Below, piece after piece: positions 1 through 64,000 of a stretch of 64,000 nt of DNA (positions are counted from its first letter, which is position 1; every line of letters begins with the position of its first letter). Origin of the DNA: an uncultured Gemmatimonadaceae bacterium (GTDB lineage Bacteria; Gemmatimonadota; Gemmatimonadetes; Gemmatimonadales; Gemmatimonadaceae); NCBI GenBank assembly GCA_963761305.1, contig CAVXGK010000002.1, positions 2,272,001-2,336,000 of the forward strand, given 5' to 3'. The notes under the pieces were generated by a model, which saw nothing but the letters and a program-made list of their open reading frames with translations, was not told where the DNA came from and made no database searches. The position numbers and the translations under genes are program-made.

Positions 1-28
1 CAATCCCACCCTTCGGAGGAAGTTCGAA

Positions 29-343
29 ATGAAGCGTTTTGCATTCGCGGCAGTCGCTGCCCTTTTGGTTGCCGGCACGCAGCTGCATGCCCAGGCCGCG
101 CAGGGCGGTCAGAAGCAGGACACCACCAAGAAGACGAAGTCCACGGTTACGACGTCGGTGAAGCCGGCCGGCGCGCCGGCAGCGGTCAAGGCTCAGACGC
201 CGGCCGATACCACCAAGCCGAAGAAGAAGCGTTCCACCGCGCACAAGACTGCGGCCAAGGACACGACGAAGGCGGCGGGTGCCGCGGCGACGACGTCCAA
301 GAAGCCGGCTGCCAAGAAGGACACGACCGCCAAGAAGCCGTAA
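29..343 (+). CDS. Secreted Lys/Thr/Ala-rich low-complexity protein
   Basis: RBS GGAGGA upstream; signal peptide MKRFAFAAVAALLVAGTQLHA; basic, disordered-looking body with four DTT motifs. Confidence 0.8.
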   Translation: MKRFAFAAVAALLVAGTQLHAQAAQGGQKQDTTKKTKSTVTTSVKPAGAPAAVKAQTPADTTKPKKKRSTAHKTAAKDTTKAAGAAATTSKKPAAKKDTTAKKP

Positions 344-344
344 C

Positions 345-836
345 TCAGGCTGCCAGGCGGTTTCCGCAGCTATTGCAGTATCGCGCCTCGGGCGCGACGA
401 CAGGTGCGCCACACGTGGCGCACCTGTCGTTTAGGTACCTGCCACAGTTCGAGCAATAAACAGCGTCTGATTCCGGACGCGGACCGCAGGTCGGGCAGCC
501 GCCGAGTCGCTGGCGCTGCGCCCGCACCTGCGCCTCGAGCTCGTCGTCCGTCGGCCGAATCGATGGGTCGGCCGAGGCCGATTGTCGCCGCATCTCGGCG
601 ACGGCTGACTTCGTGTAGCGCGCCTTGAGCTCCGTGTAATCGGAGTCCGACAACTTGCCCGTCGCCCGATCGAACTCCAGCTCACGAAGCGCCGCGACAG
701 CGGACGCGTCGTCGCTCTCGACCGGCTTGGCGCGCGGCGGGGACGGGAGTCTTCTCCCCGATCCAAAAAAGACCGGATACAGCACGAAGGCCAACGCGCC
801 AAGCGCCAACAATGTGCCGACGACGAGCGCGGCCAT
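345..836 (-). CDS. Membrane protein with CcmI-like N-terminus and double zinc ribbon
   Basis: Start MAALVVG overlaps ccmH stop (TGATG); TM helix, LRELEFDRATGKLSDSDY segment, four CxxC (CPTC, CSNC, CATC, CNSC). Confidence 0.75.
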   Translation of the reverse strand: MAALVVGTLLALGALAFVLYPVFFGSGRRLPSPPRAKPVESDDASAVAALRELEFDRATGKLSDSDYTELKARYTKSAVAEMRRQSASADPSIRPTDDELEAQVRAQRQRLGGCPTCGPRPESDAVYCSNCGRYLNDRCATCGAPVVAPEARYCNSCGNRLAA

Positions 837-1480
837 CAGCGATCGTCTCGCCGGATCGCGGCCTCGAGACGCGCGAGCTCGTCGTCCGTCGCGTCCACGC
901 CATGCGCCCTCGGGCCGAGCGGCGCAGGGGCCGGCGCCTGCGAGCGGCGCAAGAACGCGAGGATGAACGCGCCGGCGACGAGTACGGCGATTCCCGGCGA
1001 GACCCATGCGAGGATGTTGAATCCCGAACGCGGCGGCGCCATCAACACGCGCTGGCCATACGTGCCGACGAACGCGTCGATGATTTCCTGCGCGCTATGC
1101 CCGCCTTCGACGAGCGCCATCACGTCGCGATGCATCGCCGGCGACACCTGACATGAGAAGTCCGTCGTGCGGCAGGTGAAGACGTCGAGCGTACAGCCGC
1201 CGCACTGGCAGTGGAGTTGATGCTCGAGCGCGTCTCGTTGCGCCGTGTTCAGCTGCGGTGTGGCATTCGGTTTGGGCGGCAGCCGCACCGGCTTCACCGC
1301 CATGTCCATCACGCCGAAGTTCGTCGTGTCGCGCACGAGCGACGAGTCGTGCGTCATTCCGGCGCGCGGATTCGGCTGCTGCTGGGCGGCGGCTCGCGCG
1401 GCGACAAGCATCGATCCGACGCCGCCTGCCGCGCCGGCGAAAAACGCACGGCGCGAAACTGATTTCATCTCGTCGCTCAT
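836..1480 (-). CDS. ccmH: Cytochrome c biogenesis protein CcmH-like
   Basis: LHCQCGGC; EIIDAFVGTYGQRVLMAPP...LAWVSP CcmH signature; follows ccmF with ATGA overlap; N-terminal SRRAFF. Confidence 0.8.
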   Translation of the reverse strand: MSDEMKSVSRRAFFAGAAGGVGSMLVAARAAAQQQPNPRAGMTHDSSLVRDTTNFGVMDMAVKPVRLPPKPNATPQLNTAQRDALEHQLHCQCGGCTLDVFTCRTTDFSCQVSPAMHRDVMALVEGGHSAQEIIDAFVGTYGQRVLMAPPRSGFNILAWVSPGIAVLVAGAFILAFLRRSQAPAPAPLGPRAHGVDATDDELARLEAAIRRDDR

Positions 1481-3528
1481 CCGCCGACCGAAATGCTTAC
1501 GGTGTCGGTCCCCGTCGCCGCCCCGGCAGGTGGCATCACCGCGACGTATCCCGCTTGCGCGCGACGCCGTTCGGCTTGCGGCCACATCACGATCAAGCCG
1601 CCGATCATCATCACGAACCCGCCGATCCACACCCACACCACCAGCGGGTTGAAGGTGATTCGCAGTTCGGCCGTCTCGGCGTTCCGCAACCCGGCGAGCA
1701 CGATGTATGTGTCTTGGGCCAGCGTCGAGCGGATGCCGACTGCGGTGATCGGCTGGAAGAGCGGATTGTTCTGCGAGTCGCGATAGCTGATTTTCTCGCT
1801 TTTGATGATCCCGACGCGCTGTCCGTCGCGATACGCATCGAGGCCGAGTCCGACCACGGTGCGGTCGCGCGCGTCGGACGTGGAAACGCCCTGGCTCACG
1901 AAGCGCCACTTGTGTCCGTACGGATCGGTCGTCTCGAACGCCTCACCCGTCTTGAGGGTGACGTCGTTCTCGCGTTTGAACGCCAGGCCGGCGAACGCCG
2001 CGAAGAGCATCACGATTCCGGCGTGCACGATGTAGCCGCCGTAGCGACGACGATTGCGCCCCACGAGGTGCGTGAACGCCGCCACGACCGACTCGCCGTG
2101 AATGCTCTGGCGGGCGCGCATCCCCTTGTAGAACTCCTGCAAGATCGTCCCGAGGACGAACCCGCAGAGGGTGTACGCGACGAGCACGTACGGCGCCCGC
2201 ATGCCCAGCGCGAACAACAGCGCGCCGACGACGAGGCCGGCGGCGACCGGCGACGCGAATTGTCGCCTGAGGTTCGACAGCGACGCCCGCCGCCACGCGA
2301 TGAGCGGCCCGATGCCCGTCAGCGCCAACAGCAGCAGGCCGAGCGGAACGTTCACCGAGTTAAAGAACGGCGGCCCGACGGTGATCTTGTTCTGCGTCAC
2401 CCACTCCGACAACACGGGGAACACCGTTCCCCAGAATATCGCGAACGCGATGCCGATCAGCAGCAGGTTGTTGTAAAGGAACGCTGCCTCGCGGCTCACC
2501 ATGCTCTCCAGCTCCGCCTTCGCCTCGAGATCGCGAAGACGCGTCGCGACCAGGTAGATCGTGACACCGGTCGCCACGCCGAAGAACGTCAGGAACCAGG
2601 GTCCGACCGGCGATTGGGCGAACGAGTGCACGCTCTCGATCACGCCGCTCCGCGTGAGGGTCGTGCCGAAGATGGCGAGCAAGAAGCTCATCACGACCAG
2701 GACGACGTTCCATTTGCGCAGCATGCCGCGCTTTTCCTGGACCATGATCGAGTGGAGGAACGCGGTGTTCGTGAGCCAGGGGAGGAACGACGAGTTCTCG
2801 ACCGGATCCCACGCCCAATATCCGCCCCATCCCAACTCGACGTACGCCCACCACATGCCGAGCACGATGCCGATCGTGAGGAAGAACCACGACAAGAGCG
2901 TCCACCGTCGCACGATGCCGAGCCACTGCGCGTCGAGCCGGCGCGTGAACAGCGCCGCGATGGCGAACGCGAACGGAATCGCCGTCGCGACGTAGCCGAG
3001 ATAGAGATTCGGCGGATGGATCGCCATTCCGGGATTCTGCAGCTGCGGATTCATCCCGCGTCCGTCGAGCGGAATGAAGTCGAGCCGCGTGAACGGATTC
3101 GCCTTGAAGCACGTCGTCGCGATGAAGAAGAGGAGCACGGCCGAGATCGTGCCCGTCGCCCACGGAATCAGCTCGGCGTTGCCGCGGCGGCTCGTCGCGA
3201 TCGCGACCGTGCCGTACATCGACAGGATCAGCGCCCAGAAGAGCATCGAGCCCGCTTGCCCGCTCCAGAACGACGTGAAGATGTACACGCTCGGCATCGT
3301 CGAGCTGATGTGGCCGGCGACGTACTCGAGCGAGAAGTCCTTGGTGAGAAGCGCCGTCCAGAGACCGACCGACGCGAGCACGATCATCGCGAACGTCGCG
3401 TAGAGACCGCGCACGCCGCTGTCGGTGAGATCGGCGCGACGCGTCGCCCCGCCGGCGTACGACACGGTCGTCGACCACGCCGCCATGAGCAGCGCGACCC
3501 ACAACGACAATTCGCCGATCAGGATCAC
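1477..3528 (-). CDS. ccmF: Cytochrome c heme lyase CcmF
   Basis: WGGYWAWDPVEN (WWD) motif, IHPP, TRSG..SVHSFA; polytopic 683 aa. Confidence 0.97.
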   Translation of the reverse strand: MILIGELSLWVALLMAAWSTTVSYAGGATRRADLTDSGVRGLYATFAMIVLASVGLWTALLTKDFSLEYVAGHISSTMPSVYIFTSFWSGQAGSMLFWALILSMYGTVAIATSRRGNAELIPWATGTISAVLLFFIATTCFKANPFTRLDFIPLDGRGMNPQLQNPGMAIHPPNLYLGYVATAIPFAFAIAALFTRRLDAQWLGIVRRWTLLSWFFLTIGIVLGMWWAYVELGWGGYWAWDPVENSSFLPWLTNTAFLHSIMVQEKRGMLRKWNVVLVVMSFLLAIFGTTLTRSGVIESVHSFAQSPVGPWFLTFFGVATGVTIYLVATRLRDLEAKAELESMVSREAAFLYNNLLLIGIAFAIFWGTVFPVLSEWVTQNKITVGPPFFNSVNVPLGLLLLALTGIGPLIAWRRASLSNLRRQFASPVAAGLVVGALLFALGMRAPYVLVAYTLCGFVLGTILQEFYKGMRARQSIHGESVVAAFTHLVGRNRRRYGGYIVHAGIVMLFAAFAGLAFKRENDVTLKTGEAFETTDPYGHKWRFVSQGVSTSDARDRTVVGLGLDAYRDGQRVGIIKSEKISYRDSQNNPLFQPITAVGIRSTLAQDTYIVLAGLRNAETAELRITFNPLVVWVWIGGFVMMIGGLIVMWPQAERRRAQAGYVAVMPPAGAATGTDTVSISVGG

Positions 3529-3980
3529 GCGCGACCAGCCGTTTTCTCGGCCGCCTTGTAGCCGGGCGTCTCACGGTACTTCTGCGGTGCGTTCTCGTAG
3601 CGAGACGCGCACTTGGCGAGTAGCTCGGTCGCGTGGAAGGTGCCGTCCGTTCCCATGCGACCGCCGACGACGACGTCCACGCTGTCGGTGAACGTGTCGG
3701 GCGCGATACCGCGGTAGACGACGGGAATCGTCGCGCTGCCGTCGGTCACGCGGAACGCGTATTCCTTCCCGCCCGGAGCGCGCTGCACCGAGCCCGGTAC
3801 GACGCGCGCGCCCACCTTCACGCCGACATCCGTGAAGCTGGGATCCATCTTCAGCTTGGCGAATAGCTCGGTCGGCGTCAGGTAATACACGCCGGTCGAG
3901 CGAATCGAGCTGGCCATCAGATAGGCGGCCGTGCCAAGAACGATCGCGGCGCCGAACAGGAATTTCGTGCGTGGCTTCAT
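3525..3980 (-). CDS. ccmE: Heme chaperone CcmE, CxxxY variant
   Basis: N-terminal TM, YYLTPTE, YRGIAPDTF, ATELLAKCASRY; directly upstream of ccmF. Confidence 0.92.
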   Translation of the reverse strand: MKPRTKFLFGAAIVLGTAAYLMASSIRSTGVYYLTPTELFAKLKMDPSFTDVGVKVGARVVPGSVQRAPGGKEYAFRVTDGSATIPVVYRGIAPDTFTDSVDVVVGGRMGTDGTFHATELLAKCASRYENAPQKYRETPGYKAAEKTAGRA

Positions 3981-4022
3981 CGTGAGTGCGTCTCTGCCGA
4001 GGCCTTCAATATACCCGAGGGA

Positions 4023-4337
4023 TCATGGCTTGGTCTGATGCAGCAAAGCGCCAGCCGCCGCAATGCCGGCGCCGTCCCACGCCAGGTCCTTGAAGCTGGG
4101 GTCGCCTCCGGAGAACCCGTCGTACGCCTCCTTTCCCACACCGAAGCCGGCGGCGACGCCGATCGCGGTGTTGAGCGCCGGATGGGGACGCATCCCGGTG
4201 AGGCGCAACGCACTGAACGCACCGCATTCCACGAAAGCGGACATGAAAAAGTGTTTCGCCTTGTCCGCCCCGAACCACCGGTCGCCGCCGGCGAAGTTGA
4301 CGCCGTGCAGCGTGAAGACGAGAAGAAATCCGCGCAT
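4023..4337 (-). CDS. YfiM/DUF2279-like membrane protein
   Basis: DRWFGADKAKHF, GKEAYD, SFKDLAWD motifs; start MRGFLL overlaps glpK stop. Confidence 0.75.
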   Translation of the reverse strand: MRGFLLVFTLHGVNFAGGDRWFGADKAKHFFMSAFVECGAFSALRLTGMRPHPALNTAIGVAAGFGVGKEAYDGFSGGDPSFKDLAWDGAGIAAAGALLHQTKP

Positions 4338-5821
4338 CACATGCTCTTGGCGTCGTCCTGCGCCCAATGCACCGCGGAACGCACGGCGCGCTCCCATCCG
4401 CGCATCGCGCGGTCAGCTTCGGCGCGCGACACGCGCGGCGTGAACGTCGTGAATCGTCGCGTCGCCAAGAACTCACCGACGTTGTTCCAGACGCCGGCGG
4501 CGATGCCCGCCAAACCCGCCGCACCGAGCGCCGTCGTCTCCACCATGTCCGGCCGCTCGACGGCAACGCCGAGCACGTCGGCCTGGAACTGCATCAGCCA
4601 GTCGTTCATCGTCGCGCCGCCGTCGACGCGCAGCCGCGAGAACGACGCGCCGCTCGCGTGCTGCATCTCCGCCAACACCTCGGCGGTTCCATACGCCATG
4701 GCCTCGAGGGCGGCGCGAACGAGGTGCGCGCGCGTCGTGCCGCGAGTGAGTCCGACGATCGTGCCGCGCGCATCGGCCTCCCAGTGCGGCGCGCCCAGTC
4801 CGGTGAGTGCCGGAACGAAGTACACGCCGTCGTTGGACTCGACGGATCGGGCGAGACCTTCCGTTTCGCCGGCGTCGCGGATCAAACCGAGATCACGCAA
4901 CCACTGGACGGCGGCGCCGGCGATGAAGATCGCCGCCTCGAGCGCGAACGTCGGACCGCCGCGCGCGTCGCACGCGATCGTCGTCAACAATCCGCCGCGT
5001 CCCGACTCCGGGCGGTCGGCGCCGGCGTTGAGCAGCAGGAACGCGCCCGTTCCGTACGTATTCTTGCTGCTTCCGCGCTCGGTGCAGCCCTGCCCGAAGA
5101 GCGCCGCCTGCTGGTCGCCGGCGACACCGAGAATCGGCGCTTCGACGCCGAGCTCGCCGCGCGTCGTCATACCGAAGTCGCCCGACGACGGCCGCACCTG
5201 CGGCAGCATGTCCATCGGCACGCCGAAGAGCGAACACAGTTCGTCGCTCCACGACCGCGTGTCGATGTCGAAGAGCATCGTGCGCGACGCGTTCGTCGGA
5301 TCGGTGGCGTGGACCTTCCCGCCGGTGAGGCGCGAGACGAGCCACGCGTCGATCGTGCCGACGGCGAGATCGCCGAGATGGTAGCGGTCGAGCAGCTTCT
5401 CGTGCTCGAGCAGCCACTCGATCTTCGTCGCCGAGAAGTACGGATCGGGCACCAGCCCCGTGTGCTGCGCGAGCCATTCGGCGCGCGGAGCGAGCTCGCG
5501 ACAGCGCGCCGCCGTGCGCCGATCCTGCCAGACGATTGCCCGATGCACCGGGCGCCCAGTGCCGCGCTCCCAGATGACGACGGTCTCTCGCTGGTTCGTG
5601 ATGCCGATTGCATCCGGCTGGACCGACGCCGCGTCGACGGCGTCGCGTGCCGACGCCTTCACGCATTCGAGAATCTCGAGTGCGTCGTGCTCGACGTGTC
5701 CCGCGGCCGGGAAATACTGCGGCACCTCGCGGTAGCCGCGCCCCGCGACCTTGCCGTCGGCGCTGATCATCAGGCACGTGACGCCCGTGGTGCCGGCGTC
5801 GATCGCGAGCACGTGCTTCAT
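4337..5821 (-). CDS. glpK: Glycerol kinase
   Basis: AIDAGTT, GITNQRET, WQDRRT, PYFSATK, GDQQAALFG, KNTYGTG, VDGG. Confidence 0.96.
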   Translation of the reverse strand: MKHVLAIDAGTTGVTCLMISADGKVAGRGYREVPQYFPAAGHVEHDALEILECVKASARDAVDAASVQPDAIGITNQRETVVIWERGTGRPVHRAIVWQDRRTAARCRELAPRAEWLAQHTGLVPDPYFSATKIEWLLEHEKLLDRYHLGDLAVGTIDAWLVSRLTGGKVHATDPTNASRTMLFDIDTRSWSDELCSLFGVPMDMLPQVRPSSGDFGMTTRGELGVEAPILGVAGDQQAALFGQGCTERGSSKNTYGTGAFLLLNAGADRPESGRGGLLTTIACDARGGPTFALEAAIFIAGAAVQWLRDLGLIRDAGETEGLARSVESNDGVYFVPALTGLGAPHWEADARGTIVGLTRGTTRAHLVRAALEAMAYGTAEVLAEMQHASGASFSRLRVDGGATMNDWLMQFQADVLGVAVERPDMVETTALGAAGLAGIAAGVWNNVGEFLATRRFTTFTPRVSRAEADRAMRGWERAVRSAVHWAQDDAKSM

Positions 5822-6852
5822 GACTCGCGCTCCGAGAAGTCGTACGGCGGCCGATGCACGCCGCGATCGCTCACGATCGCCGAGATGAGCTCCGCCGGCG
5901 TGACGTCGAACGCAGGATTGTACACGGGAACGTTGGCCGGCGCGGTTTGCGTCCCGCCCCCGAGCACGCGTCGAAGCTCGTCGGGCGAACGCTGCTCGAT
6001 GAGGATGTCGTCGCCGCGCGCGGTGGCCGGGTCGAACGTGCTCGTCGGCGCCGCGACGTAGAACGGCACCGAATGCCGGCACGCGGCGATGGCAAGCGGA
6101 TACGTCCCGACCTTGTTGGCGACGTCGCCGTTGGCGGCGATGCGGTCCGCACCGACGATGCAGAGGTCGACGTCGCCGTCGCGGAGCAGCGACGCCGCCG
6201 CGCCGTCGGCGAGCACGGTGACGCGGATGCCGGCGCGCTGCAGCTCCCACGCCGTGAGACGGCTGCCCTGCAGCAGCGGGCGCGTCTCGTCGGCATAGAC
6301 CTCGACGCGCTTTCCCGATTCCACGGCCACGTACACCGCGGCGAGCGCGGTGCCGATGCCGCCCGTCGCGAGCGCGCCGGTGTTGCAATGCGTAAGCACG
6401 CGCGCCCCGTCGGCGATGAGCGTCGCGCCGACTTCGCCGATGCGCCGGCACATCGCCCGATCTTCCTCGAGGATTCTGGTGGCTTCGTCGCGGAGTTCGC
6501 GTCGCAATCCGTCCGCGTCGCCTCGGTGGGCGAGTCCGACCTTCATCATCCGGTCTAGCGCGCGAGCCAGGTTCACCGCCGTCGGGCGCGTGCCGCGCAA
6601 CCGCCCGTGAGCGAGGCCGAGCGCGGCGACCGGATTCTCAGTCGTCCCCGACTTTACGAACAGGGCCAACCCCATCGCCGCCGCGATGCCGATCGCCGGC
6701 GCGCCGCGGACCGCGAGCGTCTTGATCGCCTCACAGACCTCGTCCACCGAGCGCAAGTCCAGATACACCTCGCGCTCCGGAAGCAGACGCTGGTCGAGGA
6801 TGCGCACGCCGTCGCCATCCTCGGACCACGCCACGGCCTGGATCGGTTGCAT
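5818..6852 (-). CDS. mtnA: S-methyl-5-thioribose-1-phosphate isomerase
   Basis: LDQRLLP, VRGAPAIG, RPTAVNL, LTHCNTGALAT, ETRPLLQGSRLTAWEL, NPAFDVTP. Confidence 0.95.
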   Translation of the reverse strand: MQPIQAVAWSEDGDGVRILDQRLLPEREVYLDLRSVDEVCEAIKTLAVRGAPAIGIAAAMGLALFVKSGTTENPVAALGLAHGRLRGTRPTAVNLARALDRMMKVGLAHRGDADGLRRELRDEATRILEEDRAMCRRIGEVGATLIADGARVLTHCNTGALATGGIGTALAAVYVAVESGKRVEVYADETRPLLQGSRLTAWELQRAGIRVTVLADGAAASLLRDGDVDLCIVGADRIAANGDVANKVGTYPLAIAACRHSVPFYVAAPTSTFDPATARGDDILIEQRSPDELRRVLGGGTQTAPANVPVYNPAFDVTPAELISAIVSDRGVHRPPYDFSERES

Positions 6853-6912
6853 GGCCCAAAACGTAGGTTCGTCGCGCGGCCCGCGTAACGGGTTTCCCTT
6901 AGATTCCGCCGC

Positions 6913-7692
6913 ATGGCCTACGAGACGATCACGCTCAGTGTCACGGACCGCATCGCGACCCTCACCGTCAACCGGCCGGACAAGCTCAACGCGTTGAACA
7001 ACGGCGTGATCGCCGAGCTGGGCGAAGCGATCGACTCGCTGCGGGCGGACCGCGACGTGGGCGGCATCATTCTCACCGGCGCGGGACGCGCGTTCGTCGC
7101 CGGCGCCGACATCTCCGAGCTCGAGCAGGTGGCCGGCGAGTCTGCCGAAGCGCTCGCCAAGCGCGGCCAGGCGGTCTTCAGCCGATTCGAGACGTCGCCC
7201 AAGCCGGTCATCGCCGCCGTGAACGGCTTCGCGCTCGGCGGCGGCTGCGAGCTGGCGATGGCGTGTCACGTCCGCATCGCATCAGAGAACGCGAAATTCG
7301 GCCAGCCGGAAGTGAAACTCGGGCTCATTCCCGGATATGGCGGCACGCAGCGGCTTCCGCGGCTCGTGGGCAAGGGTCGCGCGCTGCAACTGTTGTTGAC
7401 CGGCGAGATGATCGACGCGCAGGAGGCGTTGCGCATCGGCCTCGTGAACTGCGTCGTCGCCTCGGCCGAACTGATTCCCGCCGCGACCGTGACGATGCGC
7501 GCGATGCTCGCCAACGCGCCGCTCGCCCTCGCCGCCTGCGTGGCGGCGGTCAATCAGGGCGCCGACTCCGCGCTCGACACGGCGCTGTCGCTCGAAGCGT
7601 CGGCGTTCGGACGGCTCGGCGCCACCGCCGACAAGCAAGAAGGAACGCGCGCGTTCCTCGAGAAACGGGCCGCGAACTTCACCGGCGCGTGA
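6913..7692 (+). CDS. Enoyl-CoA hydratase (crotonase family)
   Basis: AFVAGADI, ALGGGCEL, FGQPEVKLGLIPGYGGTQRL; both catalytic Glu present. Confidence 0.93.
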   Translation: MAYETITLSVTDRIATLTVNRPDKLNALNNGVIAELGEAIDSLRADRDVGGIILTGAGRAFVAGADISELEQVAGESAEALAKRGQAVFSRFETSPKPVIAAVNGFALGGGCELAMACHVRIASENAKFGQPEVKLGLIPGYGGTQRLPRLVGKGRALQLLLTGEMIDAQEALRIGLVNCVVASAELIPAATVTMRAMLANAPLALAACVAAVNQGADSALDTALSLEASAFGRLGATADKQEGTRAFLEKRAANFTGA

Positions 7693-8840
7693 GCGCCGCC
7701 CCTGGTGCGGCCCGACTGGCGCGCCTCGTCGTCCGCGATTTCCGCAACCTCGAGCACGTGGAGCTGTCGCCGCCGAGTGCGGGGTGGGTCGTCGTGGGCG
7801 AGAACGGCCAAGGGAAGACGAATCTCCTCGAGGCGATTCACTATTTGCAGTTGTTCCGTTCGTCCCGCGGCGCGCGCGACGCCGACGTGGTGCGCTTCGG
7901 CGCCGAGGCGTTTCACATCGCCGCGCAGGTCGACACGGGGAAATGCCACGAGGTGTCGGTCGGCTTCGAGCGCGCCGGCCATCGCAAGCGCGCGCGGCTC
8001 GACGGCGCGGTGCCGGAGCGATTGAGCGACGCGCTCGGCGCGCTGCCGTCGGTGATGTTCTCCCCCGACGACGTCGCGCTGATCACCGGTTCGCCCGCCG
8101 AGCGGCGACGCTACCTCGACGTGATGCTCGCCGTGACGAATCACGCGTACTTGGTCGCGCTGCAGCAGTATCGCGCGGCCCTGCTGCGTCGAAACGCGGC
8201 GCTGCGATCGGCGGCGGCGAGCGGCGCGCGCACGCACTTCGCCGACGCGAGCGCGTCGGACGCCGTCGCGGTGTGGGAACCCGCGCTCGCCGAGTTCGGC
8301 GCCGCCCTCTGGCGCGAGCGGCGCGCGTGGGTCGCGTCGATGGAAGAGCGACTCGAGGCGCTCTGCCGGGAGATCGGCGAGGACGCACGCGTGCGGATGC
8401 GGTACGCGAGCAGCCTCTCCGCCTCGGACGATCCACGCACGGCGCTCGCACGCGCGCTCGAGGAGAAGCGCGGCTCGGATCTGCGCCGAGGACTCACGCA
8501 CGTCGGTCCGCACCGCGACGATCTGGTCGTCACGCTGGACGGCCGCGATCTGCGCGTGTTCGGATCGGCCGGACAACAGCGGACGGCGGCGATCGCGCTG
8601 CGCATGCTCGAGGCGGCGACCGTGACCGAGCGCCGCGGCCTGGCGCCGATGTTCCTGCTCGACGATCCGTTCGCCGAGCTGGATGCGCGACGATCGACGC
8701 GCATCCTGTCGCTGCTGGAACGCGAAGGGATGGGCCAGACCGTGCTCGTCGTGCCGCGCGAGGGCGACATTCCGAGCGCGCTCACACCGCTCGCGCGCTA
8801 TCGCATCGCGGGCGGCGTGGTGACGGCCGCCGACGCGTGA
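7689..8840 (+). CDS. recF: DNA replication/repair protein RecF
   Basis: FRNL, GENGQGKTNLLEAI, GPHRDDL, SAGQQR, LLDDPFAELD; GTG start overlaps upstream stop. Confidence 0.95.
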   Translation: MSAAPGAARLARLVVRDFRNLEHVELSPPSAGWVVVGENGQGKTNLLEAIHYLQLFRSSRGARDADVVRFGAEAFHIAAQVDTGKCHEVSVGFERAGHRKRARLDGAVPERLSDALGALPSVMFSPDDVALITGSPAERRRYLDVMLAVTNHAYLVALQQYRAALLRRNAALRSAAASGARTHFADASASDAVAVWEPALAEFGAALWRERRAWVASMEERLEALCREIGEDARVRMRYASSLSASDDPRTALARALEEKRGSDLRRGLTHVGPHRDDLVVTLDGRDLRVFGSAGQQRTAAIALRMLEAATVTERRGLAPMFLLDDPFAELDARRSTRILSLLEREGMGQTVLVVPREGDIPSALTPLARYRIAGGVVTAADA

Positions 8841-8847
8841 GCATCAC

Positions 8848-9174
8848 ATGAGCGAACGCAAAAAGAAGCGCCCCGAAACCGTCGGCTCGATCATCGCGGG
8901 CGTCCTCGGCCAGCGCGGACTGACCGATCGCGTGAAGCAGGCGGCGATCATTCCGGAGTGGGCGGCGCTGGTCGGCCCGCAGATCGCGAGGGTGACGTCG
9001 CCGGAATCGATCACGGCGAACGGGACGCTGTTCGTGCGGGTGACGACGAACGCGTGGATGAACGAATTGTCGTTGCTCGAGCCGGAGTTGCTGCGGTCCC
9101 TGAACGCGAATCCCGAACGGTCGCCGGTGCGGAAGATTCGGTGGATGCTCGGGCCGGCGGAAAAGCCTCGGTAA
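8848..9174 (+). CDS. DUF721 / DciA-family protein
   Basis: W..LVGPQIA...P....GTLFV......W..EL pattern; position between recF and gyrB. Confidence 0.85.
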   Translation: MSERKKKRPETVGSIIAGVLGQRGLTDRVKQAAIIPEWAALVGPQIARVTSPESITANGTLFVRVTTNAWMNELSLLEPELLRSLNANPERSPVRKIRWMLGPAEKPR

Positions 9175-9184
9175 GACGTTGTCA

Positions 9185-11249
<2,065 letters not shown>

Positions 11250-11281
11250 CGATCGGGGTTTTCTAAAGAGCACGAAGAGAC

Positions 11282-11312
11282 CGGGCCCGTCGACACGACG
11301 GGCCCGTTTTTT
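11282..11312 (+). terminator. Intrinsic terminator of gyrB
   Basis: CGGGCCCGTCG-aca-CGACGGGCCCG followed by T6. Confidence 0.88.
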
Positions 11313-11427
11313 CGTTTGGGGCAGCCCGCTGGCCGCAACCGCTCCGGGCCGATGTGTGGCCCTTCGTCCACTGCATGCGAATGCCGTTGCGGGGCGACTC
11401 TGCGCGGGTCCAAAACCGCCGCCACCT

Positions 11428-13401
11428 ATGCTGGTCTATCTTGCGCTCGCCCTGCAAATGCAGGCTGATCCTTCGCTCCAACCGCGGTTGGAGGGCGTGC
11501 CCGTCGCATCCAACGCGATCACCGACGCCGCCGGATTCGCCGTGCTCGACTTCCTCGGCAACTGGCGCACCGCCTGGCTGGGGAGCGTCGACTGGCGCGG
11601 ATTGAACAGCACCGACATTCGCTTGCGCGACGACCACTGCCATTGGGACGGGAGCTACAGCCCGACCCACTCGCGCGGCTATTGGCGCCCGCCCAACCTC
11701 ATCCATCGCTCCAGCCGGCGCTCGATGTGCCCCGACTGGTTCCCGGCCGACGAGCACGCGCCCGACGGCGACGAAGGTGTTGGGCGCGACACGCCGCTCT
11801 CACCCGAATGGCGCGACCGCGTTCACGAACAGCGCGCCTCGCTCCTCGATTCAATGGCCAGGTTGGCCTCGCTCAAGCCGGGCGATGCCTGGATCACCGG
11901 CGAGCGCGTGCGTTTTCTCGTCGACCAAGGCGAGGTCCGCCACGCACTCGAGGTGGCGCGCAACTGCACGGCCGAGCGCGACTGGTGCCTGGAGCTCGAG
12001 GGCTACGCGCTCGACGCCGGCGGCGAATACACGCGCGCCGACTCGGCGTACGACGCGGCGGGTGCGGCGATGACACCCGACAAGCGATGCAAATGGGTCA
12101 GCGTTCAGCTCCTGCTCGACGACAAGGGGCAGTCGGCCTACGACCACATGAACTGCGACGAGCGCGCGGCCGCCAATCAGAAGTTCTGGTGGCTCACGAC
12201 CCCGCTCTTCTCCGAGGCATCGGCCGACCGGCGGAGCGCCGACTTCACTCGCAAGGTGCTGATTCAACTCCACTCCGCCCTTCCCTGGGACGAACGCTTC
12301 GACTGGCGCGATCGATTCGGCGGCGAAGCAGTGGGCGAGATGCTCGTTCGTTACGGGTGGCCGGCGTACTCCGTATTCAGCGGCAACCAGGAGGAAGCGA
12401 GCCACGCGAGCTGGATGGGATTCTACGACAGCACGCGTACGGCGACCCTCGAATACCCGATGGACCGTCTGCACCTCGTTCCGCAGTGGGCGGCGGTGGC
12501 CGATCCCTTCCACGCGACGGCCGACGCGTGGCAGATCAACATGCCCGCGTTGAACGGCGACGACGAGCCGGCGGCGCAATGGTGGCCCGCCGAGCACTAC
12601 GCGCGAGCCGCTGGCCCGATCATCCAGCTCACCGATCAGACGGTTCTGCTGCGCCGCGACACCACGGTGATTCTCGCCACGGCGTCGGCGCTCCACACGC
12701 CACGCACCGAGATTCACGCCGACACGGCGTCGGCGGTGCTCATTCGGACGACCGGGCCGCACGACATCCAACGCTGGACGCATCAGACATTCACAAACGC
12801 CAATGCCATCGTCGTGACGGCCAACGTTCCGTCGAAACCGGCGATCGTCGGTACCGAGCTGCCGGGCGCGGGGAAAGGTGGCGTCTCGGCGCGGACGCGC
12901 TTCGGGATCACGCCGCCGCTCCCGCTCGTGACGCTTCGCCCCGGCGAAGCCGCGATCTCGGATCCGGTGTTGATCGAGACGAGCGACGCTCCGCCGCCGG
13001 GCCCCGACGAGGCGCTGCGGTACATGCTCGGCTCGACGAGCGTGCGCGGCGCCAAGGTCGGCGTGTACTGGGAGACGTACGGCTACGCGGCCGGCGACTC
13101 GGTGGACGTGGCGGTCGTCATCTCGCGGCACGAACCGATCAGCAAAGTGCGGCGGCTGGGGATGCTGCTGCACGTCGCCCACGACCTCAATGGCCAGGTG
13201 GCCGTTCGCTGGGGCGAGCCCACGCCGGGTCACAGCTCGTGGACCGTGCCGGGCGTCGTGCCGATTCAGGCGCGCAGCATTCGCCTCGACCTGTCGCGCA
13301 TCGAACCGGGACACTACACCGTGCAAGTGCTCGTCGGAAAACACGGCAGCACGACGCCGCCGCTCACCTCGAAGCGGGATTTCGTGTTCGAAGGAACGTG
13401 A
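11428..13401 (+). CDS. Hypothetical exported protein, GWxTD-domain-like
   Basis: Hydrophobic N-terminus, TPR-like segment, KFWW..DRR...GEMLVRYGWP reminiscent of GWxTD proteins, beta-rich C-terminus (IEPGHYTVQV); start uncertain. Confidence 0.6.
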   Translation: MLVYLALALQMQADPSLQPRLEGVPVASNAITDAAGFAVLDFLGNWRTAWLGSVDWRGLNSTDIRLRDDHCHWDGSYSPTHSRGYWRPPNLIHRSSRRSMCPDWFPADEHAPDGDEGVGRDTPLSPEWRDRVHEQRASLLDSMARLASLKPGDAWITGERVRFLVDQGEVRHALEVARNCTAERDWCLELEGYALDAGGEYTRADSAYDAAGAAMTPDKRCKWVSVQLLLDDKGQSAYDHMNCDERAAANQKFWWLTTPLFSEASADRRSADFTRKVLIQLHSALPWDERFDWRDRFGGEAVGEMLVRYGWPAYSVFSGNQEEASHASWMGFYDSTRTATLEYPMDRLHLVPQWAAVADPFHATADAWQINMPALNGDDEPAAQWWPAEHYARAAGPIIQLTDQTVLLRRDTTVILATASALHTPRTEIHADTASAVLIRTTGPHDIQRWTHQTFTNANAIVVTANVPSKPAIVGTELPGAGKGGVSARTRFGITPPLPLVTLRPGEAAISDPVLIETSDAPPPGPDEALRYMLGSTSVRGAKVGVYWETYGYAAGDSVDVAVVISRHEPISKVRRLGMLLHVAHDLNGQVAVRWGEPTPGHSSWTVPGVVPIQARSIRLDLSRIEPGHYTVQVLVGKHGSTTPPLTSKRDFVFEGT

Positions 13402-13440
13402 CTGAACCCGCGGCCGAGCGGATTGGTCGCTGCGCGGCGA

Positions 13441-14337
13441 TCAGCGCGTTTCGCTGACCAGGCGCAGTTGCGTGCCCCACGGGTCACGCACGGCCGCGGT
13501 CACGCCGTTTCGTTCGACGCTGAAGCCGGCGCGCTCGAGACTCGCCGCCGCGTCGGAGACGTCGCGCGCCGTCGGCACGACGACCTCCCACTCGAGGAGC
13601 TTGGCGTCGTCGTCGCTCGCGATGGGAGACGACGCCGCCCACGTGTTCGTGCCGAGGTGATGATGGTAGCCGCCGGCCGACATGAAGAGCGCGCCGGGGT
13701 AGTTCCACACGACTTTGTCGAAGCCAAGCGCGTCGTGATAGAACGCGGCGGCCTGGTCGATGTCGCGCACATAGAGATGGATGTGGCCGATGACCGTCCC
13801 GGCCGGCGCGCCGGTCCACGGCTCGCTTCCGCCGGCGGCGACGAGATCGTCGGCGTCGAGCGGGATGGTGGTCATCGTGAGCTGTCGCGCTTCGTGCCGC
13901 CACGCGCTGCGAGGACGGTCGGCGTAGACCTCGATGCCGATGCCGTCGGGGTCGCTGAGGTAGATCGCTTCGCTCACGAAGTGATCCGACATGCCGGCCC
14001 GCGCGCCGAGGTCGGAGAGATGCTTCAGGAATCGCCCGAGCGCCGGGCGGTTCGGGAGCAGGATGGCGAAATGATACAGTCCGATGCGCCCGCGACGTTC
14101 CACCGAGTGCACGCCGGGTTTCTCGTGGAGCTCCAGCAGGACCGTGTCGTCGCCGTGCGGTCCGAGTCGCGCGACGTTCGCCTCTCGGTCGAGGACGCGA
14201 AATCCAATGACGGTCTCGTAATATGCGATCGAGCGATCGAGGTCCGAGACCTGGATACGGACGCGCCCGACGTGCGTCGCTGGAGGAAGCCGATAGTCCT
14301 TGGGGGCGAGCCCGTAGTCCGGCGGCGCGTCGCTCAC
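13441..14337 (-). CDS. VOC family protein (catechol 2,3-dioxygenase CatE-like)
   Basis: GLYHFAILLP, SDHFVSEAIYLSDPDGIGIEVYAD, GHIHL, GGYHHHLGTNTW; GTG start overlaps upstream stop. Confidence 0.88.
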   Translation of the reverse strand: MSDAPPDYGLAPKDYRLPPATHVGRVRIQVSDLDRSIAYYETVIGFRVLDREANVARLGPHGDDTVLLELHEKPGVHSVERRGRIGLYHFAILLPNRPALGRFLKHLSDLGARAGMSDHFVSEAIYLSDPDGIGIEVYADRPRSAWRHEARQLTMTTIPLDADDLVAAGGSEPWTGAPAGTVIGHIHLYVRDIDQAAAFYHDALGFDKVVWNYPGALFMSAGGYHHHLGTNTWAASSPIASDDDAKLLEWEVVVPTARDVSDAAASLERAGFSVERNGVTAAVRDPWGTQLRLVSETR

Positions 14338-15266
14338 GGATGGGCCGCGAGGAAGGCGAGAATGAGCGAGTCGGTTCGCGGCGCCTGCTCGAGAATCGGC
14401 AGGTGCGCCGCGCCCTCGATGGCGTGGAACTCGGCCCTTGGAATGGCGCGTCGCACCGAGACGTTCGCCTCGAACGGCACGGTGCGGTCGGCCACGCCCC
14501 AGAGAAGCAGCGTCGGCACGCCGGTGGCGCCGACGGCGCGGTAGACCGAATCCATGCTCGTTCCCGCGATGCTGCGCCGCGTCGAGAGCAGCGCGCGACC
14601 AAAACCGCGGAACTGCATCTGGACGCGATACCGATTCGCCCAATCGGGGAATCGGTCGGGGTGCAGGAGGTCACCGAACTGCCCCTCGGCCATGTGAGGC
14701 ACGGCCATGGTCTGCCACACGTAGTCGCCGACGAGCGGAATGGACAGCAAGCCGCCGGGCCCAGTGCCGTTCCCGGTGACGGGATCGACGAGGGTCAGCG
14801 TGCGGACCCGCTCGGGGTGACGGCTGACGAACGTCGCTGTGACCCAACCGCCCATCGACACGCCGGCGACGTCGGCGCGCGGCGCGTGGAGCGAGTCGAG
14901 CAATTCACGAAGCTGTCGCTCGTAAAGATCGGCGGTGTACGGAAGCGACGGCCGGTCGGACCAGCCGCGGCCATACTCGTCGTACCGAATGACCCGGTTG
15001 CCCGCCGCGGAGAGCGCCGCGGCCGTTGAATCCCAGATGTAGTACGGCACCGAGAAGCCGTGGACGAGAACGATCGTACGCCCCGAGTCCGGTCCGGACA
15101 CGTCGTAGTGCGTGACCCCGTCCGAGAGCCGGATGAACTTTCCGGGCGCCGTCCGCCGCGCGGCCTCGTCGATCGTGTGCCGCTCCGGATTGCGCAGCAT
15201 CTCGAAGCCGGTCGCCCCGACGACGAGCGCTCCGAGCACCACGCCGGCGGCCATCAACGCTTTCAT
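14334..15266 (-). CDS. Alpha/beta hydrolase
   Basis: LVHGF, GRGWSD, GVSMGG nucleophile elbow, D and GAAH catalytic residues; N-terminal anchor. Confidence 0.9.
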   Translation of the reverse strand: MKALMAAGVVLGALVVGATGFEMLRNPERHTIDEAARRTAPGKFIRLSDGVTHYDVSGPDSGRTIVLVHGFSVPYYIWDSTAAALSAAGNRVIRYDEYGRGWSDRPSLPYTADLYERQLRELLDSLHAPRADVAGVSMGGWVTATFVSRHPERVRTLTLVDPVTGNGTGPGGLLSIPLVGDYVWQTMAVPHMAEGQFGDLLHPDRFPDWANRYRVQMQFRGFGRALLSTRRSIAGTSMDSVYRAVGATGVPTLLLWGVADRTVPFEANVSVRRAIPRAEFHAIEGAAHLPILEQAPRTDSLILAFLAAHP

Positions 15267-15288
15267 ATCCGATCACTCATAAGACATC

Positions 15289-17457
15289 CTACATCCCGTC
15301 GTCGGTGAGCCCGCGGTACGCCAGCAGCGGCTCCACGCGCGGCTCGCGGCCCAGGAAGGCGCGATACAGCTCGGCCGGGTCGGCCGTATTGCCGCGCGAG
15401 AGCACCATCTCGCGAAACCGCTGTCCCGCCTCGCGTGAGAAGCCGCCGTGCTCGCGGAACCAGGCGTACGCGTCGTGATCGAGCACCTCGGCCCACAGAT
15501 ACGCGTAGTAACCGGCCCCGTAGCCGCCGTTCCACGCGTGGGCGAAATACGTCGAGTGGTAGCGCGGCGGAATCTCGGCGACCGACAGGCCGTGCTTTCG
15601 CAGCACGTCGGACTCGAACGCGTCGATGTCGGCGACGCGTTCTCCGGGCCGGCGCGTGTGCCATTCCATGTCGAGCAGCGCCGCCGATACGTACTCGGTG
15701 AGCGCGAATCCCTGGTTGAACGTGCGCGACCGCTTGATGCGATCGACGAGCGCCGCCGGCATCGGCTCGCCCGTGCGATGGTGGCGCGCGTAGCGCGCGA
15801 ACACGGTCTCGTCGAGCGCCCAGTGCTCGTTGAACTGCGACGGGAACTCGACGAAATCGCGCGGAACGTTCGCGCCCGAGAGCATCGGATATTCGACGTC
15901 CGAGAGCATGCCGTGCAGCGCATGGCCGAACTCGTGGAACAGCGTGCCGACTTCGTCGAAGCTGAGCAGCGCGGGCTGTCCGGGCGCCGGCTTGGCGAAG
16001 TTGGTGACGTTGTACACGATCGCGTGCGAACCGAGCAGCCGAGATTGGTCCGCGAACTGATCCATCCACGCGCCGCCGATTTTGTTGTCGCGCTTGAAGA
16101 AGTCTCCATAGAAGAGCGCGATCGACGACCCGTCGGCGTCGAGCACCTCGAAGACGCGCACCTCGGGATGGTACACCGGAATCCCGCTCCGCTCGACGAG
16201 CTGGATTCCGTACAACTGGCTCGCGGCGAAGAACACGCCGTCGCGCAGCACACGGTCGAGCTCGAAGTACGGCTTGATCTCCGACTCGTCGAGATCGTAC
16301 TCGGCCTTGCGAAGACGTTCAGCGTACAGTTGCCAGTCCCACGGCGCGAGCACGAACCGCTCCTCCGAAGTATCGACGATCGACTGCAGCCGCGCGGCGT
16401 CGCGGCGGGCCTTGGCGGCGGCGGGCGCGCCGACCTGGTGCAGAAGACGAGTCGCGGCGTCCGGTGTCTTGGCCATCTGATCGTCGAGCACGTAGTCCGC
16501 CACCGTCGCGTAGCCCAGCAGCGACGCGCGCTCCGCTCTCAGCTCGGCGAGCCGCAGCACGATGGCGCGCGTATCGAACGGACCGTCGCGATCCGAACGA
16601 TGAACCGACGCCTCGAACAGCCGGCAGCGAAGCGCACGATCCTTCAGGAACGCGAGCGCCGGCTGCTGCGTCGTGTTCTGAATCCCCAGCACCCATTGGC
16701 CGGGCGTGCCGCGTTCCGCCGCGAGCTCGGCCGCCGATGCGACGTCTTCGTCGCTCAGGCCGTCGAGCCGCGCGACGTCGTCGACCGTGATCGATGCCGC
16801 CTTGTTCGCTTCGAGCAGCCGATTCTGGAATTCGGTGGCGAGCGTCGCCTCCTCGCGGTTCAACTCGCGCAGGCGCGTCTTGTCGGCGGCGCCGAGCCGC
16901 GCGCCGGCTCGCACGAAGTCGAGATGGTAACGCTCGACGAGGCGATGTTGCTCCGGCGTGAGGTCGAGCGCGTCGCGCCGCTCATGCACGTCGCGCACGC
17001 GGGCGAAGAGCGCGTCGTCGAGATAGATCGCGTCGGAGTGCGCGGCGAGCTTTGGGGCTTGCTCTGTCTGGATCGCCTGCAGCTCGTCGTTCGTGTTGGC
17101 CGCCGTGATGGCGGAAAACACTCGCAGCACGCGGGTCAACAGCTGGCCCGACCGTTCGAGCGCCGCCAGCGTGTTGTCGAACGTCGGCGCCTCGTTCTGC
17201 GCGGTGATCTGTCTGACCTCGCACAGGTGACGATACATGCCCTCTTCGATCGCCGGTGCGTAGTCCTCGTCGCGAATCAGATCGAAACGCGGCGCGCCGA
17301 ACGGCAGCGGGCTCGGCGTCGCGAACGGATTGGCGTCCGAGAAGCGTTCTCGATGGGTCCGTGATGGCGGCGCCGGCGACGGAGGAGAGTCCGCGGCCGA
17401 CTGCTCACCGCGCTCTCTCTCGTCCAGGCGCGGCTCAGACGCCGCGCGGCTCGCCAC
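15289..17457 (-). CDS. dcp: M3 family peptidyl-dipeptidase Dcp
   Basis: FHEFGHALHG, DFVEFPSQ, GYYAYLWAEVL; exact start uncertain. Confidence 0.92.
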   Translation of the reverse strand: MASRAASEPRLDERERGEQSAADSPPSPAPPSRTHRERFSDANPFATPSPLPFGAPRFDLIRDEDYAPAIEEGMYRHLCEVRQITAQNEAPTFDNTLAALERSGQLLTRVLRVFSAITAANTNDELQAIQTEQAPKLAAHSDAIYLDDALFARVRDVHERRDALDLTPEQHRLVERYHLDFVRAGARLGAADKTRLRELNREEATLATEFQNRLLEANKAASITVDDVARLDGLSDEDVASAAELAAERGTPGQWVLGIQNTTQQPALAFLKDRALRCRLFEASVHRSDRDGPFDTRAIVLRLAELRAERASLLGYATVADYVLDDQMAKTPDAATRLLHQVGAPAAAKARRDAARLQSIVDTSEERFVLAPWDWQLYAERLRKAEYDLDESEIKPYFELDRVLRDGVFFAASQLYGIQLVERSGIPVYHPEVRVFEVLDADGSSIALFYGDFFKRDNKIGGAWMDQFADQSRLLGSHAIVYNVTNFAKPAPGQPALLSFDEVGTLFHEFGHALHGMLSDVEYPMLSGANVPRDFVEFPSQFNEHWALDETVFARYARHHRTGEPMPAALVDRIKRSRTFNQGFALTEYVSAALLDMEWHTRRPGERVADIDAFESDVLRKHGLSVAEIPPRYHSTYFAHAWNGGYGAGYYAYLWAEVLDHDAYAWFREHGGFSREAGQRFREMVLSRGNTADPAELYRAFLGREPRVEPLLAYRGLTDDGM

Positions 17458-17677
17458 GACTGAGAGAGAGAAGTTCCTTGCCGATCGCGACGTGCACCGC
17501 GATGAGCGAGATCACCACCAGACCCACCGAGATCCAGGCGACCGCGGACAGGGCCTGCGTCATCCCGCCGGTCGGCGTGTGACGGGTGATGTACACGATG
17601 AACGCATAGAGCGCGACAAAGCCCGCACAGGCGCCAAAAGCGCCGAGTCCGGCGAGCCTCGCGAATTTCGTCGGCAT
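17435..17677 (-). CDS. Small two-TM membrane protein
   Basis: MPTKFARLAGLG..., two hydrophobic helices, co-oriented between pdp and dcp. Confidence 0.65.
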   Translation of the reverse strand: MPTKFARLAGLGAFGACAGFVALYAFIVYITRHTPTGGMTQALSAVAWISVGLVVISLIAVHVAIGKELLSLSRGEPRGV

Positions 17678-17747
17678 CAAGGCATCTGGTTGAAGGATTC
17701 GAAACATCTCCGACACGTCGGCGCGACGCAACTCGGCCGTAACCGGC

Positions 17748-19082
17748 TCAGCCTGAGCGGTACAGTTCGACTCCCGCCGTCGTCACGCGGTGCGAGATGA
17801 GCGGCAGAGGCGGCTCGGCCTCGTCGGCGATGACGATCGCGCCGCCGAGCGTCTCTCGCCCGGAGTCGATGCCGGCACGATCGCGGGCAAAGATGGTGGC
17901 CAGCGGGTCGCCGGCCTCGACCCAATCGCCTGGCCGGGCGGTGATGACGAACCCAACCGTAGGATCGATTCCGTCGTCGACGCGCGTGCGTCCGCCGCCG
18001 AGTCGCGTGAGTCCCCGTCCGATCGCGCGCGGCTCGACGTTGGCCACGAGTCCGCGCCGCCGCGCCGTGAAGATCTCGCATTCGACCGCCTGCGGCAGCA
18101 CCGCGGGGTCGTCCACCACCGACGGGTTTCCGCCCTGCGCCTCGATGATCCGCTGAAACATCTCCGCCGCGCGCCCGGTGCCGATGGCCTTCTCCAACTC
18201 GCGACGCGCGGCATCCAGGTCGGTCGCGACGCCGGCGAGCACGAGCATCTCGGCACCCAGCGCGTACGTGAGCGACATGAGATCGGGCGGCCCTTCGCCT
18301 TTGAGCGCCGCGATCGCTTCTTCGATCTCGAGCGCGTTCCCGCAGGCCCGGCCCAGAGGCCGGTCCATCGCCGTGACGAGCGCGACGCACTCGCAATTCC
18401 GGTCCTCGGCGAGCTTGATCATGACGTCGGCCAGCTCGAGGACGTCGTCGATGTCGGGGAGGAACGCTCCGCTGCCGCGCTTGAGGTCGAGCACGAGGCC
18501 CGTGAGATCCTCCGCGAGCTTCTTGCTCATGATGCTCGAGGCCATGAGCGGGATCGACTCGACGGTGGCCGTCGCGTCGCGCAGAGCGTACATACGGCGA
18601 TCGGCCGGCGCGATCTCCGCCGTCTGTCCGATCATCGCGCAGCCGATGTCGGCGAGCTGTTTGCGCGTTTCGGCCAACGTGAGGTTGGTCCGGAACCCGG
18701 GAATCGATTCGAGTTTGTCGAGCGTACCGCCTGTGTGACCGAGCGAGCGCCCCGACATCATCGGCACGACGACGCCCGCCGACGCGACGAGCGGCGCGAG
18801 AACGATCGACACTTTGTCGCCGACGCCGCCGGTCGAGTGTTTGTCGGCGCGCGGACGGCCGAGGTACGCGAGGTCGAGACGCTCGCCGCTGGCGATCATG
18901 GCGTCGGTGAGCGCGGCCGTTTCGGCGCGATCCAGGCCGTTGAGAAAACACGCCATGAGCAACGCCGACATCTGGTAGTCGGGCACGTCGCCGCGCGCGT
19001 AGTCGGCGGCGAGCGACCGCCACTCGGCGGGGGCGATGCGGCCGCCGTCTCGCTTCCGTTCGATCAGCTCGCGCGCGAGCAT
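17748..19082 (-). CDS. pdp: Thymidine/pyrimidine-nucleoside phosphorylase
   Basis: DKHSTGGVGDK, SGRSLGHTGGTLDKLE, YALRD, SIMSKK. Confidence 0.93.
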   Translation of the reverse strand: MLARELIERKRDGGRIAPAEWRSLAADYARGDVPDYQMSALLMACFLNGLDRAETAALTDAMIASGERLDLAYLGRPRADKHSTGGVGDKVSIVLAPLVASAGVVVPMMSGRSLGHTGGTLDKLESIPGFRTNLTLAETRKQLADIGCAMIGQTAEIAPADRRMYALRDATATVESIPLMASSIMSKKLAEDLTGLVLDLKRGSGAFLPDIDDVLELADVMIKLAEDRNCECVALVTAMDRPLGRACGNALEIEEAIAALKGEGPPDLMSLTYALGAEMLVLAGVATDLDAARRELEKAIGTGRAAEMFQRIIEAQGGNPSVVDDPAVLPQAVECEIFTARRRGLVANVEPRAIGRGLTRLGGGRTRVDDGIDPTVGFVITARPGDWVEAGDPLATIFARDRAGIDSGRETLGGAIVIADEAEPPLPLISHRVTTAGVELYRSG

Positions 19083-19133
19083 TCAGCTGGACGCCGACGG
19101 GGCGGGACGTGATCCACCGAGAGGCCTGACGTC

Positions 19134-19904
19134 ATGTATGGTTTCAGTTCTCGAATTCTGGTGATGGGCGTGCTGTTGGGCGCGGGCCGCGTCGCCCACG
19201 GTCAATCCGCCGAGGCGCTCGTCGCCCAGGGCAACAAGGACCACGACGCCCGCAACGCGACAGCCGCGCTCAAAGACTACGAGGCGGCGCTTGCCGTCGA
19301 CCCCAACGACTATCTCGCGTTGACCAAGTCCTCATACGAGGCCGTGGCTCTCGGCGAATTCGAGCCGAACGCCGACCGTCGCACCGCGCTGTACCGAAGC
19401 GCAGAACAGTACGCGCGTCGCGCGGTGGCGGCAAATCCGCGCGACGCCGAAGGACACTTTCAACTCGCCGAGGCGTTGGGTCGGAACGCGCTCTCGATGG
19501 GCGTGCGAGACCGCGTCAAGCTGGCGGGCGAGATCAGAAGCGAAGCGCTGGCCGCGTTGGCGATCGACCCGAAGCACCCCGGGGCGCTGCACGTGATGGG
19601 CGTGTGGAACGCCGAGATCATGCGCGTGAACGGCCTGTCACGCGCCTTCGCGCGCCATTTCCTCGGCGGGCAGATCTTCGACGCCGCGAATTGGGACGAC
19701 GCGCAGAAGTACCTGGAGCAGGCGGTGGCGTACGATTCGACGCGAATCGTACACCGCCTGGACCTAGCCGCGGTGTATGCCGATCGCGATCAGCGCGCGA
19801 AAGCGATCGAGCAGTACGAGTGGATCGCTCGCGCGCCGGTCGTCGACTACAACGACCCGAACTACAAGAACGAGGCGAAGCGGCGCCTCACGGACTTGCG
19901 CTGA
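19134..19904 (+). CDS. Exported TPR protein
   Basis: Signal peptide ending AHG; TPR-like helices (ALAVDPND, AVAANPRD, ALAIDPKH). Confidence 0.8.
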   Translation: MYGFSSRILVMGVLLGAGRVAHGQSAEALVAQGNKDHDARNATAALKDYEAALAVDPNDYLALTKSSYEAVALGEFEPNADRRTALYRSAEQYARRAVAANPRDAEGHFQLAEALGRNALSMGVRDRVKLAGEIRSEALAALAIDPKHPGALHVMGVWNAEIMRVNGLSRAFARHFLGGQIFDAANWDDAQKYLEQAVAYDSTRIVHRLDLAAVYADRDQRAKAIEQYEWIARAPVVDYNDPNYKNEAKRRLTDLR

Positions 19905-20212
19905 CGGCGGGCCTCGTCGCCCAGGTCGCCCCACATCTCACGGCCGCGGCGAGCGAGCCGCCGCGAATGGCGGGAGAGCAGGCGTCGCGTCTCTTCCCCG
20001 CTCTGTGGCGCGACGAGGAGGGTGGCGGCGACGCCGAGCAGAGCGCCAACGGCGATCCCGGCGATCAGAATGAGCGTGCCACTCGGCCGTTCGCGTTCGA
20101 TCGGCGAGCGGTAGGAAGGGGACGCAAGTGAGCCACTGTCAGAGGGTTCCGTCAACAGGGAGCCGTTGGCTCGGATGCGTGCGCGGCGGAGCACTGGGCC
20201 GGCGAATGACAT
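19862..20212 (-). CDS. YtxH-domain protein
   Basis: GIAVGALLGVAATLLVAPQSGEETRRLL matches the YtxH pattern; start uncertain. Confidence 0.75.
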   Translation of the reverse strand: MSFAGPVLRRARIRANGSLLTEPSDSGSLASPSYRSPIERERPSGTLILIAGIAVGALLGVAATLLVAPQSGEETRRLLSRHSRRLARRGREMWGDLGDEARRQRKSVRRRFASFL

Positions 20213-20333
20213 GGTCGCACACTCCACGGTTCGAAGTGGTAAGGAAATTGCGGCTTGAGCAGTTCACAACGATCTTCTTTTTCGCGCCTGAAACGAAACT
20301 TCGCGACGCGGCGTCGACGGCCCGAGGGAACGC

Positions 20334-20729
20334 ATGACCGCTAACGGCAAAACCGTTCTTCTGGTCGAAGACAACGAAGACAACCGCATCGTTTATTCCA
20401 CGATCCTCCGCCACTTCGGCTTCTCGGTCACCGAGGCGCTGAACGGGGAAGAGGGGATCGCGAAAGCGCGCACCGAACGCCCCGATCTCATCCTGATGGA
20501 CATCTCGATCCCCGTGATCGACGGATGGGAGGCGACGCAGGTGCTCAAGCACGATCCGGACACGCGAAACATTCCGATCATCGCGCTCACGGCCCACGCG
20601 CTCGCCTCCGACCGCGAGAAAGCGATGGAAGTGGGGTGCGACGGCTACCTGGCCAAACCATGCGAGCCTCGCGCCGTGGTGGCCGAGGTGCAGCGCTTTC
20701 TGGGGAAAACGGATGGACGCCCGGCGTGA
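20334..20729 (+). CDS. Single-domain response regulator (DivK-like)
   Basis: VEDN, PDLILMD, DGWEAT, IPIIALTAHA, GCDGYLAKP. Confidence 0.92.
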   Translation: MTANGKTVLLVEDNEDNRIVYSTILRHFGFSVTEALNGEEGIAKARTERPDLILMDISIPVIDGWEATQVLKHDPDTRNIPIIALTAHALASDREKAMEVGCDGYLAKPCEPRAVVAEVQRFLGKTDGRPA

Positions 20730-21697
20730 GAGTGATCATTCCCGCATTCTGATCGTCGATGACAACCCTGACAGCCTCGAGATTCTGCGCGCACGGCTGG
20801 AGTCGTGGGGCTATCGGATCGATACCGCGAACGACGGCGAGGATGCGCTGAACCAGATCGAGGCCGCACCACCGGACCTCATTCTGCTCGACATCATGAT
20901 GCCGCGGATCGACGGCATGGAGGTCGCGCGCCGCGTGAAGGGCAACGCGGCCCTGCCCTTCATTCCGATCATCATGGAGACCGCGCTCGCGACGACCGAA
21001 TCCAAGGTCGAGGGGCTCGACTCCGGCGCCGACGACTACATCACCAAGCCGATCGACTTCCAGGAGCTCAAAGCGCGCGTCAACTCGATGCTGCGCATCA
21101 AGAGGCTGCAGGCGGAGCTCGAAGACCGCGAGCGGGAGCTGATCAGCGCCAACGAGCAGTTGCTCCACATGAGTCAGACCGACGCGTTGACGGGACTCGA
21201 CAACCGACGCCAGCTCGAGCGGCGCCTCGACGAGTTGTTCGGCCATGCCCGGCGCTTCAAGGAGCCCGTGGCCTGCGTCATCTGCGACCTCGATCGGTTC
21301 AAGACGGTGAACGACACGCACGGGCACCAGGCCGGCGACGAAGTCCTCAAACAGCTCGCGGCGATTCTTCTCCGCGAAGCGCGGTCGATCGACCGTGTGG
21401 GGCGGTACGGTGGCGAAGAGTTCATGTTCCTCTTGCCCGGGGCGGGAATGGAGGCCGCCGGGCGCTTTGCCGAGCGGGTGCGTAAACAGGTCGAGGCGAA
21501 TACATTCACCTTCAACGGGACCTCGATCCGCCGCACGGCGAGTTTCGGGGTTTCCGCGTGGCCACATACGCACATCAGCACGACCGAGGTGCTCGTGCGG
21601 ACGGCCGATGAAGCGTTGTATGTCGCCAAGGAAACCGGCCGCAACCGCGTCGTACAATTCGACAGCGACGCGTTCAATGCGCACATCTCGGGGGACG

Positions 21698-24584
<2,887 letters not shown>

Positions 24585-24615
24585 ACTATGGAAGCTCGGG
24601 GGGGGGGAGAGTTAC

Positions 24616-25173
24616 ATGGCAGATTCGATGGACTTGAACGGCAACGGCCTGGTCGCGATCACACGCGACTCTTTCTCGGCGCTGCGCGCCGCGTTGTTTC
24701 GCGAGGTTGGTCCGAACGCCGCAGCGCTGTTGCAGGAAGCGGGATTCGCCGGCGGTCCGGCGCTCTACGCGGCCTTCGGCCGGTGGTTGTCGTCGCGACG
24801 GCTGCCGGCGCCCGAGTCGTTGGCGGCCGACGAGTTCGCGACGCGAGCGTCGGAATTCTTCCACGACGCGGGATGGGGGTCGGTGGCGATCGGCGAGCTG
24901 GCGTCGGTGATGACGATCGACTCGGAGAACTGGGCCGAGGGTGACCCGGAACATCCGCTCGACTTTCCCGGCTGCTATTACACCGCCGGCGCGTTCGCCG
25001 AGTTCTTCGGGCGGGTGGCCGGAGAACCCGTGGCCGTGATGGAGGTCGAGTGCCGGTCGATGGGTGCGGAGCGGTGTCGCTTTTTGGTGGGCGGCACAGA
25101 GACGATGCAGCGCGTGTACGACGCCATGGGCGAAGGGGTCGCCTACGATCAGGCGGTCACCGCCGACGCCTGA
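24616..25173 (+). CDS. Stand-alone V4R-domain protein
   Basis: AGWG, GCYYTAG, EVECRSMGAERCRF V4R cysteine pattern. Confidence 0.82.
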   Translation: MADSMDLNGNGLVAITRDSFSALRAALFREVGPNAAALLQEAGFAGGPALYAAFGRWLSSRRLPAPESLAADEFATRASEFFHDAGWGSVAIGELASVMTIDSENWAEGDPEHPLDFPGCYYTAGAFAEFFGRVAGEPVAVMEVECRSMGAERCRFLVGGTETMQRVYDAMGEGVAYDQAVTADA

Positions 25174-25179
25174 CCGCGC

Positions 25180-25713
25180 TCAGACGTCGCTTTTCAGCGC
25201 GTCGGCGTAGAGAGGGTTCGGCAGCAAGTCGCCGTCGATCAACACCTCGCGGTCCCACGGCAGCACGATGGTGCTCTCGGTGGCAAGCGCGTGGAAATCC
25301 GGCGTGTAAGTGCCGGTCTGAAACGCAACGGCCGTGCGGACTTCCGCGGCCCCGGCGTTCACCATGGCGGCGACAGCGAGTCGGATCGTGTCCCCGGTGT
25401 CGCAGGTTTCGTCGACGACCAGCACGCGACGGTTCCGGACCGACGGCGGCGCGGCGCTGAGGACGGCCGGTGTCTCGCGCACCGAGTCCGTGCCGAAACG
25501 GCGGCTGACGATCATCGAGTGGAACTCGCGGCCGAGGATCGCCGCGATCACCGCCGCTGGCACGACGCCGGCTGTCGCAATGCCGATGACGATCTCGGGG
25601 TCGTAGGCCCGGGCGACTTTGAGCGCGAGGCCTCGTGACAGCTCACCAAAGAGCGGCCATTCGACCTCGAAGATCCCCTTCGAATGCTCGACGATAGTGC
25701 GGCGCGGCGACAT
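25180..25713 (-). CDS. Type I phosphoribosyltransferase
   Basis: VLVVDETCDTGDT PRPP loop; IVLPWD. Confidence 0.85.
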   Translation of the reverse strand: MSPRRTIVEHSKGIFEVEWPLFGELSRGLALKVARAYDPEIVIGIATAGVVPAAVIAAILGREFHSMIVSRRFGTDSVRETPAVLSAAPPSVRNRRVLVVDETCDTGDTIRLAVAAMVNAGAAEVRTAVAFQTGTYTPDFHALATESTIVLPWDREVLIDGDLLPNPLYADALKSDV

Positions 25714-25922
25714 GATCGTAACCTATCGGAGCATGGAGAGCCGTGGAAGAATAAGAGCGAGTGCGGCCGTCTCGTGCGCGACCGTTGCTCCGGCACTCTC
25801 GAACGCGTAGCTTTGCCGCGAGCCAAGACATCCCTCTGATTTCGTCTCGGGACGGGTTGTCGGTGCGTTCTCGCGCGGCCGTCTCCCCTCCCGCCGTTCC
25901 GTCTCCAACACGTCCGAGCCGT

Positions 25923-26396
25923 ATGTCCTGGTGGAGCCGCATTCTTGGCGCGGGATCCAAAGCTGAGGTACGACCGCAGCGCCTCGACTATTTGAGCGAG
26001 GCGATGGCGCTCGAGCGGCAAGGCGACTACGACGCCGCGTTGACGTCGTATCGGCTCGCGCTTCGCGACCGGCCAAACGACACCAAGATTCTTCAGAACA
26101 TGGCCATCGCATTCACAAAGACGAATCGGCCGGACGAGGCGATCCGCTGCTATCGCAGCGCGCTCGAGGTGGCTCCGCAGTTGTCCGGCGCGCACTACGG
26201 CTTGGCCTTTCTGCTTCTCAAGCGCGGCGATCCGGACGGCGCCGAGAAACATCTCGACGCGTTTCTCGCGTCGCCGCCGAACGGCGCGGAAGCGGAGCGC
26301 TGGATCAAGCACGCGCGCGAGACGCTCGACACGCTGCGCGGGGGGGGCGGAGGCACCGCGGCCGAAGACTCCGCGGCCGAGGACGCCGAGACGTAA
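25923..26396 (+). CDS. TPR protein
   Basis: Start MSWWSRILG; TPR helices (GDYDAALTSY, AHYGLAFLL). Confidence 0.82.
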   Translation: MSWWSRILGAGSKAEVRPQRLDYLSEAMALERQGDYDAALTSYRLALRDRPNDTKILQNMAIAFTKTNRPDEAIRCYRSALEVAPQLSGAHYGLAFLLLKRGDPDGAEKHLDAFLASPPNGAEAERWIKHARETLDTLRGGGGGTAAEDSAAEDAET

Positions 26397-26397
26397 C

Positions 26398-27165
26398 GTG
26401 GGTCAAGTCCTCGCAGTCGTCAGCCAAAAAGGAGGAGTCGGCAAGACCACCACGGCGGTCAACCTCGCGACTGCGCTGGCGCGTCGCGGGGTCAAGACCC
26501 TGCTCGTCGACTCCGATCCGCAGGGCTCGGTGCGATACGGACTCGGGCTCAACGCGGCGACGACCCGTCTCGGGCTCTCCGATTTCATCGCCGGCACGCA
26601 CGAGCTGCATCAGGTCGTGCGGACGACAACGCTTCCCTGGCTGCGCGTTGTGTCGGCCGGCAGCGTGACCGACACGGCATCGCACGACGAGTATCAGCAC
26701 CAGATGGCGCAATCGCCGCGGACGGTCGAGCTGTTCGAGCGCGCGCGTGAACGCGGATACACGGTCATCGTGGACACGCCGCCGGGGCTGGGTCCGGTGG
26801 TGAATCGAGTGCTGGCGTGCAGCCAGCGAGTGTTGGTGCCGCTCCAATGCGAGCCGCTGGCGCTGCAGACGACTACACAGATCCTGCGGGGCATTCGGGC
26901 GTCGCTGACGTCCAACCCCGCGCTGATCCTGGACGGCATCCTCCTCACCATGGTGGAGGTCGGAAATCCGGCCTCGGAGCGTGTCGAGGCGTACGTGCGG
27001 GAACAGCTTCCCGGCGGGTTGGTATTGGATTTGACCGTGCCGCGAACGCCGGCCTCGGTCGAAGCCTTCGCCGCCGGGCAGCCGGTCGTGCTTCGCTCGC
27101 CGGAAGATCCGGCGGCGCAGGCCTACCGCGCGCTCGCCGCGCTCATTCTGGGACGTCTCGAGTAG
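26398..27165 (+). CDS. ParA/Soj-family ATPase (orphan)
   Basis: QKGGVGKTTT, DSDPQG, DTPP, PLQCE; no adjacent parB. Confidence 0.9.
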   Translation: MGQVLAVVSQKGGVGKTTTAVNLATALARRGVKTLLVDSDPQGSVRYGLGLNAATTRLGLSDFIAGTHELHQVVRTTTLPWLRVVSAGSVTDTASHDEYQHQMAQSPRTVELFERARERGYTVIVDTPPGLGPVVNRVLACSQRVLVPLQCEPLALQTTTQILRGIRASLTSNPALILDGILLTMVEVGNPASERVEAYVREQLPGGLVLDLTVPRTPASVEAFAAGQPVVLRSPEDPAAQAYRALAALILGRLE

Positions 27166-27169
27166 ATCA

Positions 27170-27985
27170 GTGACCCGTCGGCACGCGACAATCCTTGCGC
27201 TCTCGCTCGCGACGCTCGGCCTCGCGTGCGTCGACCTGTCCGCGCCGAAGGGCCCGGCGGCGATCTCGCTCATCCATTTGCCGGCCCAGTTCGTCGTTCG
27301 TGGCGACGTCATGCGCGACAGCGCCGGAACGCCGGCCCCGCCGCTCATCTTCGAATTCAACGCGAACGGGCAGCAAACGGGCGCGGCCCTGGCGCAGTTC
27401 TTCATCCTCGACAGCGCGCCGGTCGCGCATTTCGATCCGACGACTGGCGTTCTCGTGGGGGATCGGCTCGGCACCGTCAACTTCATCGGGCAGGTCACCG
27501 GTCTGCAAACGCCGACCACGCAGGCGTTCGTGACCGTCGAACCCCAGGTGATCGATGAGGGGACGGGGGCGCTGGACACGATCAAGGCGCCGTTGAACAC
27601 CGACACGACGCTCGTCCTGTCCGTGAACGCTGGCGCTTCGAAGTTGCCCGTCATCGTGAGCGGAGTCGGCGACACGGGCGTACAGGGCGTCGTGGTTCAC
27701 TACACGCTCGTCCGGACGCTGGCGTCGAGCAGTCCCTCGCGTCAGGCCGTCTACATCACGAACGCGACCGCGCTCTCGAACGTGGACACCACCGGCTCTT
27801 CCGGCGCCACCACCATCAATCAGATCAACGTGAAGGCGAATTTGCTCGCCGACGCGGCGGTCGCGACAGGACAGAAGGTGGACAGCGTCATCGTCCAGGC
27901 GACGGCGACGTACAAGGGTATGCCGCTGGCAGGATCGCCCGTGACGTTCGTGTTCCACGTCGTGGGGTCGCTCACTTCTCCATAG
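27170..27985 (+). CDS. Hypothetical lipoprotein, beta-rich
   Basis: Lipobox-like LGLAC; Thr/Val-rich. Confidence 0.72.
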   Translation: MTRRHATILALSLATLGLACVDLSAPKGPAAISLIHLPAQFVVRGDVMRDSAGTPAPPLIFEFNANGQQTGAALAQFFILDSAPVAHFDPTTGVLVGDRLGTVNFIGQVTGLQTPTTQAFVTVEPQVIDEGTGALDTIKAPLNTDTTLVLSVNAGASKLPVIVSGVGDTGVQGVVVHYTLVRTLASSSPSRQAVYITNATALSNVDTTGSSGATTINQINVKANLLADAAVATGQKVDSVIVQATATYKGMPLAGSPVTFVFHVVGSLTSP

Positions 27986-28058
27986 CACGCTTGTCGCATC
28001 CGGTTTCGCGAGGCGCCGCGGCTACGTATACTGATGACTCGCGCTCCAGCAGAGGACG

Positions 28059-29900
28059 TTGATGATCTCCACGGGCGGTCCGCGCAACTCCACGCCGGGT
28101 ACTCTCAACCAACTCTTCTTCAAGGCGTGTGAACGGCGAAAGCCCGACGCGCTCCAGGTGAAGCGCGACGGGCGCTACCAGCCGATCTCGCACGACACGC
28201 TCAAGGATCGCGTGCGTCGCGCGTCGCTCGGACTCGACGCGCTCGGCGTGCGTCCCGGGGATCGCGTCGCGATTCTGTCGACGAACCGGCCCGACTGGGT
28301 GATTGCCGACCTCGCCTGTCTCTCGATGGGCGCGGCCGACGTGCCGATCTACCCGAACCTGCCCCCGGATCAGACGGCGTACATCGTTCGCGACTCGGGA
28401 GCGGTCGCGATCTTCACGTCGGATACGGAACAGACGTCGAAGGTCACGTCGATCCGCGGCGAATGTCCGGCGTTGCGGCACGTGATCACGTTCGACGAAG
28501 GCGTCGGCGGCGACATGACGCTCGCCGCACTCGAGGCCAAGGGTTCGAGTGTGGACAACGACGCGTCGCGCGCGGCGTATCGCGCGCGAGCGGACGCGGT
28601 TCGCCCCGACGATCTCGCGACGATCATCTACACGTCCGGGACGACGGGCGACCCGAAGGGCGTGATGCTGACGCACGACAATCTCTACTCCGACACGATG
28701 GCGGCGTGCGCGGCGATCCCGAATTCGGGCGACGACACCTGTCTCAGCTTTTTGCCGCTGTCGCACAGCTTCGAGCGCACCGGCGGCTATTACGTGATGC
28801 TCAACTTCGGCGCGAGCATCGCGTACGCCGAATCGATGGACACGGTGCCGAAGAATCTGGTCGAGGTTCGACCGACGCTCGTTCTCTCCGTGCCGCGTCT
28901 GTACGAGAAGATGTACGCCCGTGTGCTCGAGAACGCGCTCTCGGGCGGCGCGCTCAAGAAGCGGATCTTCTACTGGGCGCGGAACGTCGGCGAGCGGTGG
29001 GCCGACGTGAAGCTGGCCGGTGGAACGCCAGGCGGACTGCTCGGGTTGCAGTACGCGATCGCGCATCGCCTCGTGTTCTCGAAGCTCCAGGCGCGCACCG
29101 GCGGACGGCTCAAGTATTTCGTCTCCGGCGGCGCGCCGCTCGCCCCCGAGATCATCAAGTTCTTCTACGCCGCGGGACTCGTCATCCTCGAGGGCTACGG
29201 ACTCACCGAGACGTCGCCCGTGATCGCGGTGAACACGCCGGCGAACTATCGCATCGGCACGGTGGGCAAGCCGCTGCCCGGTACCGAAGCGACGATCGCG
29301 CCCGACGGCGAGATCCTCGTGCGCGGCCCGCAGATCATGAAGGGCTACTTCAACAAGCCGGCGGCCACCGCCGAAGCGATCGACACGGCCGGCTGGTTCC
29401 ACACCGGCGACATCGGCGAGCTCCGCGACGGATTCGTCGCGATCACCGATCGCAAGAAGGACATCATCGTCACGGCAGGCGGCAAGAACATCTCGCCGCA
29501 GCCGATCGAGAACAGGATTCGCACGAACAAGTTCGTCGCGCAGGCGGTGATGATCGGCGACAAGCGAAAATACCCCGTCATGCTCATCGTCCCCAACTGG
29601 GAAAGCCTCGAGAAGTGGGCCAAGGCCGAAGGCGTGGCGTGGGGGCCGTACAACGAACTGCTCGATTCACCGGCGATTCGCGAGAAGATGGAGCGCGAGG
29701 TGATGGGCGAGGTGAAGGGTCTCGCCCACTTCGAGATGCCGAAACGCATCGGCCTGCTCGAGCACGACTTCTCGGTCGAGCGCGGCGAGCTCACACCGAC
29801 GCTCAAGGTCAAGCGTCGCGTGATAGACAAGACGTACAAATCGGTGATCGATTCGCTGTACGAGGGAACCGGCGAGCAGGAGCCGGTGCTCGCGAGATAG
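28059..29900 (+). CDS. fadD: Long-chain fatty acid-CoA ligase
   Basis: YTSGTTGDPKG, EGYGLTE, WFHTGD, DRKKD, TPTLKVKR. Confidence 0.92.
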   Translation: MMISTGGPRNSTPGTLNQLFFKACERRKPDALQVKRDGRYQPISHDTLKDRVRRASLGLDALGVRPGDRVAILSTNRPDWVIADLACLSMGAADVPIYPNLPPDQTAYIVRDSGAVAIFTSDTEQTSKVTSIRGECPALRHVITFDEGVGGDMTLAALEAKGSSVDNDASRAAYRARADAVRPDDLATIIYTSGTTGDPKGVMLTHDNLYSDTMAACAAIPNSGDDTCLSFLPLSHSFERTGGYYVMLNFGASIAYAESMDTVPKNLVEVRPTLVLSVPRLYEKMYARVLENALSGGALKKRIFYWARNVGERWADVKLAGGTPGGLLGLQYAIAHRLVFSKLQARTGGRLKYFVSGGAPLAPEIIKFFYAAGLVILEGYGLTETSPVIAVNTPANYRIGTVGKPLPGTEATIAPDGEILVRGPQIMKGYFNKPAATAEAIDTAGWFHTGDIGELRDGFVAITDRKKDIIVTAGGKNISPQPIENRIRTNKFVAQAVMIGDKRKYPVMLIVPNWESLEKWAKAEGVAWGPYNELLDSPAIREKMEREVMGEVKGLAHFEMPKRIGLLEHDFSVERGELTPTLKVKRRVIDKTYKSVIDSLYEGTGEQEPVLAR

Positions 29901-29967
29901 CCTCTCCATCGGCCTCGAGACTTCGCGGGGTTCTGGCGTCGATGCATTTCGGCGCTGAAAACTGCGT

Positions 29968-29989
29968 GGTACGGCAACGATTTCGCGGA
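29968..29989. repeat. Left arm of 22-bp inverted repeat
   Basis: GGTACGGCAACGATTTCGCGGA, exact reverse complement of 30564-30585. Confidence 0.95.
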
Positions 29990-30036
29990 AACGGCCGGAT
30001 GACGCGGAGAAGCCATTTAGCGAAGGGCCCAACGAC

Positions 30037-30465
30037 CTAGCCGTGGTCGTTTGGCCCGGCGGCGAGTTTTCCAACGGCGCTCGGTTGCTTGTTCGGCTGG
30101 CAGCAAATCACCCGATGGAAGTTCGCCGAGCGTCCGAAGTGCAGGAGCAGGCCGACGTCGAACCTCGTCGCTCGAAGGTAGTTGTACAGTTGCCGCTTGG
30201 CGTCGCGATGGAGGCGTTCGGTCGATTTGATCTCGACAACCAGTTTGTCGTCGATGACCATGTCGACTCGCTGGCGGGCGACGGCGACACCAGCATGTTG
30301 GACAGTGACTTCGAGCTCTCGATCGACGCGGTGTCCGCGCTGATGTAGTTCGAACTCGAGCGCCTTCGCGTGCACATGCTCCAGAAATCCGAAGCCGAGG
30401 TTTCGATGCACTGCGAAGAACGCACCGATCACCGAGTGTGTAAGCGCCTCTTCGATCAAGACCAT
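30037..30465 (-). CDS. GxxExxY-family PD-(D/E)XK nuclease-like protein
   Basis: IGAFFAVHRNLGFGFLEHVH, RVDMVI, VVEIKS, QLYNYL, GLLLHFG. Confidence 0.88.
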   Translation of the reverse strand: MVLIEEALTHSVIGAFFAVHRNLGFGFLEHVHAKALEFELHQRGHRVDRELEVTVQHAGVAVARQRVDMVIDDKLVVEIKSTERLHRDAKRQLYNYLRATRFDVGLLLHFGRSANFHRVICCQPNKQPSAVGKLAAGPNDHG

Positions 30466-30563
30466 GCGGCCAAGTTCGTGCCGCGCGCCGAACGCACCGT
30501 CACCCTTCCATTTCGTTCGGTACACAGCCACGCCGTGCGGCGGTGTCCGCGGAATCCGATCTC

Positions 30564-30585
30564 TCCGCGAAATCGTTGCCGTACC
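30564..30585. repeat. Right arm of 22-bp inverted repeat
   Basis: TCCGCGAAATCGTTGCCGTACC. Confidence 0.95.
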
Positions 30586-30627
30586 GAAGTCGTGCCGTTT
30601 CCGCTCGAGTTGTCCGACCTAGCGCGC

Positions 30628-31554
30628 CTAGACGAGCGCGGACGTCTCGTGGAGCACCGCGGCCCATGCGTCGCGCACGCTGGGTGCGGTCGGGCGCCAA
30701 TCGGTCAGCTCGCGCAGCTTCCGGTTCGACACGCGCTGCGAGCGTGAGCGGAGCTCCGTAGCGCCGCCGTCGAGCGCGGGAAACCAGGCACCGCGAGGTC
30801 GCGGCGCTCCCACGCCGAGCGCGTTGGCGAGCGACTCGAGCCACTCGCCGCGCGTGAGCGGTTGGTCGTCGGAGACATTGTACGTGCCGGCCGGCAAGTG
30901 GAGCGCCTCGACGACCGCCGCCGCCGCGTCGTCGTGCGACACGGTCGGATAGTACGCGTCGAGTGAACCGACGAGCGGACTCACGCCGCGGCGCACGCTC
31001 TCGACCATCTCGCGCGTGGCCAGCGAGTCCGACCCATAGAAGTACGCGAAGCGCAGCACGATCCCGCGGCCGCCGAACTTCGTGAACTGTGCGATCGCCG
31101 CCTCGGCGTCGAGCACGGTCTTGTTGAAGCGCGACGGATTCAAGTGCCACCGTTCGTCGATCCACTCTTCGCCGCGATCCTCGTAGACCGGCGCGAACGA
31201 TTCCTGGATCACGCAGTCCGCGCCGGCGAGGCGCGCCGCCGTGGCGAGATTCGCCGAACCCACGCGGCGCACGCGGTCGTTTTCGCGCCACGACCAGGGA
31301 AGCCGTTTCGCCGCGGCGCCGGTAGGAATGTGCGTGGCCAAATTGACCACGACGTCCGGTTTTCCCATGGCGCGGCGGACGTTGGCCGCATCCATCAAAT
31401 CCATCGTCACCGCGTTCGCCCCGAGCTCGCGCAGTCGCGCGAGTCCCGTCTCGCTGCGCGACGCGGCGACGACCTCGTGGCCCGCGCTCGCCAACGCGGA
31501 CACGACCCGCCGTCCGATGACGCCCGTTCCGCCGGCAATGAAGACGCGAAGCAT
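30628..31554 (-). CDS. NAD-dependent epimerase/dehydratase family protein
   Basis: IAGGTGVIG, VVNLAT, VLRFAYFYG, DDAAAA, YNVSDD. Confidence 0.85.
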   Translation of the reverse strand: MLRVFIAGGTGVIGRRVVSALASAGHEVVAASRSETGLARLRELGANAVTMDLMDAANVRRAMGKPDVVVNLATHIPTGAAAKRLPWSWRENDRVRRVGSANLATAARLAGADCVIQESFAPVYEDRGEEWIDERWHLNPSRFNKTVLDAEAAIAQFTKFGGRGIVLRFAYFYGSDSLATREMVESVRRGVSPLVGSLDAYYPTVSHDDAAAAVVEALHLPAGTYNVSDDQPLTRGEWLESLANALGVGAPRPRGAWFPALDGGATELRSRSQRVSNRKLRELTDWRPTAPSVRDAWAAVLHETSALV

Positions 31555-31591
31555 GGGGAGGGTCGTTGGTTTAGAGAAGACTCACGTTGCG

Positions 31592-32221
31592 TCAGTGCGC
31601 CGCACGGCGGAACAGCGTGACGGGCGGGCTCGCGGCCGCCGACGGGTCCAGCTCCGCGACCCACACGTCGCCGTCGCGCGCGAGCTCGACGAATCCCGGC
31701 GGAATGTCGGTGTCCGCCCCGGCGAGCAGCCGTCCGCCGCCGCGCAGGCTCGCCCGCAGCGAGTCCGCCATCGCGTCACTCGCGCCGTCGTCGATCGCGA
31801 CCGCGTCGGCCCAGCCCGGCGCGACGGGGGCCACGGGAGCGCGCACGATGGAAATGCCGTCACCGCTTGTCACACCGGGTGGAGGATTGACGAGAAGCAT
31901 TTGAGCGGGCGAGAGGCCGCGGAGAATCGCCGCGTGCGTGCCCCACGAACCCTGCAGAATCGCCGTCATTCGCCCGTCGGTCAAATCGAGCGCTGCCGCG
32001 AGGCGCAGGGCGTCGGCCGAGCTCGGCGTTCGGTCGACGGGACTCTGCGCGTCGCCGAACACCACCACGCCGTCCCGAATACGGTATTCCGCCGAGCATA
32101 CCGGACAACCCAGCGTGCCCTCGAGCACGTCACGCTCCTCGGCGCGGTCGATCGATGCGACGAGCCACGTGTCTTCGTGGCCATTCAGGCAGCGGAGCCG
32201 GTCGATGAGCGGGAGAAACAC
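31592..32221 (-). CDS. Hypothetical protein with Trm112-like zinc ribbon
   Basis: LRCLNGH...EGTLGCPVCSAEYRIRDGV; C-terminal degenerate Rossmann-like region. Confidence 0.65.
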   Translation of the reverse strand: MFLPLIDRLRCLNGHEDTWLVASIDRAEERDVLEGTLGCPVCSAEYRIRDGVVVFGDAQSPVDRTPSSADALRLAAALDLTDGRMTAILQGSWGTHAAILRGLSPAQMLLVNPPPGVTSGDGISIVRAPVAPVAPGWADAVAIDDGASDAMADSLRASLRGGGRLLAGADTDIPPGFVELARDGDVWVAELDPSAAASPPVTLFRRAAH

Positions 32222-32224
32222 GAT

Positions 32225-32935
32225 TCACGCCCCCGACAGCCGTAGCTCGTCCACGTTCACGTCCGCCGGTTGCGCGACGGCGAACATCACGGCGGATGCG
32301 ACCGCATCGGCGCGCAGCATCTGGCGCCGCGCGGTGAATCCGGGTCGCTCGTCCGGGTTGACCGGATCCCAGAGCGAGGTGTCGACCGCGGACGGCGAGA
32401 CGAGCGTCGCCCGCACGCCGCTTCCTTTGACCTCGGCGCGCACCACTTCGTGCAACGCGCGCACGCCGAACTTGCTCGCGGCGTATCCCGCGTTCTCGGG
32501 AAACGCGACGTGGTCGGCGATCGAGCCGATCGTCACGATGAGTCCCGACCGACGCGCGCGCATCGCGGGCAGAAAGGCGCGCACGAGGCGAAACGGCGCG
32601 ACGAGGTTGACGCCGATCGCCGCGCGAAAGTCGGCGACGGCGGTGTCCTCCACCGCGGCGAGCGAAAAGAACCCGGCGTTGTTGACGAGCACGTCGGGTG
32701 CACCGCCGAACGCGTCGCTCACGCGCGAGATCGCCGCGTCGAGCGCGCGATCGTCGGTCACGTCACAGGCGAGCGCGAGCGCCCGGTCGCCGATCGAGCG
32801 CGCCTGTTCGGCGAGGACGTCGGCGCTGCGCGCCAGCATGGCGACGCGAAACCCCGCGGCGGCGAGCGCTTTCGACGTCGCGAGACCAATGCCGCGCGAC
32901 GCGCCGGACACGACCGCGGTTCCGACCGGCGTCAT
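32225..32935 (-). CDS. SDR oxidoreductase
   Basis: SGASRGIG, LVNNAG, YAASK; start overlaps PTPS stop (ATGA). Confidence 0.9.
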   Translation of the reverse strand: MTPVGTAVVSGASRGIGLATSKALAAAGFRVAMLARSADVLAEQARSIGDRALALACDVTDDRALDAAISRVSDAFGGAPDVLVNNAGFFSLAAVEDTAVADFRAAIGVNLVAPFRLVRAFLPAMRARRSGLIVTIGSIADHVAFPENAGYAASKFGVRALHEVVRAEVKGSGVRATLVSPSAVDTSLWDPVNPDERPGFTARRQMLRADAVASAVMFAVAQPADVNVDELRLSGA

Positions 32936-33345
32936 CGACCGTCGTACTCGACGTAGTTGTTCGGCGTCTCCCACAGCACGAGCCGCGTGAGTCGCGCCGG
33001 AGCGAGCGCGGGCTCGAGCACGCGCCAGATCCCGACGACGAAGTTCTCCGTCGTGGGAATGACGTCGCGCAGAAAATCGACTTCGAGGTTGAGGTTCCGG
33101 TGGTCCACCTTGTCGATGACTTCCTGCGTCACGATCCGCTTGACGACGGCGAGGTCGATCACGTACCCGGTGCGCTCGTCGACCGGGCCGGTGACGGCAA
33201 CGTCGAGCGTGTAGTTGTGGCCGTGCCAGTTCGGGTTGTTGCATTTCCCGAACAGCGCCTTGTTCTCGGCGTCGGAAAGTGCGGGATTGTGGACGCGATG
33301 CGCCGCGTTGAACTGCAGCCTGCGAACCACGGTCACGTTGGGCAT
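32932..33345 (-). CDS. 6-pyruvoyl-tetrahydropterin synthase (COG0720, PTPS-II motif)
   Basis: FNAAHR, GKCNNPNWHGHNY, DHRNLN, TTEN, WETPNN. Confidence 0.9.
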   Translation of the reverse strand: MPNVTVVRRLQFNAAHRVHNPALSDAENKALFGKCNNPNWHGHNYTLDVAVTGPVDERTGYVIDLAVVKRIVTQEVIDKVDHRNLNLEVDFLRDVIPTTENFVVGIWRVLEPALAPARLTRLVLWETPNNYVEYDGR

Positions 33346-33376
33346 GCCAGAATCTCTCGCGTCGGGCGACAAAGAA

Positions 33377-33406
33377 CGAGCCCCGCGGGATGAACCGCGG
33401 GGCTCG
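33377..33406 (-). terminator. Intrinsic terminator (minus strand)
   Basis: 12-bp perfect stem CGAGCCCCGCGG/CCGCGGGGCTCG followed on the minus strand by TTCTTT. Confidence 0.75.
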
Positions 33407-33411
33407 AAAGA

Positions 33412-33570
33412 ATTCGGTCCGGAGAGGGTTTTGTGAAGCCCAGTCGAATTATGAGGTCCTCACCACCAACCTTCCGCCTTCCCCCGCACTGGGGGCATGA
33501 CGTCGGTGATAGATTGTCGAACCCACTCGAAGGACTTGTTGGCTCAAAAACGGAGTTCTCCGTCCCGAAT
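33412..33570 (-). ncRNA. ssrS: Probable 6S RNA
   Basis: About 160-nt lower-GC intergenic segment with complementary ends (ATTCGG..CGGAGA / TCTCCG..CCGAAT), inner GTTTTTGAGCC / GGCTTCACAAAAC pairing, TGAGCCAACA motif; strand inferred from the adjacent terminator. Confidence 0.6.
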
Positions 33571-33638
33571 ATTTCCTTTCGTCGAGTGCCAGAAGCAATT
33601 TACAGGCGAGCACACACCCGGTCAAACCTGGAACAACG

Positions 33639-33809
33639 ATGGATCTCGGAATTCTCGGCGGTATCGCGTTGGTCGTCGTGTGGGGCGTCGCGTTTTTCGC
33701 GTTCGAACCACCCGGTTGGGTACATCTCCTGCTATCAGTGGGCGTCTTCGTGATCATCGCACGCATCGTCGTGCGTGGAACTCCGAGCGCGAAGCACCCG
33801 CCCAAATAG
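33639..33809 (+). CDS. Small 56-aa membrane protein (lmo0937/DUF5670-like)
   Basis: Manual translation MDLGILGGIALVVVWGVAFFAFEPPGWVHLLLSVGVFVIIARIVVRGTPSAKHPPK; absent from the ORF track. Confidence 0.7.
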   Translation: MDLGILGGIALVVVWGVAFFAFEPPGWVHLLLSVGVFVIIARIVVRGTPSAKHPPK

Positions 33810-33832
33810 GACGAGCAGAGCCATCAATCGTC

Positions 33833-34246
33833 TCACGGGGGCTCGTGCACGCTCACGGTGCTCTGGTTCAGCACGGGGGCGACCACGAAGTCGATCATTT
33901 GTCCGACCCCGATGCTCAGCGATCCCGTCGACGCCGAGCCGCGGCCGCCGATGGGAATGGCGCGCAGCGAGATCGACTGGCCGACGCTGATCCCCCAGTC
34001 GATCGAGAAGTCGCCCGAGCTGTTGCCGGTCACCGTGCCCAGCCGTCGGTTCAAGCCGCTGACGACGACGAACACGTTCATGTCGAGGAAGTTCTCGTTC
34101 CGCACGTGAACGGCGATCGGATCGGCCTTCTGCTGCGGCTCCTGGTCGTCTTCCGTTTCCGGGTGTCGCACGCAGGCTGACGCAAGCGTCGTCAACAGCA
34201 ACAGCGCGAAAGCGGTCGTGCGAGTCCGAAATTGATATGATGTCAC
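33833..34246 (-). CDS. Hypothetical lipoprotein
   Basis: Lipobox-like LASAC; beta-rich domain (VRNENFLDMNVFVV). Confidence 0.75.
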   Translation of the reverse strand: MTSYQFRTRTTAFALLLLTTLASACVRHPETEDDQEPQQKADPIAVHVRNENFLDMNVFVVVSGLNRRLGTVTGNSSGDFSIDWGISVGQSISLRAIPIGGRGSASTGSLSIGVGQMIDFVVAPVLNQSTVSVHEPP

Positions 34247-34289
34247 AGGTCATCCGGGTGGGTCGGAGACGAAGACGCCGAGCGGTAGG

Positions 34290-35261
34290 TCAGATCTCCC
34301 AGTTGGACAGCACGAGCCCCCGCTCGGGGCGTCGTTCCTCGAACGAATTGAGCGACATGCGCAGATCCGTCCAGCGCACGTGCGCGCCGAGCGCGATCAC
34401 GCGCCGGTACGCCGAACCGAACTCTCCCTGCACGCGAAGCGAAACCCGACGGGTGCCGCTGCGCCGTGCGAGATCGCTCACCGCGCGAAGCAGGTCCTCG
34501 AGCCGCGATTCATCGTCCAGCGCGAGCTTCAACACGCGCAACTCCTCTCGTGCGCGTCCCTCGACCAATGGAGCCGTATGCGCGAGCGCGAAGCCGACCA
34601 GCCGATCGCCGTCGTAGAGCAACACCGTGTCGCCCACCGACAAATCGCTGGTCAACGTGATCTCCCGTGAATAGTCGTACCCCGGAATCAGCCGTTGTAC
34701 CAGGTCCCGGCATTCGGTGAGCGCGTCGTCGCGGGCGCGGGTCGACAGCCGGCCGAACAGCCGCGCGCCGTCGATCGACTGCTGCGCGTCGAGCGTCATG
34801 GTGATGGTGAGACGTCCTGGCAAGAACCCGAGCCGCGAGTAGAAGCCGATGTTGTCCATCGTGCGCGGCATCGTCTCCAGCCCGATGACCGACGCGCGCT
34901 GCGTCTTGAGCCACTCGACGCCCCGCTGCACGATCTCTTTCCCCACTCCGCTGCCCTGATACTCCGTGCGCACGGCGAGCGGTCCCATCCAGCCTTCCGT
35001 CCCCGAACGGTGCACCATGTTGAAGGCGGCGATGTGATCACGCTCGTCGCGCCAGATCATCGCGCCTTCGTCCGCGTCCTCGAGCGCGTAGCGCCAGATG
35101 GACGGATTGAGGAACGGTACTCGCACGCCGACCATGCCGTCGCGCCGATATCGCTCGGTGAACGACTCGCTGAACACCTGATTCAGCTCGGCGACGTCGT
35201 CGAGCGTCGCACGGGTCGGGCCGTCGAACGCCTGCGGGCGCCACGCGCGTGAGGTCGCCAT
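34290..35261 (-). CDS. GNAT N-acetyltransferase (probably tandem GNAT)
   Basis: PLAVRTEYQGSGVG acetyl-CoA motif, NIGFYSRLGF; TGATG coupling to rad50/sbcC. Confidence 0.85.
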   Translation of the reverse strand: MATSRAWRPQAFDGPTRATLDDVAELNQVFSESFTERYRRDGMVGVRVPFLNPSIWRYALEDADEGAMIWRDERDHIAAFNMVHRSGTEGWMGPLAVRTEYQGSGVGKEIVQRGVEWLKTQRASVIGLETMPRTMDNIGFYSRLGFLPGRLTITMTLDAQQSIDGARLFGRLSTRARDDALTECRDLVQRLIPGYDYSREITLTSDLSVGDTVLLYDGDRLVGFALAHTAPLVEGRAREELRVLKLALDDESRLEDLLRAVSDLARRSGTRRVSLRVQGEFGSAYRRVIALGAHVRWTDLRMSLNSFEERRPERGLVLSNWEI

Positions 35262-37711
35262 CAGTCGGCCGCTCCTGCGTGCAGGGCGAGTACCGGATCG
35301 CCTTCGTGCGGCGATTCCGCACCGATTCGCGACGTGCCGGCTTCGTCGTCGTAGCTCACCGTGATCACGCGATCGACCGGCGCCTCGCGAACCGATTCGA
35401 CGTGCGTGATGAGAATGATCTGCTCGAATCTGTCGTGCAGCCGTTGGAGCAGGCCCACGACGTTCTGGCGTCGCGTCTCGTCGAGCGAGCCGAAGACCTC
35501 GTCGAGGACGAGCAGTGAAAACGTCTGACCGGCGCGTTCGGCGATCATCTCTGAAATTGCCAGGCGGAGTACGAGATTGGCGAGGTCCTCTTCGCCACCG
35601 GAGATGACGGGTTTGGGGATTCCGTCCTCGAGCAGAACGATGCCGTACGCGTCGTCGAGCTCGAATTCAGTGTACCGACCGTCCGTCAACTCGCGAATGT
35701 AGCGGCTCGCGAGATCCGAGATCTCCGGACGCATCGCCACGTTGAGCTCGGTGCGGATGTCGGAGAACGCGCGATCGAGCTCCTCGTGCAATCGGCGGTC
35801 GCGTCCGAGCACGACGAGCCGCTCCTCGCTGCGCGCCAGCTCGGCGCGCGCGTGCTCCGCCGCCGTGAGGGCCGCGCTCGCCGCCGAAAACTCCGTCTCC
35901 GCCCCCACCGCGGCCAGCTCGGCCGCGCGAAGCTCGGCCTCGGCCGTCTCGAATCGCTCGCGAAGCGCGGCGAACGAATCCTCGGAGAATCCGAGCGTCG
36001 CGATCTGACGCGCGACTTCGGCGCGCCTCTTCTGCGCCTGATCCAGCCGCGTACGAACGGTCGTCCGCTCTTCGACGAGCAGCGGCTCGCGCTCGAGCTG
36101 CGCGGCCAGCTTGGCCGCGCGCGCCGCGAGCGGCGCGAGTCGTTCCGCCGTCGCGCGGACCTCGGTGTGACGCGCCTGGTCGTAGCTGACGGCCAATCCG
36201 GCGAGCTCGCGCGAGACGGCAACGTGTCGCTCCGCCTTCGCGGTCAGATCGACGCTGATCGTCGACAACACGCGCAGTCCGCCCTGAATTTCGGCGACGC
36301 GCCGCTCGAGCTTGCCCGCTTCTTCCATCAGCTCGCGCCGGCCCTCACCGAGCGCGGTGATCTCCGGCGGCGTCGTGGCGAGTTGGTCGATGCGCGCGCG
36401 AAAGTATTTGCCGTCGACGGTGATCGTCTCGATCTGGTTGTCGAGCACGTCGAGCACCGAACGGAAGTGCGTGCCGAGCGGCCGAGCACAGATTGGGCAG
36501 ATTCCGCCTTCGCCCAGCTCGACGATCTGGTCGCGCTGCGCGCGCACGTCCTTGATCTGTTCGATGAGCGCTTGCCGCTTCGTTTCCGCTTCCTGCTTGT
36601 CGCGGACCCAGTCGGTTTGCGCCGACTCGAGCGCGCGCTGAGTCGTTTCGAGCGTCTCGCGTGTCTGAGTGAGCAAGGCGGCGACTTCCGTCCCGAGCGC
36701 CGACGTGACGTCGATCTTCGCCGCGCGCTCGCGAAGCTGCGCGATGTCCTTCGCCAGCGTCGATTCCGTCTCGGTGAGCGTCCGCTTGCGACCCGCCTCG
36801 GCCGCGCTGCGGTCGAGCTCCTTTAGCTCGGCTTCCAACGCGGGCAACGGCGCGAGTTCTCGCTTCGCGCGATCCAACTCGGCGCGCGCGGTGGCCGCGT
36901 CGCCGAGTTCTTTATCGATCCGAGCGATGTCGCGCTCGGTCGACGAAAGCTCGCCGTCGGCGACGCGCGACTCGGCAGCGAGTGCCTGCGAGCGCTCGCG
37001 ATCGCGCTTCATCGCGTCCCAGCGCGGCGTCATTTCTTCCATGGTGCGACGCGCCGCGGTGCGCCGGAGTCCCGCCGCGTTCGCCTTGCGCTTGCTGTCG
37101 GCGATGCGCGTCTTGGCGTCGGCGAGCGAGCGCTGGACGACCTCGGGATCAGCCATTCCCGTTTTGAGACCGGTCGCTTCGGCGACGAGCGTCTTGCGTC
37201 GGTCACGCGCGAAGCCCTGCGCCGTGCGAAGCCGCTCGTAGCCGAGCACGCGCGAAAGGAATTGGCCGCGCTCGTTCGGGCCCATCGCGGCCATCACGCT
37301 CAGTTCCTTCTGCCCCGTGAAGTACGTGTGGAAGAACTCCTCGTGGCTCATACCGAGCCGGCGGCGGAGCACGTCCGTCACGGCGGAGATCGACGTCGCG
37401 ATCGGCGAGCTGGCGCCGTCGAGATACAACTCGGCGTTGGTCAGCCCGCGCGAAACGAGGTATCGATGTGCGCCGAGCTCGAATTCGAGGTCGACTTTGA
37501 CCACGGCGCGCGGTCCCGCGCGGTACGATCGGATGGAATCGCGCGTGCCGCGCGCCGCGGGCGTGCCGTAGAGCGCCCAGGCGATCGCCTCGAGGATCGT
37601 CGACTTGCCGGAGCCGTTCGGTCCGATGATCCCGGTGATTCCCGACGTGAAGTCGAGATGCGTGTCGATGTGCTGCCGGAAATTCGTGAGGTGCAGACTG
37701 TTCAGTCGCAT
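35261..37711 (-). CDS. sbcC: Rad50/SbcC SMC-like ATPase
   Basis: NFRQH, GPNGSGKST, coiled coils, CPIC zinc hook, ISGGE, LDEVFGSLD, ITH; 816 aa. Confidence 0.92.
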   Translation of the reverse strand: MRLNSLHLTNFRQHIDTHLDFTSGITGIIGPNGSGKSTILEAIAWALYGTPAARGTRDSIRSYRAGPRAVVKVDLEFELGAHRYLVSRGLTNAELYLDGASSPIATSISAVTDVLRRRLGMSHEEFFHTYFTGQKELSVMAAMGPNERGQFLSRVLGYERLRTAQGFARDRRKTLVAEATGLKTGMADPEVVQRSLADAKTRIADSKRKANAAGLRRTAARRTMEEMTPRWDAMKRDRERSQALAAESRVADGELSSTERDIARIDKELGDAATARAELDRAKRELAPLPALEAELKELDRSAAEAGRKRTLTETESTLAKDIAQLRERAAKIDVTSALGTEVAALLTQTRETLETTQRALESAQTDWVRDKQEAETKRQALIEQIKDVRAQRDQIVELGEGGICPICARPLGTHFRSVLDVLDNQIETITVDGKYFRARIDQLATTPPEITALGEGRRELMEEAGKLERRVAEIQGGLRVLSTISVDLTAKAERHVAVSRELAGLAVSYDQARHTEVRATAERLAPLAARAAKLAAQLEREPLLVEERTTVRTRLDQAQKRRAEVARQIATLGFSEDSFAALRERFETAEAELRAAELAAVGAETEFSAASAALTAAEHARAELARSEERLVVLGRDRRLHEELDRAFSDIRTELNVAMRPEISDLASRYIRELTDGRYTEFELDDAYGIVLLEDGIPKPVISGGEEDLANLVLRLAISEMIAERAGQTFSLLVLDEVFGSLDETRRQNVVGLLQRLHDRFEQIILITHVESVREAPVDRVITVSYDDEAGTSRIGAESPHEGDPVLALHAGAAD

Positions 37712-37712
37712 C

Positions 37713-38903
37713 TCACGCCTCGATCGGTGCCGGCGGCGTCGACACGACGGCCGCGATCTGTGCTTCGTCGAGGTACGCGATCGCGCGCTCGATGAGCGCC
37801 TCGCGATCGATGTCGGCGTCGATCGGACGCGCCGAGAGTTGTTCGCGCACCAGCTCGTTGAGCGACGGACGACGAACCGGCGCACCCGACGCGGTCACGC
37901 GGCTCAACTCGGGGCGACGCAGGTCGAGCTGGAAGCTGAGCGCCCGGCGCTTGTACTCGCGGATTGCTTTGTGATCCAGCTCACGCGCGACGTGTCTCGG
38001 AATGTCCCACAACGTGAGCCGCACGATCTTGTCGTCGATCCCGCCCACGCACGCGTCGACGATCGCGCGAATACGGTGGTCGATGTCGGCGGCGACGAGA
38101 TTGCGCGCGTTGATCTGCGGCAAGTTGATCAGCGGCCGCGACGGCAGAAGCGGATGGAACGTCTGCTCGCCGGTGATGAGATTTCGCTCGACGAATCCCT
38201 TGCCGTGGACGCCGCCGTCGTGTTCCTCGCGTTGCTCGCCCCACGTGTCCAGGCTGGTGTAGTCGATCGAACCGCTGTAGAAGGCGTTCGGCAGGATTTC
38301 GCGGTAGACGTGACAGTCGCCAAGCGCGATATAGTCCCAACCGGGAACCGTCAGCTCGGAGCGTGACACTTCGACAGGCGGCCTGTTCCAGGCCATTTCG
38401 TCTGTCACGCCCTCGATCCCGCAATGCATCGCGAGAACGTTGAAACGGGCGTTCGCATCGGGCGTGAACGACGGCTTCACGAGTCCGGGAACGCCCGGCA
38501 CCGCCAGCACCGACAAGTCGTGAGTCGGAAACGACAGCCGCCTGGGCTCGCGATCCACGACGTCCAGACCGAGTTGCGCAAAGAGCTGGAGGATGCCGCC
38601 CGTCTCGCTCGTGCGAGGTGTGTCGTGGTTGCCGGCGACGAGGACGATCGCCGATTCGGGCAGCGCCGTGACGAGGCGGCTGAACTGGAGGAAGGCGTGG
38701 ACGATCGCCTGATTCGAGGGGCGGACGTTGTGAAAGACGTCGCCCGCTACCACCACCAGCTCGGGCCTCAGCTCGATGACATGGTCGACAGCCACGCGGA
38801 ACGTGGCGGCCACATCGGCTTCGCGCTGGTTGACCCCGGTTGGCGTCAGCCGCTGATACTGCCGGTAACCGAGGTGAAGATCGGAGAGGTGAACCAGGCG
38901 CAT
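37713..38903 (-). CDS. sbcD: Mre11/SbcD metallophosphoesterase nuclease
   Basis: SDLHLG, AGDVF, GNHD, ALGDCH, YSGS. Confidence 0.9.
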   Translation of the reverse strand: MRLVHLSDLHLGYRQYQRLTPTGVNQREADVAATFRVAVDHVIELRPELVVVAGDVFHNVRPSNQAIVHAFLQFSRLVTALPESAIVLVAGNHDTPRTSETGGILQLFAQLGLDVVDREPRRLSFPTHDLSVLAVPGVPGLVKPSFTPDANARFNVLAMHCGIEGVTDEMAWNRPPVEVSRSELTVPGWDYIALGDCHVYREILPNAFYSGSIDYTSLDTWGEQREEHDGGVHGKGFVERNLITGEQTFHPLLPSRPLINLPQINARNLVAADIDHRIRAIVDACVGGIDDKIVRLTLWDIPRHVARELDHKAIREYKRRALSFQLDLRRPELSRVTASGAPVRRPSLNELVREQLSARPIDADIDREALIERAIAYLDEAQIAAVVSTPPAPIEA

Positions 38904-38926
38904 GCGGCGGGGAGCGTTGAGGGAAT

Positions 38927-39769
38927 CTAACGCTCCCGGCGATCCGCCGTGCGCATGTGTTGGGTGATCCGCATCTGCATTTGCTGCGCGGCAGCCGCCG
39001 GCGGCGTGCTCACCGACGTCATGACGACGACGTTGAACCAGGATTCGCTCAGCCAACCCCGCCGGCGGTCGAGCACCATGGTGCCGCGCACCGTTCCCTT
39101 TTCGAGAATTGCTTGCGACGCCGACCCCGGTCCGATGGCCGGCTGCATCTCGCCGCGCATCGAGACGTATGCGAGGTCGCCGCCGTGCGTGACCGAATCG
39201 AGTTTGAGCGTCACGTGCAACATGCCCGAGAGCTGCGCGCCCAACTGCGTACCCGCCGGCAGCGGCATCTCGCGCATCCAGCTATCGCCCACTTTGATGG
39301 GACCTTTGGGGAACGTCGCCGGCATCAACGACACGACGTGCGCGACCTCACGAGGCGCGCCCGACCCCGGCGCCATCGCCAGCAACCCCTCCGGCGTGAC
39401 GCGAAATCGTGCCCGCTGCCCGCGAAGCTGCGCCTCCATCTGGTGGGCCGCGCCGAGTCCGCGCTGATCCGTGGTCCACAGCCGCACCGAGTCGGTGACC
39501 GCGAGGATGGCCGTCTCTTCGTTCGACTCGCCCTCGATGATGGCGCGCGAGAACATGGCCATCGTCGTGACGAGGCTGCCCGGGCCGACGCCCGTTCGCG
39601 TCACCGCACCGCCGCTGTAGTCGGTCTCCTGGTCGAGACGCATGCGAAGCGTGTCGCCGGCGCGCGGCCGGATCTGGAGCAACAGATCCTGCGCCATCGC
39701 ACTGTGATGGACCGACGCGACCGCGAAGAGCCCGACGCTTGCGCCGATCCGGACCTGCCGCGGAAACAT
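38927..39769 (-). CDS. Hypothetical secreted beta-rich protein
   Basis: Signal-like N-terminus ending SAMA|Q; FPKGPIKVGDSW motif reminiscent of DUF6263. Confidence 0.7.
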   Translation of the reverse strand: MFPRQVRIGASVGLFAVASVHHSAMAQDLLLQIRPRAGDTLRMRLDQETDYSGGAVTRTGVGPGSLVTTMAMFSRAIIEGESNEETAILAVTDSVRLWTTDQRGLGAAHQMEAQLRGQRARFRVTPEGLLAMAPGSGAPREVAHVVSLMPATFPKGPIKVGDSWMREMPLPAGTQLGAQLSGMLHVTLKLDSVTHGGDLAYVSMRGEMQPAIGPGSASQAILEKGTVRGTMVLDRRRGWLSESWFNVVVMTSVSTPPAAAAQQMQMRITQHMRTADRRER

Positions 39770-39777
39770 TCGAAGAC

Positions 39778-41751
39778 TCAGAAGCCGTACGGGTCGTCGG
39801 CCGGCGCCGAGCGAATCGCCGCGGCCGGTTGTCGGTCCGGGGATGCGGGCTGTGCCGACACGATGGGCTTGAGCTGCGACTGGAAGAACTTCTTCACGTC
39901 GGCGGGCCGTTCGCGCATCGTGGCGTTCTTCGCCCGAATCACTTCCTCGTCGTCGCGAATGCCGATCGCGTCGCGGACCCAGTTCAGCGTGATCGACGGA
40001 TCGAGCGAACGCAGGTTGCGCAGCACGGCGGCGTCGAGATCCACGTCGACCGACTGGGGATACTTCTCGATTCCGTCGCGCCCGCGCATGATCGCCGGCC
40101 GCGGGAACCGCACGAAAATCGGCTGCGTGAAATGCGGATGCCGCACCATCAGCTGCCCCTTCTCCAACGTGGCGAGCTTCGTCTTCACGGCTTGACTCAG
40201 CACGGCGTAGCCAGGCGTCGCCAGCTCGTCGGCGTCCATGCGGCCGAACAGCGCCGTCCCGGAATTCCCCACGACGCGACGGTGCACTTGCGAACGGAAC
40301 TGTTGCGCGCCGAACAGCACGAGGCCGAGGTACCGGCCGCGTTCCGCGAGATCGAGCAGCATCTTCCGTACATAGGTGTCTTGTCCATCGTTCGGCGCGT
40401 ACTTGTTCAGCTCGTCGACGAACACGATGACGTGGTTCACGCCGAGGTCGCGCTTCTCGAGGTGCTCCCGAAGGCGAGTCACGACGCGCGCGAAGATCAA
40501 GTCCTGCGCGTCTTCCTCGAGGGAGGCGACGTCGATCACGTACACCGTGCGGTCCTGAAAGCTCCCGAACGGCAAGTCGCTGACCGTTCCGGCATCGGTG
40601 ACTAGTCCGGCGCACCGGGTCGAAATATTGGTAAGCCGGTTCCGAACCTTGCGAATCGTCGCCACATGGTGCGTTCGCCACCCCTCGTTGCCCTTGTTCT
40701 CCATCGCCGACAGCAGGTCGCGGAACCACATCTCGAGATCGGCGAACGAGCGGACGAGGTAGCGCTTGTTGCCGAGCAGCGGATCGGCGAAATCGCGATC
40801 GACGATCCGCTCGCGAATGAAATCGATCAGCGCGTCGGCCTTGGCGTCGACGTCGTCCTTGTTGAGCAGCACTTCGGCGTATTGCAGCACCTCGCGCAGT
40901 CCCCATGTGAGCGGCGTCACATTGTGCGTCAGCTCGTCGTTGGACCGCAGCGTGTTGAGCGAGAAGCCGTCGGACTTGAACGGCGCGAAATACTGGACGT
41001 TCTCGAACGGCGTCGCCGGCACGCCGCATTTCTCGTACAGGGCAGCGTCGCGCTCGTCGATCGGACCCGGCTGGTCGAGAAAGCACAGGTCCGGCCCTTT
41101 CACGTTGAAGCACACGGCCGCGATCGAGCCCTTCTGCTCGGGGAAATGCGTGAAGATCGAGCCCATGATCCACTCGATCGCGCTCGTCTTCGTCGCGAGA
41201 CCGGACACGCCGGTGATGTTGAGATGCGCCGCCTCCGGCCCGATCAGAAAATCGGCGTCGAGATAGATCGGTGCGTCCGTGCCGCCGGCGTGGTACACAC
41301 CGATCGGAATGCCGGTGCGCGCGCCGTCGCGGAGATACGCGTCCATGCGCAGCGCCACTTCGACATCGTCGTCGCCGGCGAGAAACACCTGCCCCATCCC
41401 CACCGGTTGCAACGGTTCTTCGGGGACCTGTCGGAGCACCGCCGCCGTGTACAACCGGATCTCCGCTCGGCGTGTGGCGGCGAGCGATGCCGACGTCGGC
41501 GCGCCGTCGTGGCCGAGGACGTCGTGCAGCGGCGTGGCGAGATCGGTGTAGCTCAGCCCTTCGACGACGACGCCGTAGATCTGCGGAATCTGGCCGTTCA
41601 CTGGCGCGTCGCCTTCGACGCGCACGATCGTCCCGATGCCGACCGGCGAATCGAGCGCCGTCCAGAAATGGAATTCGTGCGGCGTGTTCGGCTTGCGTTC
41701 AGTCGCGACCACGCGACCGAGTGGGGAAGACGTTGATTCGTTGGCCGTCAC
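39778..41751 (-). CDS. herA: HerA ATPase (bacterial type)
   Basis: N-terminal HAS-barrel-like region, HLNITGVSGLATKTS Walker A variant, FNVKG, FVDELNKYAP, ERGRYLG...AQQ. Confidence 0.85.
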   Translation of the reverse strand: MTANESTSSPLGRVVATERKPNTPHEFHFWTALDSPVGIGTIVRVEGDAPVNGQIPQIYGVVVEGLSYTDLATPLHDVLGHDGAPTSASLAATRRAEIRLYTAAVLRQVPEEPLQPVGMGQVFLAGDDDVEVALRMDAYLRDGARTGIPIGVYHAGGTDAPIYLDADFLIGPEAAHLNITGVSGLATKTSAIEWIMGSIFTHFPEQKGSIAAVCFNVKGPDLCFLDQPGPIDERDAALYEKCGVPATPFENVQYFAPFKSDGFSLNTLRSNDELTHNVTPLTWGLREVLQYAEVLLNKDDVDAKADALIDFIRERIVDRDFADPLLGNKRYLVRSFADLEMWFRDLLSAMENKGNEGWRTHHVATIRKVRNRLTNISTRCAGLVTDAGTVSDLPFGSFQDRTVYVIDVASLEEDAQDLIFARVVTRLREHLEKRDLGVNHVIVFVDELNKYAPNDGQDTYVRKMLLDLAERGRYLGLVLFGAQQFRSQVHRRVVGNSGTALFGRMDADELATPGYAVLSQAVKTKLATLEKGQLMVRHPHFTQPIFVRFPRPAIMRGRDGIEKYPQSVDVDLDAAVLRNLRSLDPSITLNWVRDAIGIRDDEEVIRAKNATMRERPADVKKFFQSQLKPIVSAQPASPDRQPAAAIRSAPADDPYGF

Positions 41752-42749
41752 GTCACCGCTCGCAGAAACTCTTCACAGTCGCGAACTCCGTAGACCATCT
41801 TGTCCCAGCGCGCGTCCGGCAGCGCGACCGGCGACGCCTCGGCGAGAATCCACCGGGAAACTTCGTCGGCGCGCGCACCGATGTCATCCTCACGCGCTTT
41901 GTCGCGCGGCGACACCTCCACGCGAACCAGACCCCACATCGGATCGTGGCCGGCGCGGTCCCGGAGCCGAAGATACCAGCTCGCCACGGGCGCGCGTTTC
42001 TCCGGCGAGATGGAAAAGACGCTCGTGCGCTCACCTGCCTCGAGGCCGAGCGCGACTCTGAGCGCGTCGCCCTGCACGTACAACGTGCGATGGCTCTTCA
42101 CGACGCCGATCGCGCAGGCCGACCGGGCGATCGGCTGCGCCGCGCTGATGCCGCCGTCGATCAGCAGCGGCCGCGTTTCAGACGCGCACCATTCCTTCGC
42201 CAGCGCATGCTCGAGCGACTCGCGGTCGTTTCGCACAAGGTTCCGCGCCAGCTCGCGCAGGGCGATGGGATGCTCGGTCGCGTCGGCCACGCCATCCGTC
42301 GTGTCGCGCGCGCGGACGCCGCTCGCGTCGAGCGCCCGCCGGTCCGATGCGCTCAGGAATCGCGTGGGAACGTAGATGCGCTGATCGACGGCGTGCTTCC
42401 ACGTGAACATCCGCCGATCTCGGCGCTCGCGAATGACTGCCCCGATGATCCCCGCCACGATCGGCACGCCGCCCGCACGGTACATCTTCACCGCGCTCTC
42501 TTGACGCCCGTCGAGAAACGCGGCAAACGCTACCTCCGGCGAGCCCGTTACCGCGATCGCGCGCACCTCGCGCCCCTCGATCACCGTCGCCTGCGCGAGC
42601 CTGGGCGGGTCCGACGCCTCGGCCGTGAACTCGAGCGGCGCTTCACCTTCGACGGGTTCGCCATCGGGAAAGATCGTCGCCAGCCACCGGCCGATCGTGT
42701 GGTCCGGACGCACGGAGGGCGGCTCCGTGGTCACGCCGGTGCTCGTCAC
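41748..42749 (-). CDS. nurA: NurA-like 5'-3' nuclease
   Basis: AFLDG, LLIDG, GVVKSH, GERTSVF, SWYLRL, DARWD...E; stop overlaps herA start. Confidence 0.75.
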   Translation of the reverse strand: MTSTGVTTEPPSVRPDHTIGRWLATIFPDGEPVEGEAPLEFTAEASDPPRLAQATVIEGREVRAIAVTGSPEVAFAAFLDGRQESAVKMYRAGGVPIVAGIIGAVIRERRDRRMFTWKHAVDQRIYVPTRFLSASDRRALDASGVRARDTTDGVADATEHPIALRELARNLVRNDRESLEHALAKEWCASETRPLLIDGGISAAQPIARSACAIGVVKSHRTLYVQGDALRVALGLEAGERTSVFSISPEKRAPVASWYLRLRDRAGHDPMWGLVRVEVSPRDKAREDDIGARADEVSRWILAEASPVALPDARWDKMVYGVRDCEEFLRAVT

Positions 42750-43507
42750 GAACCCACCCGACCCGCGAGCACGATCACCGGCCACACGATCCGCCGCGGC
42801 GTCTCCTCGGGCCACAGCGCGCGCAGCTCCGCTTCGGCACCGAGCACCGGATCGGTTCCAACTGCTTTGATGTAACGCGCGGTCGCCGACATGCTCCGCA
42901 TGTAGCCCACGATCTGCGGCAGCGTCCAGTCGTTCTCCAACGAAAACGGCGGCGCGGCGATTCGCTCGAAGGGAAACGGAATGGTGCGGTACTCGGTGTC
43001 GACGTACTTCCGCTCCGGCGGCCAGTATGGACCCACGTCGCCGTACATGTACCTGTGCAGCACCGCGCCGACGTCGCCGTCCATGCTCGGCGCCGCGTAC
43101 GTCCACGCGACGATCGGCGCGTCCGGTCCGCTTGCGACGCGCCGGACCTCCGAGAAAAAGGCGTCGTTCGCGAACCAGTGCAGCGCTTGCGCGACGGCCA
43201 CCGCGTCGATCGACCTCGAGCGGATCGCCGTTCGCTCGGCGGAGCAGGCAGCCCAACCGGTTCGCGACTCCTTCGGCGCCCGGGCAATCTGTTCGGCGCT
43301 GAGATCGGTGCCGACCACGAACTCGAAATGGCGCGCGATGTCGCTCGTCGCCTGGCCGGATCCGGCGCCGCAGTCCCACGCCACTCGCCGACGCGGCGCG
43401 ACGGACGCGAAGAACTCCACGAGCGCGGCCGGGTAGCGCGGGCGAAACGCGGAGTACGCTGCGGAAACTGACGAGAAGTGGTCGGCCGGAGGGCTCGCGC
43501 CGCTCAC
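42746..43507 (-). CDS. Class I SAM-dependent methyltransferase
   Basis: DHFS...Y..FRP.YP, WDCGAGSGQ, AQALHWF. Confidence 0.88.
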   Translation of the reverse strand: MSGASPPADHFSSVSAAYSAFRPRYPAALVEFFASVAPRRRVAWDCGAGSGQATSDIARHFEFVVGTDLSAEQIARAPKESRTGWAACSAERTAIRSRSIDAVAVAQALHWFANDAFFSEVRRVASGPDAPIVAWTYAAPSMDGDVGAVLHRYMYGDVGPYWPPERKYVDTEYRTIPFPFERIAAPPFSLENDWTLPQIVGYMRSMSATARYIKAVGTDPVLGAEAELRALWPEETPRRIVWPVIVLAGRVGS

Positions 43508-44133
43508 CGCACGACCGCGACCGCGACGCCGTCGTGCGTCGGGACGATGATGCCGAGCACGCGCGGATCGCTCGCCAGGCGGCGATTGAACTCGCGCACG
43601 GCACGCGTCCGGTCGTCGGTCTCGTCCTGCTCGTACACGCGACCGCCCCACAGGGCGTTGTCGGCGATGATCAACCCGCCCGGCCGCACGAGTCGCAGCG
43701 CCCAGTCGAGATACGTCGGCAGCGGCTCCTTGTCGGCGTCGAGGAAAATCGCGTCGTACCGCTCGCCGTCGAGCGACGGCAGCACGTCGAGCGCGCGGCC
43801 GACCTTCACTTCGATGCGATCCGACATTCCCGCGCGTTCGATGTATCGGCGCGCGAACTCGGCGTGCTTGCTCTCGATCTCGATCGTGAGCAAACGTCCC
43901 CCCGGTGGCAGCGACCGCGCCATGCAGATGGCCGAGTAGCCGCCGAGCGTTCCGACCTCGAGTACACGTCGCGCGCCGATCGACGTCAGCAGAACTTGCA
44001 GCAGACGTCCTTCGTCGGCCGAGATCGCGATCGGTGGAAGGCCGGTGCGGTCGGCCTCCTCACGCAGCGCGGCGAGAAGCTCGTCCTCGGCGCTGAACAA
44101 CCCAGCGATGTAGTCTCCGGCGCGATCTGACAT
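43504..44133 (-). CDS. O-methyltransferase (family 3)
   Basis: LEVGTLGGYS, FLDADK, IADN. Confidence 0.92.
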   Translation of the reverse strand: MSDRAGDYIAGLFSAEDELLAALREEADRTGLPPIAISADEGRLLQVLLTSIGARRVLEVGTLGGYSAICMARSLPPGGRLLTIEIESKHAEFARRYIERAGMSDRIEVKVGRALDVLPSLDGERYDAIFLDADKEPLPTYLDWALRLVRPGGLIIADNALWGGRVYEQDETDDRTRAVREFNRRLASDPRVLGIIVPTHDGVAVAVVR

Positions 44134-44155
44134 CGTAGCGATAGTGAGTCGTCGT

Positions 44156-44434
44156 CTATTCGACGCCGATATCCCAGGCTTGCTGCAAATCCTTTCGCGA
44201 GTACGCGCGAAACGCCGTGAGCGTCTGCGTGCGTTGAATTCCCGGGACGGTTGGGAACACCTCCGTCACGACGTGCGCGATCTGGTCGTATTGCGGCACG
44301 CGCACGATCGCCACGAGATCCCAGTCGCCCGACACCGAGTACACCTCGGTCACACCGTCGACGCCGGCGAGCATGTTCGCCGCCGTCGGAATGAGCGTCG
44401 GGTCGACGCGAATCAGGACGATCGTTGTGATCAC
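44156..44434 (-). CDS. Lrp/AsnC ligand-binding-domain-only protein
   Basis: GVTEVYSVSGDWDLVAIV, GIQRTQT; no HTH. Confidence 0.85.
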   Translation of the reverse strand: MITTIVLIRVDPTLIPTAANMLAGVDGVTEVYSVSGDWDLVAIVRVPQYDQIAHVVTEVFPTVPGIQRTQTLTAFRAYSRKDLQQAWDIGVE

Positions 44435-44958
44435 GGTTCGACGGCCGGCGGAGGACAGGGAGGTACGTTGAGCAGCCAGAGACCGGAGATGCGATTCTTG
44501 TCGTCCACGTCGAACAAGAGATCTCGCGCGACGCGAACCGTGCGCGCGCCACGCGGCGCGCCGAGCCGGAAGTGGAAATTCGTCTGACTGGGGTCGGCTT
44601 CCGCGATCAGGTGCGTATCGACTTCCACCGACGCGACGTCGGCCTTCGTCTTGCTCACCGGCACCATGACCTGCACGTCCTCGATGTGCGACGGCAACGC
44701 CAGCGCCGGCAGCCTTCGCACGTCCGGCCACACGGCCACCTCGACACCCGCAATGCGACCCGCGGCGACGTCGAGGATGACCCACGAGCCGTCGGTTCCT
44801 TCGAGCCCTACCGATCCGGACAACCCGTCGCCCGACGCGCGCGGCGTCAACTGCGCCGACAGAATGTCGGTGTCGGGATCCCAGGTGTATTCCACGTCCG
44901 CCGGCAACGCGTCGGCAGGCTGAATGTGTACGTCAACCTTCACGTCCTTCTCCTCCAT
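44431..44958 (-). CDS. Hypothetical protein, tandem DUF2283-like
   Basis: Two related halves: WDPDTDIL...ILDVAAGRIAGVEV and ADPSQTNF...LFDVDDKNRISGLWL; start may be GTG 44943. Confidence 0.6.
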   Translation of the reverse strand: MEEKDVKVDVHIQPADALPADVEYTWDPDTDILSAQLTPRASGDGLSGSVGLEGTDGSWVILDVAAGRIAGVEVAVWPDVRRLPALALPSHIEDVQVMVPVSKTKADVASVEVDTHLIAEADPSQTNFHFRLGAPRGARTVRVARDLLFDVDDKNRISGLWLLNVPPCPPPAVEP

Positions 44959-45087
44959 GTGGGTCGAGTGCGAATCTCGCATCCCGCGCGGCGTAGAGCA
45001 GGTCCGAATTCGCGCGCACGCGATCACGGCCTTGCAGCGTCTCCCGCCCTGCCCCGCCCGGTGTCTCGGACGGCCCGTCCCTCGCGG

Positions 45088-46272
45088 CTAAGATATACCC
45101 GCGGCAACGATTCGACGAACCCCCTCGAGCACGTCAGCGGCCGGAGCCGCGAACGAAACACGAATCCATTCCGGCGCGCGGAACGCCGCTCCTGCAACGA
45201 CCGCTACGTCGTGCGCGTCGAGCAACCGCTCAGCCGCGCGCGTTCCCGGTTCGGGATTGTCGGGTGAAGCCTGACCCGCCCGGACGAACAGATAGAACGC
45301 CCCCTCCGGTTCGAGCACTTCGAGGCCACCCTTCCGAAGGATATTGAGTGCACCATCGCGGCGGCGTCTCAACTCGGCAACCATCTCGCTCAAAGCGGAG
45401 CGATATGCGTCGACATTCGAGAGTGCCGAGAGCGCGGCGTGTTGCGAGATCGTCGTCGCGTTCGACGTCGTGTGCGATTGCAGTGCCGCCACCGAACGCG
45501 CGAGCTCTGCCGGACCGATCGACCATCCGATGCGCCAGCCCGGCATCGCCATCGACTTCGCTAACCCGTCCACCACGACGAGCCGTCCCGACGCCGGCGC
45601 GGCTGACAACAACGACGCCGCCTCGCCGTCGTAGCAGATGCCACGGTAGATCTCGTCGCTCAGAATCCACCACCCGGCCTCGCTCGCGAACGCCGAGATC
45701 TCTTCCAGCTCAGCGCGCGAGTAGACCGCGCCCGTGGGATTGCTCGGCGAGTTCAGCACGAGGCCGCGCGTCTTCGCCGTTCCGGCGCGCGCCAGGTCCG
45801 ACGCCGAGATCTTGAAGCTCCGCTCGCGCGAGCCGCTCAGCGGCACCGCCTTGGCGCGCGCGATCGTGAGCATTTCGTAATAGCTGGTCCAGCCCGGCGT
45901 CGGCACCAGCACTTCGTCGCCTTCGCCGAACAGCGCAAAACAGGTGTTGAACAGCGCCTGCTTCGTTCCCGCCGAAACGACGACATTGCTCGAATCCCAC
46001 GGCGTGGCGCCGTGCTCGCGGCACGCCTGCTCCGCGATGACCGCCCGCAGCGGCTCGATCCCGGCCACGGGCGTGTACCGCGTCGCGCCCTCGTCGAGCG
46101 CCCGGTGCGCCGCCTCGATCACGAACGCGGGCGTCGGGAAGTCCGGCTCTCCGGCGCCGAGGTCGATGATCGGCCGGCCCTCCGCCCGAAGTCGCTTGGC
46201 GCGCGCCGACGCCGCGATCGTGGCGGACTCGCGAAGCCGGTCGATGTTGGACGACGGGGTGTAGTTCGTCAC
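45088..46272 (-). CDS. aspC: Aspartate aminotransferase (class I/II PLP)
   Basis: GEPDF, NSPSNPTG, SDEIY, AKSMAMPGWRIG, GAFY. Confidence 0.9.
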   Translation of the reverse strand: MTNYTPSSNIDRLRESATIAASARAKRLRAEGRPIIDLGAGEPDFPTPAFVIEAAHRALDEGATRYTPVAGIEPLRAVIAEQACREHGATPWDSSNVVVSAGTKQALFNTCFALFGEGDEVLVPTPGWTSYYEMLTIARAKAVPLSGSRERSFKISASDLARAGTAKTRGLVLNSPSNPTGAVYSRAELEEISAFASEAGWWILSDEIYRGICYDGEAASLLSAAPASGRLVVVDGLAKSMAMPGWRIGWSIGPAELARSVAALQSHTTSNATTISQHAALSALSNVDAYRSALSEMVAELRRRRDGALNILRKGGLEVLEPEGAFYLFVRAGQASPDNPEPGTRAAERLLDAHDVAVVAGAAFRAPEWIRVSFAAPAADVLEGVRRIVAAGIS

Positions 46273-46344
46273 GCGTCAGCCCATTGAGCTATCATTCTTC
46301 CCCCCTGCACGTTCCGCCGCCGGCCGTCCCCAACTCGAGTCGAA

Positions 46345-48012
46345 ATGTCGTCCGACGAACACGAGCTTCCACCAGTTTCCCGCGGCCAAAACGCGCTCCT
46401 CGTCCTGCCCCACGACTGGGCGTCGATCGCCGAGTTTCTGGCGCCATTGATCGAACGCGTCGATCCCGAATCTCCGGACGTCCAGGTCGTCATCGCAACC
46501 GCCGACGCCGAGGTCGCCGCAGCGGTCATCGCGGCAAGCGCCCGGCTCGTCGGCGATCGTCCGATCGGCGTGCTGGCTGCGACGTCGTCCGCACGCGCGG
46601 CGCGACTCGTCAAAATCCGGCCGCCGCACATCGTAGCCGGCACACCGAGCACGCTCGTTGGTCTCCTGCGCGCCAGCGCGATCAAGCTCGACGCTGTCCG
46701 CGCGATGTGCATCGCGTGGGCCGACGAGCTCCTCGCGCGCGATGAATCCGCGTCGTTGGAAACGCTGATGGCCGAGGTCCCGAAGGACGCGCCGCGCATG
46801 ATCGTGACATCCGTCGCCACTCCCGCCGTGGATGAGTTGGTCGAACGATACGCGCGGCGCGCGCGTCGGGAAGTCGCGCGCGCGCTGGAGGGGCGCGAAC
46901 CCATCGGTCTGGAGTACGTGCTCTCGTCGATGACCGCTCGCCCCACCACGCTGCGGCGCCTGCTGGACGAAATCGACCCGTCGTCAGCGCTGGTCTTCGC
47001 GCGCGAGGCCGATAGCCGGGTGAGTGTGCGCGATCAGCTCCGCGTGCTCGGCTACGGCGACGAGGGCGACGTGCGTTGCGGCGTGGCCGCGCCGCCCGAG
47101 ACGGCCCTCACCGTCTTGTACGACCTACCAGCGACCCACGAGGAGTTGCGCGAGGCGGTGTCCGGTGCACGCCGAGCGATCGCGCTCGTTCGCCCGCGCC
47201 AACTCGAGAGCCTTCGTGCGCTGGCACTCGGCGGCGCGCTCAAACCGCACGTCTTGCCTGAAGCGGTTGCGGCGTCGCGCGCTCGCGACGCGAGCATTCT
47301 CGCTCAACTGCGTCGGATCCTCGATAGCGGGGCCGCGTCGCGCGAGCTGCTGTCGATCGAGCCTCTGCTCGAGGATTTCGATGGTGCCGAAGTGGCGGCG
47401 GCGGCGCTCAAGCTGCTCGAGCAGGAGCGAGCCGCACAACAGGCGCGCGCTGTGGAACAGGAGAAGGTCGCGAGCCGCGAGGGCACATACGCCGAGCGAT
47501 CGCCCGCCGCGCCGCGCGAGTCCTCCGGGCCCATGGTCAGCCTGTTCGCGAGCGTCGGCGCGCGCGAGGGCGTGCGGCCGGCGGATCTCGTCGGCATGAT
47601 CACGAGCAAGGCGGGCGTGGCCGGCAGCGACGTGGGTCGCGTCGACATCCGCGAGTCGCACTCCACGATCGAGGTCGCGAGCGGGCTCGCCGATCAGATC
47701 ATCGACCGCGCGTCGGGCACGATCGTGAAAGGACGCCGCGCGCTGCTCAAGCGCGACGAAAAACCCGCGCGGCGCGATTCGCGCGACGAGAGACCTGGCC
47801 ATCGCGGACCACGAGAGGAGCGCCCGTTCAGGCGCGGATCGGGAGACGACCGCCCGTTCGGGCGCGGGTCACGGGACGACCGTCCGCCTCGGCGCGATGG
47901 AGCCCGCCGAGAAGGCCGGCCAGCCGGGCCGCCGCGCCATCGGTCGGGCGACCGACCGGCTGACGATCGCCCCCGCGGCCCGCGCGGCCCGCGCTCCTCA
48001 CCTCGCGCGTGA
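46345..48012 (+). CDS. Degenerate DEAD-box-like protein with DbpA RNA-binding domain
   Basis: [33 protein letters not shown]...VGRVDI; Arg/Gly/Asp-rich tail. Confidence 0.75.
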
Positions 48013-48629
48013 TCTCCGACGGGTCGTTCGCCAGCGGCCGCGCCGGATGGATCGAAGTAATCTGCGGCGTCATGTTCAGCGGCAAGAGCGAGGAGCTCAT
48101 CCGCCGCGTGCGGCGCGCGATCATCGCCAGGAAGAGAATCCAGGTCTTCAAGTCGCACCTCGACGAGCGATACTCCGGCATCTATCAGGTGTCGAGCCAC
48201 GATGGCCGCACCGTGAACGCCGAGCCGGTGGACACCACCGAGCAGATCGCACGCATGGTGCTGCCGGACACGCAGGTCGTGGCGATCGACGAGGCGCAGT
48301 TTCTCGATGCCGGGATCGTCGACCTCGTGACTTCGCTCGCCAATCGCGGAATACGCGTGATCGTCGCCGGCACGGACACTGACTTCCGGGGCGAGCCGTT
48401 CGGCGCCATGCCGCAGCTGCTCTCCGTCGCCGAGGTGGTGGACAAGCTGCACGCGATCTGCGTGGTGTGCGGCAATCCCGCGAGCCGCAATCAACGCCTC
48501 ATCGCCGGGACGCCCGCGCGCTACGATTCGCCGACCATCATGGTCGGTAGCACGGAGTCGTACGAGGCGCGCTGCCGCGCGTGTCATTCGGTGCCGCGAC
48601 GCGACGAAGATCAGGGGCGGCTGCTATAA
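48009..48629 (+). CDS. tdk: Thymidine kinase
   Basis: [28 protein letters not shown]...CRAC. Confidence 0.95.
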
Positions 48630-48644
48630 CAGCCGCCCCTGATC
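48609..48644. terminator. Perfect 15-bp hairpin at convergent junction
   Basis: GATCAGGGGCGGCTG-ctataa-CAGCCGCCCCTGATC; no U-tract. Confidence 0.55.
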
Positions 48645-48682
48645 ACCATCGTCCTGCATGCTACGCTCGTCGCGGTCGGTGC

Positions 48683-50686
48683 TTACGGCCCACCCGGCGT
48701 CAGGCTCCTGTACAGGGCGCCGATCGTCGACGACTTGACGCGCACCGGATCGAGCTCGTAGTAGCGATTGTCGAGGAACCGGCCTGTCGTCGGGAAGTAC
48801 GGCGGCGGATTGACCACCGCGCACCGGTCGTAGCTGTATCGCTTGACGTAGCCTTGACCGCTCGTGAGGCCAACCGGTCCGCGATTGTTCTGAATCAGGC
48901 CACCGGTGAGGTAAAGGCACCCGTGCCCGTCCGTCGACGTCCCACAGGTTAGCGCGTTGGTCGGACCGCTATTGTAGTTCTCCACGGTGAACGACGTTCC
49001 GAGCGCCATGATCACCGCGTCCAAGTTGAGGTCTGGGGTATCGTCAAGGCTGCGATAGACCGTAGGGCTCCCCGTGTTGATGACCTGGGGCGTGTTGATG
49101 CTGTTGTCGGCCACGTACGTGTCCTGCCCCGAGATCGTGCCCAGAATGTCGATGCACAGGCCTTTGGCGGGATCGTTTGCATACCGCACGTCGTCGAGAA
49201 TGACCAGCGTGTTGGGCGTGTACAGGGTCACGTCGCCGCCGACCACGCCGCTGATGCCGATCGTGCCGCCGGCGTAGATCACGCCCTTGGTGTTCGTGTT
49301 GTATCCGCGATATAACGGGAAAAGGTATTTCGCGTCCCACGTGCGAACGGCGGAGACCGCGGCAGGGGGCGTGTTCGAGTACAGCGTCCACGCGCCGTAT
49401 TGATCACTTGGCGTGAATGTCGAGTCCTCACCACCCTTGTGAATCGCGGCATTCGAGTAACCCAGCGCCGTCGTGCGCGCTACCGCGACGAGGTGCGGAT
49501 CGCCGCCCAGGTAACACCGGACGTTGGGGTGCTGGAGCACGCCACTGAACGTCGCGTTGTTCGTCTTCACCGAGTCCGCTTCCGCTCGCGACGCCGCGAC
49601 GTTCGCCGCCGTCACTCCGCCCGGCCGCCCGCCGGCGGTCACCGTGTCGAACCAGGTGTTGCTCGAGCTCGAATGGTAGTGCACGGCGAACGGGAAGAAC
49701 TTGAGGGTCGTGTCGCCACTCGTCTTGACCTTGTGCCAGTCCCCGCAGTTCGTGAGCGACGTCGCTGACGGCAGTGAGCCGCTCGGCCAATCGGCGCGCA
49801 GCCACGCGCTGTTTCCCGCCTTCGCCGTGTAGACCCGGAAGAAGCCGTCGTTGGCGGCCGTCGAGTCACCGGCGCCGTTGAGATCCGTCGCAAGGAACTC
49901 GAGCCGCATCAGCACACCGGTGGAGGCACCGGTGTTCGGCGGCGAGAAATTGAACCCGCTCACTGTGGCGAGGCCGCTGAGCGACGCAAGCGTCGTCAGC
50001 GTCGGAAGTGGGATCGGCTTCTGGCTCACCTCATACCCGTTGGCAAACGTCGCCGCGGTCGCATTCACGATGAGCGGCGCGGCCGTGCCGACGTCGTTGT
50101 GGAAGTTGGCGCCGCCGGTTCCGATGGTGATCGTGTCATTCGACCAGACGGGGCCCCACAGCGCGTCGCCGTTGGCGAATACGATTGCGCCGCCGGACGC
50201 GCTGTTTTCGCTATTGGTCCAGTAGGCGAACTTCGCGAAGCTCTCCTGCGACAGCTCGAGGCGGCGCACGAAGCCCGTGCCATTCCGAAGGTCGCGCGCT
50301 TCGGCAACGACGCTCGCGAAGCGCCCGAACTGCCCGCTCGTCGAACCGGTCGGCCCGGCGTAGAGGTTCACCACGAGGCCGGGGACCGTCTGGCCATCGG
50401 CTGTGGCGATCGGAGCCTTGTTCATCATGGTCACGTAGCTGCTGCTCGGCAGTGCCGCGGGATTGAAGTTGAGCTCCGCTTTGCCGATCTGGAGCGCGGC
50501 CTCCGAGGTGTACTTGAGGTCGTCTTCCTTCTCATACGCCTTGCCGAGCAGCGTGGCATTGGTGGAGAGATAGATCGACGACAGCGCGAGCGCGCCGACC
50601 GCGATGACGAAGAAAATCGACACGAAGAGCGCCGCGCCGCGGCGCGCTCGGGGGGATTTGCGCTGTGAACGAGAGAAGAGCCTCAT
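48683..50686 (-). CDS. PilX-like minor pilin with large C-terminal domain
   Basis: RRG|AALFVSIFF (no Glu5, as in PilX/GspK), SEAAL; 667 aa; C-terminal GYVKRYSYD...PPYFP. Confidence 0.75.
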   Translation of the reverse strand: MRLFSRSQRKSPRARRGAALFVSIFFVIAVGALALSSIYLSTNATLLGKAYEKEDDLKYTSEAALQIGKAELNFNPAALPSSSYVTMMNKAPIATADGQTVPGLVVNLYAGPTGSTSGQFGRFASVVAEARDLRNGTGFVRRLELSQESFAKFAYWTNSENSASGGAIVFANGDALWGPVWSNDTITIGTGGANFHNDVGTAAPLIVNATAATFANGYEVSQKPIPLPTLTTLASLSGLATVSGFNFSPPNTGASTGVLMRLEFLATDLNGAGDSTAANDGFFRVYTAKAGNSAWLRADWPSGSLPSATSLTNCGDWHKVKTSGDTTLKFFPFAVHYHSSSSNTWFDTVTAGGRPGGVTAANVAASRAEADSVKTNNATFSGVLQHPNVRCYLGGDPHLVAVARTTALGYSNAAIHKGGEDSTFTPSDQYGAWTLYSNTPPAAVSAVRTWDAKYLFPLYRGYNTNTKGVIYAGGTIGISGVVGGDVTLYTPNTLVILDDVRYANDPAKGLCIDILGTISGQDTYVADNSINTPQVINTGSPTVYRSLDDTPDLNLDAVIMALGTSFTVENYNSGPTNALTCGTSTDGHGCLYLTGGLIQNNRGPVGLTSGQGYVKRYSYDRCAVVNPPPYFPTTGRFLDNRYYELDPVRVKSSTIGALYRSLTPGGP

Positions 50687-50696
50687 AAATGAACCT

Positions 50697-51869
50697 CTAC
50701 GGGATGACGACGGACGACGACTGCGCGGTCGGCGACGTCGCCGGGCTGCAATCCACGGCGGCGACTGCGTACACCCAGGTCTGGCCGCTCTGCACATCGA
50801 TGTCGTTGAAGCTGTAGCTGCCGGCCCCTGCGGGGACGCCCGCGAACGGTTCGTCGAACGTGGCGACGCTCGACAGGCGACGGTACACGGCGTAGCGGAT
50901 GACATCCTTCTCACCCGCGCCGTCATCGACCGACTTGGTCCACGCGACCGTGACGTAGGTCTGCGGCACGGTGGTGCCGTTCGCCGCGGTCACCGAGGCC
51001 GTCACGGACCCCGGCGCCAGCGGCGGGTTGCCACACGTGAAGTGGTGCAAGAGGCCGGCATTCATCAGGTGGATTATCGCGCGCTGCTGGCGGAGCTTCG
51101 CTTGGCCGGAGCGCGGATCATGGAAAACGGTGGTGAACTGCAGGCGCACTTCGCGGATGCTGTCGGTCAGCGCAGAGTGCGCGGTGTCGGCCGTCGAGCC
51201 GTGGATCGCCGCCGTGTGGATGATCGGGAGCGCTGACGGGGGAATCTCGGTGAGATTCCCGAGCGTGTCGCTCTTGAAGTAATGGAAGATCGTGTCGCCC
51301 GGATTGTAGACGATGCCACGAGCGACGACGCGAGCCGGTTTCGCGTTCACACGACGGAACAGGACGTAGTCGTAGCTGTACGAGCTCGTCGAGTCGTGCG
51401 ACAACCAATACGAAATCGTCTCCGCGTTGCTGGGTACGCCCGGGCTCGACGTGTACGTCGTTTCGGGATAGGTCGTCGACGTCCTGGGCAACGTGATCGC
51501 TTCATTCGTTCGGAGCACGTCGACGCTCGCGGAATCCGTATTGGGGTTGATGTACACGGACCCCATGTCGCCCGTGTCGAGCGCGACCAAGTCGGCATTG
51601 AACGTCAAGCTCAGCGTGTCGGCCATGACGAGGAGCGGCTGCTGGTCGACGACGCCGACGCCCGCCACCCGAAGCTCGCGCTCGAGCATTGAGACGGCGA
51701 ACCGCGAGTTCTGCTGGGCGTCGAGGTAGCCCGACTCCGTCGAGACCGACGCCGATTGTTTGCGGAAGAGCTGAGCGGTCATGCCGATCATCGCCAACAT
51801 CAGCGACATTGCCAGGATCATTTCGAGCAGCGTGAAGCCGCGACGGCTTCTGAGTATTGGAGCGTTCAT
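50697..51869 (-). CDS. PilW-like minor pilin with C-terminal FN3-like domain
   Basis: RRG|FTLLEM, AQQNSRFA..MLERELRVAG; C-terminal W..S..YAVYR..Y.V.AVD. Confidence 0.82.
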   Translation of the reverse strand: MNAPILRSRRGFTLLEMILAMSLMLAMIGMTAQLFRKQSASVSTESGYLDAQQNSRFAVSMLERELRVAGVGVVDQQPLLVMADTLSLTFNADLVALDTGDMGSVYINPNTDSASVDVLRTNEAITLPRTSTTYPETTYTSSPGVPSNAETISYWLSHDSTSSYSYDYVLFRRVNAKPARVVARGIVYNPGDTIFHYFKSDTLGNLTEIPPSALPIIHTAAIHGSTADTAHSALTDSIREVRLQFTTVFHDPRSGQAKLRQQRAIIHLMNAGLLHHFTCGNPPLAPGSVTASVTAANGTTVPQTYVTVAWTKSVDDGAGEKDVIRYAVYRRLSSVATFDEPFAGVPAGAGSYSFNDIDVQSGQTWVYAVAAVDCSPATSPTAQSSSVVIP

Positions 51870-51883
51870 CGTGGCCTCCTGCC

Positions 51884-52309
51884 TTAGTAGGGGGCGATGG
51901 TGGTCGTCTTGCGAACCGACCCGGTGATCTGGCGGTGCGTGACCTGCACCGTCACGATCTTGTAGTCGATCGTGTCGGCGAATGACCCGCCGACGCGATG
52001 AACCCACGTTTGCCGGGTGTACTGCGGATAGCCCGGGATCGCGTTCTCGGTTGCCACGTACAGGCTCTCGATCGCCGTGTAGCGCGGCGCACCCTTGATC
52101 GTTTCGAGGCGGTCCGCGGCGAGCTGCGCGGCGGTGATGCGAAGGCGCGACGTCGACGTCGCCTGCGCGAGTCGGACGGAGAACATCGCCAGCCCGAGGA
52201 TCACGCCGGCCAGAATCACGAGCGCGACGATGACCTCGACCAGCGACAGACCTCGTCGCGGCCGGCGAGCACCGCGCACGGGACTCGAACAATGTGCGTG
52301 GCGGCTCAT
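51884..52309 (-). CDS. PilV-like minor pilin
   Basis: RRG|LSLVEVIVALVIL, AAQLAADRLETIK. Confidence 0.82.
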   Translation of the reverse strand: MSRHAHCSSPVRGARRPRRGLSLVEVIVALVILAGVILGLAMFSVRLAQATSTSRLRITAAQLAADRLETIKGAPRYTAIESLYVATENAIPGYPQYTRQTWVHRVGGSFADTIDYKIVTVQVTHRQITGSVRKTTTIAPY

Positions 52310-52899
52310 TGACTGACCTGAACCCATTTCAAGGCCTCGGCATTCAGTCGGTACCACGAGACGCGGCCGGTGGCCTGCGTCACAGTGACTGCTCGGTACC
52401 ACGGGGGACCGTGGGCAGCCACCTTGATGTAGATCTCCGCGTCGCTGCTGGCGGAGCCGTCCCGGTGGAACGTGATCGTCGGGTAGCCGTTGAGGAGCGA
52501 CATCGTCGGCCCGCTCACGGCCTGGTGAATGACGTCCCCGGAGACCCCCAGGGTCCCCACGTCGGTGAAGAGCACGCCGTTGTCGAGGCCACGCCAGAAG
52601 ACGTGTTCCGAACTGTCGGCGACTCCATCGCCATTCGCGTCCCAGATTGTGCGAATGCGCTCGCCCGTCGTGTCGAAGCTGACCAAGATGTCGTGCTGCC
52701 GCGTGATGGCCTGACGTTGCGCGTACTGCAGCGTGGTTCGGACGATGCCCGCCACGGCGTCGGCCTTGATCTTCGTCGTGTCGATCCGCGGCAGGGCGAG
52801 CGTCATCGTGATTCCAGACACGACGACGACCAACATCAGCTCGGCGAGCGTGAAAGCCGGGCGGAGAAACCTTGGAGCCTCTCGTGCGGGCTCGTACAT
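52306..52899 (-). CDS. FimT/FimU (GspH-like) minor pilin
   Basis: RPA|FTLAELMLVVVV, LQYAQRQAI, ITFHRDG, TGRV. Confidence 0.8.
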   Translation of the reverse strand: MYEPAREAPRFLRPAFTLAELMLVVVVSGITMTLALPRIDTTKIKADAVAGIVRTTLQYAQRQAITRQHDILVSFDTTGERIRTIWDANGDGVADSSEHVFWRGLDNGVLFTDVGTLGVSGDVIHQAVSGPTMSLLNGYPTITFHRDGSASSDAEIYIKVAAHGPPWYRAVTVTQATGRVSWYRLNAEALKWVQVSQ

Positions 52900-53096
52900 A
52901 TTGGCCCCCTTCTGAGTTCCTGCCCACCCCCAAAGGCGTCGGGGGAGTGCACAGACGCTAACGAAGACGCGGCCGAGGGTAGTCATCTGGGCGGCAAGAA
53001 CAGTCACATTGGGGCGTTATTGGCCTCCCGCGTGACTGCCGAAATGCCCGATCGTCGTTGCAGTAAGCGAGTCGCCCGTCGACCGCCAATCCAACC

Positions 53097-53931
53097 ATGG
53101 GCGTCATTGCCACCTTCCTCCCGACCGCCGCCCACTTGCTGCGCGTGCGCACGGCCATCCGCGACCGCCATGAGATCATCGCCTGCGAGGACTGGCCCTC
53201 GCTGATCCACGCGTGCGAACGCCAAGCGGCGAGGGTTGCGCTGGTGGACCTGTTCGCCGGCGGAACGACTAACCTCGCCGCGATCCGACAGATGAAGCGC
53301 CGGATTCCGAGGCTTACCCTGATCGCCTACGTGGACGTCGTCGCGTCGCGGGCGCACGACCTCTTCGATGCCGGCCGGCTGGGCATGGACGCACTGGTCA
53401 TCGCCGACAAGGACGATGCGCCTCGCACGCTGCTCGCCACGATCGAACAGGCTGAGTCACGGAGCCTCGGTTCGCTCGTTCGTCTGGCGCTTGACGGCAT
53501 CGACCCGACAGCGCGGGACGCGCTACTGATGTCGGTGACCCGCGCACACCAACGCCTCTCGCCTGAAGGGCTGGCCCGACTGCTCTCGCTGCCGAAGCGC
53601 ACGGTGTCCCAACGGCTCGCGCGGGCCGGGTTTCCGTCCCCGCAGCGATTGCTATCGTGGGGTCGGTTGATCGTCGCCGCCCACCTCCTCGAGGACCGGC
53701 AGCGCAGCGCTGGCCAGGTCGCCACCGCACTCGACTTTCCGTCGGCGAGCGCGTTTCGCAACCTCTGCCAGCGCTATCTCGGCGCGACGCCCACTGAGAT
53801 TCGGGAACGGGGCGGCGCGGGCTACGCGCTCGAGACCGTGCTGCTCGAGATCGGCGCTCCGATCAAGGTGCTCGAACTATTCGCCGACCCTCGGCCGGTT
53901 CCGGCACCGGAGGTCGGCAAGGTCGACGCGG

Positions 53932-53939
<8 letters not shown>
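53097..53939 (+). CDS. AraC-type HTH regulator with receiver-like N-terminus
   Basis: [43 protein letters not shown]. Confidence 0.8.
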
Positions 53940-54579
<640 letters not shown>

Positions 54580-54605
54580 ATCGACTCCAGATAGCAGGTT
54601 TTTCG

Positions 54606-54634
54606 TTGACGGGTTCCCGGCCCGTACATACCTT
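54606..54634 (+). promoter_or_regulatory. Putative sigma70 promoter for coaE
   Basis: TTGACG-N17-TACCTT. Confidence 0.5.
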
Positions 54635-54676
54635 GGCGTCCGGGCGTAACCCTCAAAAGCTGCCCGAGCACCTTAC

Positions 54677-55303
54677 ATGCTACTCGTTGGTCTCACCGGT
54701 AACATCGGCAGCGGCAAGTCCACGGTCGCCCGCATGCTCTCCGAGCGCGGGGCGACGGTCATCGACGCGGACGTTCTGGCCCGCCGCGCCGTCGAACTCG
54801 GAACGCCTGCCTACGACAGAATCGTGTCGCGGTGGGGAAGCTCCGTGCTGTCGCCCGACGGGCACCTCGACCGCGCGGCACTGCGTCGGGTCGTCTTCGC
54901 GGACCACGCGCAACTCGAAGAACTTAACGAGATCGTCCATCCCGAAGTCGAGCGGCTGCGCGAGCGCCTCGTCGAACAGGCCCGCGCGCGCGGCGAGCGC
55001 GTGGTCATCTGCGACATCCCGCTGCTGCTCGAGAAGGGAATGGCCGATCTGTTCGACCGCATCGTTCTCGTCGACGCGCCGCGACCGGTGCGACTCGAGC
55101 GCTTGCTCCAGGACCGCGGGCTTCAGACGACCGAAGCGATGGAGATGATCGCCGCCCAGATGCCCGCTGAGCTCAAGCGCGCCCGCGCCGATTTCATCAT
55201 CGAGAACAACGGCACGCTGACCCAACTCGAGCGTCGCGTACAGGATCTCTGGGTCTCGCTCTCGCGCGAGCCCACGTCGGCGCGTTCGGCCGCGCGCTCG
55301 TAG
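54677..55303 (+). CDS. coaE: Dephospho-CoA kinase
   Basis: GLTGNIGSGKST, IDAD, LDRAAL, IVHP, DIPLL, AQM. Confidence 0.96.
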   Translation: MLLVGLTGNIGSGKSTVARMLSERGATVIDADVLARRAVELGTPAYDRIVSRWGSSVLSPDGHLDRAALRRVVFADHAQLEELNEIVHPEVERLRERLVEQARARGERVVICDIPLLLEKGMADLFDRIVLVDAPRPVRLERLLQDRGLQTTEAMEMIAAQMPAELKRARADFIIENNGTLTQLERRVQDLWVSLSREPTSARSAARS

Positions 55304-55342
55304 CGCCACTGCCCGATCGGCCGGTCCTCCGGTCCCCCGCAA

Positions 55343-55371
55343 TTGACGCCCCTTCCCACGGCCGATAGACT
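55343..55371 (+). promoter_or_regulatory. Putative sigma70 promoter for gcvH
   Basis: TTGACG-N17-TAGACT. Confidence 0.6.
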
Positions 55372-55409
55372 CCGCGCGCGTTCGCCATCACCGCCGACTG
55401 GAGCACTAC

Positions 55410-55796
55410 GTGTCCGATATCCCGAAGGACCTGCTGTACACCGAAGACCACGAATACCTGAAGCCCACCGACGACGCGAACGTCGTCGCGATCGGCATCA
55501 CCGACTACGCGCAGGGTGAGCTCGGCGACGTCGTCTTCATCGAGCTCCCGAAGGTCGGCGCCTCGTTCTCGAAACACGACGTGTTCGGAACGGTGGAAGC
55601 GGTGAAGGCGGTGTCCGAGCTCTACTCGCCGGTCTCCGGCGACGTCGTCGCCGTCAACGACCGCCTGGACAAAGAGCCGGCGCTCGTCAACAGCTCGCCC
55701 TACGGCGACGGCTGGATGATCAAGGTCCGGCTCAAAGATCCGAACGAGCGCAAAGCGCTCCTCGACGCCGGCGCCTACTCGGCACACCTCGGATAG
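55410..55796 (+). CDS. gcvH: Glycine cleavage H protein
   Basis: GITDYAQGELGDVVF, VEAVKA lipoyl Lys, PYGDGW. Confidence 0.96.
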   Translation: MSDIPKDLLYTEDHEYLKPTDDANVVAIGITDYAQGELGDVVFIELPKVGASFSKHDVFGTVEAVKAVSELYSPVSGDVVAVNDRLDKEPALVNSSPYGDGWMIKVRLKDPNERKALLDAGAYSAHLG

Positions 55797-55821
55797 CGAA
55801 ACGACCGCTCCGCCCGACGGA

Positions 55822-55853
55822 CGGTGGCGGCAGGTCGCCGCACCCCGCCACCG
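55822..55853. terminator. GC-rich hairpin between convergent gcvH and gcvP
   Basis: CGGTGGCGG-N14-CCGCCACCG. Confidence 0.4.
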
Positions 55854-55865
55854 CCCACCGCACCT

Positions 55866-58768
<2,903 letters not shown>

Positions 58769-58886
58769 GCAAATCCTCGATCGCGGGCGGGGACAGGCCC
58801 GATGAGTTCTGGAGGGAGCGACAACAGCGCCTTGAATTTATGTTAGGATCAAACCCTCCGCCCCGACTTCCTTTTCGCTACGCCTG

Positions 58887-59666
58887 ATGCCCGGCCAGCG
58901 CTGGCGTCTTCTGGTCACCCCCGCCGCACCGGGAGCCGAGAACATGGCGCTCGACGAGGCCCTCATGACGCGCGCGCGCCAGTCCGGCGAGTGGGCCCTG
59001 CGCGTCTACGCCTGGTCGGCGCCGACGATATCGCTCGGTCGAAATCAGTCCGCAATGCGACACTATGACCGAGAGCGCATCCGGCGACAGGGGCTCGCCG
59101 TAGTCCGGCGCCCCACCGGCGGTCGCGCCATCCTCCACCATCGCGAGATCACCTACAGCGTGACCGGACCGGCGTTGCACGCCGGGTCGGAGCGAGAGTC
59201 GTACGGGCGAATCACACGTTTGCTCGTCCGGGCATTGGAGAGCCTCGGTGTTCGGGCAGCCGTGGCGCCGCGCAAGGAGCGGGCGCGCGCCCCCGACGCG
59301 ACTCCATGCTTCGAGCGGCCGGGCGAAGGTGAGTTGACCTTCGAGGGGCGGAAGCTGGCCGGAAGCGCACAATGGCGCTCCGACGGTGCACTCCTCCAGC
59401 ATGGCTCGATTCTCGTCGGCGACGACCAGGGGCGGCTCTCCGAGTTCGCGTTGGCGGCACAGCCCGACCTCCCCGAGCCCGCGACGTTGGCTCAGGCGAT
59501 GGGGCGGACGCCGTCGCTGGACGAAGCGGCAGCAAGCTTCGCCGCCGCCGTGAGGGAGCTCGAGGATCCGCACGTGGCCCCCCTGGAAGTCGACGATGAT
59601 TTGCGTGCCCGCGTGACGTCACTCATCGTCCAGTATTCGGATGATTCATGGACGTGGAGGCGATGA
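58887..59666 (+). CDS. Lipoate-protein ligase / octanoyltransferase (LplA/LipM family)
   Basis: NMALDEAL, RRPTGGRAILH, CF, RKLAGSAQ, LQHGS. Confidence 0.9.
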   Translation: MPGQRWRLLVTPAAPGAENMALDEALMTRARQSGEWALRVYAWSAPTISLGRNQSAMRHYDRERIRRQGLAVVRRPTGGRAILHHREITYSVTGPALHAGSERESYGRITRLLVRALESLGVRAAVAPRKERARAPDATPCFERPGEGELTFEGRKLAGSAQWRSDGALLQHGSILVGDDQGRLSEFALAAQPDLPEPATLAQAMGRTPSLDEAAASFAAAVRELEDPHVAPLEVDDDLRARVTSLIVQYSDDSWTWRR

Positions 59667-59740
59667 GCGAATGCCCCCTCCATCGTGCTCCGCGAAGTGA
59701 TGCTCTTCGGGCTGTCCCACCCTCCGTCACCCGATTGAAC

Positions 59741-61429
59741 ATGCGCATACCGATCCTGGCGTTTGTGTCACTGGCGCTACTCGCCGCGTGTTCGGGCGAA
59801 GGTACGAAACCGGCCGCGGGGCCAACCGGGGGCACGTTCATCTTCGTAGCACCTGGCGACGCCGCGGCCGTATTTCCTCCGTTTGTCGGAGAGGAGAATG
59901 GCGCGATGGTGGTCGGCTTGGTCTTCGACCGTTTGGCAGATATCTCGGACAAACTCGAGACGGCGGGAGACAAGACGTTCACTCCGCGCCTCGCCAAGAG
60001 TTGGGCGTGGGCACCTGACTCACTCTCGATCGCGTTCTCAATCGATCCGCGCGCGCGATGGCACGACGGCAAGCCGGTCACCGCGGCGGATGTTCGCTAC
60101 AGCTTCAAAGTCTTCACCGATTCGGCCGTGGCGGCTCCCGCAGGGCCGCTGCTCGCGAACGTCGACTCCGTTTCGGTGCGCGACCCGTCGACCCCGGTCT
60201 TTTGGTTCAAAAAGCACACGCCCGAGCAGTTCTACGACGTCGCCTATCAACTGTGGATTCTTCCAGAGCACGTGTACGGATCGATTCCGATGGCCAAGCT
60301 CCGGACGTCCGCCGCGATCCGGTCGCCGATCGGCAGCGGCCCGTTCCGCTTCGTGCGTTGGGAACCGGGCGTGCGCATCGAGCTCGACGCCGACACGGCG
60401 AACTATCACGGCCGGCCACCGCTCGATCGCGTGATCATAAACCCTGTCATCAATCAGGCTGTTCGACAAACGCAGGTGCTCACGGGTCAGGCGGACTACA
60501 TGCACGCCTTCCCGCCCGATCAATCCGGAAAGCTGGACAGCAGCTCGGTCGCGCGGCCCATCGCTGTGCCCCTTTTGACGACCGTGTTCATGGTGATGAA
60601 CCGGTACGTACCGAAGTCCAAGCGCGTCCCTCACCCGGTGTTCGGCGACATCCGGGTTCGGCGCGCGATCTCGATGGCGCTCAACCGCGCGGCCATGCTC
60701 CAGAACGTGTTCGGCGCCGCGGGGCGAATCGCTTACGGCCCGGCTCCCATGAGACTCGCTGCCGCCGACAGCACGCTCAAGCTTCCTCCGTACGACACGA
60801 CAGCCGCGAACGCGCTGCTCGATTCGGCGGGGTGGCGCCGCGGATCGAATGGAATGCGCGCGAAGGCGGGCAAGCCGTTGCGCTTCGAGCTGCTCATCCC
60901 GGCGACGAGCGGCGCCCGCAACCGCTATGGCATCCTGATCCAGGATGCGCTCCAGCACATCGGCGCGGAGGTGGTCATCGTCCCGGTCGATAACAACACC
61001 TACCAAGACAGAACGGTTGCCGGCGACCACGCCGGCAATTTCGAAGCGGCGATTCACGCCTTCAACGGAGATCCAAGCCCGAGCGGGCTGCGACAGATCT
61101 GGGGGACCGCTGGCATCAGCCCCCAGGGGCTGAACCTCCTGCTCTACTCGAATCCCAAGGTCGACGCTCTGCTCGACAGTCTCTCTACGTCGTTCGACCC
61201 CGCCCAGGTAAAGGCGTACACGTCGCGTGCGCTCCAGTTGGTCGTCGACGACGTGCCCGCCGTTTGGCTGTACGACCAGAACTACGTGGACGCGGTGAAT
61301 CGGCGACTCACGGTTGGGCCGATACGGGCCGACGGATGGTGGTACACGCTGCCGACTTGGTCGATCGCCCCGAACAAGCGTATCGATCGCGACCGGTTCG
61401 GATTGACACCTCCCCCGACCGCGCGCTAG
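59741..61429 (+). CDS. Peptide ABC transporter substrate-binding lipoprotein
   Basis: LAAC lipobox, WHDGKPVTAADV, PIGSGPF, VRRAI. Confidence 0.9.
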   Translation: MRIPILAFVSLALLAACSGEGTKPAAGPTGGTFIFVAPGDAAAVFPPFVGEENGAMVVGLVFDRLADISDKLETAGDKTFTPRLAKSWAWAPDSLSIAFSIDPRARWHDGKPVTAADVRYSFKVFTDSAVAAPAGPLLANVDSVSVRDPSTPVFWFKKHTPEQFYDVAYQLWILPEHVYGSIPMAKLRTSAAIRSPIGSGPFRFVRWEPGVRIELDADTANYHGRPPLDRVIINPVINQAVRQTQVLTGQADYMHAFPPDQSGKLDSSSVARPIAVPLLTTVFMVMNRYVPKSKRVPHPVFGDIRVRRAISMALNRAAMLQNVFGAAGRIAYGPAPMRLAAADSTLKLPPYDTTAANALLDSAGWRRGSNGMRAKAGKPLRFELLIPATSGARNRYGILIQDALQHIGAEVVIVPVDNNTYQDRTVAGDHAGNFEAAIHAFNGDPSPSGLRQIWGTAGISPQGLNLLLYSNPKVDALLDSLSTSFDPAQVKAYTSRALQLVVDDVPAVWLYDQNYVDAVNRRLTVGPIRADGWWYTLPTWSIAPNKRIDRDRFGLTPPPTAR

Positions 61430-61431
61430 TC

Positions 61432-62391
61432 GTGCGACGGCGCCTGCTGGCGCGCCTCGGACAGTCGGTCATCGTCGTCTTCATCGTCACGACGATCGCG
61501 TTTTTCTTGATCCACTCCGCGCCCGGCGATCCGTTTTCGTACGATTCGGGGCGCCTCACGCCGGCGATTCGAGCCCGCTGGCGCGCGGAGTTCGGTTACG
61601 ACCGGCCGCTCGCCGTTCAGTACGGGAAGTATCTCTGGAGCGTCGCGCACGGGCAGCTCGGCTATTCCACGTTCCGAAGCGAACCGGTCTCCGTCGTTAT
61701 CGCTGAAGCATTGCCGCGTACACTCGCCTTGGCGGGACTGGGACTGTTGCTCAGCCTCGCCTTGGGCGTGGTGATCGGCACGCTGCAAGCAGCGCGTCGT
61801 GGTGGTTGGTTCGATCGCATCAGCTCCGCCGTGCTGCTCTTCATCTACTCGCTTCCCGATTTCTGGGGAGCGCTCATGGTCCTCCTGCTGTTCGCGTACT
61901 GGTGGCAGATCCTCCCGGCCGGCGGCATGTACGACCCGATGCACGACTACATGAGCCCGCGGCAGGCGATCGTCGATCGGTTGAAGCATTTCATTCTCCC
62001 GCTGTCGTGTCTCGTCGTCCTCACGATGGCGGGCATTACGCGCTATCAACGGGCCGCGATACTCGAGGCGCTTCCGGCGGACCACGTGCGATCCGCGCGG
62101 GCGAAGGGCGTCTCCGAGCACGGCGTCGTGTGGCGGCACGCCTTCCGAACCGCGCTCGCTCCCATGATCACGTTGCTCGGCGTCATGTTTCCGGCGTTGA
62201 TCGGCGGAAGTTTGTTCATCGAGCGCGTCTTCTCGTGGCCGGGCATGGGGATGATGGCCGCCGATGCCGTCGTGTTTCGCGACTACGATCTCGTAACCGC
62301 CACCGTCATCGTCGGCGCCGTGCTCGTCGTCGTCGGCAATTTGGTCGCCGACGTGCTGCAAGTGGCTCTCGATCCACGCGTCCGTGAATAG
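61432..62391 (+). CDS. Peptide ABC transporter permease (OppB/DppB)
   Basis: PGDP, G.DRPL..QY, ARAKGVSE, ERVFSWPGMG, DPRVR. Confidence 0.92.
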   Translation: MRRRLLARLGQSVIVVFIVTTIAFFLIHSAPGDPFSYDSGRLTPAIRARWRAEFGYDRPLAVQYGKYLWSVAHGQLGYSTFRSEPVSVVIAEALPRTLALAGLGLLLSLALGVVIGTLQAARRGGWFDRISSAVLLFIYSLPDFWGALMVLLLFAYWWQILPAGGMYDPMHDYMSPRQAIVDRLKHFILPLSCLVVLTMAGITRYQRAAILEALPADHVRSARAKGVSEHGVVWRHAFRTALAPMITLLGVMFPALIGGSLFIERVFSWPGMGMMAADAVVFRDYDLVTATVIVGAVLVVVGNLVADVLQVALDPRVRE

Positions 62392-63319
62392 CGCAGGCTC
62401 CCTGTGGGCGAGGCTGTTCGCCAATCGCTCGGCGCGTTGGGCGCTCATCGTGATCGGCGCGCTCGTGGTCGCGGCCATTGTCGGTCCGTTGCTCAGGTCG
62501 CAGAGTTGCATCGCCCAACCCGACATCGAGCACCTCAAGAACGCCCGGCCGTCCTTCGCCCACCCGTTCGGAACCGACGCGTACAGCCGCGACGTGCTCG
62601 CGCGTGTGCTCTGCGGCGCCCGCATCTCACTCGCCATCGGCGTGCTCGCCGTTGTCGTCTCGACGACGCTCGGCGCCGCGTACGGTCTCGTCGCCGGCTA
62701 CGCGGGCGGCCGCGTGGACGACGTGATGATGCGTTTGCTCGACGCATTCATGTCCATCCCGCGCGTGCTGATCCTCATCGCCGTGCTCACGATCTGGCGC
62801 GCCCCGGTACCGCTCGCGGGATTGATCCTCGTCATCGGCCTCACCGGCTGGTTCACCGTCTCTCGCCTCGTTCGCGCGGAGACGCGGCTGGCGAAGACCG
62901 CCGACTACGTCGCGTCGGCGCGCGCCCTGGGCGCGTCCGACGTACGAATCGTGTTGCGACATCTCCTGCCGAACGTTGCCGCGCCAATCATCGTCAGCTC
63001 CACGCTCGCCGTGGGCAACGTCATCGCTCTCGAGGCCGGCCTCTCGTACCTTGGCATCGGCGCACAACCGCCGACGGCAAGCTGGGGGTCGATCTTCCTC
63101 GACGGCATCGACACGTTCACCACCGCGTGGTGGGTCGTGCTGTTCCCCGGACTCGCCATCGTCATCACCGTGCTCGCGTTCAACATGCTCGGCGACGCCT
63201 TGCGCGACGTGCTCGATCCCCGGCAGCTTCACCTCGATCGTCCGTTCGCGACCGACCCGGCGATCGGACTCTCGCCGGTCTCACCGGCGTCCATGGACCA
63301 ACTCGCGCAGAATGGCTGA
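62384..63319 (+). CDS. Peptide ABC transporter permease (OppC/DppC)
   Basis: [30 protein letters not shown]. Confidence 0.92.
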
Positions 63320-64000
63320 TTCGTCTCCGCTCCTCCGGATCGAGAACCTGCGCACGTTTTTCTACGCCGACGGCGGCGTCGCACGGGCCGTCGACGGAAT
63401 CACGTTCGAGATCGGAGCGGGCGAGACGGTCGGGCTCGTCGGCGAATCCGGGTGCGGCAAGTCGGTCACCGCGCTGTCGATCCTTCGCCTGGTCCGGCCT
63501 CCGGGGCGCATCGAGCCGGGCAGCGTGATCCGATTCGACGACAAGGACCTCGTCACGCTCGACGAGAAGTCGATGCGCGCGATCCGCGGCGCCCGCATCG
63601 CCATGGTCTTTCAGGAGCCGATGACCGCGCTCAATCCGGTCTTTTCCGTCGGCGATCAGATCGCCGAGGTCGTGCGCATTCATCACGCCGGAACCAAGCG
63701 GGAAGCGTGGGACCGCGCCGTGAAGATGCTCGAGACGGTCGGCATTCCCGACGCCGCGATGCGCGCGCGCGACTATCCGCACCAGCTCTCCGGCGGAATG
63801 CGCCAACGCGTCGTCATCGCCATGGCGCTCGTGATGAATCCGGCGCTCGTCGTCGCCGACGAGCCCACCACCGCGCTCGACGTCACCATCCAGGCGCAGA
63901 TTCTCGAGCTGCTCGGCGACCTGCAACGGAAGTTCGGCACGTCGATCCTGCTCATCACGCACGACCTGGGGGTCGTCGCCGAAACGGCGTCGCGCGTGAT
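63312..64000 (+). CDS. Peptide ABC transporter ATPase (OppD/DppD), runs off the window
   Basis: Manual translation [13 protein letters not shown]..., [39 protein letters not shown]. Confidence 0.92.

Follow-up and report, generated by a model that had tools for sequence, protein, structure and literature searches.

A nurA-herA-mre11-rad50 gene string with a coupled acetyltransferase gene is conserved across the bacterial order Gemmatimonadales

An uncultured Gemmatimonadaceae bacterium carries nurA, herA, mre11 and rad50 in one gene string that ends in a GNAT acetyltransferase gene, within the 64,000-nucleotide stretch analysed here (the window). We favour, with a probability of about 0.55, the reading that Mre11-Rad50 and NurA-HerA act together on broken DNA ends in an order in which an AddAB/RecBCD-type nuclease was not detected in the majority of genomes. 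All six ORFs of the cluster (window coordinates 34290..42749) are intact and lie on the minus strand in the order nurA-herA-(ORF)-mre11-rad50-GNAT:

41748..42749, minus strand: nurA, 333 aa, bacterial-type NurA nuclease with a predicted RNase H-like fold
39778..41751, minus strand: herA, 657 aa, Deinococcus-type HerA ATPase/translocase
38927..39769, minus strand: ORF280, DUF6263-like, with a signal-peptide-like N terminus
37713..38903, minus strand: mre11/sbcD, 396 aa, phosphoesterase nuclease with a Metallophos match
35261..37711, minus strand: rad50/sbcC, 816 aa, SMC-type ATPase with a CPIC zinc hook
34290..35261, minus strand: GNAT, 323 aa, tandem-domain acetyltransferase with an Acetyltransf_1 match

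The ORF coordinates confirmed the six genes and the junctions described in the initial annotation. The TGA of nurA and the GTG of herA overlap by 4 bp, mre11 and rad50 are separated by a 1-bp gap, and rad50 is joined to the GNAT gene by TGATG, in which the GNAT start codon overlaps the rad50 stop. ORF280 starts 8 bp downstream of herA (an alternative ATG at 39697 would give 256 aa), and mre11 begins 23 bp past it. Upstream of nurA, a SAM methyltransferase gene likewise ends in an overlap with the nurA start, and just 5 of 80 related loci were found to contain that gene, so translational coupling is on its own slender evidence here. A link to the RecF pathway had been suggested from the presence of recF in the window; the ORF with the RecF/SMC_N match is there (7263-8840), but it sits beside gyrB about 25 kb away and is therefore not part of the cluster. 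A promoter/terminator scan, which the GC-rich genome makes uninformative, detected neither a sigma-70-like site nor a minus-strand terminator inside the cluster. The idea of an SOS box was dropped because a genome-wide LexA motif scan, a weak test, gave no match.

Sequence-only searches failed to identify NurA, which had no Pfam/NCBIfam match in the protein scan. The NurA family model PF09376 gave no match in the protein scan or in the genome at E<=1, and was positive in the D. radiodurans and T. maritima controls, indicating that it misses this NurA clade. HerA had no Pfam match in the protein scan either, so identification needed structure; Mre11 and the GNAT were matched by Metallophos and Acetyltransf_1, whereas NurA and HerA were placed through solved structures. 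The AlphaFold model of NurA (pLDDT 86.6) had its best Foldseek matches in 7f6d_G (E 3.5e-12) and 1zup. It compared with 7F6D_G at Z 18.9 (rmsd 3.9, 270 aligned) and with 1ZUP_A at Z 18.9 (rmsd 3.5, 252 aligned); archaeal 2ygk reached Z 14.1 and the nearest non-NurA fold Z 9.1. The protein is thus predicted to fold like Deinococcus and Thermotoga NurA and to be of the bacterial type, and the NurA/RNase H-like fold first proposed for 41748-42749 was borne out by the model. According to the available text of PMC3300031 and PMC13748450, the acidic catalytic set of NurA comprises a motif I DG, a Glu, a motif II DG and a C-terminal His/Glu. NurA here contains motif I FLDG (D80), E180, motif II IDG (D198), K218 and a C-terminal E326. 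D80, E180, D198 and E326 supply the set, as matched to PfNurA/TmNurA by motif and order rather than by residue-level superposition, and are conserved in 109, 112, 112 and 111 of 112 homologues, respectively. The three homologues with a changed D80 all come from the other family.

The sole PDB sequence match of HerA was D. radiodurans HerA (7F6D, E 4.6e-45, residues 9-310 and 346-577). The protein combines a HAS barrel with a RecA-like ATPase, with the Walker A GVSGLATKT noticed earlier at residue 181 and Walker B at 443, and the ATPase motifs, including Walker A/B and the arginine-finger motif, are intact in 35/35 homologues examined. Its HAS barrel bears an acidic loop at about residues 63-100; D77 in this loop aligns, in low-confidence columns, to D78 of DrHerA, a NurA-binding residue (PMC9960219). 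The loop is at least 36 aa long in all 100 NurA-containing loci parsed by regular expression and intact by eye in 14 further loci that escaped parsing, while it is shortened or scrambled in 8 of the 15 NurA-less genomes. It is likely the NurA-docking loop, and its co-loss with nurA, like the gene coupling, bears indirectly on the binding of a NurA dimer by a HerA hexamer. In the NurA-less genomes the HerA ATPase motifs are intact (15/15) and herA dN/dS is 0.055-0.17 in five pairs, so herA stays under purifying selection once nurA is deleted. Because of this persistence, a further function of HerA that does not depend on NurA, exerted with Mre11-Rad50 or RecJ, is likely; a role as FtsK substitute was ruled out, since FtsK is present in the genome.

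The adjoining phosphoesterase and SMC-type ATPase with a CxxC hook identify Mre11-Rad50. Mre11 matched an archaeal-type Mre11 best in the PDB (3auz, E 4.6e-14, against 9e-4 for SbcD entries). The best PDB matches of Rad50 were also archaeal-type, and in NCBIfam it scored 197 bits with archaeal PRK03918 versus 103 bits with TIGR00618 sbcC, both under the cut-off. Invariant residues are D8, H10, D55, H93 and H198 in Mre11 and, in a 68-row alignment, Walker A, Q134, SGGE, LDE, H770, C405 and C408 in Rad50. The CPIC hook reported earlier occupies Rad50 residues 405-408, and this CxxC is CPTC, CPIC or CPVC in 117/117 near-full-length homologues. Mre11 of the window has Asp at position 196, where His is usual. 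FastTree trees (46 Mre11 and 40 Rad50 sequences, midpoint root) placed both proteins outside a clade of E. coli/Pseudoalteromonas plus cassette sequences (SH support 0.987 and 0.99 for that clade); this Mre11/Rad50 is a short form distinct from E. coli SbcCD. The archaeal likeness first proposed holds for the HMM and PDB matches and the short form; the nearest named tree relatives, however, are bacterial (Arcobacter, Pontibacillus and Priestia), in trees whose archaea are two haloarchaeal plasmid pairs, without outgroup or clade test. The set is archaeal-style in its Mre11/Rad50 but not in its NurA and HerA, which are of Deinococcus type.

Among 107 Gemmatimonadales genomes surveyed, with 43 from outside the order for comparison, herA was carried by 97, nurA by 83, mre11 by 106 and the GNAT gene by 107. 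The linkage in relatives on which the initial annotation depended was found: nurA, herA and mre11 lie on one contig in 77 of the 82 genomes that have nurA as well as herA, the string being split over contigs in the other 5, and rad50 lies within 150 bp past mre11 in 126 of 127 loci, its position being checked in the fetched loci. The four genes are therefore co-clustered and conserved as in the archaeal operon. We read the locus as a vertically inherited, chromosomal one in Gemmatimonadales. Its GC is that of the genome average, it lies among housekeeping genes, its position is fixed in about 90% of the order, and its gene trees are congruent. An obligate four-part machine was not supported, as 15 of the 97 genomes with herA lack nurA and no herA was found in 10 of 107. 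The part that stays invariant, mre11-rad50-GNAT, persists without herA/nurA; nurA is lost first and HerA then stays intact.

Such linkage might also arise if NurA-HerA and Mre11-Rad50 were independent modules frozen with housekeeping genes in a slowly rearranging string, with RecJ-RecQ doing the resection. Background synteny is indeed high: of 36 adjacent co-directional orthologue pairs in a 400-kb region of one genome from another family, 22 (61%) have stayed side by side in the present genome and 27 lie within 5 kb. AsnC, PTPS and SDR genes and ORF280 ride along, unrelated-looking genes occur within and around the string, just 21 of 125 loci have herA immediately next to mre11, and RecJ was found in 105/107 genomes. 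ORF280, likely an exported passenger, has a weak DUF6263 match (E 2.4e-4, under the cut-off), Atlas neighbours in Gemmatimonadota DUF6263/hypothetical clusters and a signal-peptide-like N terminus judged by eye. Its identity is 28-57% beyond the two closest relatives; it is missing in L030, L052, L069, L076 and L079, where herA directly precedes mre11, and duplicated in L120 and L123. We nevertheless regard independent modules as rather unlikely, because herA stays within 5 kb of mre11 in 95 of 97 genomes, even after nurA deletion, and because the same HerA family occurs, in two gene orders, beside a different, E. coli-like SbcCD in a cyanobacterium, actinomycetes, a Chloroflexota member and family f7.

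These nurA-herA-sbcD-sbcC and herA-sbcD-sbcC-nurA cassettes occur on Sphaerospermopsis, Streptomyces and Chlorohelix plasmids, in a Nonomuraea record and in f7. They share the HerA/NurA family and four-gene content with our locus; unlike it, they have E. coli-like SbcCD (SbcC mostly 930-1140 aa) and no GNAT, and are patchy or plasmid-borne, some with IrrE/sigma regulators. A Pontibacillus megaplasmid has a short-form nurA-ATPase-phosphoesterase-SMC arrangement. Repeated assembly of one HerA family with different SbcCD lineages argues for functional coupling. Bacterial herA/nurA neighbourhoods were reportedly discussed by Iyer in 2004, perhaps already with the sbcCD linkage. A four-gene bacterial arrangement has already been published: the available text of Blesa et al. 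2017 (PMC5448004) describes nurA-hepA(herA) with sbcD-sbcC downstream in Oceanithermus profundus and proposes that it is archaeal-like. That bacterial HerA locus is followed by sbcD and sbcC as here, but it is a passing mention of one genome, with no experiments in that text, in contrast to an order-wide inherited locus with GNAT. A literature search found no paper on the present locus in Gemmatimonadota. In archaea, the four-gene operon is known from Sulfolobales and Thermococcales in the available text of PMC13748450 and PMC2288612. Like the archaeal herA-mre11-rad50-nurA operon, ours clusters the same four protein families on one strand and has a short hook-bearing Rad50 with Mre11, the best solved relatives being archaeal-type. 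Unlike it, ours has bacterial NurA/HerA types and another gene order, the lineage can do without nurA and herA, and RecJ, RecQ, FtsK and Ku coexist.

The AddAB/RecB nuclease domain PF12705 had no match in this genome (93% complete, 2 contigs), which answers the earlier call for a recBCD/addAB check and makes a resection role of the cluster plausible. It was found in 34/107 same-order genomes versus 43/43 outside the order, and in an AddA/AddB-sized ORF in about 21/107, among the matches listed; RecJ, which served as control for detection, was recovered in 105/107. As no AddAB/RecBCD-type nuclease was seen in most of the order, the string likely supplies break-end processing. A hidden AddA among UvrD-like genes was rejected for three of four loci (PcrA/UvrD, UvrD with a DEDD exonuclease insert and a short AAA protein); the fourth is an unscanned 708-aa frame, in a genome negative for PF12705 throughout. 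Complementarity within the order is not tight. An AddA/B-sized PF12705 ORF is also lacking in 9 of 15 NurA-less and 9 of 10 HerA-less genomes, 14 of the 82 genomes that carry nurA together with herA contain such an ORF, and PF12705 is present in every f7 cassette carrier.

The closest structural match for both subunits is D. radiodurans NurA-HerA (7F6D, 7WRW, 7WRX; PMC9960219, PMC4663267), which shares the nurA-herA order, the acidic HAS-barrel docking loop and a host with RecJ-RecQ and no RecBC/AddAB nuclease; it differs in lacking the linkage to mre11-rad50 and GNAT, and in that the sequences are only distantly similar (14-18% structural identity for NurA). Resection by this complex is weak in vitro, and deletion of nurA-herA improved mitomycin C and far-UV survival, with about 10-fold higher resistance (PMC9960219). 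These data fit an end-restraining role, as suggested for Deinococcus and Thermus, in which NurA-HerA would destroy or restrain ends (incoming linear DNA, excess recombination) rather than repair them, perhaps receiving ends from Mre11-Rad50. Some related plasmid cassettes adjoin TIR, HEPN and IrrE-type genes. RecBCD/AddAB also degrade foreign DNA, and their loss could be offset in this way. The reading appears unlikely against the housekeeping context, average GC, fixed position and congruent trees, and against PADLOC, which gave only weak generic ATPase matches (E 4e-8, 3e-5). The HerA anti-phage systems (SIR2-HerA, TdpAB and PADLOC HerA models) were rejected on the weak PADLOC matches, the housekeeping context and the order-wide fixed position.

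The GNAT gene has long been next to rad50 and is coupled to it; any part it takes in repair is hypothetical. Essentially absent outside the order, it is no more than 150 bp from rad50 in 109 of 115 loci. Where its ATG could be assigned, it overlaps the rad50 stop in 53 of 58 loci, and the protein has many invariant residues. Since Eco1 acts on cohesin, one might by analogy picture the GNAT as a fifth component devoted to tuning the complex by acetylating Rad50/Mre11. This we find quite improbable. Families f5 and f8 have the same Mre11/Rad50 lineage without a nearby GNAT, genomes of f4, f5 and f8 yielded no orthologue, and three distant relatives with usable context (L158, L215 and short contigs L216-L219; five short metagenome contigs) showed no rad50/mre11 neighbour. 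The model (pLDDT 93.9) is closest to uncharacterised or small-molecule tandem GNATs, with a putative acetyltransferase of Pyrococcus horikoshii (3DDD, Z 25.3) as best fold, and apparent Rad50-GNAT fusions (P0157-P0159) were frameshift artefacts. A complex prediction with the Mre11-Rad50 head (score 0.01) gave no answer and weighs neither way; a literature search found no paper on a GNAT coupled to sbcC/rad50. The suggested modulation of repair proteins by acetylation was not supported by any of the tests; the gene is tightly linked to rad50 yet kept when herA and nurA are lost.

The cooperative reading draws on what the archaeal and Deinococcus enzymes do. A blocked end would first be bound and cleaned by Mre11-Rad50; a HerA hexamer would then load onto the duplex and drive it into a NurA dimer docked on the HAS-barrel loop, and NurA would cut the 5' strand, so that RecFOR/RecA receive a 3' tail. 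A parallel RecJ-RecQ route would explain why the loss of nurA and herA is tolerated. The catalytic motifs, intact in each of the four proteins, the string linkage, the scarcity of AddAB-type nucleases, the loop co-loss and the co-precipitation of Sulfolobus Rad50, Mre11 and HerA without NurA (available text of PMC2288612) support such cooperation. It is weakened by the background synteny, the unrelated-looking genes, the loose AddAB complementarity, the presence of RecJ, RecQ and Ku, and the Deinococcus deletion phenotype (PMC9960219). The boldest version is very doubtful: that Gemmatimonadales largely dropped AddAB and became the first bacterial order with Mre11-Rad50-HerA(-NurA) as main double-strand-break entry, with HerA partnering Mre11-Rad50 directly even in the absence of NurA, and the order-specific tandem GNAT devoted to regulating the Rad50 complex by acetylation.

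The locus contradicts, for a whole bacterial order, the statement of a 2026 review that bacteria lack the four-gene layout. As standard annotation misses NurA and HerA, the system is under-counted. Genomes with or without nurA, herA and AddAB are natural knock-outs, in which the cooperation of HerA with Mre11-Rad50 in bacteria and the role of HerA without NurA become testable in a mesophile.

We recovered all six ORFs of the string in the window, and they and their junctions (a GTGA overlap, a 1-bp gap and a TGATG junction) agree with the description in the initial annotation:

nurA, 42749-41748, minus strand, overlapping the herA start (GTGA)
herA, 41751-39778, minus strand, sharing the GTGA overlap with nurA
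ORF280, 39769-38927, minus strand, between herA and mre11
mre11 (sbcD), 38903-37713, minus strand
rad50 (sbcC), 37711-35261, minus strand, 1-bp gap after mre11
GNAT, 35261-34290, minus strand, TGATG junction with rad50

The GC content of the cluster equals the genome average (about 66%), and the string forms part of an extended stretch of housekeeping genes on the same strand, with an aminotransferase, AsnC and two methyltransferases upstream and PTPS and SDR downstream. The upstream methyltransferase is also coupled to nurA and is present in 5 of 80 related loci, and ORF280 is variable and DUF6263-like with a signal-like N terminus. A hypothetical gene without a Pfam match (window 44431-45027) is kept upstream of the cluster in both main families, and where nurA or both genes have been lost it sits, in several genomes, immediately next to herA or mre11. 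The 555-aa ORF at 46345-48012, with a DbpA RNA-binding domain at its C terminus and no helicase Pfam match at E 1e-6, resembles a degenerate DEAD-box-like protein.

Pfam and NCBIfam searches gave no match for NurA, and a structure model was built from 99 homologues (pLDDT 86.6). The model scored Z 18.9 against each of the D. radiodurans and T. maritima NurA structures and 14.1 and below against archaeal NurA. Residues D80, E180, D198 and E326, conserved in 109/112, 112/112, 112/112 and 111/112 homologues, are putative catalytic residues that fit the NurA set described in excerpts of PMC3300031. Of the 19 homologues from family f2 of the genome sample, 3 (three loci among L100-L125 and L154) have Gly, Asn or Glu in place of the motif I Asp, possibly a decay preceding loss. 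D. radiodurans HerA was the sole solved relative of HerA found by sequence. Mre11 and Rad50 contain the expected motifs, and the solved structures that match them best are archaeal-type entries. Trees built from 46 and 40 sequences put both outside the E. coli SbcCD clade, close to Arcobacter, Pontibacillus, Priestia and two haloarchaeal plasmid pairs; with this sparse sampling and midpoint root, an archaeal origin is no more than possible. At residue 196 of the window Mre11 (37713-38903) the metal-ligand His is replaced by Asp, giving GDCH where most homologues read GHYH (53/68 by a crude regex).

The distribution of the string was analyzed in a sample of 150 further genomes from the phylum, each at least 90% complete. 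Of these, 107 belong to the same order, which we take to be Gemmatimonadales because the named relatives are Gemmatimonadaceae/Gemmatimonadales. Within the order, herA was found in 97, nurA in 83, mre11 in 106, recJ in 105 and GNAT in all 107 genomes, once as a contig-end fragment. The initial annotation had staked its reading on conservation of the four-gene linkage in relatives, and this held. Based on coordinates of the genome profile matches and 66 fetched herA regions, 77 of the 82 genomes having nurA and herA carry these two genes and mre11 together on a single contig, and in five they are split over contigs. For rad50 the count covers fetched loci chosen around herA or GNAT, where it follows mre11 within 150 bp in 126/127 and the rad50-GNAT gap is at most 150 bp in 109/115. 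The string is a real, intact and order-wide locus. The trees of herA, mre11, rad50 and GNAT are concordant, each recovering the own family as monophyletic (distance correlations 0.71-0.86); this shows vertical inheritance and is not evidence of co-evolution.

Conserved gene order inside the order is weak evidence alone because background synteny is high: of 36 co-directional orthologue pairs that neighbour each other in 400 kb of one genome from the other main family, with crude gene calling, 22 were also adjacent in the window genome and 27 lay within 5 kb. Stronger evidence comes from meeting this HerA/NurA family again next to another SbcCD lineage. It adjoins E. coli-like SbcCD, with two gene orders represented, in 12 of 16 genomes of family f7 (for 11, the fetched region holds the complete four-gene set) and also in records from Sphaerospermopsis, Streptomyces, Chlorohelix and Nonomuraea. 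The two f7 cassettes (L086-L097), herA-sbcD-sbcC-nurA and nurA-herA-sbcD-sbcC, are kin to actinomycete and cyanobacterial cassettes, and their host genomes also carry PF12705 (AddAB-type). Six f7 genomes (G112, G109, G126, G129, G060 and G128; L191-L196) have an additional mre11, a divergent copy belonging to the Gemmatimonadota lineage. Behind it, the Rad50-like match runs for just 350-440 aa or so before the stop codon, and Rad50 may be truncated or split there. A Pontibacillus megaplasmid (L200:2869-9478) adds a set with the same gene order: a RefSeq-annotated NurA, an ATP-binding protein, a phosphoesterase and an 825-aa SMC ATPase. Its Mre11/Rad50 rank with the closest relatives on plasmids, but its NurA and ATPase did not match the profiles built here.

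The invariant core of the string is mre11-rad50-GNAT. Fifteen herA-positive genomes gave no nurA match, and in several of them the upstream gene abuts herA. Eight herA-less genomes with a readable locus kept the core and lost both nurA and herA; of the remaining two, one is a contig-end fragment and one retains nurA (G104, L154:5070-9460), the only sampled genome of this kind, with 4.4 kb of other sequence between nurA and mre11. The HerA ATPase motifs are intact in 15/15 NurA-less genomes, with dN/dS after nurA loss of 0.055-0.17 (5 pairs, partly inside one genus). Eight of these 15 have a shortened or scrambled HAS-barrel loop in HerA, versus 0 of 100 parsed NurA-positive loci (14 further unparsed loci look intact). 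NurA-less genomes fall at several separate places in the HerA tree, and two have NurA-positive genus-mates with an intact loop. Loop residue D77 pairs, in alignment columns of low confidence, with DrHerA D78; according to excerpts of PMC9960219, NurA binding requires D78 and two other residues. This co-loss, with HerA retained, supports a likely NurA-HerA complex here, and HerA retention after nurA loss supports a putative NurA-independent function. According to excerpts, Sulfolobus HerA binds Mre11-Rad50 without NurA (PMC2288612) and DrHerA stimulates RecJ (PMC4663267); by analogy, either could be the partner and either fits.

PF12705, the AddA/AddB/RecB nuclease domain, was not found in the window's genome. 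It occurs in 34/107 same-order genomes (about 21 of the 34 matches in AddA/B-sized ORFs) versus 43/43 outside the order, which counts as one lineage-level contrast because kin are not independent. An AddA/B-sized ORF is present in 14 of 82 genomes with the full string and missing in 9/15 NurA-less and 9/10 HerA-less genomes; complementarity of AddAB with nurA/herA inside the order is loose. The window genome has RecJ, RecQ, FtsK and Ku, and shares the RecJ-RecQ route with Deinococcus. It also encodes, on contig C1 (L210:3981-6926), a 981-aa UvrD-like helicase with an inserted exonuclease domain of the DEDD (RNase T-like) type, which may be a helicase-nuclease in this AddAB-less genome, and on contig C2 (513245-516859) ftsK and a recA-like gene within about 2 kb on the same strand.

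The GNAT is a tandem GNAT whose closest fold is an uncharacterised Pyrococcus protein. Among the 58 loci with an assignable ATG, 53 have the GNAT start overlapping the stop of rad50. The gene is order-specific and kept in genomes without herA/nurA, and sister families carry this Mre11/Rad50 lineage without the GNAT. Acetylation control of repair proteins by this GNAT is speculation.

According to excerpts of Blesa et al. 2017 (PMC5448004), hepA of Oceanithermus profundus has sbcD-sbcC downstream, an arrangement likened there to the archaeal system. We consider it somewhat favoured (about 0.55) that the locus functions in the manner of the archaeal four-gene resection system, which it resembles in gene content and probably in mechanism. 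The archaeal-like four-component machine of the initial annotation stands in gene content, whereas NurA and HerA are bacterial-type and the set is modular, nurA/herA being lost in some genomes. What the locus adds to the known picture is the scarcity of AddAB at the order level, nested losses accompanied by loss of the docking loop of HerA, and a separate Mre11/Rad50 lineage.
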